Source: Eledone cirrhosa (lineage: Eukaryota). From it: a stretch of DNA of 64,000 nucleotides. The notes below the pieces were generated by a model that worked only from the letters and a program-made list of their open reading frames with translations, did no database searches and was not told the DNA's origin. The translations under genes were made by a program, and so were the position numbers. Position 1 is the stretch's first letter, and every line of letters begins with the position of its first letter. Shown here piece after piece: positions 1-64,000 of this stretch. The DNA lies in assembly GCA_964016885.1 (NCBI GenBank), contig OZ024742.1, positions 7,564,001 through 7,628,000 of the forward strand, in the 5' to 3' direction.

Positions 1-128
1 TACTTACATATATATATACCTACCTACATATATACCTACATACATATATACCTACATACATATATACCTACATACATATATACCTACATATATATATACC
101 TACCTACATATATACATACATACATACA

Positions 129-162
<34 letters not shown>

Positions 163-172
163 CCTACATACA
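1..172. repeat. Minisatellite, ~16-nt unit TACATACATATATACC
   Basis: Unit repeated with variants; the same array resumes at 757. Confidence 0.9.
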
Positions 173-174
173 TG

Positions 175-560
175 GTGGCTGCCAACTCGTTTTCGAGTAC
201 GGCCACTACTTTATATCCATGTAGGAGAACACCCACCGATGCGCTGAACGAGTGTGACTTTTTAGTCCAGCCAGCGACTTGAAAACTCTGGTACAAACAC
301 TACACTTGTGACAATTATTGACACATAGTGCTTTGCCTTTGGTACCATGTGACGACAAGTGCAGAGAGATCTCCAGATATAAAACAATGCCTGTGCCGTG
401 AAGCTTTTATAGTGAGCAAAGGCACTGCACAAAGCCAGTCCCACTCTCTTAACCAATATGATATTTACCAAAAAGAAGAACAAGTCAACATCATTGGATA
501 CCATCAGGGTTGCAGGTGTTATATCAGAGTTTTCCTTCTCCTAGAATTCTGCCTTGACAA
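175..560 (-). pseudogene. Decayed non-LTR retrotransposon RT fragment
   Basis: Minus-strand peptides DLFFFLVNII...LCSAFAHYKSFTAQALFYIW and SHSFSASVGVL resemble RT motifs D.IF.L..II / F.DY.KAFD / F....GV.QG in the right order; very degenerate. Confidence 0.35.
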
Positions 561-756
561 AGGCTAAGGGGTCATCTCGCCCGGTGATTTTGGATGGCCA
601 TTGACTCTTAAGAGCTCCTTTGCCCTTTGACAGGTTTTGTTTTTAGTCCTGCACGATGTCCAAAGTCACCCTCCTCACCAAGAAACCTTGGTGGGATTGT
701 CAGTTTATTCGCCAACGACCCGACCATGAGACAGGTTGTACTGGGATACAGGTTAC

Positions 757-1102
757 CCACATACATACATACCTACATATATATATACCTACCTACATAT
801 ATACCTACATACATATATACCTACATACATATATACCTACATACATATACCTAAATACATATATACCTACATACATATATACCTACATACATATATACCT
901 ACATACATATATACCTACATACTTATATACCTACATACATATATTCTACATACATATACCTACATACATATATACCTACATACATATATACCTACCTACA
1001 TACATATATACCTACATACATATATACCTACATACATATAGACCTACATACATATATACCTACATACATATATACCTACATATACATACACATATTCCTA
1101 CA
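757..1102. repeat. Minisatellite TACATACATATATACC
   Basis: Tandem units; explains the YIHI/YLHT-rich ORFs. Confidence 0.9.
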
Positions 1103-1458
1103 TACGCCAGGCTAATTCCTGTCTAGAAAGAATGAAAGTTAATATAAGAAAAAATAAAAGGAAGTCAACGGGAAGAACTCCAGAGACAAAGGAAGTAACA
1201 AAAGCTGGTTGAAGCAGTAGATCAAAACATTGTTGCATGCTATTGGCCTGTGTGTCAGCAATTAAGAGAGTGAAAAGATTGTCATTATTGGACGACTTAA
1301 AGAAGCTAAGATTATTCACAAGACTTTTAGTGTTGCCATGAAGTGTCTTTATATTTATCACCATAAACCTTTCTCTCCCTCTCACACTCTATTTCTTCTA
1401 TTATTTCTTAGTCTTTATATTTATGAGTCTCATTGTTATGTATGTAATATATATATAG

Positions 1459-1544
1459 GAAAAAGTATGACCTCGACGGCAGAGCTCAAGCCGTTTCGAC
1501 GGCCATTTCTGGACCAGAAATAGCCGTCGGGGTCATACTTTTTC
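1459..1544. repeat. Short inverted repeat (hairpin)
   Basis: GAAAAAGTATGACCTCGACGGC ... GCCGTCGGGGTCATACTTTTTC, with inner stem ATTTCTGG/CCAGAAAT. Confidence 0.75.
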
Positions 1545-1625
1545 TTATTACCACTCTACTACTCTAAGTATTGAGTACTCTGGTGCGTTATGGTCCATCT
1601 GGTTCCTTACCACATTTCCTTTGTC

Positions 1626-1656
<31 letters not shown>

Positions 1657-1812
1657 AAAGAATAGAGGTGTAACACACAAGTTATTATATATTGGTAAAC
1701 GGAATAGAAAATGCTGACAAATTGTTCACAGTTGAAAAATGGTTTAATTAGGAATAAAAGAGTATTAGTGATTGTATGGGTTAGTATTCAGTTGTGGTTT
1801 TAAGTTTTTAAG

Positions 1813-1850
1813 TTTTTACCGGTTGCGCATTTCTAAATGCTTTTCAAAAA
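1813..1850 (-). ncRNA. HHR-like motif in the PLE-1 pLTR (variant core UUGAAAA...GCAA); further copies 6534-6571(-), 18660-18697(-), 18770-18807(+)
   Basis: TTGAAAA-GCATT taga AATGC-GCAA-CCGG-TA; U3:A8 pair, palindromic stem III, but GCAA replaces GAAA and stem I is weak. Confidence 0.5.
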
Positions 1851-2048
1851 TAATTTTGAGATAGAGTGTCCGTGCTGTTTGCTCTGATCTGATTAGTTTT
1901 GGGAATTCTACCTGTTTTTATGTTAAAATGTTAAAAAAGTGGCTCCAGCAAAAATTATTGGTCAAAACAATTTTGATTGGTCGGTAGAGGTCATGTGGAT
2001 AAAAAATTGGTTTTGCGCCAAGATTGAGGAATGACTCTTTCACAACAA

Positions 2049-2118
<70 letters not shown>

Positions 2119-2189
2119 AGTAGTAGTAGTAAGGTGTTCGATGCTGCGACAATGGCCAGCAGCGATGTGTGTCAAATGGCTATTAAGAT

Positions 2190-2252
<63 letters not shown>

Positions 2253-2376
2253 GCAGAGTCATTCGAAGGTCAAAAGATATTTTTCAGCTTTTGTCTTATA
2301 CGGAGAAGTGCGTGTGTGTGTGTGTCTGTGTATAAGTCTCTTTGTATGTTGATGTACGCGTGTGTATGTGTTTGTG

Positions 2377-2425
<49 letters not shown>

Positions 2426-2749
2426 ACCAGTATTTTTTCCCCCTGGTAAAATGGTGTACATTATTCGATTTTTTCAGTAAAATCGGTTCTCTTAATAGAA
2501 CATCAAAAATCTTAACAATAAAAGGTGTGAAATGATATTCACTATATATATATATATACACACATACACACATTCACTACATATATATATATATATATAT
2601 ACATATATACATACATATATATGCACATATATTTTTTTGTATTGCACCATAGAGCATGTGTGTTTACGTGTGTCATTGTGTTTATATGTGGGTAGAGATG
2701 TGTGCTGATGTAGGTATGTATGTTGACGTGTGTATGTTGTGGGTTCGTC

Positions 2750-4897
2750 TTAGGGAGAAGTGTTTAGACGGGGTCCGTATTTGTTAATGAAGTAAGATTC
2801 CTTGCTGATGCGCTGGGTGTGGGTGGCATTTTCTTTAAATTTGTAGAGGGGAAAGATTCTGAAGTTGGGATGATTTTGGGCGGCACAGGTATCAATGTGT
2901 TCACTCAGTGGTATTTTCCTGTATTCCCGTATTTTAATTTGGGATCTATGGACAGTTATGCGTTGGCGGAGGCTGTTTTTGGTCTGGCCTATGTATTGTT
3001 CTCGACAACCTGAACAAGTTAATACATATATTAGATTTTCCGACGCACATGTGAAATTGTGTTTTACTATAAAACGTTGTCCATCTTTGAAATAGAATTC
3101 CGAACCATCTATTAGGTTGATGCAAATGCCACAGTTGGGTCTATCGCATTTTTTTACTGTGGGTTTCGTTGTTATGGTTGGCAGTACTTTGGCATGTGTT
3201 AAGATGTTTTTCATTGACTTGGATTGTCTTTTGCTCTTTATGATATCGTGTGTTCGTAGAATTCGGTTCATTCTATGGTCCTTTTTCAATACAGGGATGT
3301 TCTGGAGGATGGTGTCAAAGGCCTCATTGTTGAGGGGGTTGTGTGTGGAGATGTATGGAAGAGCTTTTAGTTTGGGTTGATTTACTTTAGGGTGTCTAAG
3401 GTCCTGGGTACTGAGTTTTAGGGCACGTTGGATTCCATTGTCAATTAGTGATGCAGGGTAGTCCCTGCCTATGAGTGTGTCCTTTTGTTCTTGTAGCCGT
3501 AAGTAGCAGATGTTTTTATTGGAGACTATAGTACAGATTCTCTTGGCTAAGTTGTAGGGAATATTAATTTTAACGTGTCTAGGGTGGCAAGAGTTGAAGG
3601 GGAGGTATTGCTTGGAGTCTGTGGGCTTGTAGTATATGTCTGTTTCTATTTTTTTGTTATGGATCTTAATGAGGATGTCGAGGAAGGGGAGTTGTTGATG
3701 GCTGTATTCCATCGTGAAGTTAATATTTGTGTTGAGCCCATTTATAAGGGTGTGAAATTCTTTAAGTTTTTCGATGTTTTTGTGCCAAAGGATGAAGCAG
3801 TCATCTAGATATCGCTTCCAGTTCCTTTCAATGTGTAAGTGGAGGGTGTTTCCAAATTTGTTTAGGACTTTAGTGTAGAGGGTGATTTCCAGGTATCCCA
3901 TGACTAGGTTGGCATAAGTAGGGGCTGTTTTCGTTCCCATAGCGGTCCCAGATTTCTGCCTGTAGGGTTTGTTATTGAAAACGAAGTAATTGTTCTCCAA
4001 GATAAATTTGAGTCCCTCTATCACGAATTCTTTTTTGATGCGTTGTGGGAGTTCATTGTGGAAATTATCCAGCCAGAATTGGATAGCTTCTATTCCTAGG
4101 TTGTGGGGGATGTTGGAGTATAGGTTGACTACATCGAACGTCACTAGTAGGGTTTGTTCAGAAAGTGGCATATTAGGGAGGTGATTGAGCATATCTAGGT
4201 CGTCCCTTATATAGCTTTTGATGTGCTTGAGGAAGGGTTTGAGAAGGGTATCAATGAAGTTGCTAAGACGGTGCGTTTCGCAAGCGGGGCCTGCTATTAT
4301 AGGTCTTAATTTGAGATCATTGGGTGAGGGGACATTGATGACTATGTCTGTGGCTTCCTTGCATGCCTTACTTATTGATTCGCTTTTATGTACTTTAGGG
4401 ATACCGTAGAAAAGGCTGGATTTACTTGTGAAGTCTGTGATGAAGCTGAATTCCTTGTTAGTGAGTCCTTCTTTGTATTGGTTGATTAGAGTTTTTAGGT
4501 TTCTCATAATTTTCTGTTGATTGTAGTGTTCAGCCTTTTCGTAGTATGTTTCGTTTTCCAAAGTGGAGAGCGATAAGTTGATATAGAATTCTGTCTCCAT
4601 TAGGACTACTGTACTCCCTTTATCAGCCTCTTTAATTGTAATGGTTCTGTCGGTTTTTAATCTATTTAATTCTTCCCGTTCTTTCTTGTTGAGGTTTGGC
4701 TTGTGTTTTTGTCTGTGCAAGTGTTGGTAAGGGAAGTTTGTGATGTGTTCACAGAATTCGTCCAGGATTTTATTTCTACCTTTTGAAGGGGTGTAATTGC
4801 TTCTATTTCTGGCTAATGATTCATCCTCATTGTACTGGTCGAATAGTTGTTCACTAAGTCGTAACTTTCTACAGAAGTCTGTGATGTCTTCCTTCAT
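2750..4897 (-). CDS. PLE reverse transcriptase + GIY-YIG endonuclease (frame open upstream to ~5239)
   Basis: ADKG, FYGIPKVHK, LRPII, FDVVNLY, GTAMG, RYLDD, LPFLD, YYKPTD; linker CDRPNCGIC; NLIYVLTCSGCREQYIGQT..R...H; upstream in-frame LLSKGLKFTPTP. Confidence 0.95.
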   Translation of the reverse strand: MKEDITDFCRKLRLSEQLFDQYNEDESLARNRSNYTPSKGRNKILDEFCEHITNFPYQHLHRQKHKPNLNKKEREELNRLKTDRTITIKEADKGSTVVLMETEFYINLSLSTLENETYYEKAEHYNQQKIMRNLKTLINQYKEGLTNKEFSFITDFTSKSSLFYGIPKVHKSESISKACKEATDIVINVPSPNDLKLRPIIAGPACETHRLSNFIDTLLKPFLKHIKSYIRDDLDMLNHLPNMPLSEQTLLVTFDVVNLYSNIPHNLGIEAIQFWLDNFHNELPQRIKKEFVIEGLKFILENNYFVFNNKPYRQKSGTAMGTKTAPTYANLVMGYLEITLYTKVLNKFGNTLHLHIERNWKRYLDDCFILWHKNIEKLKEFHTLINGLNTNINFTMEYSHQQLPFLDILIKIHNKKIETDIYYKPTDSKQYLPFNSCHPRHVKINIPYNLAKRICTIVSNKNICYLRLQEQKDTLIGRDYPASLIDNGIQRALKLSTQDLRHPKVNQPKLKALPYISTHNPLNNEAFDTILQNIPVLKKDHRMNRILRTHDIIKSKRQSKSMKNILTHAKVLPTITTKPTVKKCDRPNCGICINLIDGSEFYFKDGQRFIVKHNFTCASENLIYVLTCSGCREQYIGQTKNSLRQRITVHRSQIKIREYRKIPLSEHIDTCAAQNHPNFRIFPLYKFKENATHTQRISKESYFINKYGPRLNTSP

Positions 4898-5598
4898 TTC
4901 ATAGTAGTTAGGACGTAGTGGGGTCGGTGTGAATTTAAGACCTTTGGAGAGTAAGTTGATAAGGTTGGGTGTTGGTTCTGCACTAGTAAGATTGATAATT
5001 TTTATTACTATCGGTTTCTCCTCCCTGTCTTGTGTTATTTTGTTTGCCTGTATCTGTGTGCTGTGTCTAAAAAATGGTTGGGGTAGAGGGGTTTCTGCTG
5101 ATGTTAAGTGGTCTCCTGTGTTTGTTATATTCTTTGTTGTTGTAAAATGTGGTTCGGGTTGGTGGTTGTAGATTGAATGGGGTGTTCCTGTACTGCGAGT
5201 ATGGGTGTGTGTTTCTATGTGCCATGTTGTATTGTGGTGTTATAAGTGGCCTACGTTGTTGGTTGTATCGTGTGGTGTGGGTTTGTTGTGTATTGTGGAA
5301 GTGAGAGTTGAGAAAATGGTAATTACCTTGCTGTCCCCTTGAAGCGGGGAAGTTGTTGCATCTATCATGGCGGTGGTATCTTTTCCCTATGTTTGACGAT
5401 GAGGAATCCGCGTAGTAGTTGAGTGATTTGGTATGGTGTCTCCTTGAAGGGGGAAAGTTGTAAATGTCATTCTGGGGGAGATGATTTCTTGGGTTTTTGT
5501 TCCTTCTTATGGTAGCGAGGTTGGGAAGTTCATCTTCGGTGTGGTGCTTCCTTCTTCGTTTGTTTGAGGCTTCGGGGTTTGAGAAGTTGTTGTACGGT

Positions 5599-6399
5599 TC
5601 AGTTATGGGTTTTCCTATTTTTTATGAACGGGTTATTGGCGGTGTAATCCGTTTGAAAAGTCGATTCATAGTGTAGGAACCAAGCGGCACTTTTTTCCCA
5701 GCGTTGAAGGGATTTCAGTTCTTCTCTGTCGCAGTCCCCTTTCCATAATTTGGAGATCTTCTCTACCTTGGGGCCTTCAGTTTTGTTGTTGATTTCCAGG
5801 AGGATCCCTTCATCGATGGTTTTGATTTTTTCCTCATTTGTCTGGGCCCTCAGTTTAAGAAGTTCAATTTCTGTCTTCATCTTTTCCAATGCCATTCTTT
5901 CCCTAAGGTGTCTTTGAGGTTCGGGTTCATTTGGAATGGACTTTATTTGTAGTTTACGGGGGAGAGTTAGAGGGGTTGAGTTAAGCCATTTTTCATATAT
6001 CTCTGCTTTGTTGTGATTTTGTATCATCTTCCAGAATGAGAACTTTCTGTCTCTGAGGGATTTGTTCCATTTTGGAATTGTTCGAATTTTCATTTTGTGT
6101 GAATCAATCTCACATGGTTCTTCGTTGGTTTTTCCTGGGTTGGTAGTAGTGAACATAGTTTGGATAGTATCGCAAAGGTTTTGGAGTTTGTCGCCGATTT
6201 CGGAGGGTTTGTATCCGGTGGCGGTTTCCTTATTTGTGGAGTCAAGTTTGTCGACCAGCAAAGATAGGTTGGTGTTGATTTTCTTGAGTTCCTGTAGGAT
6301 CTCTTCATTTGAGTTGATGAGGGTTGTATCCGTTTTTGTTGGCATTTTCTGTATCTCGTGTGAGGATATGATAGTTAAAAGAATAGAGGTGTAACACAC
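5599..6399 (-). CDS. Upstream ORF1 of PLE-1, coiled-coil-like, function unknown (probable start MPTK near 6345)
   Basis: 266-aa non-repetitive ORF between the 5' pLTR and the RT frame; heptad-like E/K/L-rich segments. Confidence 0.7.
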   Translation of the reverse strand: MCYTSILLTIISSHEIQKMPTKTDTTLINSNEEILQELKKINTNLSLLVDKLDSTNKETATGYKPSEIGDKLQNLCDTIQTMFTTTNPGKTNEEPCEIDSHKMKIRTIPKWNKSLRDRKFSFWKMIQNHNKAEIYEKWLNSTPLTLPRKLQIKSIPNEPEPQRHLRERMALEKMKTEIELLKLRAQTNEEKIKTIDEGILLEINNKTEGPKVEKISKLWKGDCDREELKSLQRWEKSAAWFLHYESTFQTDYTANNPFIKNRKTHN

Positions 6400-6795
6400 A
6401 AGTTATTATATATTGGTAAACGGAATAGAAAATGCTGACAAATTGTTCACAGTTGAAAAATGGTTTAATTAGGAATAAAAGAGTATTAGTGATTGTATGG
6501 GTTAGTATTCAGTTGTGGTTTTAAGTTTTTAAGTTTTTACCGGTTGCGCATTTCTAAATGCTTTTCAAAAATAATTTTGAGATAGAGTGTCCGTGCTGTT
6601 TGCTCTGATCTGATTAGTTTTGGGAATTCTACCTGTTTTTATGTTAAAAAAGTGGCTCCAGCGTTATTTTTGTGTTGCAAAAATGCTTGTGGTCAAAACA
6701 ATTTTGATTGGTCGGTAGAGGTCATGTGGATGTAAAAAGTTGATTTTGCGCCAAGATTGAGAAATGACTCTTTCACAACAAATATGTGTGTGTGT

Positions 6796-6887
<92 letters not shown>

Positions 6888-6967
6888 AGTAGTAGTAGTA
6901 GTAAGGTGTTCGATGCTGCGACAATGGCCAGCAGCGATGTGTGTCAAATGGCTATTAAGATAAGTGT

Positions 6968-7006
<39 letters not shown>

Positions 7007-7170
7007 TGTGTGTGTGTGTGTGTGTGTGTATGTGTGTGTGTGTGTGTATGTAGCAGAGTCATTCGAAGGTCAAAAGATATTTTTCAGCTTTTGTCTTATA
7101 CGGAGAAGTGCGCGTGTGTGTGTGTATAAGTCTCTTTGTATGTTGATGTACGCGTGTGTATGTGTTTGTG

Positions 7171-7201
<31 letters not shown>

Positions 7202-7308
7202 CTGTGGGTGGACCAGTATTTTTTTCCCCCTGGTAAAATGGTGTACATTATTCGATTTTTTCAGTAAAATCGGTTCTCTTAATAGAACATCAAAAATCTT
7301 AACAATAA

Positions 7309-7812
7309 TAGATGGTTCGGAATTCTATTTCAAAGATGGACAACGTTTTATAGTAAAACACAATTTCACATGTGCATCGGAAAATCTAATATATGTATTA
7401 ACTTGTTCAGGTTGTCGAGAACAATACATAGGCCAGACCAAAAACAGCCTCCGCCAACGCATGATTGTCCATAGATCCCAAATTAAAATACGGGAATACA
7501 GGAAAATACCACTGAGTGAACACATTGATACCTGTGCCGCCCAAAATCATCCCAACTTCAGAATCTTTCCCCTCTACAAATTTAAAGATAATGCCACCCA
7601 CACCCAGCGCATCAGCAAGGAATCTTACATCATTAACAAATACGGACCCCGTCTAAACACTTCTCCCTAAGACGAACCCACAACATACACACGTCAAGAT
7701 ACATACCTACATCAGCACACATCTCTACCCACATATAAACACAATGACACACGTAAACACACATGCTCTATGGTGCAATACAAAAAAATATATGTGCATA
7801 TATATGTATGTA

Positions 7813-7857
<45 letters not shown>

Positions 7858-7978
7858 AATGTGTGTATGTGTGTATATATATATAGTGAATATCATTTCA
7901 CACCTTTTATTGTTAAGATTTTTGATGTTCTATTAAGAGAACCGATTTTACTGAAAAAATCGAATAATGTACACCATT
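7309..7978 (+). repeat. Inverted partial copy of the PLE-1 3' end (GIY-YIG + 3' UTR)
   Basis: IDGSEFYFKDGQ...PRLNTSP near-identical to the C-terminus of 2750..4897. Confidence 0.93.
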
Positions 7979-8047
7979 CACTGACGTGAAACTAAACATC
8001 GAGTGCTCACCTGAGTGAACTTACACTTACTTCACGTTACACTCCCT

Positions 8048-8130
<83 letters not shown>

Positions 8131-9028
8131 TATTGAAGATTGCTTGAAGCATTGTGGAACAATAAGTAAATATCTTTAAGTCGTTTGGAAGCCTCGACAA
8201 GGCAAATGGGTAAATCGCCGGGTAACAAGGTCCGGTGGTGGAGAGAGAGATGTAAATGGGTGTACGTTGAGATGCGTGGTGTGTATAAGATGTGTGAGAT
8301 GTGTAGAATGAAGGGAAGAGTATAAAGGATAAAATTAAAATAACAACACAAGAGAGAGTTACCTTGGGAGATATTAAATAGTCCCTATATATTTCGGATT
8401 CACATCCATCAACTGGGGGTTTTTTCGGGGTGGGGGAAAAGGTTGTCTGTTGAATAAGTGCTGAACGCGTTCTTCGCTGTTTGTTGTTTTGAATATCAGC
8501 GACCGAATGAGGGAGTGGGATGGCGCTAGCTGTCAGTCCATTCTCTGCCTCTTTGTTAAACGACTGCAACCGCAAATAAACAACCGATCAGAGAGAAGCG
8601 AAATGAGATGGCTGGTTTAAGTTAATAAGCGATGCAACAACACACAACACACGCACACACACATACACGCAAACGAGACAACTACACACACACACGCACA
8701 CACACACAGTAGCATTCCACCATACAAACATATTACACTGCAAATACAGAGGAACAAGGTAACAACACACGCACACACACACACACACTAAAGCGAGACA
8801 ACAACACACGCACACACACACACAGTAACATTTAACAAACAGGCAGAGAATGGACTGACAGCTAGCGCCATCACACTCCCTCATTCGGTCGCTGACCTCT
8901 GTACGACCGACTCCATTTCACGCGCACGCGCGCTCTGCCGAATACCTCAGATTTTCAAAACAACAAACAGCGAAGAACGCGTTCTGCACTTGTCCGACAG
9001 ACAACCTTTTCCCCCACCCCGGAAAAAA

Positions 9029-9063
9029 CCCAGTTGATGGATGTGAATCCGAAATATATAGGG
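9029..9063 (+). ncRNA. Atypical minimal HHR-like motif in the PLE-2 pLTR; copies 12304-12338(+), 8383-8417(-)
   Basis: CC-CAGTTGA-T-GGAT gtga ATCC-GAAA-TATA-TA-GG; core CAGUUGA instead of CUGANGA. Confidence 0.5.
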
Positions 9064-9293
9064 ACTATTAAATCTCTCCCAAGGTAACTCTCTCTTGTGT
9101 TGTTATTTTTATTTTATCCTTTATACTCTTCCCTTCATTCTACACATCTCACACATCTTATACACACCACGCATTTCAACGTACACCCACTTACATCTCT
9201 CTCTCCACCACCGGACTTTGTTACCCGGAGATTTACCCATTTGCATTGTCGAGGCTTCCAAACGCCTTAAAGATATTTACTTATTGTTCCACA

Positions 9294-11899
9294 ATGCTTC
9301 AAGCAAACTTCAATACTCTCTTATCCTTACACTTGAGCCAGGAATTGTTTGCATCCGTAAGAGGACTGTTTAGACTGTCGGAGAAATGGGCCAACGCTGG
9401 CTGCCAAATTATTTTCCTGAAACGCTGCCTAAAAAACAATGTCATCCCCAACACCATCAAGAACATCTGCGTACCAGTAAGCCTATGTACACCAGCCTTC
9501 CAAAACACCACTAACCGCATACATCGCACGTGTATTAAACAGATCCTGAGACATCTCAACCGCCAATTACACGTCCATAAGCGGACACTCTCAGAGCGGA
9601 CACATCGACTGCCAATAGCACCCGGAGACTTGCTCCTGAAAATCACTAAAGCAATCGACCAGTGCTACCACTCCAGAGTCCAATACGAGAAAAAACGGCT
9701 CAAGCGAAAATATGAGTGGATCTTGTCGAAACGCCACAACGAGAACATCGACACTAACGAACAGACGTACAAGAACCATGTGGAAAACAACAACTTAACA
9801 ACCGCCACCGCCGCAACCACCAACACCGTGCATACCTCAACGATGCGACGCACCTGGTAACCGACCTAACCGGCACTCTCACGAGCGACGAGCTGAAACT
9901 CCTACACCTCAGACCTAAGTTCATCGTCACACAACGTCTCGACGACAGACTCAAACTCAACATCGAGGCCAACTTTTGTCGAGCCGCTTACCAACTTAAA
10001 TGGGTGACCGCCATCAACAGCGCCACAGAAAATAACAGCGCCCACGCAACCCACCCCAAGTTGCCCACTTACCACCCCGACAACCCACTCCACACCACTC
10101 ACCAACCACGAACTCGACACTAAACTCATCAGGCTAAAACACTCTATCTCAGATATACTTCACAAACACACACACACACGCACAACACATAACCTCACCA
10201 AATCTCAACTCACCACTCTCTCCAACCTAAAATCGAAGAACCTCATCTATCTCCCCTCCGACAAGGGAAAAGAATTCTGCGTCATCAGCAGAGAGGCCTA
10301 CAACACCCTGGCCCTCCAACACCTTGACGATGACAACCTCTACTCCAAGGTCACGGGAATCACTCCCGCGCAGATAGAAGAACACATCAACTCCGCCTGG
10401 ACCAACATCAGCGACCGGCGGAAGCTCCCGAAGAAGCTGAGATGCAACCTCCTCACGAGGAACAGCAGACTACCCGCCTTCTACCACCTCGTGAAAACAC
10501 ACAAACAGGGACCCGACCTGAAGATCAGGCCCATCGTATCGAGCGTGGAGGGACCACTCTACAAAATTTCATGGCTCCTAGCCAGAATACTCAAACCCAT
10601 CTTAGACACCTTGCCGGGACACGTTAACAGCTCCGAGGAGGTGTTGAAGCGCCTGCATCAAATGGATCCCGACATCAGAAAGAATAACAGATATGCCTTC
10701 AGCCTTGATGTAGTCGCTCTCTACACCTCGGTCCCGGCACTCCCGGCCGTCAATATACTAATGGAACGGGTCCAATCCACCGACCTACACGGCTTCGGGC
10801 TCACCACCACTGACATCCACCAACTCCTATCTATCGTCGTCGACAACACCTACTTCGGATTCCTTGACCAAACATACCAACAAACCTCGGGATTGCCCAT
10901 GGGATCAAGCCTATCAGGTGTGCTAGCGATCTCTTACATGGACAACCTCGAACGCAAGGCACTCAACGCCTGCCACCCCAACGCCGTAGCCTTTTTCTCA
11001 AGGTACGTGGACGATATCCTCATCCTCACATCTTCCCAAGACACGGCGAACAGAATCTATGAGACGTTCAACAACACGAACGAGAACATTGACTTCAGTG
11101 TTGAACACCCCAACGAAGACGGGTCACTTGCCCTCCTCGACTTCCGAATCAACATCACGGAACAGGGAAGGATCCACTGCAACTTCTACCGAAAGGCAGC
11201 CTGCAGGGACCTATTCGTTCACTACAAGTCCGCCGTCCCTAACAGTGCCAAAAGTGGATACACCACGAACGAGATCGCGCGAATCAAAAACAGATGCAGC
11301 GATCCCGCGAGTGGTGTCACTCATACCAAGCGATTCCTCGAGGTGCTGGAGACGAACGGGTACCCTACCTCGATCACAGACAGAATATGAGACACCAGAC
11401 GCAAGAGACAGAGAACCACCCAAGGCAAGTGCTTCCTTAAAATGCCACACCTGGTCGAGAATACCACCAACGCTATCCGCAAGGCTATACGGAAGGAGGG
11501 CCTCGACATCCACCTGGCCCACTCGGGCCCATCTCCGCGAAGATGCCTCTCCAGGAAACCCGAAAAATTTACTGACGCATGCTCCCTCAGAGACTGCCCG
11601 ATACGCCATGCGAACTGTTGCCTACGCACATACGTCGTGTATAAGATAGAATGTGACAGGTGCAACCAATACTACATAGGTAGCACAATTCGACCTTTGC
11701 ACATCCGGAAACCAGGGCCTCGTCTTTCCGGAAACACATAGACAAATGTGGAAACAAAGACGGAAGGCCCATTGTCACAATTCTAGCGACTGAAAGAAAC
11801 GTCGGCACGTTACGTATCAAGGAAGCGCTTTTTATCAAACGACTGCAACCGCAAATAAACAACCGATCAGAGAGAAGCGAAATGAGATGGCTGGTTTAA
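9294..11899 (+). pseudogene. Frameshifted PLE ORF (N-domain, RT, GIY-YIG)
   Basis: FLKRCLKNNVIP; PSDKG; IRPIVS; SLDVVALY; GLPMGS; RYVDD; VVYKIECDRCNQYYIGST; KEALFI; split over several frames. Confidence 0.9.
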
Positions 11900-12551
11900 G
11901 TTAACAAGCGATGCAACAACACACACCACACGCACACACACACACACACACGCAAACGAGACAACTATACACACACGCACACACACACAGTAGCATTCCA
12001 CCATACGAACATACTACACTGCCAATACAGAGGAACAAGGCAACAACACACGCACACACTCAAGCGAGACAACAACACACGCATACACACACACACAGTA
12101 ACATTTAACAAACAGGCAGAGAATGGACTGACAGCTAGCGTCATCCCACTCCCTCATTCGGTCGCTGACCTCTGTACGACCGACCCCATTTCACGCGCAC
12201 GCGCGCTCTGCCGAATACCTCAGATTTTCAAAACAACAAACAGCGAAGAACGCGTTCCGCATTTGTCCGACAGACAACCTTTTCCCCCACCCCGGAAAAA
12301 AAACCCAGTTGATGGATGTGAATCTGAAATATATAGGGACTATTAAATCTCTCCCAAGGTAACTCTCTCTTGTGTTGTCATTTTAATTTTATCCTTTATC
12401 CTCTTCCCTTCATTCTACACATCTCACACATCTTATACACAGCACGCATCTCAACGTACACCCACTTACATCTCTCTCTCCACCACCGGACCTTGTTACC
12501 CGGAGATTTACCCATTTGCATTGTCGAGGCTTCCAAACGACTTAAAGATAA

Positions 12552-12641
<90 letters not shown>

Positions 12642-13251
12642 GTATATGGAAATCATGTATAAGTTTCGACTTTTCAATTCACAAATCAGATCTTATTTGC
12701 TTGTATATATGCTTGTATATATGCATGAACCTCGTTAAGTATGAATACAGATATGCTATGACGCTGGTTGAGTTCTTTGTTTTGCCTCGAATTTCTTTGT
12801 TTAAATTCAACTACCAAAATCACATGTTATGGTCTGCGAGAAATTCTTCCTCTTTTCATTAGCGACAGAGAAGGGGACTGCCTGAACTGCTAGATAGTTT
12901 ATCCAGTCCTGAATGCTAGCTCACATCGCACAGAACTTAACGTATGACTTTGGGCATTCCCCGCCGAAGAGTGTAATAGCCCGATTACGTAAATATCCAC
13001 TGATTTTACGTGATTGTCTGGACATTGCCGAAGCAAAATCTGCATTTGTAAAGTTATATTACACAGAAAGTATCGTCCAGGAGAGAGATATTTACACCAA
13101 TCTCTAACTATACACAGCCAACCGCTTATAATAAATTAAAGATGTGCACTCTGAACAGTTGATTGCAGCTGCATAACTGCAATTCGCCAGATTTATTGAG
13201 TGAGCTAGACGCTGGCTGGAGAGCGCTCTATTTATACCAGCGACCTTCGTA

Positions 13252-13316
<65 letters not shown>

Positions 13317-13507
13317 ATAGGGAGAAAAAGACGATTATTAGGAAGAAAAATATTTTATTTTTCCTTTTATTTTTTTCTCTTTTTTCTGGGGGTTAAAAAA
13401 TGTTTAAAACAAAATATTTGACTTTGTGTGAAGTGTTAATGTTTTAGTTAATTTATTTATTAATTAACAATGCTATTTATTTATTTATTTATATATTTAA
13501 TAAATGT

Positions 13508-13545
13508 CTTTTACCGGTTTCAGCATTTTATGCATTATCAAAGTG
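13508..13545 (-). ncRNA. Minimal HHR-like motif (U3:A8)
   Basis: TTGATAA-tGCAT aaa ATGCt-GAAA-CCGG-TA; stem I poorly paired. Confidence 0.5.
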
Positions 13546-14138
13546 GGGAATTTGTATTGGTGTAAAATGTTGGTGATGTTGAACATGTTAAGGAAATGAG
13601 GAAGAAAGAATAATATTATTCATAAACAAGGTTTTTGAAGTGAAAAGAAAAAAAAGGGTGGGGGGGGTGGATCATGATAAGTTAATGGGAAAGAAAAAAT
13701 AATATTATTTATAAGCATAGTTCTTGAGGATAAGCAGTTCAAAATGTGTTATTATGGCAGGAGCGCTTAGTTGATCCATGATGGAGGCAAATGGTATATA
13801 TACATGACTCGGAGTGTATGTCAGTCAGATTTACAAAATCAGTGTGTGTGCTTTTCTATTATATTTTGGCTTATATATTTTTCTTCTATATATAACAGTA
13901 TCCATTATTTCTATCGAGGTTTCTCCTTTACCCGTGTAAATGACTTGACTAAATGACGCCTCCTAGTAAAGTACTTGGTCTCTTAGAAAATATTTTCAAG
14001 TAAGTTTGAAGGATTCCAGGTGCCACATATAGATTTTAGTTTCATACGTTTGGTTTCTATTTAGGATTTTACATCTAAATCACACACCTTTAGACAAATG
14101 ACAAATATAATGAAATATATATATATATATATATATAC

Positions 14139-14180
<42 letters not shown>

Positions 14181-14187
14181 TATATAC

Positions 14188-14228
<41 letters not shown>

Positions 14229-14243
14229 TATATATATACACCC

Positions 14244-14284
<41 letters not shown>

Positions 14285-14474
14285 AGTATGTATGTATACG
14301 TACATACATATATGTATACAGACGTACAGTAGCATGCATATATATATATATATATATATACATATATATACATACACATACACATATGCATACAGGTACA
14401 CAATAAACGTCGGCTAAACTGATGCGTGCATATATGTATGTGTACCTGTATGCATATGTGTATGTGTATGTATA

Positions 14475-14530
<56 letters not shown>

Positions 14531-14764
14531 TGCTACTGTACGTCTGTATACATATATGTATGTACGTATACATACATACTTACATTTAAGTAAGTGCCAT
14601 ACTAAGAGTGAGAAATGAAATTTCGTTTTCATTTTTTTCAAATTATCGTTCTCGGTATGCCTGACCGATTTAACTCACTCAATATGCAAATTAGGCTGCT
14701 CAGCCGTTAATTTTCATAAGGAAAGTATATACTTTCGAACGTTCAACTATCTGGCAGATGGGTA

Positions 14765-14809
14765 AACGGTGCTGATGATAGCTAACAAGCTTGAAACTAG
14801 TACATCGTT
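14765..14809 (+). ncRNA. Type I hammerhead ribozyme
   Basis: AACGGTG-CTGATGA-tAGCT aaca AGCTt-GAAA-CTAG-TA-CATCGTT. Confidence 0.85.
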
Positions 14810-14989
14810 CCTGTGTCAGTGTTGAACAAAAAGGTGACGTGGTTGCCTTAACACTGTATGGCATAAATTCAGGCTGTTCGATTTGTTGACAAACAAACGA
14901 ACAAAGCACGCGATATAATAAACGTCGGCTAAACTGATGCGTGCATATATGTATGTGTACCTGTATGCATATGTGTATGTGTATGTATA

Positions 14990-15123
<134 letters not shown>

Positions 15124-15357
15124 TGCTACTGTACGTCTGTATACATATATGTATGTACGTATACATACATACTTACATTTAAGTAAGTGCCATACTAAGA
15201 GTGAGAAATGAAATTTCGTTTTCATTTTTTTCAACTTATCGTTCTCGGTATGCCTGACCGATTTAACTCACTCAATATGCAAATTAGGCTGCTCAGCCGT
15301 TAATTTTCATAAGGAAAGTATATACTTTCGAACGTTCAACTATCTGGCAGATGGGTA

Positions 15358-15402
15358 AACGGTGCTGATGATAGCTAACAAGCTTGAAACTAGTACATCG
15401 TT
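15358..15402 (+). ncRNA. Type I hammerhead ribozyme (second copy, +593 nt)
   Basis: Identical to 14765-14809. Confidence 0.85.
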
Positions 15403-15582
15403 CCTGTGTCAGTGTTGAACAAAAAGGTGACGTGGTTGCCTTAACACTGTATGGCATAAATTCAGGCTGTTCGATTTGTTGACAAACAAACGAACAAAGC
15501 ACGCGTTATAATAAACGTCGGCTAAACTGATGCGTGCATATATGTATGTGTACCTGTATGCATATGTGTATGTGTATGTATA

Positions 15583-15660
<78 letters not shown>

Positions 15661-15771
15661 TGCTACTGTACGTCTGTATACATATATGTATGTACGTATA
15701 CATACATACTTACATTTAAGTAAGTGCCATACTAAGAGTGAGAAATGAAATTTCGTTTTCATTTTTTTCAA

Positions 15772-15864
<93 letters not shown>

Positions 15865-16547
15865 CCATATATATATATATAGATATATATATATTTTTTA
15901 AGTTGCGACAGTCAACAGGAGACAAAAAAAAAACGTGGAAGCGAAGAGGCAGTACAAATGTTATTATATATGTATAACAAATGACTGAGCAGGTTCCTAA
16001 GGCTATCATTTAGCACACGATATCTTTGACAGGATATTTTTTACTATTCCTACTTAATATCCCTGATATATAGCCATATCTGTTACTAAGAAATTCTGAT
16101 TTGCGACAAATTGTTGAGTGTGATTAAGGAGGAAACAATTCTCTAAAAAGAACAACAGACAAAAATAAATCTTCTTCCGCCTCCAGAAATGGAACAGAAT
16201 ATTCCGCATGTCGTAGGTAATACATGGTAAGGAATGAAGAAGATTTACTAATATATACATATATGTGTTACTGTATATAATGGATAAATATGTTTCTTTG
16301 TGTGGTGTATCTCTGTGTTTCTGTGTTTCTATGTTGTCTATGTGTCTCTGTGTCTCTGTGTCTCTGCATTTGTGTGAGTGTGTTTGTGTGTGTGTGTGTT
16401 TGTTTGTTTTTTTATCTCTAGGCTTTAGTGCATTTGTGTGTGTGTTGTATCTCTGTGTCTCTCTGTCACACCATTTGTGTTTGTGTGTTGTGTCACTATG
16501 TCTCTGGGTTTGTGTGTCTCTGTGCCTCTTGGTTTGTGTGTGTGTGT

Positions 16548-16586
<39 letters not shown>

Positions 16587-17171
16587 TGTTTCTGTGTGTG
16601 TGACAGCATCGCCATTTATATTGGCGCTGTTTCTTCTCAATTATATCTAACCCTAGGATTTTGATTTCCAGGTAAGAGTTTGATGAAGAACGAAACTATG
16701 AAAGTAAGACCTGCAATTTGTTGAGTTTGATCTTTATGTTATTGTTATAGAGAAAAGACAGAAAGGTGCTACAATTTACCATTGTCAGGTAATCTCTGTT
16801 TCCTGGATATTAACTGCGACAATCATTCTTCCATAAGCTCTGTTATTCTCTGTGATGAGGCCCCATAAATATCAAAGATGAAACACACAATAAGCGGAAC
16901 GCTATAGAGACTCTTTTGTGTCACAATCAATTGGTTTAATATCAAAGATAAACCCAGCTATAGATTAGATATTGAACAATATTATAACTATACCTAAATG
17001 TTTTCACCTGATTGATTTAGATATTGTTATAAACAACACTGATATAAATATAAATAATTAATGCCAGGAAATTGTTATTATTTATTGTGTGATAAGAGAT
17101 AGGGTGATACAAATGTTCATGTATTTATGGGCAGTATTGCTGCCGCAGGATTTTCAGATATTGGCGGATTA

Positions 17172-17382
17172 TACAGGATGGGACAAAAGTCACTTCTAAC
17201 CTATTTTTATTAATTAATTAATACAGATTTATTCAAAACTAACTTTTCTTGGAAAGTTTATTTTTCCATAATTGGATGTTGTTTTTATTCAACTTTAATC
17301 CGAAAGAAAAAAAATATAATATTTTAATAATAAAGAAATTATTGATATTTTAAAATAGGAAATGACTATTGGCCACACTTTA
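17172..17382. mobile_element. Possible Tc1/mariner-type MITE
   Basis: Degenerate terminal inverted repeats TACAGGATGGGACAAAAGTCACTTC / GAAATGACTATTGGCCACACTTTA around an AT-rich core. Confidence 0.35.
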
Positions 17383-17801
17383 CAGATCATACGGGTGTTT
17401 AAATTAAACAACATCAAACCGTATAGGGCTTTGCAAAAACGATAGATTGGTAATATAAAACCACGTGAGTGGGCATACCAGAAATAAACTGAGAAAATTA
17501 TTAATTAGCAGAAACACAAATTAGGAGATTGTAGACTTAGGAGATTCAACGGTATATAGAAATACAATTAACGGGTAACCAGGAGGTAACAATGTCCCTA
17601 ACAACTACAATCTTTTAAACCGGGTCATACAACATATTAGGTAACGAAGAGGTAGAGATCTGCAGTGTGCATGATCTTGCAGATCGAAGGATCGGAATAA
17701 ATTTTTAGGAGGAAAAATGAATAATAAACAAGATGAAGAGGATTAAAGGGTTAAGAAATTATTATTATTATTATTCATATTATTGTTATTGTCAATATCG
17801 T

Positions 17802-17802
<1 letters not shown>

Positions 17803-17860
<58 letters not shown>
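17803..17860. repeat. (ACT)n microsatellite
   Basis: Direct reading; gives the poly-Leu ORF. Confidence 0.95.
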
Positions 17861-18324
17861 ATAATACTACTATTATTACACCAACACCACCACCACTACT
17901 ACTACTATGATAGATATTATCAGTGTTGTGTGTATCAGCTCGTATGTAAACAGTATGTAATCCTATTTGTCAATATGGCTTACAGATAGGATTTAGTGAC
18001 AACCTACAACTTACTCTCCACCAAAATGGTAGACAATAATAAACAATAATAAACAATAATAAACAACAGTAAAGAACAATAAACAACATACACAACAATA
18101 AACAACAATAAACAACAATAAACAACACTAAATAACATTTATAAAAAATATACAAAAGCAATATTGGTAGAATAGGAAAACAACATTGTCAACATTCATG
18201 AACGTTGTATCACCTTTGGCAAGGTACTTACGTAAACAACTTCTCCAACATCAGATTAAAGTTGTGTAACAATGATACTATATACTATTGTGGCTTTATA
18301 TCTTTATATAGTTATTCAATATCA

Positions 18325-18373
<49 letters not shown>

Positions 18374-18461
18374 GGAAATTTAGTAGAATCGAATCTGGCA
18401 GTTTGCAAGAAAATTCGGCCTACTTATATATATATATATGCAAATTCGGCCTACTTATATA

Positions 18462-18497
<36 letters not shown>

Positions 18498-18499
<2 letters not shown>

Positions 18500-18924
18500 G
18501 TTAAAAGAATAGAGGTGTAACACACAAGTTATTATATATTGGTAAACGGAATAGAAAATGCTGACAAATTGTTCACAGTTGAAAAATGGTTTAATTAGGA
18601 ATAAAAGAGTATTAGTGATTGTATGGGTTAGTATTCAGTTGTGGTTTTAAGTTTTTAAGTTTTTACCGGTTGCGCATTTCTAAATGCTTTTCAAAAATAA
18701 TTTTGAGATAGAGTGTCCGTGCTGTTTGCTCAGATCAGAGCAAACAGCACGGACACTATCTCAAAATTATTTTTGAAAAGCATTTAGAAATGCGCAACCG
18801 GTAAAAACTTAAAAACTTAAAGCCACAACTGAATACTAACCCATACAATCACTAATACTCTTTTATTCCTAATTAAACCATTTTTCAACTGTGAACTATT
18901 TGTCAGCATTTTCTTTTCCGTTTA

Positions 18925-18932
<8 letters not shown>
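18498..18932. mobile_element. Solo fold-back insertion of the PLE-1 pLTR
   Basis: 18498-18731 matches 1651-1884; 18732-18932 is its reverse complement; (TA)n both sides. Confidence 0.9.
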
Positions 18933-18995
<63 letters not shown>

Positions 18996-19000
<5 letters not shown>

Positions 19001-19680
19001 AGCGAAGCAAGCGGTTATCAAACAATTCTCTAAATAAATTAAAAAAACATTTAAATAATCACCTGTTCTGTTGCTGTTACCGACGGTTTCATCATTCCAA
19101 AAAATTGGAAATCCAGAGAATTTCCAATGGAAAGAAATGAATCTTCAGACAGCTAATTTCCACACTATAAGGTTGCAAGCCTTACAGTAAGTAAATATTT
19201 TGCTTCCTGCCCAACGCATGCGGTCAAGCCGTTAAAATGACGCACAGGCAAAATCAGGTCGCAGATAATAGCTGTGTATTATAAACATGTTGATATTGCC
19301 ACTAAAATTAGCAGCATTATTCAACGTTTTGTTCGCTACATAATGAGAAAAATTATAAAAGCGGATGAATACCTCAACAGGTACTATGTACTTGTAGAAA
19401 TTTGCAAGTTGTTTATAATATTTGTGCTTTAATGGTACTAATTCGAGACACCAGAACAATATAAAAAGTAGCGAAGCAAGCGGTTATCAAACAATTCTCT
19501 AAATTAATTAAAATAGTCTAAATAAATAAAAACCGTCGGTAATAGCAACAGAACAGGTGATTATTTAAATCGTTTTTGAATTTATTTAGAGAATTGTTTG
19601 ATAACCGCTGGCTTCGCTACTTTTTATATTGTTCTGGTATCTCTAATTAGTACCATTGAAACACACATATTATAAACAAC
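18996..19680 (-). mobile_element. Retrozyme-like element, family B (~468-nt monomer + partial + inverted piece)
   Basis: 18996-19043 recurs at 19465-19512; 19531-19680 is an inverted copy spanning the monomer junction; HHR inside; 3' end in (TA)n. Confidence 0.75.
19073..19153 (-). ncRNA. Type I hammerhead ribozyme with long stem II
   Basis: GCTGT-CTGAAGA-tTCATT...TTGGAAAT/ATTTCCAA...AATGAt-GAAA-CCGTCGG-TA-ACAGC. Confidence 0.8.
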
Positions 19681-20846
19681 ACAGAAGTGTAAGTTGACCT
19701 TTGGTCTGTTAGAATGTGTGAAAGTTACATCCCGCGAATCACAGGTTCAAAACTTCGAACTTCAATGAAAAAAAGATAGGTTAGTAGAGACAGGTGTGTA
19801 ATTTATTAATTGTAGTTACACAGTGTATCGTTGAAATTGTTCTCTGCACGACTGACGGAAGTCAAAATCGCTTGATATTGAATGTTCAGTTAATTTAAAG
19901 CAGGGTGAAAATGTCGATTACTTTCAGGTTTTTTTTAAAATATTTTTGCGCTCATATGTGCAGTAGAAGAATTAAAAGGGCCTTTATCTTAACCGCGGCA
20001 TAATGGCGAGTCTTTCGTGACAGTTTTCAAGAATATAGGACGTTCCTGTAAAAAGTTTTCCCATGTGTAACTTTGCCTTGTTTTTTTTGCGCAAAGTCGA
20101 GCCCCGCTTCAGTTTTATTGATTTTTTACATCTATGCGTGATCTCTGAAGTAGATTTGAGTAGCTAAAAACCAGTCCCGGTAAATTTGCTATAGGTGAAA
20201 AAAAGTTGATCAAAATTTTATCTAGGGTTATTGCCCTTTGCCACAGCCTCAAGCCTCGTCTGACGGGATGTTGGTGATTCCTCCGTCAGCGCTTGTTGGC
20301 GACGAAGGCGAACATCAGCAAGCCTTGTCGTACGTGATGTTGGTAACTCAACCAGCCGGGAAAGACGTCTATCAGCGAGTCGAGATTCGCGCTCAGCAGG
20401 TGTTTCCTAGAGAAAATTAATTAATTCTACTGGTTAGCTAAGCCAATGGCAGTGTCAATAGTAAATGAGAAAAGTCTAACATGAACAAAAGGGAATCAAG
20501 GTAAGACAATAAATTTAATATAACTACGATTAGAATGTTGCAGTTGCTTAAAAGTGGTGATAGTTAGGATAAACACAGTACTTGCTAACATTAAGGGAGA
20601 ATATTGCATAAAGGATTAATCAATTGTGAATGAACTCATACCTGAGAACGCCTAATTCGTTGTCTCAAAGCAGTAGCTGTACCTTTTTTGGAGGTAAGTC
20701 TTGAACGTTTCCGTGTGGGCATAACGACGTGTAACGAAGCTGTTAGGTTAGAGAGAGGTGATTAAATACAGAGAGAGATGACACCAGATTCGTTAGCATG
20801 GTTACTGGTGAATGGGAAGGTTTGGAAATATGATTACAATAACTTA

Positions 20847-21103
20847 CCGAATTTTCCCGTCTATAAATTGCACTTAAAATAATTAAATTTAATAAAAAAA
20901 AACAGCTCTGCGCTTTATACTCCGGTGAGCCTTATGTATAAATAATACAATGGTAATCAATCACGGCTGTAACAGAAGTAATAGATCTAGACTAAAAGTA
21001 AAGAAGATATCATTTTCCTTGTTGGCCTTACACGCCGTTGCGCGGACCTGATTTTAAATGATACGCCTTATATCCTGGTGAGCCTTATAGAGCGGAAAAT
21101 ATC
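20847..21103. mobile_element. Tc2/pogo-like MITE
   Basis: Ends CCGAATTTTCCCGTCTATAA / TTATAGAGCGGAAAATATC, TA flanks, internal GCCTTAT repeats typical of CCGTATTTTC-type Tc1/mariner TIRs. Confidence 0.55.
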
Positions 21104-21984
21104 TATTGGAAAAGAATACGAATTCATGACCAAGGTGTGACAAAATAGGCGTCTATACAGCGCCTGAAACAAACTTGTCCAAAACCCTAGGATTTTTCTC
21201 GTTAAATATGCACCCAAAAGGAACCGTTTTTTAGTTACAAAAAATAACCAAAGTGTATAGTAGCTATATTTCTGATATATCATGCCAAAAAGAACAATAT
21301 ATTCAAAAAATGTTCTAAAGTACATTCAATCTCTTTTTTTGACCGATATCTTAATAAGCAAATTATCGATTTTTTATTGGTTGTCAGTGTCTATCTGCAT
21401 GCAGGTGTGCACGTGTGCGCAATTAATTGCAAATACGCTCATAACATTTAGGCGTAAGCAGAACAAAAAATGCCATTATAGGTGGGCTAATAATGAAGAC
21501 ACAAACCCTGGTGAACTTACGTTTAAACACCCGAAAAGTTACTCACTTCCTGTGCAAAAGACTATATTATAAATTAAGTAATTTTTTAGAATCTTTTGTT
21601 TAAAAAAGGAAAACATTGGTACGGTGGTAACATTTTTTACAACTTTGTATGTGTACAATACAACTTGGTCAACGTATTATTTAGTAAATTTTTTTTTCAA
21701 AAAGCATGATTATTTAAGAATGTTTGAAAATTTACTCACAGCTTTTAGCATCACAAAAGGCACCATTAAATTTGGTTCCCTTTTCAGATAAGGATAATAC
21801 TGTATTTCCACTTGAATAAGGTGGAATATGAAAAGATAAACTCTTTAATGGTCGGTCATTTACTGAGACAGCTGGGAAGACATGCAGCTGGCCGTCCAAT
21901 CAATAACGCACGTCCTTATATGGGCATAGGAAATTTATTTTTATTGCGCCAGATGTAAACTAAGAGTTCTTGTGTTAGAATTCA

Positions 21985-22164
21985 CATAAAATTTCATTGG
22001 AATCGAAAAACATTCTGTAATAGGGCCCGATTATCGATTTTTCGAAAATTTCAAGTAGCCTATTCCACTCTACGCGTTGAGTTTTATATATGTGTGAGGT
22101 TTCATGAAAATTGGGTGAACCGTGTAGCATGCAAGTTCGGAACACCAAACAATATCCATCTTCC

Positions 22165-22170
<6 letters not shown>
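21985..22170 (+). mobile_element. Possible Helentron-associated (HINE/DINE-like) 3' fragment
   Basis: Repeated AAATTTCAT / GTGTGAGGTTTCATGAAAATTGG motifs ending in CTTTATATATA; resemblance only. Confidence 0.3.
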
Positions 22171-22250
<80 letters not shown>

Positions 22251-22253
<3 letters not shown>

Positions 22254-22565
22254 GTGTTTATGTTGGTTGTATACCAAGACCTCAGTATGCAGGCTGGAGC
22301 ACTGGACGAAGTGCACAGGTTGGTTTGTTTACTCCGGAGTAGTGTAAAATAAAGTTAAATAAAAGTCAAATGATTAAAATTTAGCTTCGTTTATTACTGC
22401 TATATATATTTCAGTGACAGCCATCTGTGGCTGTGACCTCTTCAGGCAGTTTGAATTAGTATGATATAGACAAGTACATATGTTGTTTAGGTGTATAATA
22501 TTGTCAATACTCTCGTATGCCCAGTTCCTTGTTGGTTGTTATTTCACTGAGGAACTGGAGTCATA

Positions 22566-22568
<3 letters not shown>
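22251..22568 (-). mobile_element. Retrozyme-like element, family C
   Basis: Homologous to 45225-45745; carries an HHR; flanked by (GA)n and (CT)n. Confidence 0.75.
22396..22450 (-). ncRNA. Type I hammerhead ribozyme
   Basis: ACTGC-CTGAAGA-GGTcACAGCCA caga TGGCTGTcACT-GAAA-TATATA-TA-GCAGT. Confidence 0.85.
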
Positions 22569-22640
<72 letters not shown>

Positions 22641-22641
22641 A

Positions 22642-22675
<34 letters not shown>

Positions 22676-22683
22676 GAGAGAGA

Positions 22684-22721
<38 letters not shown>

Positions 22722-23604
22722 CTCTGTTGTTGCATTAAACACGAAAAACAGACAGAAATGTGTTGTGTAAGCTCTGCAGTAATAAAGGAACAGTGATTGA
22801 ATGACATTTGAAGAAGTGATATGAACGTGTTTGGGAATGAGATTTGTATACTGAGTGAGAGGAAGAGTGAGAAGGGCAGCAGGTTGGTGAGCTAGTTTAA
22901 CCAATGTGATGAAATACTCAGGATTGAAGAGGAAGATAGAGAAAAAACTGTCTTAAGGAAATCACAACAAAACACTTCCATAGCATTCCATCTCACAGAT
23001 TAGGGGCTGATGCCAGTTCAATATTTTAACCCTTCAACATCTAGATCCTCTCGAGAAGGTAAAAGATAGAAACAGACTCCAACTATTTTACAATAATCTT
23101 CTTCTCTTTCTCATTTTCAATTAATGATATTCTTCACATTCATGTATAGAAATTTATATCATGAAAATTCCATATCATTCTGAAGCTTTCAGCTAAAGCT
23201 GTGCAAATACTGTTCCTTTGATTACTGACTAAACAGGATAAACAGGAGATGCTTCTGTAAACCTAGCAGATTTCAATAAAACTTGAAGCCAGCCAAACGC
23301 AAATATCGATAATACATTATGAACAGCAAAGTCAGTAAAGACTTGCCAAACTATATATTATAAGGCGAACAGTCATTTTGAAATGAAAACATGTCAAACT
23401 CAAAACCTACCACCACTACTAACAACACTTCTATATTCTCAATAACCAATTCTACAATGATCCAATACGATATTCTCTACAATAAGCTAGTTATGGCACC
23501 CATATCACCCTCGAACCACATTCTTGTATCTTAAAAAGGAAATGACACATCAGCCAACGAACGTGAGCACGACATGATACATCCTAGTGTTATTATTTCT
23601 AACA

Positions 23605-24090
23605 GGGCGGTGGATTGGCAGTGTCGGTAGAGGGTCAGACGCCATGCTTTCCAGCATAGTTACGCCCCTTTACGATCTGAGTTCAAATCCCGCCGAGGTT
23701 GACTGTGCCTTTCATCCTTACGGGGTCGATAAAATAAAGTACCAGTAATGCACTGGGTAATTGCTGGCCTTGTGCCTAAAGTAGAAACAATTATTTCTAA
23801 CGTAGTGTTATTATTTCTAAGGTGTCCGACCTTCTACCGATACTGCCAATCGTTAGAAATAATTGTTTCTACTTTTGGAACAAGGCCAGCAAATACCCAG
23901 TGCATTACTGGTACTTTATTCTATCGACCCCGGAAGGATGAAAGGCAAAGTTAACCTCGGCGGGATGATCTGGGTTCAAATCCCGCCGAGGTTAACTTTG
24001 CCTTTCATCCTTCCGGGGTTGATAAAATGAAGTACCAGTAATATACTGAGTAATTACTGGCCTTGTGCCAAAAGTAGAAACAATTATTTC
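23605..24090. mobile_element. Cluster of tRNA-derived SINEs (23605-23795 +, 23823-23850 -, 23858-23967 -, 23968-24090 +)
   Basis: A-box-like TGGCAGTGTCGG, B-box GAGTTCAAATCCC, Nin/DeuSINE-like core GCCTTTCATCCTT.CGGGGTCGATAAAAT.AAGTACC. Confidence 0.85.
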
Positions 24091-24344
24091 TAACGTAACA
24101 ACTCGAAGATGTTGCAAAGTTTGTCAACACAATTGTTCCTCGGAGATATCTTCGATTCAGCAAATTCTATACAATTAATGTAACATTTTATTTATTCTGT
24201 TAAATCACAATCGATCCACAAGACCCCAAACTCCATTCGAAAACCAGGTGGTGTTGAATTCATCAACTCGGACCAAGGAAACAATGTTTCCATTAGTCTC
24301 TCTATTGCTGATATTATCTACCGGGCGTAACTCCTTGCAGAAAG

Positions 24345-24430
24345 AGCAACGTGAAATGAAGTGTCTTATTCAAGGATATATTGCATAAACCCGGTCTGGG
24401 AATCGAACAATCAACCTCACGAATCCAATT
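24345..24430 (-). mobile_element. Fragment of a second SINE family (CORE/V-like)
   Basis: Minus strand GTTCGATTCCCAGACCGGG...TCCTTGAATAAGACACTTCATTTCACGTTGC. Confidence 0.55.
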
Positions 24431-25576
24431 CTTTAAGCAAATATTGCCTATATAGTATAGCAAAAATTGGTAGTGCGTTTAGTTAATTTAAACAATTCCG
24501 CTATATGTCAGGTAGTTGATTCTTATCCCCACTGGAATGGAAGATAAGTCTGATTCCGATCAGATTTGAAAAGAGAATAAAGAGGAATGGAACTAAACAG
24601 AAATATATTTGATCTGCTTCTCAACGGTTTGCTTGTTTGTTTGTTTGTTTCCAAATATGAATGCAAAGGAAATGTGTTTAACCATGCAGACAAAAAACCC
24701 AGCACAATACAGAGACTCTAAGGGAAGTATAATTTCACGTTAAATATCAGTGGTTTGAGAAATTAGCTAAATTCCACAGTAGAATAAAACGCTTCAACCT
24801 TAACATATAAGGACAAATGATAACATATCAAGCTTAATATCGTAAATCTAATTTGAACAACCTTTGTTTTTCATTGAAGTTGAGACGTTTTTGCACAGAG
24901 TATGGGACAATAGAAAGACAATCTTTCTGATACTAAAGAAATGTAGAACGAAGGAAACGTCGATGGTGGAGAGATATTTCAAAAGCAAAAGAACCACAAA
25001 ATATTGGAGAAAATCCAACAGATTCTTTTTTTTTTGTTTGAATTGCTCATACATGGATGCTTGTATGACGAGATAGAATAAGTTTCCTAATATTTATTTT
25101 ACTTCGTTCACATCAATCCATAAGGAATTGGCAAAACACCTCCCTAAGATTATGAACAATCTAAACACAATTCTGCCTTATTTAACGGGAAAAGCTACTT
25201 TCTTCTTTCCTAAAAGTGAACAAATGGAAAGGTCTTTACAGTATTAAGCCAATTATCTGTCACTGTACGACATACAATCTTCTATAATCCATGTTTACAG
25301 AATATATTTACTGCTTCACGGAGAAACCAATCGCCTCAGTAGAATGCTGGAAATATTCATTGCTTTTCCTGATTCAGCTTCAAGTCACTAAACTTCTTTC
25401 TCTATGTTTCTAACTGTATCAGATTGTCTATCTTAACGAAACACAACTAAACTTGGGAAATTTTATGCTAAACATTATTGCCAAATGACCCTCATTTTAT
25501 ACTTTATTATAAAAAGTGATATATTATATATAACATATGTGCTGTGCTTCAACATAGTGGAATACACATATATGTA

Positions 25577-25802
25577 CATATAGTGTATAGAATAATATAT
25601 GGGATGTTTATGAAAAACATTTGAGGAGCTTTCACTATGAATTTTAAACGTACAACAGCGAGAAACTATACATTGTCGATTACTTCCCCCTACCTTTGCT
25701 GTGATGAGGTGCGTGGCGTTGGTTACAACCTTAAAAATTCATAGCGAAAGGCCCTTAAATGTTTTTCACAAACATCCTGTATATTATTCAATATACAATA
25801 CG
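25577..25802. repeat. Imperfect inverted repeat (MITE-like), followed by ~25-nt tandem repeats to ~25940
   Basis: GAATAATATATGGGATGTTTATGAAAAACATTTGAGG / CCTTAAATGTTTTTCACAAACATCCTGTATATTATTC. Confidence 0.65.
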
Positions 25803-25950
25803 TATATATATATTAAATATAACAATACGTATATATATTATATATAACAATACGTATATATATTATATATAACAATACGTATATATATTATATATAAACA
25901 TCCCGTATATTATTCAATATACAATACTTATATATATTATATATTGTGGT

Positions 25951-26140
25951 CGACGGTGGATTGGCAGTATCGGTAGAAGGTCGGACGCCATGCTTTCCAG
26001 CATAGTTACGTCCCTTTACGATCTGAGTTCAAATCCCGCCGAGGTTGACTTTGCCTTTCATCCTTACGGGGTCGATAAAATAAAGTACCAGTAATGCACT
26101 GGGTAATTGCTGGCCTTGTGCCTAAAGTAGAAACAATTAT
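25951..26140 (+). mobile_element. tRNA-derived SINE (full length)
   Basis: Near-identical to 23605-23795 and 38347-38543. Confidence 0.9.
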
Positions 26141-26211
26141 ATATTGTGGTCTGAAATACACCGTGACTGAAAAGAAGACAAAAGGGTTGAAACTTTTGTT
26201 ACAGGAATTTT

Positions 26212-26425
26212 GAGGCAGCTGGATTGAAGAGTCGGTAGAGCGCTGGACAAATGCTTAACAGTATCTTTCTAGGTCTTTATTGTATGAGTTCAAATGTCAA
26301 CTTTACCTTTCATCTTTCATAAGATCGATAACTTATTGCACCAGTGGAGAACTGAGGTCAATATCATCGACATTCCATTATTTTCGGCCAAGTTCCTGAC
26401 CTTTTGCCTTTATATGAGATAAGTA
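26212..26425 (+). mobile_element. Older diverged tRNA-derived SINE
   Basis: AGAGTCGGTAGAGCG, GAGTTCAAAT, CAACTTTACCTTTCATC core. Confidence 0.65.
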
Positions 26426-26942
26426 TCTAAAAACCGTCAATCATAATTGTCTACATATGTTGACTACAATATATATTGCTGAATGAATTTGTCTGTCCAT
26501 CCTTCTCTGCTAATGGCTTTGTAAGAACATCTGACTGATAAAATGACATGTCAGTCAATCATATTGGTGGCCTCCCCACAGCCCCGGTGGACAGAATGGA
26601 GAAGGCGTTTCCCCGGAGGACGGCAAGGGAGACGCGCTGGAAAAGCCACTTCAAATCGCGAGGCTCAAACCTGCGGCTGGCCAGCTCAGCGCCTAGGGTG
26701 GTGAGTAGGAAGGTAGGGCTAGGGCCGAGGACAACAGAAGTCTCCACTGCCAAGGGTACAACTACAAACCCGCCAGAGAGTGATCGGTATTTGAAGAAAT
26801 ATTGTTTAATACTTAATTATTTATTACACTTCATCAGAAAGCCTATAATTGTGGAATTCGACTATTCACTATGCGGTAGAATTCATATGTATATATGTAT
26901 GTGTGTGTGTTTGTGTGGTGTGTGTGCGAGAACGAGAGACTA

Positions 26943-27100
26943 GACGGCGAATTAACAGAGTCGTTAGAACATCAGATAGAATACTGTGTAGTATTTGTTC
27001 TGGCTCTCTCCTCACTCAGTTCAAATCCCACCGAGCTCAACTTTGCCTTTCATCGACTGAAGGTCGTTGAAAAAACTACCACCAAATACTGGGGTCGATT
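26943..27100 (+). mobile_element. Older tRNA-derived SINE
   Basis: AGAGTCGTTAGAAC, AGTTCAAATCCCACCGAG, TTTGCCTTTCATC, TACTGGGGTCGAT. Confidence 0.7.
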
Positions 27101-28132
27101 CTTCCTCTATATCTCTTTTTCACTTCCTTTCTCTCACGTTCCATCCTTCCCTGCAAGAAATGTGCTGTATTCAGATCCGCGGAGGAGATAAGGTCCCTCA
27201 GGGTTTTAAAATGCCCTAAGAAACGCCGTATGAGAATATGGCACTCCTACGATTCCATCAAGAATCACGGGACCATAAACATCTATTATTCATTCTTCCC
27301 TCCAAATTATAGCCAAAGATTTTTTTTTTTTTAAAGTCACATTCACTTAAATTGCTTTCCCATGTGTGTTTACCACTGTGTAGTGCGCCACATGGTAGAA
27401 ATGAAATACGTTAAACACCGAAACTACAGCAAGCCTAATAAAGTCTCTTAACTTTATTTTACATCTACAATTATCTTAAAGCGTTATTTTTTCCTTTTAA
27501 ATAATTAAAAAACATATTTCATAAGTGAAGAAAAATTAAACTAAACGAAACTTCTGTCTGAGAGGTGACAAGCACACGTCAATGGGTTATAATAAAACCA
27601 CTAAAAACAATTCTAATGTAAAAATATTTCCACTCAAAATGATAATATGAACAAAGTCTAAACATTATAAAATAGAAAAAGAAACAATAAAAAATCACAA
27701 TTTAATAATATTTGACAAAATATGTCTTAAGTAATAAACTGACACTCAGTCTCGAGTAATTACTACAAATATTAATATATGAAAATCATTTTACTGGATA
27801 GTTATGTCCAAATTTGTCTTGTTTGATAAAATGCTTTGAAATAATCATCGATATAATAATCTTGATATTCTATCGCCTCATTTTTTAATTCCTGAGTAAC
27901 AAATATTATTGGAGACTTCCTCAGCCGAAGAAAGTGAGTTCCAACTATTTATGATACGTTCCTCAAGTAACTGGTTTAACTCATATTTTTGAAACAACGT
28001 AGATGGTTTTTAATTCTCTCATCGGGGTCACAGAATGCAGTAAAAAAAGATGAAAAACATTAAATGGTAATTTTCCGGTTTTCTTTTTATCTTGTATTTA
28101 ACAAGGCATTAAAGATGAAATATATATTATTG

Positions 28133-28234
28133 TATAATTGTTTCTACTTTTGGCACAAGGCCAGCAATTATCCAGTACATTACTGGTACTTCATTTTATC
28201 GACCCCGTAAGGATGAAAGGCAAATTTAACCTCG
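28133..28234 (-). mobile_element. SINE 3' half
   Basis: Reverse complement of the core and tail of the 25951 family. Confidence 0.85.
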
Positions 28235-29162
28235 TATTAATGTATTAATGTCAGATATATACTTAATAAATATTAGATTATCTTAAAAAATAACTCCTGA
28301 GTCCCTTCTGTCGTCCAGAAGGGCACTGAAACCAACAGAGGATTGTGTCGCGTAAAAAGGGGGCAAACATTAGAAACGAAAGCAATGACAACTCAATTAT
28401 TTTTAGCCAAAACCCCGCCCCGATCTAAGCGCAGAATCTATCACCCTCTACCCTTCCCCGTTCTTCCGTTGTCTAATACTTCTCCTTCTGTCCCTTCTTT
28501 TCTTCTTATTTATGGTATTTATAGTCATTTCCTTTACTTTCCTTTACAGCTAGATCAGCCCTTCTTTACCCCTCCCCTCTTTTCTTTCATTACTGAATTT
28601 ATTGTTATCTTATTTTTATTTTACTCAATTATTGATAGTGAACATCAAACCAAATTTGATCGACAAATAATTTCATCAGCGAAAATTCTTAAATTTCCAT
28701 TTTAATTATTTTCTATTTGTTTTTCTTTCATATTTGTCATTCATGTTTATATATAAATTAGAACGGAATGTTTGAATCTCACGTTTTTTGAGCAACATCA
28801 AAAACTGAAATACATTAATATAAAACAAGAATAAGTAGAATAACCAGTGAGGATATCTATGTCATAATAAATTGGCTGAGTTGAGAGCGATAATGTTTGT
28901 CACATACCAATTCATTGTCAGAGATACTAAATACCGATTAGTGTATCTCGAAATAGTGGGAAGATACAAAGGTTTTGAAATATTTAGATAAGCAACAAGT
29001 GAAACACTCCTAAAATTATAGATCCCTGAAGGTTTTAATTTGGTTGTAAAAGGAAAAACGTCTTTACTAAATAGTATAGAGGTGGGTGGGTTAATAAAGT
29101 GTTATGAGAAGAAAATCATGTCAAATATCACATAATAATCCCATGTTCAGAATATATGACCG

Positions 29163-29282
29163 TCATTGTGACCACATTAACATTCTTGACAACTGCTCCC
29201 TACTGAGGTTTGTATCGTCTGAGAGTTGATTGATGAAGGCTTGAGCAGGTTTTCCTTTACTGTATCCCGTGAGTGGGTTCCT
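29163..29282 (-). pseudogene. C-terminal fragment of an RTE-type LINE ORF
   Basis: NPLTGYSKGKPAQAFINQLSDDTNL resembles the W.P..G....GRP..TY.DQL..DT end of RTE proteins. Confidence 0.45.
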
Positions 29283-29304
29283 ATAATAGATACATATATA
29301 GATA

Positions 29305-30260
29305 TCTTTCTTTATTTGCCACAGGGGCGTACAAAAATGGGACATTACAAGACGTGACGGCGGGGGTTTTACATAAAAATAACTTTAACATTAATAAATA
29401 ACAATAAACTATATGTAATAAAATAATAATTGAAATCCCCAATAGGGGGAACGTTACTGCAGGGTTGTTTTACACCCTGTGGATAGAACAACCCTCAACA
29501 CCAGGAACACATTTTGTAGGTGTTCCTGTCTTTCCTCTGTTTATTTTCCTCAACCTACAGGTTTATATACAGAGAAGGTCCATTCATTCGGGCCATTTTC
29601 GCCACATTCACCCACCTTTCAGCGAATTTACTGGTGTGAAGCTCCTCTCTCTCGACTCTCACCTTCCTTCTGGAGTGATACTTAAAGAAGGGGATAAGTT
29701 GTTGTCCGGAGAGAAAGGTGTTTGCTCTCAGTCCTTTTAACACCGTCCACCATATTACCTCTTTCGCCATAGCTACCAGACAGAGGAAAACCACCTTTCC
29801 TTCGTTCTTAAATGAAGGCGGCGGGGTGATCCTCACGATGAACTCGGCTGACAACTGGATGCGTCCCACACGTGACAGTAGCTGTTCGACATAATTCCAC
29901 AGGTCGGTCACCCCTGGGCACTGAACAATTGCGTGCAGAACGGTTTCGATGTCCTGCTCGTATCTTGGACAGGTCCTTTTGGCAGGATCTCTGCCAGGGC
30001 GTCCATGCCTGTAGATTTTGTCTCAAACTGGTATAGCTCCTCGGTAGCACTGCCAGGCCAGAGACCTCTGGAAGTTATCCATAGGCCCAGGACGGAAAGT
30101 TCTCCCGAACAGACTGGTCAGTTCGTCCTCCTCGATGCCTAGAGTTTCCCCGAGAACGTCGTCGCACTTATCCTTCACTAATCTTCTATAGAATGTCGAA
30201 GTGGAGTCTCCGCTGACTGCCGTTTCCGCTTGGTAGAGGGCTGTGAGCGTCTGTAGGAAC
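29305..30260 (-). mobile_element. 5'-truncated Tx1/L1-clade LINE
   Basis: DLWNYVEQLLSRVGRIQLSAE...FLCLVAMAKEVIWW...ERWVNVAKMA homologous to the ORF2 C-termini at 55 and 61 kb. Confidence 0.88.
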
Positions 30261-30409
30261 TCGAGATAGATGAATGTATAGATAGATAGCTAGATAGATA
30301 AATATATTGATAGCTAGATAGATAGATAAAAATATAGATAGCTAGATAGATAATCGTCAACATCATTGCGGCCACGGTCGAACATTCCTGATAAGGTCTC
30401 TTCACAATT

Positions 30410-30546
30410 CACTTTTTTATCGATCTGGAATGGATGAAAGGCAAAGTTGAGCTCGTCGGGATTTGAACTCAGGGCCTATATAGCCGAAACGAATAATGCA
30501 AAGCACTCTATGCACCGTTCTGACGAATCTGTTAATCCGCCGCCTT
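30410..30546 (-). mobile_element. tRNA-derived SINE
   Basis: GGATGAAAGGCAAAGTTGAGCTCGTCGGGATTTGAACTC is the reverse of B-box + core. Confidence 0.75.
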
Positions 30547-31328
30547 CTGCTTCAATATATATTCAGCTAAATATATAATTATATCTCTACCTACCAGATC
30601 TATCTATATATCAATCGATCTAAAGGACCTCTGATCCATGATCAAAGTAATGATTTACACTGCTCACATCAATTGCAGTTATTGTTTTATTTTCAAACCT
30701 ACGCACGCCAAAATAAATGCATGAAATAGAAATTTACCCTTAGCTGGAAAAAGAAGAGGAAACTATAGCGTCAGTTCTTTAGAATTTTCTCAAACTATGT
30801 AAATTAACATAGACAGATTAATTCTTAATTACTCTGAATTATTTCTCATTGTCAATTACGGTAGGATTTTTGTTTTCTGTCTCCAACTACGAGGAAAATT
30901 TCAATTAATTTAGAATTGTTTTCATATAACATTCGGTACATCACAGTTTAACTTATTTATCTAACTACATGAAATCTTGTCAGATATTTTTTTATTTAGT
31001 TTATGTTTTTTTTTTTCACCACAAACTTCCCAAATGTGCCAGCAGTTGAATCAATGAGAGTTTGTACGTACAGACACACACACACACACACACACACATG
31101 TATGTATATATATATATAGAGAGAGAGAGAACACCACACACTACACACACACACACATGTATGTATATATATATATAGAGAGAGAGAGAACACCACACAC
31201 TATACACACACACACATGTATGTATATATATATATATATAGTGAAACATTGAACGGGAACAAAACAGAGAGGCAGCACGAACAAAGGTTTATTAGTTTCA
31301 CGCTCTTGAGAGTGGGTGGTGGTGGGGA

Positions 31329-31361
31329 ACGACGTTTCGGGCATAAGCCCTTCTTCAGACG
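31329..31361 (-). ncRNA. Minimal PLE-type HHR
   Basis: CTGAAGA-A-GGGC ttat GCCC-GAAA-CG-TC; stem I poorly paired. Confidence 0.7.
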
Positions 31362-32844
31362 AAAAGTGTGTGGGAAGAGAGTTCCAAGGGTGTGTAGGGG
31401 AATGGGGGAGAAAAATTTAGAAAAAAGGGGGTGAGAGGAAACGGTACAAATGAAAATAAATATAAAAGCATAATAAAAATAAAAATAAACATGAAGTTAA
31501 ACAAGTGGTGGAAGGGTGTGAGGCGTGTAGGGGTGGTGGCGGGTGGAGTGGGGAGAGGGAGGCGGGGTGTCCGAGCGGGGGGGGGACTGAAGGTGGTGCG
31601 TGTGTGTAGGTGTACGTGTGTGTGTGTGTGTATGTGAATGTGAGAGTTGGGGGAAGAACGGGGTTGCATGTTCAGGAAAAGGTGTGTGTGGGGTGGGGTG
31701 TAAGTCGGTGTGTGTGTGCGTGTGTGGATGGGGGGGTCAGAGGGGTGGGGGAGGTGAGGAGAGGATTCCGGAGGCTGAGTGTGTAAATATGTGGTGGTAC
31801 GCACGTGTGTGTGGTGTTTATACTTATTGTGGTTGTAGGTGGCGTGTGGGAAAACATTTTTTTTTTAGTGTATGTCCGTGGGTGAGTTCCTAAGGTAGTT
31901 CCGTAGAGGATGTGGTGGGGTGCCAGGTAATTTCCTTGTGATGGAGTTGATTCGTGGGAGCGATGTCCAATGTGTGTAATCCGTGGCTGGGTTGGTCGCA
32001 AGAGAGGAGATGTGGGGTGCGCGCGCAGCGACAGGAAGTGGTCAGAGGGTCAAGGCAGGAGGAGGGTTGTGTGTCTGTGTGTGCGGAGAGGTGGTCAGAG
32101 ATTCAGGGCATAGCAGCAGTCGGGGAGAATGGTAGGTGGAGAAAGTCGGTGTGTCAGTGTGTGCGGAGGTGCCATGGACAGGGGAGAGGATAGGTAGGTG
32201 TGAAAGGTGGGGTGGGGAGGGTGTGTGTATTAGTAGAGGTGTTAGTGGGATGTGTGTGTGTGTGTGAGAAGGGGTGTGGGTGGAGCGGGGGAGGAAGGGG
32301 GAGAGAAAGGTGTGGGGCCGATGGAGGGAGTGTAGTGTACTGGTGCGTGTGCGTGTTTGGATGAGTGTGTGTATGGTGAAGGGCGTGTTAGTGGATGTTA
32401 GTATACTGGTAGGGAAAGGGTTGAATGCGGGTGTTAGTGGGGGTTAGTGGTGGTAGGGTGTGTAGAGTGGGTGGCGTAAGTGGGTGTGTGTGTTCGTGTG
32501 CGTGGGGTCGGGAGTGTTAGTAGTATTAGTTGTGGGGTGGTGGGAGTGGATGTGTGGGTGAGGGTTAGTGGTGGTAGTAGGGTGTGTGGTTAGTGTGAGT
32601 GCGTGTATATATGTACCGGTGGGTGTGTGCGTGATAAGGGGAGGGGGTGGGAGAAGAAAGGATGTTAGTGTTGTTAGTTGGGGAAGGGTGGTCGGATGTG
32701 TGGTGGGGGTGTTAGTATTGTTAGTTGTGGGGTGGGTGGTGAAAAGGAGGGGTGTGTTAGTGGTGTTAGCGGGGGATATGTGTGTGTGTTTGGGGGGGGG
32801 GGATAACAGGGCGGTCGAAGGCTAAAGGAATAGAGGTGGGGAGT

Positions 32845-34460
32845 TCAGGCCGGGGGAGTGTGGGTCTGTAGGGTGAAGATGGTGCGTTGTTCGACCATGA
32901 GAAGGGTGGCGGGTGTTCCGTGGCATTGGAGTAGGCCACAGACTGTGAGGTGGTGCGCGGAATGTCCAGGGGTACCAAAGTGGCGGGCGATGGGGTAACT
33001 ACCACCGAGACGAATATCTCCTGAGGTGTTCGGTAAAACGGTCCGCCAGGCGACGTCCAGTCTGTCCGACGTAGGTTGCGCTGCACTCCGTGCAGGGAAG
33101 TCCATAGACTAGGTTGGAGGAGGTGCAGCGGAAGGCATGCCGAACAGAGAGAGAGTGGCCGTTGGGACCCTGGAAGGTGGTGGTGTTGGTGATGTGGGGA
33201 CAGGTGTTGCAACGAGGCCTGGAACAGGGAAGGGAACTGGGGGCGGGGGAGGGGGCGGAGATGGCGTGCTCGTTTGAAGGAGGGGGTGGTGGGGTAGGGA
33301 AGATGTGGGAGGTGGAGGGATCGGACTGGAGGCGGAGGATGGTGTGGTGGAGGGGTAGGGTGGAGGGTGATAGGTGATGGGGAAGGGGAGACAGGGGGTG
33401 GGTGTAAGGTGGCGTGGGGTGAGGGTGGTGGAGCGGTGGACAGCACGGGCGCGAGTGAGAGCGGTGTGGACGAGAGAGGGGGGTAACCTCTGCGGATGAA
33501 ATGGCTGACTAGGGAAAGGGCCTAGGACTCAAAGTCAGCATCTCGACTACAAAGGCGGCGAATCCTGAGGAGTTGGAAGTAGGGAATGGAGAGTTTAGTG
33601 TGTGTAGGGTGGGAAGAGGTGAATTCCAGGTAGGAGTTGGGGTCGGTGGGTTTGAAGAAGGCGGAGGTGACGAGGGAGTGGTGGGAGGGGTCGAAGGCGA
33701 CGGAGATGTCTAAGAAGTGGACGTGGGTGGTGGAGATAGAGGTGGTGAAGTGGAGGGCGGAGTGGAAGGAGCAGAAGAAGGAGAGAAAGGAGTCGAGCTG
33801 TTCTCGGGTGAGGGTCGTGGCTCCGATACAGTCGTCGATGTAACGACCGTACAGTTCGGGCGCGGGGCCGGTGTACTGGGCAAAGATTTGGGCCTCAACA
33901 TGGCCAACAAAAAGGTTGGCATAGTTTGGGCCCATTCTTGTGCTCATGGCTACCCCCGTGACCTGTTGGTAAAACTCACCCGAGAAGGAGAAACAGTTAA
34001 GGGTGAGGACCAGCTCGGCGAGGCGAAGAAGGGTGGGGTGGAGGGGATGGAGGAGGGGGAGGGGCGAAGGTCGAGGTAGTGCTTGAGGGCACGTAGGCCG
34101 TCGGCGTGGGGGATGACTGTATAGAGCGACTTGATATCTAGGGTGAAGAGGAAGAGATGTGGGCCGGGTGGGAAGGCGAAGGAGTCGAATAGGGGAAAGG
34201 CGTGGTTGGTGTCGGAGATGTGGGAGGGGAAGGTGGTGACGAGGGGGGCGAGGATGGAGTCAAGAAAGGCGGAGATGAGTTCGGTGGGGCAGTTGCAAGC
34301 GGAGACGATGGGGCGGCCGGGGTTGTCGGGTTTGGGGAGTTTGGGGAGGAAGTAGATAGTGTGTGCGGGGGGTGCGGACGATGAGGTTCGGAAGCGGTGG
34401 AGGGGGGGGGGGGGAGACAAGGTGTTGGATGGTGGAGGAAACTTGTTGTTGGTAGAGGGG
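32845..34460 (-). pseudogene. Frameshifted PLE RT + GIY-YIG
   Basis: IYFLPKLPKPDNPGRPIVS, LDIKSLYTVIP, MGPNYANLF, YGRYIDD, FLDI, KPTD; LVYGLPCTECSATYVGQTGRRLADRFTEH read from ~33112. Confidence 0.9.
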
Positions 34461-34466
34461 TGTGGG

Positions 34467-34507
<41 letters not shown>

Positions 34508-34596
34508 ATAAGGAAAAGCGAAGTAGTTTCAGATGTTCAAGTCTTTTAATAATAATTGTTTCTACTTTTGGCACATAATGCTGTGATATATATTTC

Positions 34597-34653
34597 AATG
34601 GCGACAGTAGTCACACTGTTCTGTGCGCCAGAGTGGCGACATCGTCAGACATC
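34597..34653 (-). ncRNA. Degenerate type I HHR (one core A missing)
   Basis: CTGACGA-TGTCGCCA ctc TGGCGCACA-GAA-CAGT gtgact ACTG-TC. Confidence 0.55.
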
Positions 34654-35974
34654 TTATTACATAATAAGGTTATGTTTCCGAGGCAATCCAAATTGAATCG
34701 ACATGGGAACGGACGAAGAGTGTGCTTTTGGGTTCTTCATCCAGTCCCCTGTGAGTACCATTCACCTCCACCGGTCTGCGCAGGCGCAGTTGCGAAGGAA
34801 GTTGACCATTAGCTACCGCAGATTTCAACGAAATTCGCTTAGTCAGTTCCCCCTTTCAGCCAAACAATGACACATTAAGGCCTGTAATATAGGTTACTGC
34901 TATCTACCCCGTTTGTGACAGTCATTCGAAAGTCAGTGTGTGTGGGAGAGTGTGAGTATCTATAGGTACCTATACTACCTCTCATTAAGCATGGACAGTA
35001 TAGTTGACCATCAACCTCTAAGAGAAAATATACTTAATTCTAGGTATCATGGTTTCACAGTGGAAGTTATGAATGAGAGTTGGAAATTAGAACTAAAAAT
35101 TAAAATTTAAAATCGAAAATCAGAAATCAAATATTAAAAATTAGAAATTAAAAATTAACAATTAAAAATTAAAAATTTTTCAAGTGAGAATGTGGATTGA
35201 GGTGAGTAAAAAAAATATAGATGGAAGTGAGTAAATAATATGCAGAGAGATGTTTAAGTAAGAAGTTTTGAAAGGGGTATTAATGTTACATGTATATTAT
35301 CTACATACTGAACGATAGTACCGTACAGTAGAACGGGGGGTAACTTACAGTATGAAAGGTAGGAGTTAGTCGGGTACATAGTTAGAATTTCCATCACATG
35401 GAACAAAACCCCCAAAAAACCATATAAAGTACATGAAAGAAAAAAACTAATAAATGAATAAATGCAAAAACACATTGACATATATGCAAAATGAGATAGA
35501 TGATCAATATGATTGTCAATTTGTCCATGTATAGATTGAATTGAGGGGGCTTCTGTTCAAATGCGATTTGGTGCAGGAAAATGGGGTTTATCTTTGTTTT
35601 TGTTTCCGCGTATTTATCCTGCCGAAAGTTATTATTATGTCCGTCCAGTATCAGGGGTTTCCATCCCCATGGTAGAGAGAATTTCCGGGTGTAGCTCGTG
35701 GCTGAATTGAATTGAATTGCATCAATGTTTACCCCAAGAATTTAGCTCCAATTAGTTGAGCGCTCTATGATGTAACCAATATGAACATCTATTTTATTAA
35801 TATTTGTATTTTAATATTAATAAATCTGGAAAATTATTTTCCCATAGAGTGCTCCCAATCTACTGTAAAACTCATTCTTTGATATACTCATTGAATCTTG
35901 TTTAACTCTTTAATATATACTGCTCCCAACTGGTAGAGCGCTTTTCTATACAATAGATTGTATATTCAATAAAT

Positions 35975-38133
35975 ATGGATCTCTTAAACTTCCCGACTTC
36001 CCTCAAAGATATACCCATACCTTCAAATGAAGAATACACGAGGAAAACTATCGAACAGACAAACTCTTTTATTAGAAGATTGAGATGGAGAGCTTTTCAT
36101 TTCGAAAATAAAGATACTGAAAGGAAAACCAACAACAATCATTTTGAATCTTTATTTAAATCAAGAAAGAATCCTCCATACAACAAACTTCTGGAGGTTT
36201 TTGAAACAGAAATGCTCGGTATAATCAAAAAAATTAAATTTAGGAAAAACCCATATATAGGTCACCAATACCTCAGAACTCTAAAAGAAAAAAATCACGA
36301 AAAGAAAAAATGTTAACAAAGTATTGGTTAAATCTGACAAAACTAATAATTTATATGGGATAAACAAAGACGAATATAACAACTTGATTTTAAAAGAACT
36401 TAGGGAAAATTACAAAAAAAGCCCCGGCTGATGATCTTACTGAAATTAATGAAGAAGCTTACACATTAATTACCAATTTAGGAATAGAAGGAAGACCCGA
36501 GCCATTCTTACCTAGACAGCCCAGGATTAACTTGAAGGATCACAAAAGAAACTTTGAGGAAGAGATGCCAGTTAGACTGATTACTCCATCGAAATCGGAT
36601 ATTGGAGTAATCAGTAAAAACATCACAGATAGAATATTACCCACTCTTAAATTGAGATCTAATTTGAGCTTATGGGAAGATACAAACGAGGTCATTGAAT
36701 GGTACACGAATATAGAATATAAGAAAAACCATAAATTCATCCAGATGGACATTACTAGATACTATTCTTCTATAACACCAAACCTTCTAAATAAGGCTCT
36801 TTCATATGCTTATAAGCATACTGACATAACCACGGATGAAATAGATATAATACTAACAGCCAGAAGAACTCTTATTAACTTCAACAACGAATATTGGACC
36901 CGCTCAGATAGAGATAGAAACTTTGATATCACTATGGGGGCATCCGATTCCGCGCAAATCACAGATCTTCTGGGAATTTTCGTATTAAATATGATAAATA
37001 GAAAACTGCCGGAGATTACCGGTGGTTTATATAGGGACGACATTTTATTTACCGTGGTCAAACACAACAATATAGAACTAAAAAGAGTAAAGAAAAGTAT
37101 AATAGAATTCTTTAAAATGTACGACCTTAAGTTAGAAGTAGAAAATGGTACCAAAATAGTTAATTTCCTAGACGTTACCTTTAACTTAAACACTGGCTTC
37201 TATTACCCTTTTCATAAGCCCAATGAAAACTTAAACTATGTTAGTAACCATTCCAATCACCCTAAATCTGTAAAAAAAAGCTATAGTAAATAGTGTGCAA
37301 AAACAAATCAATAAAATATCAGCCAATAAAGCTATATTCGATGAAAACGCTGAATACCACAACAACGCGTTAAAAAGAGCAGGATATATAAATAATATAG
37401 AATATGTAGATAATAATAATCCAAGTATTAATCTTAATAAAAATAATAACATATAGAAGAAAAACTCTAATAATTATAATTCAAACACCCATACGCCAAA
37501 TAAATCTAGGATAAGAACTAGAACTAAATCAGTCATATGGTTCGCCCCCCTTCGGTCGCAGTTAAAACACCAATTGCAAAATTATTCTTAACAGACATAC
37601 CATTAAATTCTCATATTCTACAACTATGAACATGGCCCAAAACATTGCCAAATTAAAGACTAAAATCCTAAAACAAAACCACCATAAGATCTTAATAATA
37701 GAGTTAACATAAATGATACTAAACCAAAATGTAATTGTAAAAATAAAACAGATTGCCCTTTGCAAAATAATTGTCTAGATAGTAACTTGGTTTATAAATG
37801 CACCGTAAAAACTGATCACAACACATACAACTACATAGGACCGACTTCGTCTACATTTAAAGCCACATTTGCGAACCATAAATGCTCTTTCTCGAACTCC
37901 AAGAGGAAATCATCCACGTCTTTATCACAGCTCATATGGTCATTGAAAATGAAGAATTAAAAATACTCCATTCTTTGGACTAAACTTCGGAACTGTGGAG
38001 TTTACCGCAACCTCAGTATATCAAATAACTGCGCGCTCTGTACAATGGATACCCTGTTGATTATTAATAACTATGAGACCCTAATTACCAAAAAAAGTGA
38101 ATTATTCTCTAGTTGCCTCCGTTCACATTCTTA
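35975..38133 (+). pseudogene. Naiad-like PLE, full-length ORF broken by frameshifts and stops
   Basis: NFPTSLKDIPIPS..RRLRWRAF; KSDKT; VRLITPSKSDIG; FDITMGASD; GLYRDD; CNC..CPL..C; LVYKC..YIG; C.LC tail. Confidence 0.88.
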
Positions 38134-38346
38134 GCCTCCCACAATACGAGAAAAAGAGAGAGAGAGAAGCACTTAAACATTAAAAACTTGGTTGTCAGAC
38201 GTATATAATCAACAGGGAAAAACATTAATGGCCTTTAATATTGCATATAACTATCTATAGAAGAAATAACGCTCGAACGAAAGACACTTGTTCAATAACA
38301 TGCCGGAACATTGATATACATAATATAATATTACTATTTATATGTA

Positions 38347-38543
38347 GGGCGGTGGATTGGCAGTATCGGTAGCGGGTCGGACGCCATGCTTTCCAGCATA
38401 GTTACGTCCCTTTACGATCTGAGTTCAAATCCCGCCGAGGTTGACTTTGCCTTTCATCCTTACGGGGTCGATAAAATAAAGTACCAGTAATGCACTGGGT
38501 AAATGCATATGCTGGCCTTGTGCCTAAAGTAGACACAATTATT
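38347..38543 (+). mobile_element. tRNA-derived SINE (full length)
   Basis: Near-identical to 25951-26140. Confidence 0.9.
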
Positions 38544-38552
38544 TATAAGTTT

Positions 38553-39286
38553 GTATACGTACATACATATATGTATGCAGACGTTCACTAGTATATATAT
38601 ATACATACATGCACACATATATATATGTACGTATGGATTCACCGAACATTTATTATAATGCTCCGTGTGTTTGTAAACAAACATCCGGAATTAAGCCGTA
38701 GAGTGTCTAGCAACCATCGTTGCTCATTTGTTCAACACTGACAAAGGAACGCTGTACTAGTTTCAAGCTTATTAGCTATCGCAGCAACGTATACCTTCCT
38801 GCCAGATGATTGAACGTCTGAAAGTATATACTTTCCTTATGCATATTAACGGCTGAGCAGCCTAATTTGCTTATCGAGTGAGTTAATCCGCCGGGGTACC
38901 GAAAACGATAAACGGAAAAAATGAAACGAAATTTCATTTCTCACTCTTAGTATGGCTCATCTGGCAGGAAGGTTTACGTTGCTGACGATAGCTAATAAGC
39001 TTGAAACTACTACAGCGTTCCTTTGTCAGTGTTGAACAAATGAGCAACGATGGTTGCTAAACACTGTACGGCTTAATTCGGGATGTTTGTTTACAAACAC
39101 ACCGAGCAATATAATAAATGTTCGGTGAATCCATACGTACATATATATGTGTGCATGTATGTATACATATATATACATACTACTGTACGTCTGTATACAT
39201 ATATGTATGTACGTATACATACTTATATTTATGTAACAGCCGTACTAAGAGTGAGAAATGAAATTTCGTTTCATTTTTTCCGTTTA
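38553..39286. mobile_element. Retrozyme-like family A, diverged subfamily, two inverted monomers (38553-38957 -, 38958-39286 +)
   Basis: Homologous to 14402-15775; HHRs at 38749-38790(-, core A deleted) and 38976-39018(+, CTGACGA...GAAA-CTAC-TA). Confidence 0.8.
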
Positions 39287-39440
39287 ATATTATTATTATT
39301 AACTTTGATCCATACCATTATTTCTTTATTTCTCTATCTTTTATCTTTCTATCTAAGTTTTAAATTTTAGTTTAATATCCAACCCATACATTTTTATGGA
39401 ACTTATTTCTAACTGAATCTTTCATGTGTTTTTTTATTAT

Positions 39441-40050
39441 TATTTATTTCGAACTATGAATAATTAATGCATTTACACCCTGTTATATATAGGTATTTAT
39501 TTAACTTTAGCATGCCTCAATCTATTATATTTTTTTTCGTTATCATTTACCTAAAATATACTGGCTCATTAATAAATATATATATACACAATAGTTATTT
39601 AAATATTTCTAACAATAAGTACTTTATAAGATTTACATACCATATATGTTGACAATGATTAACTTCGGTAAAGTTTACATTTAGGAAAATATTCAACAGT
39701 GTAAACTTTCCTTGTTTTTCTTATATATATGTATGTATTTAACTATAATACGTTCGAACTTTATTATATAAAATTATAACCGTTATCATTTACCTAAAGT
39801 ATACTGTATCAATAATACCTAATTTATATCCATAATACCTAATTTATATCCATATAAACCTCCATGTATCTTTCTATACATAAGTTTTAGTTAACTTCTA
39901 AATTTATTGAGGATCATTTATTTCGAACTATGAATAATCAATGCATTTACACCGTTATATATAGGTATATATTTAACTTTAGCATGCCTCAATCTATTAT
40001 TTTTTTTTTTTCGTTATCATTTACCTAAAATATACTGGCTCATTAATATA
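39441..40050. repeat. AT-rich direct repeat (39441-39580 / 39917-40050)
   Basis: ATTTATTTCGAACTATGAATAA...ATATACTGGCTCATTAATA duplicated ~475 nt apart. Confidence 0.8.
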
Positions 40051-40107
40051 TATATATATATATATACGATATTAAATAAATGGAAACTATATTTATAAAA
40101 CCATATT

Positions 40108-40172
40108 TATTTCATTATACATATTTCAGGGATACCAAATTAAAATATGGCATACCTTCGTCAGATAAAATA
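40108..40172 (-). ncRNA. Type I hammerhead ribozyme
   Basis: TATTTTAT-CTGACGA-AGGtATGCCA...TGGTATcCCT-GAAA-TATGTA-TA-ATGAAATA. Confidence 0.8.
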
Positions 40173-41968
40173 CAATATATAAACAGTTTTATAAATAATT
40201 TTGACGTACCCTATTAGAAGCGACCATTATTTTTGGAAGCTGTCTGGATAGTGAGATGTTTATAATTATTTTATTAGTTATAGTGTTAAGCACAGTTAGA
40301 AAAAAGACGGAGAGAAAAAACGGAGAGAAAGAGAAAACGGAGAGAGAGAAGGAGAGAGAAAAAGAAGGAGAGAGAGAAAAAGGAAGATATATATAAATAG
40401 TTAGGAGGAAATGAAAAAGAAAAAAGAAAAAAAGAAGAAAGGCAAAAGAAAGCAACAGAGAGATAATAATTCATCATACAGATACTGAAACTCAAGAGAG
40501 AGGAAGTCCTATATAGAGAGAAGAGGATACAGTGACAACTTTACGTCATGTCATATTAAGTTGAATTAACAATTCATATGAAATGAATAATAAAAATGCA
40601 AATATCAATATTCATGAATGAGACATAGATATATAATATGAGAAAATAACATTGTTCAGTAATGACCATATGTTTAGTTTAAAACTCTGAGGTCAATATA
40701 CCAAAATCTGAGTTAAAACCCTCAAAAATTACCCTATTTATAAAAATACGGATACATATATGTATATATATATACACGCATATGTACGTACTGAAAAAAG
40801 AAAAAAGAGAAAATTATGTCTACTCTAGTCAATAATATAGACATACAAATGATTTCACCTGATCACTTCTATACATTTCTTGTGTTATAAAAATTTCACA
40901 GTATATATACATAAAACATACGATTAATATTCATGTGCTCACATACATGATTACCGTTCATGTATTTAATATTATGCACATCTGCACCACACATCAACAT
41001 ATACACACAGAACCATACATATACATATATATATGTATAAATAAATATATGCGTGAGTTTTCCAGCATCGTTATGCACATATACAGACATATATACGAAC
41101 ACATAAATAAACTCTATAAACCTTCTATATGCATGTTAATACACACAAATGGCCTTTGTATAGAGATAATCAAATATCAATATATTAATACAGAAATATC
41201 AAAGCATTAAAATATCTTTAACACACTATAGAGTATCTCAAGCCAAAACAATATGCTTCATATATTTATTATAGAAATCTATCCTACCTATATTTCAAAC
41301 AAGATATTGCAAGGGTAGACATATGAAAGTTACTAGAAGCTATCAGAGTCAAAATTCAAATAAAAAAACAAAAATTATTTAAAAGATTTAGAAGACCCAG
41401 TGATTCTACGGATGCCCTTATATTTAGTATAGAAATTTATCTTACGTAAATTTTATTTAATACATTGGGAACATATACATTTTAGAGTAGTTTATTATAT
41501 CCTTGTTTATATTTAGGAAGAAAGTTTAAAAAGAAAAAGGTGAAGGAATCAAATGATTTATCGTCAGGTTTCATATATTAACTAAATTTCTTAATTAATT
41601 ATATTACATTTTAAATTTATATTTATATTTAAACGTTGAGTTCAATCTATGTCTGCAGCAACTGATTGAACTTAAAAATTAGCAACTGATTGAAATAAAA
41701 AATTAGAATTGGAGCTCTGAATTAGCAATATATATATGGATGTATATATAATGTATTTTGCAATACACTTTATGCTTAATTAAAAGCATTTTGAAGACCG
41801 TATGCTATTGTTTTAGAGTAGTGACAATTTCATTTACTTCAGAGCTCCAATTCTAATTTTTAATTTCTGCCTGACCAACAACCGCTCTGTATAATCAGTT
41901 CCTGATTATTTACTAGAATTCTATAAGAATATAACATCAGTGATCTCGATAGACAGGAGGGAGTAGTT

Positions 41969-42013
41969 AGCCTTGATAAGCATCAATAAATGCGAAACAA
42001 GGCCTTGTCGGCT
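41969..42013 (+). ncRNA. Type I hammerhead ribozyme, U3:A8 variant, GUC site
   Basis: AGCC-TTGATAA-GCAT caataa ATGC-GAAA-CAAGGCCTTG-TC-GGCT; stem I extends via GACAGGAGGGAG / CTCCTCTGTT. Confidence 0.85.
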
Positions 42014-42112
42014 TATCTCCTCTGTTTGCTGAGATTAAAGTAAGTGAATTTGTCACTACTTTAAAACAATAGCACACGGTCTTCAAAATGCTTTCGTTCG
42101 AATTGCTCTTCT

Positions 42113-43813
42113 TTGAACTTAAATTTATGGTTTGGTACTTCTGAAGTGATTGACTGGTTCAACAAATTGAATAATAAAAACAAACTAAAATTTGTTCAAT
42201 TTGATATTGCCAGCTACTATTCTTCTATTTCGCCTTCACTTCTCAACAATGCTCTATCTTTCGCATTTAAATATTCTGACATCACCACAGATGAACTTCA
42301 CATCATTCTCAACGCACGTAAAACCATCCTTTTCAACAATGAATATTGGACCAGAGCTGATACCTCTAACAACTTCGACATCACAATGGGAGCATCCGAT
42401 TCATCCCAATTGACAGATTTAATTGGTATCTTTATTTTGAACTCTTTGAGTCGGAAAATTCCTCAACTTCGCGGTGGAATTTATCGTGACGATGGACTCT
42501 TTACTATCTTAAATTGCAACATAGTTAACCTTAATATTATTAAGAACAATATACGTAATCTCTTTAACCAACATAACCTAAAAATTGAATTTGATAACAG
42601 CATCAAACTAGCTAATTTCTTGGATGTATCTCTTAATCTTGATACTGGCCTATATTACCCCTACCATAAAAACAATGAGAACTTAAATTATGTTAATTTT
42701 AAATCTAACCCCCCTACTAATATTAAGAATGCTATAGTTAGTAATATTGGAAAAAGAATATCTAACCTATCTTCTAATAAAAACATCTTCGATGCTAACG
42801 CCAATTACTATAATAACGCTCTTTCTAAAGCCGGCTATCCTGATAAAATCAAATATAATAAAGAAACAAATTCTAGAAAATCTTACAGTAGAATAATTAA
42901 TCATGATCATTCCAATAACTTTAATAAAAGACCTAGATACAAAAACATAATCTGGTATAATGCTCCTTTCTCCATCTCTATTAATAATAATATTCCTAAA
43001 TTATTCTTTAGTGCCTTAAATAAATGCTTCCCTCCCTCACATATCTATAGTAAAATATTTAACAAACACACTATAAAATTTTCCTATTCGACATCCTCCA
43101 ACATTTCCAACATTATCTCTAAACACAACAATAAATTACTAAATACTAAATCTCTTCCTTCCAACACTGAATATCATAATAATAGTAATAGTACTCCCGA
43201 CGTCATTGTAAACCCTAGGCTAATTTCTGCAAACCCAAATACAACGTCAAACACAACTTCGCTAAATGTTCTTAATCCCATTCTAAATCAAGAAACTATT
43301 ATTCCTATCGCAAATAACTTCTCCAATCCAATTCCTTCTATAGATAACACTAGGTCACTCGTTAATAATCTCTCTAATCGCAATTGCAATTGCCCTGCTA
43401 AAAATAAATGTCCTCTCAACAACCATTGTCTTGATAAAAACTTAATTTACGAATGTAAAGTTATAACTGACACCAATTCCTTCACATATTTTGGCTCCAA
43501 TTCCACCTCCTTTAAAGCTCGTCTTTATAATCATCATTCGTCTTTTAAATATAAACTTAAAAGAACCAACACGGCTCTCTCAGAACTCATATGGTCCTTG
43601 AAAGACAAAAATATTAAATATAACATCTCTTGGAAAAAGGTTTCCTCTGCTTCTCCATACTTGAACAGTTCTCTATCCAAGACTTGCAATCTCTGTCTGA
43701 ATGAAAAATGTACCATTATTTCTAATTTAGATTCTATAATAAATAGACGCACTGACTTGTTTCTTATCTGCTTGCATAAATTCCACAAAACTTTCCATAA
43801 AGTATACAGCTAA
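42113..43813 (+). CDS. 5'-truncated Naiad-like PLE RT + GIY-YIG, still open for 566 aa
   Basis: QFDIASYY, FDITMGASD, GIYRDDGL, NFLDV, IIWYNAPFS, CNC..CPL..C, LIYEC..YFG, CNLCLNEK, C.H. Confidence 0.88.
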   Translation: MNLNLWFGTSEVIDWFNKLNNKNKLKFVQFDIASYYSSISPSLLNNALSFAFKYSDITTDELHIILNARKTILFNNEYWTRADTSNNFDITMGASDSSQLTDLIGIFILNSLSRKIPQLRGGIYRDDGLFTILNCNIVNLNIIKNNIRNLFNQHNLKIEFDNSIKLANFLDVSLNLDTGLYYPYHKNNENLNYVNFKSNPPTNIKNAIVSNIGKRISNLSSNKNIFDANANYYNNALSKAGYPDKIKYNKETNSRKSYSRIINHDHSNNFNKRPRYKNIIWYNAPFSISINNNIPKLFFSALNKCFPPSHIYSKIFNKHTIKFSYSTSSNISNIISKHNNKLLNTKSLPSNTEYHNNSNSTPDVIVNPRLISANPNTTSNTTSLNVLNPILNQETIIPIANNFSNPIPSIDNTRSLVNNLSNRNCNCPAKNKCPLNNHCLDKNLIYECKVITDTNSFTYFGSNSTSFKARLYNHHSSFKYKLKRTNTALSELIWSLKDKNIKYNISWKKVSSASPYLNSSLSKTCNLCLNEKCTIISNLDSIINRRTDLFLICLHKFHKTFHKVYS

Positions 43814-43851
43814 TATCCTAAACTTTATCAATTCAGAATCCTTTTCTCAAA

Positions 43852-43888
<37 letters not shown>

Positions 43889-44247
43889 TTCTTTAAAAAT
43901 ATACCCATCTTTCTACCTTATTTCAAAGTTATTTATCATATTCTATATCATTCCTATTCATCACTTCCCTTTCTTCCTTTTCCTTTTCTTTTCTTTTTCT
44001 TTTAATTTCTAACCCCTAATCTGTACCTTTTCTCACTGTGCCTAACATAGAAACAATTATTACACAATACACTATATTCTTACTTTATATCACCTTGAAA
44101 AAATCCTTCGTAAACATAAACATTTTTTTTTACGTTAGATTATTCATCCTCTATTCATTATTTTTTTCTCACTTTCATCTAACTTATTCATGCTCATCTC
44201 ACAATATATCCTTACTTACATTATTTCTGTTTTTTTAATAATACATA

Positions 44248-44407
44248 TCAACATTTTCTTTCCATCGCACATATTATTAAACCCTTAAAATTATTCTTAA
44301 TACATATTAACATTTTCTTTCCATCGCACATATTATTAAACCCTTAAATATTATTCTTAATACATATTAACAACTTCTTTTCATCGCACATATTATTAAA
44401 CCCTTCA
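44248..44407. repeat. ~59-nt tandem repeat, about 2.7 copies
   Basis: AACATTTTCTTTCCATCGCACATATTATTAAACCCTT repeated three times. Confidence 0.85.
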
Positions 44408-44737
44408 ATATACAAACCTTAACTTTACATTATTTTTCTCTTCGTTAATTTTCAAATTCTTTTAATTTATACATTATCTTCCAACGGCTTTTCAACCTCT
44501 CTATGCAAAACAATATATTTTTCTCAGTTATAAAAGCTATCTCTCTCTATCAGCCATCTCTCCTCCTTATACTCCCCCCCCTCCACTTTTTACTCTCATC
44601 TCCTCCTCTTTTTCACCCCCCCCCCCCTCAAAAAAAATGTTTCCCCAATATCACACATCAATCTAAAAGTACTTTTCATATGTTGATTTAAAACTGCACT
44701 ATCCACAAGTGTTTTTAACCTTCATATCATGTCCTCC

Positions 44738-44808
44738 TATTTTATCTGATGAAAACACAAATGTTATTGCATGATGATATTTGTTTTTGAAATGCGCATA
44801 ATAAAATA
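44738..44808 (+). ncRNA. Type I hammerhead ribozyme, probably in the 3' UTR/pLTR of the upstream Naiad
   Basis: TATTTTAT-CTGATGA-AAAcACAAATGTTATT gcat GATGATATTTGTtTTT-GAAA-TGCGCA-TA-ATAAAATA. Confidence 0.85.
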
Positions 44809-44838
44809 CATGGAACTCATTTAACCATCTTTTGATCT

Positions 44839-44922
<84 letters not shown>

Positions 44923-44926
<4 letters not shown>

Positions 44927-45114
44927 AATACAATATAATTAACTCATTAGCAGAGGTTTCCTGAATAAGACGAATACAAGAAACGTCCTCATTCGTTCGT
45001 TAGACAAGGCAATTACCTTTGTAAATTGCCTTGTCTAACGAACGAATGAGGACGTTTCTTGTATTCGTCTTATTCGGGAAACCTCTGGTAATGAGGTAAT
45101 TACATTGTATTGTT
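44923..45114. repeat. Near-perfect fold-back with ~90-bp arms
   Basis: AATAAGACGAATACAAGAAACGTCCTCATTCGTTCGTTAGACAAGGCAATT and its reverse complement, centred ~45018. Confidence 0.9.
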
Positions 45115-45224
45115 GATTATACATTATATTTAGCTCTGTAACTTACATAGAGCACTCTTCACTCCTATGACTTTTAAAATTTTCAACGGAAACTTCAATA
45201 CTTATATATATATATACATTTTGA

Positions 45225-45735
45225 GTATATGTTGGTTGTATACCAACACCTCAGTATGCAGATTGGAGCACTCGATGAAGTGCGCAGGCTTGTTTGGTTA
45301 TTCTGGAGTATTGTAAAATAAAATAAAATAAATAATCAAATGTTTAAAATTTAGCTTCGTTTATTACTGCTATATATATTTCGGTGACAGCCATTTTTGG
45401 CTGTGACCTCTTCAGGCAGAACGAATTCCTATAGACTTTTGAATGAGGAATGTTCTAACAACTGACCAATGAGAGAAAAAGAGGCCCTTTGACACTGAAA
45501 TTCGTTTGTTTGAATTCATATGATTCCAGTTCCTCAGTGAAATAACAACCCAACCAGGAACTGGGCATATCAGAGTATTGACAATATTATACACCTCAAC
45601 AACATATGTACTTGTCTCTACCACACTAATTCGGACTGCCTGAAGAGGTCACAGTCAAAGATGGCTGTCACCGAAATATATATAGCAGTAATAAACGAAG
45701 CCAAATTTTAAACATTTGACTTATTTATTTTATTT

Positions 45736-45745
<10 letters not shown>
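45225..45745. mobile_element. Retrozyme-like family C, divergent inverted pair, with HHRs at 45366-45420(-) and 45635-45689(+)
   Basis: ACTGC-CTGAAGA-GGTcACAGTC...GGCTGTcACC-GAAA-TATATA-TA-GCAGT; homologous to 22251-22568; (TA)n flanks. Confidence 0.82.
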
Positions 45746-45774
<29 letters not shown>

Positions 45775-45859
45775 CATATATGGGGAGTGTATGTGTACAG
45801 GAACGAAATTATATATATATGTATATAAAGAGGTATATGAAGTATATGATAGAGTGGTG

Positions 45860-46005
45860 ATTTAGAGAGGGAGAAGGATAGAGAGAGAGGAGGAGTGAGA
45901 GAGGGGGAGTGAAAGAGAGTGTGTGAGAGATAGGTAGAGAGAGAGTATGTGTGTATGTGAGAGAGAGAGGGAGAGAGTGTGTGTATGAGAAAGAGAGAGA
46001 GAGAG

Positions 46006-46039
<34 letters not shown>

Positions 46040-46242
46040 TGTGTGTGTTAGAGAGAGAGAGTGTGTGTGAGAGAGAGAGAGAGAGAGAGTGTGTGTGTAT
46101 GTGAGCGAGAGAGAGAGTGTGTGTTTTGTGAGAGAGAGAGAGTGAGAGAGAGTGCGTGTGTGAGGGAGAGAGAGAGAGAGAAAGTGTGTGTGAGAGAGAG
46201 AGAGAGAGAGTGTGTGTGTGTATGTGAGAGAGAGAGAGATAG

Positions 46243-46288
<46 letters not shown>

Positions 46289-46341
46289 TGTGTGTATGTG
46301 AGAGAGAGAGAGAGTGTGCGAGTGTGTTTGAGAGAGAGAGA
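45860..46341. repeat. Compound (GA)n/(GT)n microsatellite
   Basis: Direct reading. Confidence 0.9.
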
Positions 46342-46628
46342 TTATATCCCTATAGTAGGTAATACCTTCAATTTTTAATGTCCACATAGTTCTTCTCTCT
46401 AGAATTTACTTCAAGAATGATGAAACCAGTATCAAACAAATTAAATGGCCATCCATCGGTTACGGTGGGGAGTGTTACAGTTGATTCTATCAATGGAACA
46501 TAATTTCCACGAGTAGGTTGTTCCAGATTCATTGTGTAGCCTTAATATAATGAATATTAAAACTCTATTTCGGTTTTGAGTACACCTTTCTCTCAGCCGT
46601 CGACCACATTAAGATATTTATATATATA

Positions 46629-46680
<52 letters not shown>

Positions 46681-46862
46681 GAAACACACAGATACGGCCT
46701 CGATATGAATACCCCCTCCGCCTCCGTGGTATTTTCCTCGTGGTTATAAGAGGCTTAGCTCTGTTTCTCGACCGTTATATCGCGTGACTATCTCCCCCTC
46801 CGCCTTTTGGGATTCTTTCTCACGTCGTGTAGACGCGTTCTTGAGACTAGTAAAATGAGGTA

Positions 46863-46950
46863 TCCTCTTGATAAGTTGGCAGACCTCGCAGGGACTCTAT
46901 ATCTTTGATATATTGTTTTTGTTTATGCCACGAAACTACGTAGTCGAGGA
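46863..46950 (+). ncRNA. Type I hammerhead ribozyme, U3:A8, GUC site
   Basis: TCCTC-TTGATAA-GtTGGCA...TGCCAC-GAAA-CTACGTAG-TC-GAGGA. Confidence 0.85.
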
Positions 46951-47453
46951 ATTTAGGAACAGTTTAGGTATGATACATTTTATTACTAATTATATCTAAA
47001 TGTTTCTTCTCTCTTCATAATGTATTTTTAACTCTGATACTGGTTCAGTCTGGTTCAAACTGAATTGGTCTGTCCCAGTCATTCATTGAGCAACATCGGT
47101 GTAGTTGGCACCCTTAACTCACAGTTGGGTGCGGATGCATTCATGTATATATGTGTGTGTCCGCATGTATCTGTGTGTTTCTAAATATATTAATAACTCC
47201 CTCTGGTCGAGCAATCTTTGAAGTGTGGGGACAACTGGAAAGCTTCCATTACTCATACTTCTCGCCTTCTTCACTACCTCTTCTACGGCCTCGATATGAA
47301 TACCCCCTCCGCCTCCGTGGTATTTTCCTCGTGGTTATAAGAGGCTTAGCTCTGTTTCTCGACCGTTATGTCGCGTGACTATCTCCCCCTCCGCCTTTTG
47401 GGATTCTTTCTCACGTCGTGTAGACGCGTTCTTGAGACTAGTAAAATGAGGTA

Positions 47454-47541
47454 TCCTCTTGATAAGTTGGCAGACCTCGCAGGGACTCTATATCTTTGAT
47501 ATATTGTTTTTATTTATGCCACGAAACTACGTAGTCGAGGA
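47454..47541 (+). ncRNA. Type I hammerhead ribozyme (second copy, +591 nt)
   Basis: Same as 46863-46950 apart from one loop II change. Confidence 0.85.
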
Positions 47542-47607
47542 ATTTAGGAACAGTTTAGGTATGATACATTTTATTACTAATTATATCTAAATGTTTCTTC
47601 TCTCTTC

Positions 47608-47697
<90 letters not shown>

Positions 47698-48457
47698 ATC
47701 GTATATATATATATTGAATTGATCTGGAAGCTCAAACTTGAAAAGACCCCGCACTCTCTGGTCTGGTCCGTAGTTAGAAAGGTTCCCCCAGACAGATATT
47801 TGCAACCTCTGTCTTAGTGAGACACTCGAGATACTTCATGGCGGAACCAAGCATTAAACAGAAGGGCCGACTTATTCGGTACCTGCAGACACCCAAGGAC
47901 GGGAACTTTCCTCAAGCTATATGGATAAACCCCGGTTAAGGCCTCCCACAACGCTCCCCGCCCTGTAGGAACCCTACACTCCGTACCAATGACCAATGGA
48001 CAACAACAACCACCCATAGTTTGTGGTCCCTATCGTGGATGGTCCACCGGATCCTCTACTGGTTAGGAGTCATCTAAACAACGTTTTATTGAACATGATT
48101 TTATATATATGTATGTATGTATATTATATGTATGTATGTATTTTATATGTGTATATGTGTATATGTATAAAATATATATATATATACATATATAAAATAT
48201 ATATATATATATATATATTTTATATATGTATATATAAATATATATATTTTATATATATATGTGTATGTAGATTTTATATATGTATATATTTTATATATAT
48301 ATATATATATATTATGTATATATATATATTTTATATATATATGTGTATGTATATTTTATATATGTATATATTTTATATATATATATATATTTTATGTATA
48401 TACATATATTTTATATATATATGTATTTTATATATATATATATTTTATGTATATGTA

Positions 48458-48517
<60 letters not shown>

Positions 48518-48564
48518 TTGTGCGTACATATATACACACCTGTATGGATTTCTGTGTGTAGATG

Positions 48565-48836
48565 TGTGTGTGTCTGAGGGGGTAGGTGTGAGTGTATGTA
48601 CAAGTCAACCCACATAAGCCTTTTATTTCTAAATTTTCTAAACTATCTAAGTATTGGACTCTAACCATTATTTTAAGTATTACCACCCCACATTAATTCC
48701 TCAATTTGTATGTGTGTGTCTGTGGAGGTGGGTGTGAGTGTACGTGCAAGCCAACCTACATAAGTCTTTTTATTTGTAAATTTTCTACTCTAACCATAAT
48801 TTTCAGTAGCACCACTCCACATAAATTCCTCAATTT
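48565..48836. repeat. Diverged ~140-nt tandem duplication
   Basis: GGTGTGAGTGTA...AATTCCTCAATTT occurs twice. Confidence 0.75.
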
Positions 48837-49142
48837 AAGAATGACCTGTAGTATCTATTTCATACTATTAACCTTAATTGAATATATATCTGACCAGGAA
48901 TGCTTTTTGTGAAAATCAGTCATATGGAACTATTGTGATCTTGCCTGACGGTTTGAACTTTACAACACCACCTGCCTCTTTGAGGTCAAATACCAACCCT
49001 AGTAGCATCTACAAACTGACCAATGAGAATTAAGACTATTCCTGCTTACAACATTAAATTATTCCTAAAAAGCTCATATGTCCCAAGGCTCTGATACCAT
49101 CAACACTATAAACACAGAGGTGGCATATCTATGAACTGACTA

Positions 49143-49198
49143 ACTGCCTGATGAGGTCATAGCCATTCAATGGCTATCATCGAATTATATATAGCAGT
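49143..49198 (+). ncRNA. HHR related to family C (GAAA mutated to GAAT)
   Basis: ACTGC-CTGATGA-GGTcATAGCCA ttcaa TGGCTATcATC-GAAT-TATATA-TA-GCAGT. Confidence 0.7.
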
Positions 49199-49239
49199 AA
49201 ATAAAGGATTATGAGTTCATGCAATTGACTTATGTTTCG

Positions 49240-49275
<36 letters not shown>

Positions 49276-49277
<2 letters not shown>

Positions 49278-49703
49278 CCAGGACGCAGTTGCAGGAAGCC
49301 GGATGAATGCCCATTGCAGGGCAAATGTAACACCAAATCTGTTGTTTATGAGGCTAAAGTAACACCTTTAATCAACAACCAGCCAGCCAGGAGTGAGCGA
49401 TATGTCGGCATGACCCAGGACAGGTTTAAAACCAGGTTTTATGCACATGTCGCTTCTTTTAAGCACTCCGATAAACGAACAACAACGGCCCTCGCAAGTA
49501 AAGTGTGCGAATTCAAGGATAAAAACATCCCGTACTCTATCGATTGGTCTATTTTAGACCATTCGAGGGAGTACCAAAGGGGCACAAAGAATTGTTCTTT
49601 GTGTACCACAGAAAAATATAGGATTTTGCTAAACTTGAATGCCACTTCTGCTTGCCTGAACTCAAAGAGAGAGATCTTCCGATGTTGTCCTCATCACATC
49701 TGA
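49276..49703 (+). pseudogene. Naiad-like PLE 3' fragment (GIY-YIG)
   Basis: CPLQGKC, VVYEAKV..YVGMT..FK.RF..H..SF, CSLCTTEK, LNSKRE. Confidence 0.88.
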
Positions 49704-50027
49704 TCTGTAACTGGATTGACATTCCTACGATAACTCAACCAGCTTGAACTCCTTCCCTGCTCTTTACTTCCACTAAGGTTTTTTACCTGCTGAATCCACG
49801 TTCTGTACTCTTGTATTCTCTTTCTCCCTTATCTCCCCTTATATTTAAACCTTTTCCTATGTCATTTTCCCCCCTCTTTTCCCCCCTCTTTTTTCTTGCG
49901 CTACCCTTCACATACCAAAAATATTTTTGTTTTTAGATATTAATTTTTTATATAATGGTTTTGTGTGTCTTTATATAATGGCCTCAGAAAAGGCTTGAGC
50001 TCTGCCGTAGGGGCAGGCTTTTTCCTA

Positions 50028-50070
<43 letters not shown>

Positions 50071-50130
50071 GTAATTGTATGTGTGTTTATATTTCTGTGG
50101 TTGTTTTTTTTTTGTGTATGTATATATATT

Positions 50131-50164
<34 letters not shown>

Positions 50165-50175
50165 TGTGTGTGTGT

Positions 50176-50219
<44 letters not shown>

Positions 50220-51231
50220 ATATATGCATAAGGGTGTATGTATGTACATCATTATATATAGTGATTTGATGATTATTTTCATTGATCTTTTGCTCCATGA
50301 ACTTGTTGAGTGCTCTAGGTCTGCTATGGCCATTTATACCCTTTTCTAAATATATATATATTTTTTTATTTATTATTTCTCGTATTCAAAATTTTTTTTT
50401 ATATATAAAATATTATTTTATAATATTTATGTCCTTTCTCATATATATATATATATATATATATGTGAAAAAATGGGGAGAAGAATACTGCAGGTTGCAC
50501 ATGGATAACATGTTATAAAATGAGTCCCTCATCAGTGATTTGCCGACGATCATAGATATTTCATTGCATTAAAAATCATATACCTCACGTCGGTGCAATA
50601 ATAACTAAATTAAGTTATTAGGACAATTAAAACGCGTAAAGCGAGTGAGACATGTAAACAACAAAGAGGAAAGCTAACCGTAGAGAGGAAGGGAACAAGC
50701 TACATAGTTATTATGTTAGCATAAGCTAGGTGAATATATGAGCGCTTAGAAAAAAGACCTTTCGAGATGAATCCAAATGTCAGAAAGAAGGAAAATGTAT
50801 TCGTCGCGAACGGGGTGAAGTGAGAAGGGAAGAAACAGTGAGTGAGTGAGTGGAAGTGTGAGGAAGAGTTAACTGACATGACAGAGGGGGCGAAAGAAAG
50901 TAGGAGAAACAGAGAGAACGAGGGAGCAGTAAGAGAGAGAGAGAGAGAAAAACAGAATCGCAGTTTAGGTAAATATATGTGAAAAAATGGGGAGAAGAAT
51001 ACTGCAGGTTGCACATGGAGAACATGTCAAAAAGAATCAATCACGTGACATCGAGGTCAATCAGTGGAAAGCGAGTAGTTATTCTTTTTGAATTTGCCAC
51101 AGACGTAGGAGGCAGTGATTTTCTCAATGGCTTGGAATCCAGTCCACGCATCGCTATTTCCATTCCACTGAATTATTTTTTTAATAAGTTTCCAGTGTCC
51201 TCGCTATGCCTGGAGACCTATACGGAAAAAG

Positions 51232-51314
51232 ACTTTCCTGATGACGGAATGATTTTCAATATGTTTCTTCGGAAAATATATTTACTCCATTCCAGAAACT
51301 AATTAGTTGGAAGT
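51232..51314 (+). ncRNA. Type I hammerhead ribozyme with long stem II
   Basis: ACTTTC-CTGATGA-cGGAATG...CATTCCa-GAAA-CTAATTAG-TT-GGAAGT. Confidence 0.78.
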
Positions 51315-51480
51315 GATTTTTTAGTAAGTAAGTTAATTTTATAATTTTCTTATTTTACGTCTCTCATATTATTGTTCTGCAACCCCATGCATTGAACCAC
51401 ATTGTTAATAAGACAAAACCTATATATTTGCTAGCATTGATATGCATCTGTGTGTATATAAATGTTACTAGATATAAATT

Positions 51481-51596
<116 letters not shown>

Positions 51597-52390
51597 GTGT
51601 GTGTATACATGTATATGTGTGTGTGTGTGTGTGTATCTATTTGTGTTTGCGTATGTATGTGTTTATGTATTTGTATATGTATATTTATGTGTAAGAGTGT
51701 GTGTGTGTATTTATTTTTACGTCTGTATGTGTACGTGCATTTGTGTGTATTGCTTACCACGTGTGTTTGTTCATTTATTTGTTGCCTGTATCGCTGTCAA
51801 CTTTATAATAATCTTTATTTTCTTTTTTATGTCTTTTATTTTTTTATTATTATATATATTTTTTCTTATATTTATTTGCGTGTGTGAATATGTAGAGGTG
51901 TGTGTATATTTTTTTATTTTTGTGCATGCATATGTATGCATGTATATATGTGTGTATGTATGTGTATGTTTGTACGTGTATATGCGTATGATTTTGTGTA
52001 TGTATATGTATGTGTGTATGGCTATGTATGTGTATGCATATATATATATATATTTATTTATATATATATATATGTATATATATGTGTGTGGTTGTATATA
52101 TGTATGTGTATTTATGGATATGTTGATATTTATGTGTGTATGTATGTATGTGTATATGTATGTGTATGTATATATATACACATATATATGTGTATATGTG
52201 TGTGTGTATGTATGTGTGTATGTATCTATATATATATGTGTGTATGTATATAATTGTGTGTGTGTGTATGTGTGTTTGCATGTGTGTTTTTATTTTATTT
52301 TTCCTTTCCTTCTTCCTTCTCCAGCCTCACTTTCATATAGATTGCATTTTTGTTTTTAGAATCCAATATCAAGAAAATACACCAGGATTT

Positions 52391-52450
52391 TTTCATTCTG
52401 ATGATTGAAAGCCAAATTTTTTGCTTTTAAGGATCCATTGGTAAATGGAA
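52391..52450 (+). ncRNA. Decayed HHR (GAAA to GGAT)
   Basis: TTTCATT-CTGATGA-TTGAAAGC...GCTTTTAA-GGAT-CCATTGG-TA-AATGGAA; all three stems retained. Confidence 0.6.
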
Positions 52451-52475
52451 TAATTGCCTTATGTTGTTTATTACA

Positions 52476-52571
<96 letters not shown>

Positions 52572-52602
52572 AAGAATCAAAGAACTGTTCAAAACATTAT
52601 TG

Positions 52603-52649
52603 TGCTTACAGCTGTTTCCTCCAAACCGAGGTTTGGATTCTTCGGAGCA
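52603..52649 (-). ncRNA. HHR with U4C change
   Basis: TGCT-CCGAAGA-aTCCAAAC ctcg GTTTGGAg-GAAA-CAGCTG-TA-AGCA. Confidence 0.7.
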
Positions 52650-53430
52650 ATTTATTAATGCATGGACAGTTATATGACCTCCTGTTCAGCCGAGAGACAT
52701 ACCGATACATATTCAAACATTGACACATATTCAAACATTGTGGATCAACATCCATTACAGAATTTAGAGTGGCAGTACACAGTTCGAGATTACATTTATA
52801 TTAAGAGGTACAATCAAAAATCAAAAATCAAAAACACAGGTTAAAATACAACATGAAGATAAGCGGTTATATAGTGCAGTTATATGTGTGGCACGCATGT
52901 GCGTCTTGTTTATATAGTGTGGCAGAGAGATATGTGTGGTAGAGGCACTTAGGTAGGTAAACAAGAGTGTTAGGTTGGTAGATCTGGTGGCAAATTCTTT
53001 ATATGGTTGATATAGTCTGTGTGTGGAGAAATATTATAAGCATTAAAAATAGTGCAAGCATTAAAAGTGTTAAAAGTATTGGAGATGCACAGCGAAGGGA
53101 TGTCAAGTATTTCATGTACTTCGGCATTTTCATGGTCAGGGGAGTGTATTTTTCGATTATATGCCCTTCACATAATCAAGATAATGAATAATAACAGGTA
53201 GACATCATAAAAAGGTAATTTATTCCGAGTGCTTACAAATGTTTCCACAGTGGTTATACAGCCTAGTCATGCTATGTGAAAATTGGTAATTATTTGCTGA
53301 AACTCAATTTTCAAATGCTGCTTCTACCGTTTCCACAGAGCGGAATGGTTAAAATGTAGAATGTAAATACCCTTGTATTTCTTAAAGGAAGTTATTGGGG
53401 AAGATAGAGTAGAAAAGGAAGAGAGAAAGA

Positions 53431-53498
<68 letters not shown>

Positions 53499-53959
53499 TA
53501 GGCGTTGGAGAAATGGGAGAGAGTGGTTTGAAGAATACAGATATCTTAATCAAAATGTTGTGGTAGGGGTTTTATTATACTGCTTACTCTCAACTTGACA
53601 ACCTTAGGCGGTGTGTTGATATAGTTACGGTTGGAATTATTTATTGCCACAGAGAGCAGGTTCATAGATATGGTGAGGGAGGGAGGTAGACCGAGGGCGA
53701 GAAAGAGAGAGAGAGAGCAAGAGGAAGGGAGAGAGAGGAAGAAAGAGAGATAGAGAGGGGACAGACGAAAGCTACGAGATGGGGGTACATGGAGTCCATA
53801 GTTGTAGTCTACAAATCACACTTGAGTATCCATTTATAATGATAAGCATGGTATTGTCTTGTAGTATGGAGGTGGGGATATAGTTAGGAAGTAGATATTG
53901 AGAGAAAATAGTTAGCGACAAAGCCATGTTAGAGTCTCGCGTTTGAATGTTAAGTTATT

Positions 53960-54590
53960 TTATAGTGAGGGAATTTAGCCTTAAGTTTGTGGTTGCAATA
54001 TAATGATCGTTCGATTCTGTCATTTAGTAATTTATTTTGGGATTTTAAGATGTAAAAGATTTCAAGGTTGCATAATCTGCAGTACTTCAATCCACTCCGC
54101 TATGCACTTGCGCTGGAAAGTTTATCCCATTTCAAGGTGAACTGCCAGTTGCATTCTCGGAGTTGCCAGGTCTTATTGGCGAGCGTAGTCACAAGACGGT
54201 GATTAGGATGTTTAATCGAGAATCGATGACGATACCAGCGAGATTTAAAGGAGGTAGTGGTAGACTCGATGTGATACCATTTCTGGTCGTTCGATTCGAC
54301 AGTGCATTGATAAACAATGTTGGACTCTAGGCATTTATTCTTCAATGGGTATCTTTCGGGTAGGTGGCAGTTGCAGTTTTTGTTGTGGGTAGCAGGTATA
54401 CCATGGATAGGTTGGGATAACAGTTCAGGTGGATTGTGTAGCACCCGTCTCCGATTTGGTGGTTGGGAGGCCGATACTACGTTATGCTCATTTGTTACTA
54501 AAATATTTTGTTTTGTAGTGTTGTTTAATTGCTTTAAGTTAAGTGTTTTATGTATGCTTCAAGGTTTGGTGCAGTGAAGTATGATAGCTT
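53960..54590 (-). pseudogene. Naiad-like PLE 3' fragment (linker + GIY-YIG)
   Basis: NCNC..YPLKNKCLESNIVYQCTV..FKSRWYRH; YCRLCNLE after an in-frame stop. Confidence 0.82.
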
Positions 54591-54876
54591 AATAGTATAT
54601 AATAATAATAATATTAATAATAATAATGCTTTCTTTATTAACCACAAGGGTTTACATAAAGTAGACATTAATGACAGTACAGGACAATACAGGACGGTAC
54701 AAATGGGCATTTCCGCGTGTAAAAAACAAGAAACAGAGGATGTAATAATAGAACAATGAAAAAATTCCCCAATAGGGGGAGACTTCAGAGGGACATTCGT
54801 GGAAAAAGCCCATTAAAAAGCCACAGTGACCCTGACCACCAGGGCAAGTGCCCTCTTCCAGTTTTCCACCTTTAAT

Positions 54877-57800
54877 TTACAGACGCATACTCAGAGTAGG
54901 CCCATTCACTCGGACCATTCTTGCCTCTCTCACCCATCTTTCAACAAAATGCTGGGAAGAGAGCACTTCCCTTTCTACCCTGATTTTCCTTTTCAAATGA
55001 AATTTGAAAAAGTTAATCAGGGCATCACCGAAGAGGTAAGTGCTCGTCTTCAGCCCTTTCAAACGTGTCTACCGTATTATCTCTTTCGCCATGGCCACCA
55101 GACAGATAAAAACTGCCTGCCCTTCTCGGCTAAAGGAAGAGGGCGGGACAATCTTCACGATGGACTCAACAGATAGCTGGATCCTTCCTCTACGCGACAG
55201 CAGGTGTTCGACATAAACCCACAAGTCAGCAATGCTCGGACACTGGACGAGTGCGTGCAGGACGGTTTCGTCGCCCTTCGCGCATCTCGGACATGCCCGG
55301 CTAACGGCACCTCCATGTCTGTAGAGTTTATCCTGAATTGGCAAAGCTCCTCGGTAGCACTGCCAGGCCATGGATTTCTGGAAGTTGTCCATAGGCCCCG
55401 GCTCGAAAGTTCTTCCGAAGAGATCGGCTAGTTGATTTTCGTTGACGCCTAGAGTTTCCCCAAGTACGTCGTCGCTCTTCCCCTCCACTAATCCTCTATA
55501 GAACGCCAAGGTGGAGTTTCTACCGACCACATTGTCCGATTAGTCGAGGGCTGTGAGCACCTGAAGAAATTCCAGTCTCCAAGCGCTCCCTCTCGGTCTT
55601 CGCTTGACCCAGGACTGCAGCTCCGCCAAGGAGACGAGCTGGGGAAAGACGCGTCTAGCAAACGGCGACCACACCTGATCACCGTCGAGGAAGAGGTGGA
55701 GAAGTCGTAGCCTGAGCGCGTGTCTGCGCATCATCAGCCACGGCATTCCCAGCCCTCCACGTAGCGGGTGTTGACAGCAGATGTACCGCCTGACCATCGG
55801 AGCGCGTCCCTTCCACAAAAAGCGAAAGAGCAAATGCTCCAGCGCACTCAGGCGGGGCTTAGGACAAGGTACGAGGGTCAGGCGGTAGTAGATGACGGAC
55901 GTGATGTACGCGTTAGCCACCTCCGCTCGACCTTTCAGGGATAGCTTCCTCTCGGCCCATTTCTGGGTGAGAGAAGCCACGCTGTTCGTCCCCTCGTCCC
56001 AGTTTTTGTCCGTCTGGAGATCCGGACCGAACCAGACCCCTATCAATTTAACCGGTCCGTCCGTCCAGCGCCCGACGACGCTGTTGGACGGCATAGACCT
56101 GCCTCTCCAGGTGCTGAGCTGCAGGCCCACTGACTTTTCCTGGTTGATCATTGCTCCTGTCACCGCTTCGTATTCTCTTAGTGTAGTGCCGATCGCCTCG
56201 ATGTGTTTGGCGTTCGACACCACTACGGTGACATCGTCCGCATATGCTGACACGGATCTTCCGCATCCTAGTTCGCGCGGGACCCCCCTCAACGTCTCCA
56301 GTTCGTGCAGTAATGGCTCGAGAGTCAATACGTACAAGAGGGACGAGAGGGGACATCCTTGGCGACCGAGTGCATGATGTTGAACGGTTCCGAGAGGTGA
56401 CCGTTCACTCACACCACAGAGCAGATGTCGCTGTGCATGGCAGCGATCCAGCCTCTGAAGACGCGCCCAAAGCCAGCCGCCCTCAGGACTGCCGCTAGGT
56501 AACGATGGTCAACCCTATCGAAAGCTTTCGACTGATCTAAATTGATCAAGGACCCACCTGTGCCAGGTTCCCTAGCTACCCTCTCTACGATGTATCGCAT
56601 GAGGTGGAGGTTGTCGTGGATGGATCTGTCGGGAATGGCGCATGTCTGCGCCTCTCCCACCAGACCACCAACGACAAGCGCCAACCTCTTTGCTAGCACC
56701 TTGGCCAAAATCTTGAACTCTGTGTTTAGCAGAGTTATGGGCCTAAAGTTATCTATGTTATCCCCCTTGTTCGGATCCTTTCTCAGAAGCTCCACAGCTC
56801 ATCGGCTCACAGACCTGGGAATTCTCCCGTTCTGTTGCCAGTTGCAGTAGACTTCCGCCAAGAGGCCTCCGAACAAGTCTGGCATCTATACGTAAAGTTC
56901 ATAGGGCAGACCATCCAAACCAGGCAATTTACCCCTTGTGCAGCTAGTCATTGCCTCCCGTACTTCAGCGGCTGTTATCGGCTTTTCGCAACACTCCGCC
57001 TCAGTGGCCGAGAGCCGCGGCAGTCCGTCGAGTTAGACACTAAATTCCATCCCTCGATCCGGCCCATCGCTGCCCCTCGAACGACTGAGCGAAGTGTCGC
57101 TGAAAAGCTTCACACATTTGCCCGGGATCGAGTAACATGCGCCCGTCGTGGTCCAACACAGACCGGATCGTGGCTTTGTTGCCACGACGCGCCTTCATCC
57201 CCTCGTGTCTGAGAGCACGCACCCTAGCTCTGACAACGCAGCCTTCGTGCTTTGCATTGCAGAATTGGTCAAGGGTCAATTTCGACGCAAGTACGTCGGT
57301 CTCGATGCCTTTGTTAAGCGCCTCGTCTAATTTTCTAACTAATTCTCCCTCTGCTCTATTTTTCTCTATTGCTAAAGCCTTACTAAACCTAATGGACTCT
57401 ATTCTAATTGCTCTTTTCAGAGCAAACCACCACTTGTTGTTGACGATAGCCTTCGTCAACGCCCGCTTAACTAGTTCGCTAATCCGGTCCCTCTAGGCCA
57501 TGCGCGCTGGTAAGGAGGCGCTTAGCTTCCAGTAGCCGGGTCCTCGACTATGAAGCCTATCTAAGTCAAGCACAAAGATCACGAATTTGTGGTCCGTGTA
57601 GCTGACTATCTTGAATTGTGGACAGCCTAAGCTAGACCTATCTATTTCTCTACAAAATACTCTATCTAGATATGATCTGGATGACCCTATGCGATTTGTC
57701 CAAGTCCACATTGGCACATTCGGGAAATCCAATCGGTAATAGTGAGACAGTTCAAAACGCCTGAGCCGGTTGGTGAGGCTCTTGCACCCTACTCCCCTAT

Positions 57801-58274
57801 CCGCTAATTCCACACAATCCCAGCGTGCATCTAAGATCCCGTTTCAGTCGCTCACTAACACTAAAGAGCGGGACGTTCCAAGAAACGTCTCCAGACGTCG
57901 GAAGAAATCAGGCCGCCCTGCTCCTGTCGGGGCATAGACGGCCACTAGCCTGAAAGTTTGCCCGTCTCCGCTGGTCACGTCTAGCACCACCAACTCACCT
58001 TCTGGGTCCAGGAAGATGGCCCGTATGGCGAGATCCAAACCTCTCCGAAAAAGCACAGCAACTCCCCCCCCCCCCCCGATCCCGGACGCCTGGGAGATGC
58101 GTACACATCGTAGCCGCCGAAGATCGGTGCGAAGGCCACTACTTCGGAGATTCTGGTCTCGCTGATGGCCACTACATCTATGTTTAGTGACCTGAGGTCG
58201 TTGAGCAGGTGGCCCTGCTTTCATGACGACCCCAAGCCACGCGCATTTATGTTGCCTATTCTGAGTGAGGTCAT
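54877..58274 (-). pseudogene. LINE ORF2 (APE endonuclease, RT, C-terminal Zn finger), disrupted
   Basis: NINARG, SETR, VYAP, YLDRVF, TDH; FRPITLLNTEFKILAK, LDQSKAFDRVDH, RQGCPLS, YADD; CPRC..ETVLHALVQC. Confidence 0.93.
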
Positions 58275-58308
58275 ATTGAAATGGAGTGGAAAAGATGGGA
58301 AAGACCAC

Positions 58309-60229
58309 TTACCTTACTTCTCGTAGAGGAAGGATGGTTTGTCCATCCTTTTCACTGCTTGTGGCCTCCTCCGGAAGGATGTCCTTATAAATCCTCCTGG
58401 AGAGCGTTTGTCGGAAGTTTCCGATGTCTTTGGGGAATTTTTGTTTCAGTGTCGTGTACGTTTTCTGTGTGATACGAGTGATTTGTATGTGTGGAGGTGG
58501 TGTGAACTTTTGGGTTGTTGTGTAGTCATTTTCTGTGATGCTGGTGTTGTGTTGCATGTAGTGTAATAATTGGTTGTTGTTCAAATTTAATGCTGTGTAG
58601 TGTGTATCGTTTTGGTTGTTTTGTTTTGATTGCGTTTGTTGTGGGTTTGTTTCTGTTACGCTTTTTGGTGACTTTTGTGGTGTTGGAGATGGTGGTGTTG
58701 GGGTTAATGATGGTGTGGGTGTTTGTGGTGATGGGGTTGGTGATGCTGGTGTGGGTGGTGGCATATCTGTCCTAACCTTTTTGTTTGATAATTTATTTGT
58801 TTCCCTCTGTATTTTGTTTTTGGAGGGGCAAGGAAGATAATTTTTCCTTTTTTGGTTTCTTTTTTTCTTTTTTCCTGATACCGTTTCCCACTGCTCGTCG
58901 TCACAATCTGTCTCCAGTTGCGATAAGCCGGGGAGTGGAAAATCCTCCACAGGCGTTGGTTTTGGTTTTGGCGTGGTGGATGGTGTAGGCGCTGGTGCTA
59001 GTTCTGGCGCGTTGGGTGGTGGTGGTGTTGGTTTTGCTACTGTTGCTGGGGTTGTTGCTGTTACAGTTGCTTCTGTTGTTGCTGCTACAGTTGTTGCTGC
59101 CATTTCTGCTGCTGGTGGTGTTGATGGTTGAGTCACTGGGGTGGGTAAGAGAGGTGGCCTCAACCTTTTAGCCTAAGGGCAAAAAGCCCTTAGGTGGGTT
59201 CCTTCACCACAAAAGACACACCTAGGCCTTCTGCCCTCGACGATTACGGTGAGGTGGCTGCTGTCAGTGAGGTCTATTACCTCTGGGATCTCCCCAATGC
59301 TTTTTTGGTCCGCTTGGATCAGGAGCTCCATCCCAGATCCGGACCAGTTCTCCTGCTTTTCTTTCGCTATTTCAATTATCTTGGTATTGGCCTCGATGCC
59401 GGCGAGGACGGCAGCCATTAGCCAAGGAATTTCGATGGCCGGTGGAACGTGGGTCACCCTGATCTTCACAAGTCTCTGGAAACAATAGCTTGGGACGAGT
59501 GTGAAGTCATCACTTCTTAATGGGGCCATGGAGTGTTTTCTGGCCTCCTGTGGTGTTTCAAAGAATACGTCCACGGTTCCATATTTCTGCCCACGTCTGA
59601 TGTGGGGTTTTTTTGCCCACACATGTCCCAAAGTTTTTTGGATTTGGGACTCGGATTCCCGTTCCACTCGGTGCGATTTTATGTTAATTGTCCGATAAGA
59701 CACGGTGCATAGGCGACGATGCTCCATTTTATTAGGTGAGGTTGGGGGAGAGGCTGACCCTGTACCCATCTTTCTTTACCATTCCTTTGGCTTCTTTTAA
59801 TTCTTCCTGAGTTACCTGGATCGCTTCGCACGTTTTTGCTACTCTGGCAAAAATCAGGGTAGTTTTCTTAATGTCATTGTTGCTGTTGTTGTTATCGTTA
59901 TTTTTGTTATTGTGAATTTTAGTTTCAGTTGTGGTGTTGGTGGTGTCAGTGGTGTTCGGTGTGGAAGAGTTCATTTTGGTTGAATTAATTTCGATATCAC
60001 GAGTTGATTTATTTTTTTCTTTTGTTTCTGTTGTCGCTGTGGTGGTGGAGGTGGCGGCTTTAACATCTGCAATCATTGGTAATGGCGGGAAATGAACGTC
60101 TGCCTGAGACAAATTTAAAATATTGCTACTGCTTATATTTCCAGTGTTGGCAAACGTAGAAATATTTACAATGGTGGTGTCGGTGTGAGGTGTTAGATTG
60201 TGAGGAAGGAGTGACTCTGAGTCATCCAT
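58309..60229 (-). pseudogene. LINE ORF1 (gag-like), split by one frameshift and one in-frame TAG
   Basis: CVFCGEGTHLRAFC = CX2CX4HX4C; 59173..59769 and 58309..59163 are in the same frame; Pro/Thr-rich linker and basic WETVSGKKKKR patch. Confidence 0.82.
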
Positions 60230-60444
60230 GATTTTTCGAAGAAAAATTTTTTTTTGATAATTATAAAAAGTTTAAATTTTGGGCTCAAGGCCCCAATATT
60301 TTTGAGTGTCCTTTTCAGAAATCAATGTATGTGCATTTATATACAGTTAACAATAAAAATTTTCCATAAATATCAATTTTAAACAACTGAAAATAACAAA
60401 CCTTTGCAGAGCTCACGATGATACGATTTACTACGTAGGTCGCC

Positions 60445-60488
<44 letters not shown>

Positions 60489-60765
60489 TAATAATAATAA
60501 TAATAATGATTTCTTTATTAACCACAAGGGTTTACATAAAGTAGACATTAAGGACAGTGCAGGACAATGCAGGACGGTACAAATGGGCATTTCTGCGTGT
60601 AAAAAACAAAAACAGAGGATGTAACAAAAAATAATAATGAAAAATTCCCCAATAGGGGGAGACTTCGGAGGGACATTTGTGGAGAAAGCCCAGTAAAAAG
60701 CCACAATGACCCTGACCACCAAGGCAAGTGCCCTCTCCCAGTTTTCCACCTTTAATTTACAGATA
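60445..60765 (-). mobile_element. Solo 3' UTR of the same Tx1-like family with (TTA)n tail
   Basis: 60510-60763 closely matches 54630-54883. Confidence 0.88.
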
Positions 60766-60769
60766 TATG

Positions 60770-63700
60770 ATTTCATTTATTGGCCACAAGGGCCGACATA
60801 TAGGGGACAATACAAAAGACTGGGACAGTGGGGTTTTACAGAAAAATCAAGTAAACAATATGAATGAACAAAGTAACAATAACAAAGTAACAAGAAAATT
60901 ACAAGAAAAAATTCCCTAATAGGGGGGATGACCACCCAGGGTTCGCTCAGGTACCCCACCAGTCCTGAACGACCCGACGCTTCGAGAGCACCCTGGAAGG
61001 GCACCCCTCTCCTCTTCTAATTTACCTACCTACAGCCGCATGACCAGAGTAGGCCCACTCACACGGGCCATTCTCGCCACATTCACCCACCTTTCAGCAA
61101 ATGTACTGGGGGGCAGCACTTCTCTCTCCACCCTCACCTTCCTTTCCAAGTGAAACTTGAAAAAGTTGATGAGGGATTGGCCGAAGAGAAAAGTGTCTTC
61201 AGTCCTTTCAACCTCGTCCACCATACAACCTCTTTCACTACTGCCACCAGACAGAGGAAAATTGCCTGCCTTTCCTGGCCAAAAGAAGGCGGCGGGTCGA
61301 TCTTCACTATGGACTCGGCCGATAGCCGGATCCGTTCTACACGCGACAACAGCTGTTCAACATAACTCCACAAGTCAGTAATGCACGGACACTGGACGAG
61401 TGCGTGCAGAACGAGCAGTTACGTCTGACAGCACTTTCGTGCCTGTAGAGTTTATCTCGAACCGGCAGTGCCCCCCGGTAGCACTGCCAAGCGAGGGATT
61501 TTTGGAAATTATCCATCGTCCCCGGCTCGAAAGTCCTCCGGTACAGACTGGTTAGTTCGACTTCGTTGACACCCAGAGCCTCTCCGAGTGCGTCGTCGCA
61601 CTTTCCCCCCACTAATCCTCTATAGAACTCGAGAGTGGAAGTTCCACTGACCGCATTGCCCGCCTGGTAGAGGGCAGTGAGTGCCTGGCAACATTCCAGA
61701 TGCCAGTCACCCAGTCTCGGTCTCTTCTTGACCCAGGACTGCAACTCAGTCAAAGAAACGAGCTGCAGAAAGCCCCGTCTGACAAACGGCGACCAGACCT
61801 GTTCACCGTTTAGGCAGAATATCTGGAGATACCGCAGCCTCAGCGCGTGCCTGCTCATCATTAGCCACGGCATGCTCAGCCCTCCACGTAGGGGGTGCTG
61901 GCAGCAGATGGACCGCCTCACCAGCGGAACCTGACCCCTCCACAAGAATTTGAAGAGGAGACGCTCCAAGATGGCGGGGCGCGAACGAGGGCAAGGGACG
62001 ACAGTCAGACGGTAGTAGATGACGGACGCGATGTACGCGTTCGCCATCTCCGCCCGACCTTTCTGTGATAGCTTCATCCCAGCCCATTTCTGGGTGAGAC
62101 TGGCTAACCTGCCCGTCACCTCGTCCCAATTCTTATCCACCTGGAGGTCTGGCCCGAACCAAACCCCTAGCAACTTTACCGGTCCGTCCGTCCAGCGCCT
62201 AACGACGCTGTTGGACGGCATGGGCTTGCCTCTCCAGGTGCCGAGTTGCAAGCCTACTGACTTTTCCGGGTTAAGTTTGCTCCTGTCCACCTTTTATATT
62301 CCTCCAATAAGTTGCCAACCACCTCGATTTCTGAGGTGTCCGACACCATCACGGTGATGTCGTCTGCATAAGCCGACGCGGCTTTTCCGCGTGCCGGTTC
62401 GAGCGGGATGCCCTGCAACAGCTCTAGCTTCGGCAGTAAAGGCTCGAGAGTCAATACGTACAGAAGGGAGGAGAGAGGGCACCCTTGACGGACCGATCGG
62501 GAGACCTGAAACGGTTCCGAGAGGTGGCCATTAATATTGACCATCGAGCAGGTGCCGCTGTGCATTGCTGCGATCCATCTTCTGAAGACGGGGCCGAAGC
62601 CAGCCGCCTTGAGGACAGCCTCCAGGTACCGATGGTGGACCCTATCGAATGCTTTCGATTGATCTAAATTGATCAGAGCCCCACTGAAGCCAGGTTTACA
62701 CCCTACCCTCTCTATGATGTATCGTATTAGGTGGAGGTTGTCGTGTATGGACCTGGTTGGGATTGCGCAAGTTTGCGCCTCCCCAACCAAATCCCCGACG
62801 ACAAGCGCCAACCTCTTCGCTAACACCCTGGCCAAAATCTTAAATTCTGTGTTGAGCAGAGTTATGGGCCTGAAATTGTCTAATGTGTCCCTCTTGTTCT
62901 CGTCTTTCCTTATCAGTGTCACTACGCCCTGGCTCACAGAACCGTTTTGCTGCCAGTTGCAGTAGAGGGCTTCGAGGAGATTGGAGAACAAGTCTGGCAT
63001 ATTTACGTAAAGCAGACCATCTAAACCGGGTGACTTGCGCCTCATGCAGCCGACAAGGGCATCCTGAATCTCGGCTGAAGTAATTGGCCTTTCGCAGTGC
63101 CCAGCGTCAGCCCTCGAGAGTTGCGGCAAGCCATCGAGGTAGGGACTGAAGTCCGTGACCATCTCTGACCCGCCACTTCCCCCGAACAACCGAGCAAAAT
63201 GTTGGCGAAAGGCTTCACACATCCTCTTGGAATCGCTTAGCTCGTGCCCGTCTCGGTCCGTCAAAGACCGAATCGTGGTTTTATTACCACGCTGCGCCTC
63301 TGCCACGCGGGCCCATCGAACAGCTTTGGTTCTTTCGTTTCTCAGAGCACGTGCCTTAGCTCTGACAATGCAACCTTCGTGTTTCGCATTGAAGAAATGG
63401 TCTAATGCTATTCTCGCCGCTAGCACATCAGTTGCAATGCCACTACCAATAGCCTCGTCTAACTTATCTACCAACTCTCCCTCTTTTCTATTTTTCTCTA
63501 ATGCTACTTCTTTGCTAAACTCTATCGACATTACTCTAATCTCTCTTTTGAGAGCCCCCCCCCCACCACCACCACTACCATCTATTGTTGACGACTCCCC
63601 CTGTCAACTTTTTCTTAACTAAATTGTTGACCTGGTCCCTGTAAGCCTTACGTGCCGGAAATGACATGTTTAGCTTCCAGTAACCAGGTCCTAACCTACG

Positions 63701-64000
63701 CGTCTTATCTAGGTCGACCATACAGATCACAAACTTGTGATCTGAATAGGCGACTGTTTCAAAACGTGGACAGCTTATACTATTTCTGTCTATTTTCCTA
63801 ATGAATATCCTGTCTATATACGATCTAGATGACCCTATGCGGTTAGCCCAGGTCCACACTGGCGCATTAGGGAAATCTAGTCGGTACCTGTCAGACAGTT
63901 GGAACTGGCTGATCAGGTTCTTGAGGCTTTTGCAGCCCCCGCTCCTATCGGATACTCCCACACAGTCCCAGCGTGCGTCTAAGATGCCGTTCCAGTCCCC
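60770..64000 (-). mobile_element. Second Tx1/L1-clade LINE family (ORF2 61030 to beyond 64000, disrupted), runs off the window
   Basis: YIDRIF, SDH, SPGLDG, FRPITLLN, KAFDRVHH, SVRQGCPLS, YADD; 3' UTR differs from the 54.6-kb copy. Confidence 0.92.

What the first reader, a model, noticed from the sequence alone, without database searches (positions are those of the whole stretch)
46673..47611. Intact two-ribozyme retrozyme predicted to release a 591-nt monomer, possibly a circRNA
Seen: two near-identical HHRs (UUGAUAA core, GUC site, palindromic CUACGUAG stem III) with predicted cleavage after 46945 and 47536; no coding capacity; a ~22-nt inverted piece at the 5' junction; (TA)n on both sides. 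The repeat is a permuted ~1.55-mer. Inference: this is what reverse transcription around a circular RNA would give, and the palindromic stem III suggests dimeric cleavage using both copies.
Basis: partly seen in the sequence, partly recalled or inferred. Interest (0 to 1): 0.82.

Follow-up and report, generated by a model that had tools for sequence, protein, structure and literature searches.

The report
Two-armed Penelope-copied hammerhead retrozyme
This is one copy of a young, abundant, non-coding jumping repeat that carries a predicted self-cutting RNA, a kind already known in animals; its mirror-image insertions pair two different fixed ends, which likely records a borrowed Penelope-type enzyme copying one probably circular RNA into both sides of a DNA break.

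Summary
Two U3-A8 type I hammerhead motifs have predicted cuts after 46945 and 47536 (591 nt apart), in a non-coding element between (TA)n runs. It is one copy of a mobile family: 774 exact core matches and 7,634 stem-III matches genome-wide, with no abutting Penelope ORF seen.

The '22-nt inverted piece' is a second arm. Family 3' ends fall at unit positions ~80 (A) or ~245 (B). Of 57 inverted insertions, 52 pair A with B, none pairs like with like, and 5 have one odd end. An ORF-bearing Penelope-like element (PLE) in the same genome pairs a short with a long end in 5 of 5 resolvable cases. This is the published PLE 'tail' signature, here about 165 nt.

Units within one insertion share private variants across both arms (0.23-0.27% differences, against 1.7% between loci), as expected from re-reading one monomer, likely a circle. 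Loop III stays self-complementary across subfamilies, supporting dimeric cleavage.

Cleavage, expression, the circle and the partner enzyme are not shown. The scan reported this same 591-bp family and two-armed pattern before, on other DNA. Verdict: a known kind (animal non-LTR retrozyme) with a testable mechanistic footprint.

The parts
46614..46677 (.). left (TA)n target run
46672..46695 (-). short inverted arm: unit positions 222-245, 3' end at fixed site B, facing the left TA run; 3-nt overlap with the long arm
46693..47616 (+). long arm, 1.56 units, from unit position 339 through one full unit to fixed site A (about position 76-80; last bases ambiguous with the TA run)
46863..46950 (+). 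type I hammerhead motif 1: helix I 46863-46867/46946-46950, U3-A8 core 46868-46874, extended helix II 46875-46931, helix III with palindromic ACGU loop 46935-46944, predicted cut after 46945
46946..47536 (+). 591-nt unit from cut to cut; predicted monomer or circle, 42% GC, folding z = -4.97
47018..47027 (+). site A (unit 73-82) inside the full unit: TA-like strand, family 3' end; predicted to pair with site B
47183..47192 (+). site B (unit 238-247): TA-like strand, second family 3' end, about 165 nt after site A
47454..47541 (+). type I hammerhead motif 2, predicted cut after 47536
47611..47714 (.). right (TA)n target run

Best explanation
This is one insertion of a young, protein-free repeat family with a predicted hammerhead ribozyme in each 591-nt unit (an animal non-LTR retrozyme), likely mobilised in trans by a Penelope-like element (PLE) protein that probably copies a circular monomer RNA into both ends of a break in a (TA)n run. 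Shown in the DNA: the family, the TA targets, two fixed 3' ends about 165 nt apart used one per arm in inverted insertions, variable 5' ends, exact unit junctions, and one haplotype per insertion. Inferred steps: (1) tandem copies are transcribed and two hammerheads cut as a dimer through the palindromic loop III; (2) a host ligase closes the monomer; (3) a PLE RT-endonuclease cuts a TA run, and each DNA end primes cDNA on the same RNA, one at site A and one at site B; (4) each cDNA runs round the circle for a variable length (24 nt and 924 nt here), and the two 5' ends are joined head to head.
For: End rule: of 57 two-armed insertions, 52 were A+B, 0 A+A, 0 B+B and 5 had one odd end; of 37 one-armed insertions, 21 ended at A, 15 at B and 1 elsewhere. 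Target: 144 of 146 A or B ends are followed by a TA run. Same rule in a PLE: an ORF-bearing family of this genome has ends about 36-44 and 100-115 nt after its own hammerhead, paired short with long in 5 of 5 resolvable head-to-head pairs. Published precedent: the PLE tail lies between two RT start sites and both strands are cut and extended in vitro (PMC11167929); the tail sits on one of the inverted pLTRs (PMC3846280). One template: 0.27% differences within an arm, 0.23% between arms, 1.66% between loci; 32 variants private to one locus are fixed in all covering units, 20 of them across both arms. Junctions: 260 of 260 counted unit junctions have the exact spacing; 51 of 53 A arms are longer than the 80 nt a cut linear monomer could give. 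Ribozyme under selection: 87.6% of cells paired, two-sided changes in 4 of 5 helix I pairs, and position 7 free. Dimer: loop III is self-complementary in 89 of the first 100 non-A-start variants listed (GUAC 66, GCGC 14, GCGU 5, GUGC 4; my count).
Against: No autonomous partner sharing sequence with the unit was found; the two PLE proteins tested do not match inside the arms, and the PLE family with the same end rule has different end sequences. 5' ends show no spike at the cut site (1 of 155 within 3 nt), so nothing in the DNA records cleavage. In vitro, a PLE used uncleaved RNA as its main substrate (PMC11167929). 190 variants occur in a single unit of a locus, and 71 of these also occur in other loci, which could be recurrent mutation or inheritance from a linear multimer. 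The 165-nt tail is far longer than the published 30-40 bp.
Confidence: 0.65

Rival explanations
1. Same PLE-driven two-site priming, but the template is an uncleaved linear multimer transcript of a homogeneous source array; the ribozyme acts elsewhere or rarely.
For: It gives exact junctions too. There is no 5'-end spike at the cut. Unprocessed RNA was the dominant substrate for PAc in vitro. 71 single-unit variants are shared between loci.
Against: Variants covered by two or more units are fixed in 281 cases and partial in only 13. A mutation arising in one unit must pass through a monomer step to reach all units of both arms. 5'-truncating copying alone would shorten arrays, yet 42 of 151 arms exceed two units.
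Confidence: 0.22
2. Tandems arise by RT template jumping between cut linear monomers, or by DNA-level duplication (slippage, unequal crossing-over) after a monomer has inserted.
For: Satellite-like expansion is the route discussed by Li et al. 2026; it would also homogenise units.
Against: There are no indels at 260 of 260 counted junctions (only junctions with both anchors intact were counted). The copies are dispersed arrays of one to about five units, with both arms sharing a haplotype.
Confidence: 0.07
3. The inverted arm comes from fold-back self-priming or L1-like twin priming at a random internal site, not from a second fixed start site.
For: Self-priming was proposed for palindromic PLE junctions (PMC3846280). 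Both sites are TA-like, so annealing to the target could select them.
Against: The two 5' ends lie within 30 nt of each other in only 8 of 58 junctions, against 6 expected by chance. Either site can be on either arm. One-armed copies use both sites. Annealing alone would allow A+A and B+B pairs, and none were seen.
Confidence: 0.03
4. It is a solo pLTR pair left by a truncated autonomous PLE.
For: U3-A8 cores and palindromic helix III are known from PLE pLTRs (PMC4209133).
Against: Units repeat head to tail with no ORF. No PLE protein match lies inside or within 200 nt of an arm in the retrozyme loci searched. Arm ends run into TA repeats.
Confidence: 0.03

Closest known systems
Metazoan non-LTR retrozymes (Cervera and de la Pena 2020, PMC7229834; Li, Clavereau and Pollet 2026, bioRxiv 10.64898/2026.07.22.740005)
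   Same: Non-coding tandem units, one type I hammerhead per unit, GC under 45-50% (42% here), structured monomer, dispersed monomers to multimers, co-occurrence with PLEs. Circle-templated RT by a PLE is the model those papers propose.
   Different: Unit of 591 nt (170-400 nt in the 2020 paper, within the 51-972 bp range of the 2026 one). U3-A8 core and a 57-nt extended helix II without the canonical loop 2. (TA)n targeting. Inverted two-armed insertions with two fixed 3' ends, which the passages I read do not describe for retrozymes. In the predicted circle helix I is sequestered, whereas the 2020 paper says most animal circles leave the ribozyme free.
Penelope-like elements: tail and tandem/inverted structure (Frangieh et al. 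2024, PMC11167929; PMC3846280, 2013; Craig et al. 2021, PMC8557442)
   Same: Two start sites downstream of the hammerhead, a tail on one arm only, head-to-head inverted 5'-truncated arms, partial tandems, AT-rich or (TA)n targets.
   Different: No RT or GIY-YIG ORF. The tail is about 165 nt instead of 30-40 bp. The strict one-of-each use is quantified here.
PLE hammerheads with U3-A8 core (Schistosoma Cercyon; Cervera and de la Pena 2014, PMC4209133)
   Same: U3-A8 covariation in the core; palindromic helix III thought to act as a dimer.
   Different: Here helix III keeps 2 bp plus a tetraloop and helix II is long; the motif sits in an independent tandem unit, not in a pLTR.

Membership tests
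Animal non-LTR retrozyme | Type I hammerhead motif in each tandem unit | tested here: met
   (variant U3-A8 core; not detected by Rfam)
Animal non-LTR retrozyme | Tandem units from dimers to multimers, dispersed at many loci | tested here: met
   arms up to 2,991 nt on many contigs
Animal non-LTR retrozyme | No protein coding; low GC | tested here: met
   longest ATG ORF 75 aa, GC 42%; no PLE protein match in arms
Animal non-LTR retrozyme | No LTR, PBS or PPT organisation | not tested
   No PBS or PPT search was run. The head-to-tail multimers and variable 5' ends are not LTR-like.
Animal non-LTR retrozyme | Self-cleavage of the transcript | not testable with these tools
   covariation only
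Animal non-LTR retrozyme | Expression as linear and circular monomer RNA | tested here: inconclusive
   no run on record as RNA could be examined
Autonomous Penelope-like element or its pLTR | RT plus GIY-YIG ORF joined to the repeat | tested here: not met
   (two PLE proteins of this genome as queries; other PLE clades were not used)
PLE-mobilised (works like a PLE insertion) | Two fixed 3' ends (tail), present on one arm only | tested here: met
   tail about 165 nt rather than 30-40 bp
PLE-mobilised (works like a PLE insertion) | Head-to-head inverted, 5'-truncated arms; microsatellite target | tested here: met
PLE-mobilised (works like a PLE insertion) | Sequence shared with an identified autonomous partner | tested here: inconclusive
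   none found, but only a small part of the genome's PLE families was examined
Plant LTR retrozyme | Type III hammerhead in two LTRs | tested here: not met
   type I topology; multimers instead of an LTR pair

The most novel reading that the evidence does not exclude
A single PLE protein complex binds one circular retrozyme RNA at a helix whose two strands are the two start sites (unit 73-82 paired with 238-247, closing the 165-nt domain). It primes both ends of a TA break there, one on each strand, and rolls round the circle twice independently. The PLE 'tail' would then be a looped-out RNA domain of free length, and PLE tandem and inverted insertions would be products of circle-templated, two-ended TPRT. 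Support: the A-B helix is in the consensus fold of 9 subfamily representatives and has probability about 0.4-0.5 in the monomer. Against: only 1 two-sided change is seen, both strands are AU-rich, and 4 of 7 single-sequence folds do not form it.
Probability: 0.3. Interest if true: 0.72.

Novelty: new variant of a known kind. Interest (0 to 1): 0.52.

Why it matters
Two steps have been proposed in print but, in the papers I read, not shown: that PLE proteins mobilise animal retrozymes, and that circular RNA is the template behind tandem and inverted PLE-type insertions. This family carries the PLE tail signature on a protein-free unit, uses its two start sites strictly one per arm, and keeps one haplotype per insertion. 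It offers a defined 591-nt substrate, two mapped start sites and thousands of natural products against which an in vitro PLE system can be tested. The element class itself is known, and nothing here shows cleavage or a circle.

Tried and rejected
Rfam: no hammerhead match; the variant core and long helix II probably escape the models.

Expression: no RNA holder was listed, which is no evidence either way. Four runs of unrecorded kind were laid as contigs. One holds a single 621-nt contig (591 + 30), which a circle and a tandem array would both give, so it was not used.

Run-off at the cleavage site: looked for among 155 5' ends; no spike.

Fold-back origin of the inverted arm: rejected.

Autonomous partner: a hammerhead census of 752 kb of fetched loci plus the window and looser patterns found only more ORF-less subfamilies, at 65-75% identity, and other hammerhead families with different sequences. 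30 loci of the PLE 5' region were uninformative for end pairing.

Pfam gave no family for the two PLE ORFs, and the homologue search gave almost no names. The label 'Neptune-like' rests on the C-terminal GIY-YIG domain and the cysteine linker as I recall them and as outlined in PMC8557442, not on a tree.

No target-site duplication can be read inside TA runs. The host species was not determined; the 'octopus' literature search was a guess from genome texture, and the O. vulgaris repeat paper has no mention of ribozymes in its main text.

Rows dropped: of 95 loci, 2 diverged loci below 84% identity and one 37-nt piece.

Full report
OBSERVATION. My motif scan finds type I hammerhead cores at 46868 and 47459 with a U3-A8 pair in place of C3-G8, a 57-nt helix II region, and helix III of two pairs plus the palindromic loop ACGU. 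Predicted cuts follow GUC at 46945 and 47536. The direct copies are 591 nt apart and differ at 2 of 328 positions. TA runs flank both sides. Rfam does not detect the motif. The isolated motif's active fold is 3.2 kcal/mol above its predicted minimum. The whole unit folds far better than shuffles (z = -4.97), is 42% GC and has no ATG ORF over 75 aa when read as a circle.

FAMILY. The window lies in a 3.0-Gb animal genome whose species I did not determine. The unit gave 805 first-look candidates, of which 40 were scored, at about 99% identity. Exact patterns count 774 copies of the core 17-mer, 7,634 of the stem-III 19-mer and 445 of a diverged stem-III variant, with 0 for the reversed controls. 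Diverged subfamilies at 65-75% identity are also ORF-less units. Two PLE proteins from this genome, searched against the retrozyme loci up to L157, matched only flanking DNA, never inside or within 200 nt of an arm.

THE INVERTED PIECE IS A SECOND ARM. I mapped arms in 95 loci: 38 from the best BLAST hits, 37 from the contig-1 listing, and 20 picked from the start of the listing. Two diverged loci and one 37-nt piece were dropped, and two loci held two insertions. 3' ends fall at unit position 78-83 (A) or 243-253 (B). Of 57 head-to-head insertions, 52 were A+B, none A+A or B+B, and 5 had one odd end. Of 37 one-armed insertions, 21 ended at A, 15 at B and 1 elsewhere. Either site can be on either side. 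144 of 146 such ends run into TA repeats. The two 5' ends of an insertion are unrelated (8 of 58 within 30 nt, 6 expected), and arm lengths are uncorrelated (r = 0.06). The window copy is the extreme case: a 24-nt B arm and a 924-nt A arm with a 3-nt overlap. The GUAC subfamily shows short-plus-long pairs in 6 of 7 two-armed loci, the seventh unresolved.

PLE SIGNATURE. The genome is rich in PLEs (55,921 first-look candidates for a GIY-YIG query). An ORF-bearing family (frames of about 660-750 aa) has two end classes about 36-44 and 100-115 nt after its own hammerhead. Its resolvable head-to-head pairs are short plus long in 5 of 5 cases (L063; four pairs). Two pairs had one unresolved end, and one tail-to-tail pair was set aside. 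Frangieh et al. 2024 (PMC11167929; parts 1-2 of 4 read) showed that a PLE protein cuts and extends both strands of AT-rich DNA and starts at two internal RNA sites that delimit the 30-40-bp tail. PMC3846280 (passages) notes the tail on one of the inverted pLTRs, and Craig et al. 2021 (PMC8557442, passages) describes tandem/inverted insertions and TA bias. The retrozyme thus carries the PLE footprint with a tail of about 165 nt. I infer PLE mobilisation. The partner family was not identified.

TEMPLATE. A cut linear monomer could give at most 80 nt from A, but 51 of 53 A arms are longer, and in 39 of 53 insertions both arms cross the cut site. 42 of 151 arms exceed two units. All 260 junctions with both anchors intact have the exact spacing. 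Across 405 unit pieces from 97 loci, differences are 0.27% within an arm, 0.23% between arms and 1.66% between loci. Among variants covered by two or more units, 281 are fixed, 13 partial and 190 in one unit only. 32 fixed variants are private to one locus in my sample, 20 of them across both arms, for example 9 of 9 units in L123. This points to repeated reading of one monomer, most simply a ligated circle. Against: a homogeneous linear multimer gives much the same picture in one generation; 71 of the single-unit variants recur in other loci; 5' ends show no spike at the cut (1 of 155 within 3 nt); and uncleaved RNA was the main substrate for PAc in vitro.

RIBOZYME. On 24 representative motifs, 87.6% of cells in my drawn structure pair (shuffles 82.8%, 0 of 500 as high; slid controls 34-53%), with two-sided changes in 4 of 5 helix I pairs. 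The rows were found by patterns that fix the core, so core invariance is not evidence, but position 7 varies as expected. A search that left loop III free except for a first A gave 614 matches (control 8). Of the first 100 listed, 89 are self-complementary: GUAC 66, GCGC 14, GCGU 5, GUGC 4 (my count). These count copies, not events, but ACGU, GCGU, GCGC, GUGC and GUAC form a stepwise path that never loses pairing. The stem-III 10-mer has no hairpin alone but forms a -12.9 kcal/mol duplex. Cleavage is untested. In Li et al. 2026 only 1 of 9 predicted elements cleaved.

A POSSIBLE STRUCTURAL REASON FOR TWO SITES. In the folded unit, positions 73-82 pair with 238-247 (probability about 0.4-0.5), so sites A and B would be the two strands of one helix closing the 165-nt domain. 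The helix is in the consensus fold of 9 representatives, with one two-sided change, but it forms in only 3 of 7 single-sequence folds, and both strands are AU-rich. I treat it as a hypothesis.

EXPRESSION. No RNA run was available; see Tried and rejected.

COMPARISON AND NOVELTY. It meets the sequence-level features of animal non-LTR retrozymes (PMC7229834: passages and Discussion read; bioRxiv 10.64898/2026.07.22.740005: parts 1-3 of 5 read). Both papers propose PLE mobilisation, and the circle-template idea is also in PMC4209133. Five literature searches (listings, plus the papers named) did not show a report of the PLE tail or of one-of-each two-armed insertions in a retrozyme. The library lacks most subscription papers, and I did not see any supplementary files, where such structures could be drawn. 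Earlier AI notes of this scan describe the same 591-bp family and the same two-armed pattern, also in other families and genomes. I had reached this reading before looking and do not count them as support.

VERDICT. A real, likely recently active retrozyme family of a known kind. Its value lies in the insertion footprint, which makes two proposed steps, PLE-driven mobilisation and circle-templated two-ended copying, directly testable. Interest 0.52.

Noticed in passing
window 41960-43813 (+), inverted piece about 41684-41870: [quoted passage not shown] The frame seems to start mid-RT. It is a different family from the retrozyme.
   Followed up: partly
window 49276-49703 (+): 5'-truncated PLE endonuclease fragment starting directly after a TA run; member of a very abundant family with intact copies of about 715 aa elsewhere.
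   Followed up: yes
window 45415 (-), 45640 (+), 44746 (+), 40164 (-), 22445 (-): Further minimal C3-G8 type I hammerhead motifs of other families; 45415 and 45640 form a head-to-head pair.
   Followed up: no
L164, L167-L196: Older subfamily (445 stem-III matches) with loop GUAC, 65-75% identical to the window unit, ends at about 52-77 and 224-245 nt after the cut.
   Followed up: yes
window unit positions 1-71 (46946-47016): In the predicted circle the five bases after the cut pair with positions 67-71 instead of forming helix I, which would keep the circle from re-cutting. A GAGG-TAT-CCTC hairpin just upstream of the core could also compete with helix I.
   Followed up: partly
L099, L117, L152: Another U3-A8 hammerhead family with a long helix II and a 17-nt helix III, ending 15-20 nt after the cut in TA runs.
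   Followed up: no
L037, L105: Two separate two-armed insertions of different haplotypes lie side by side in TA runs.
   Followed up: partly
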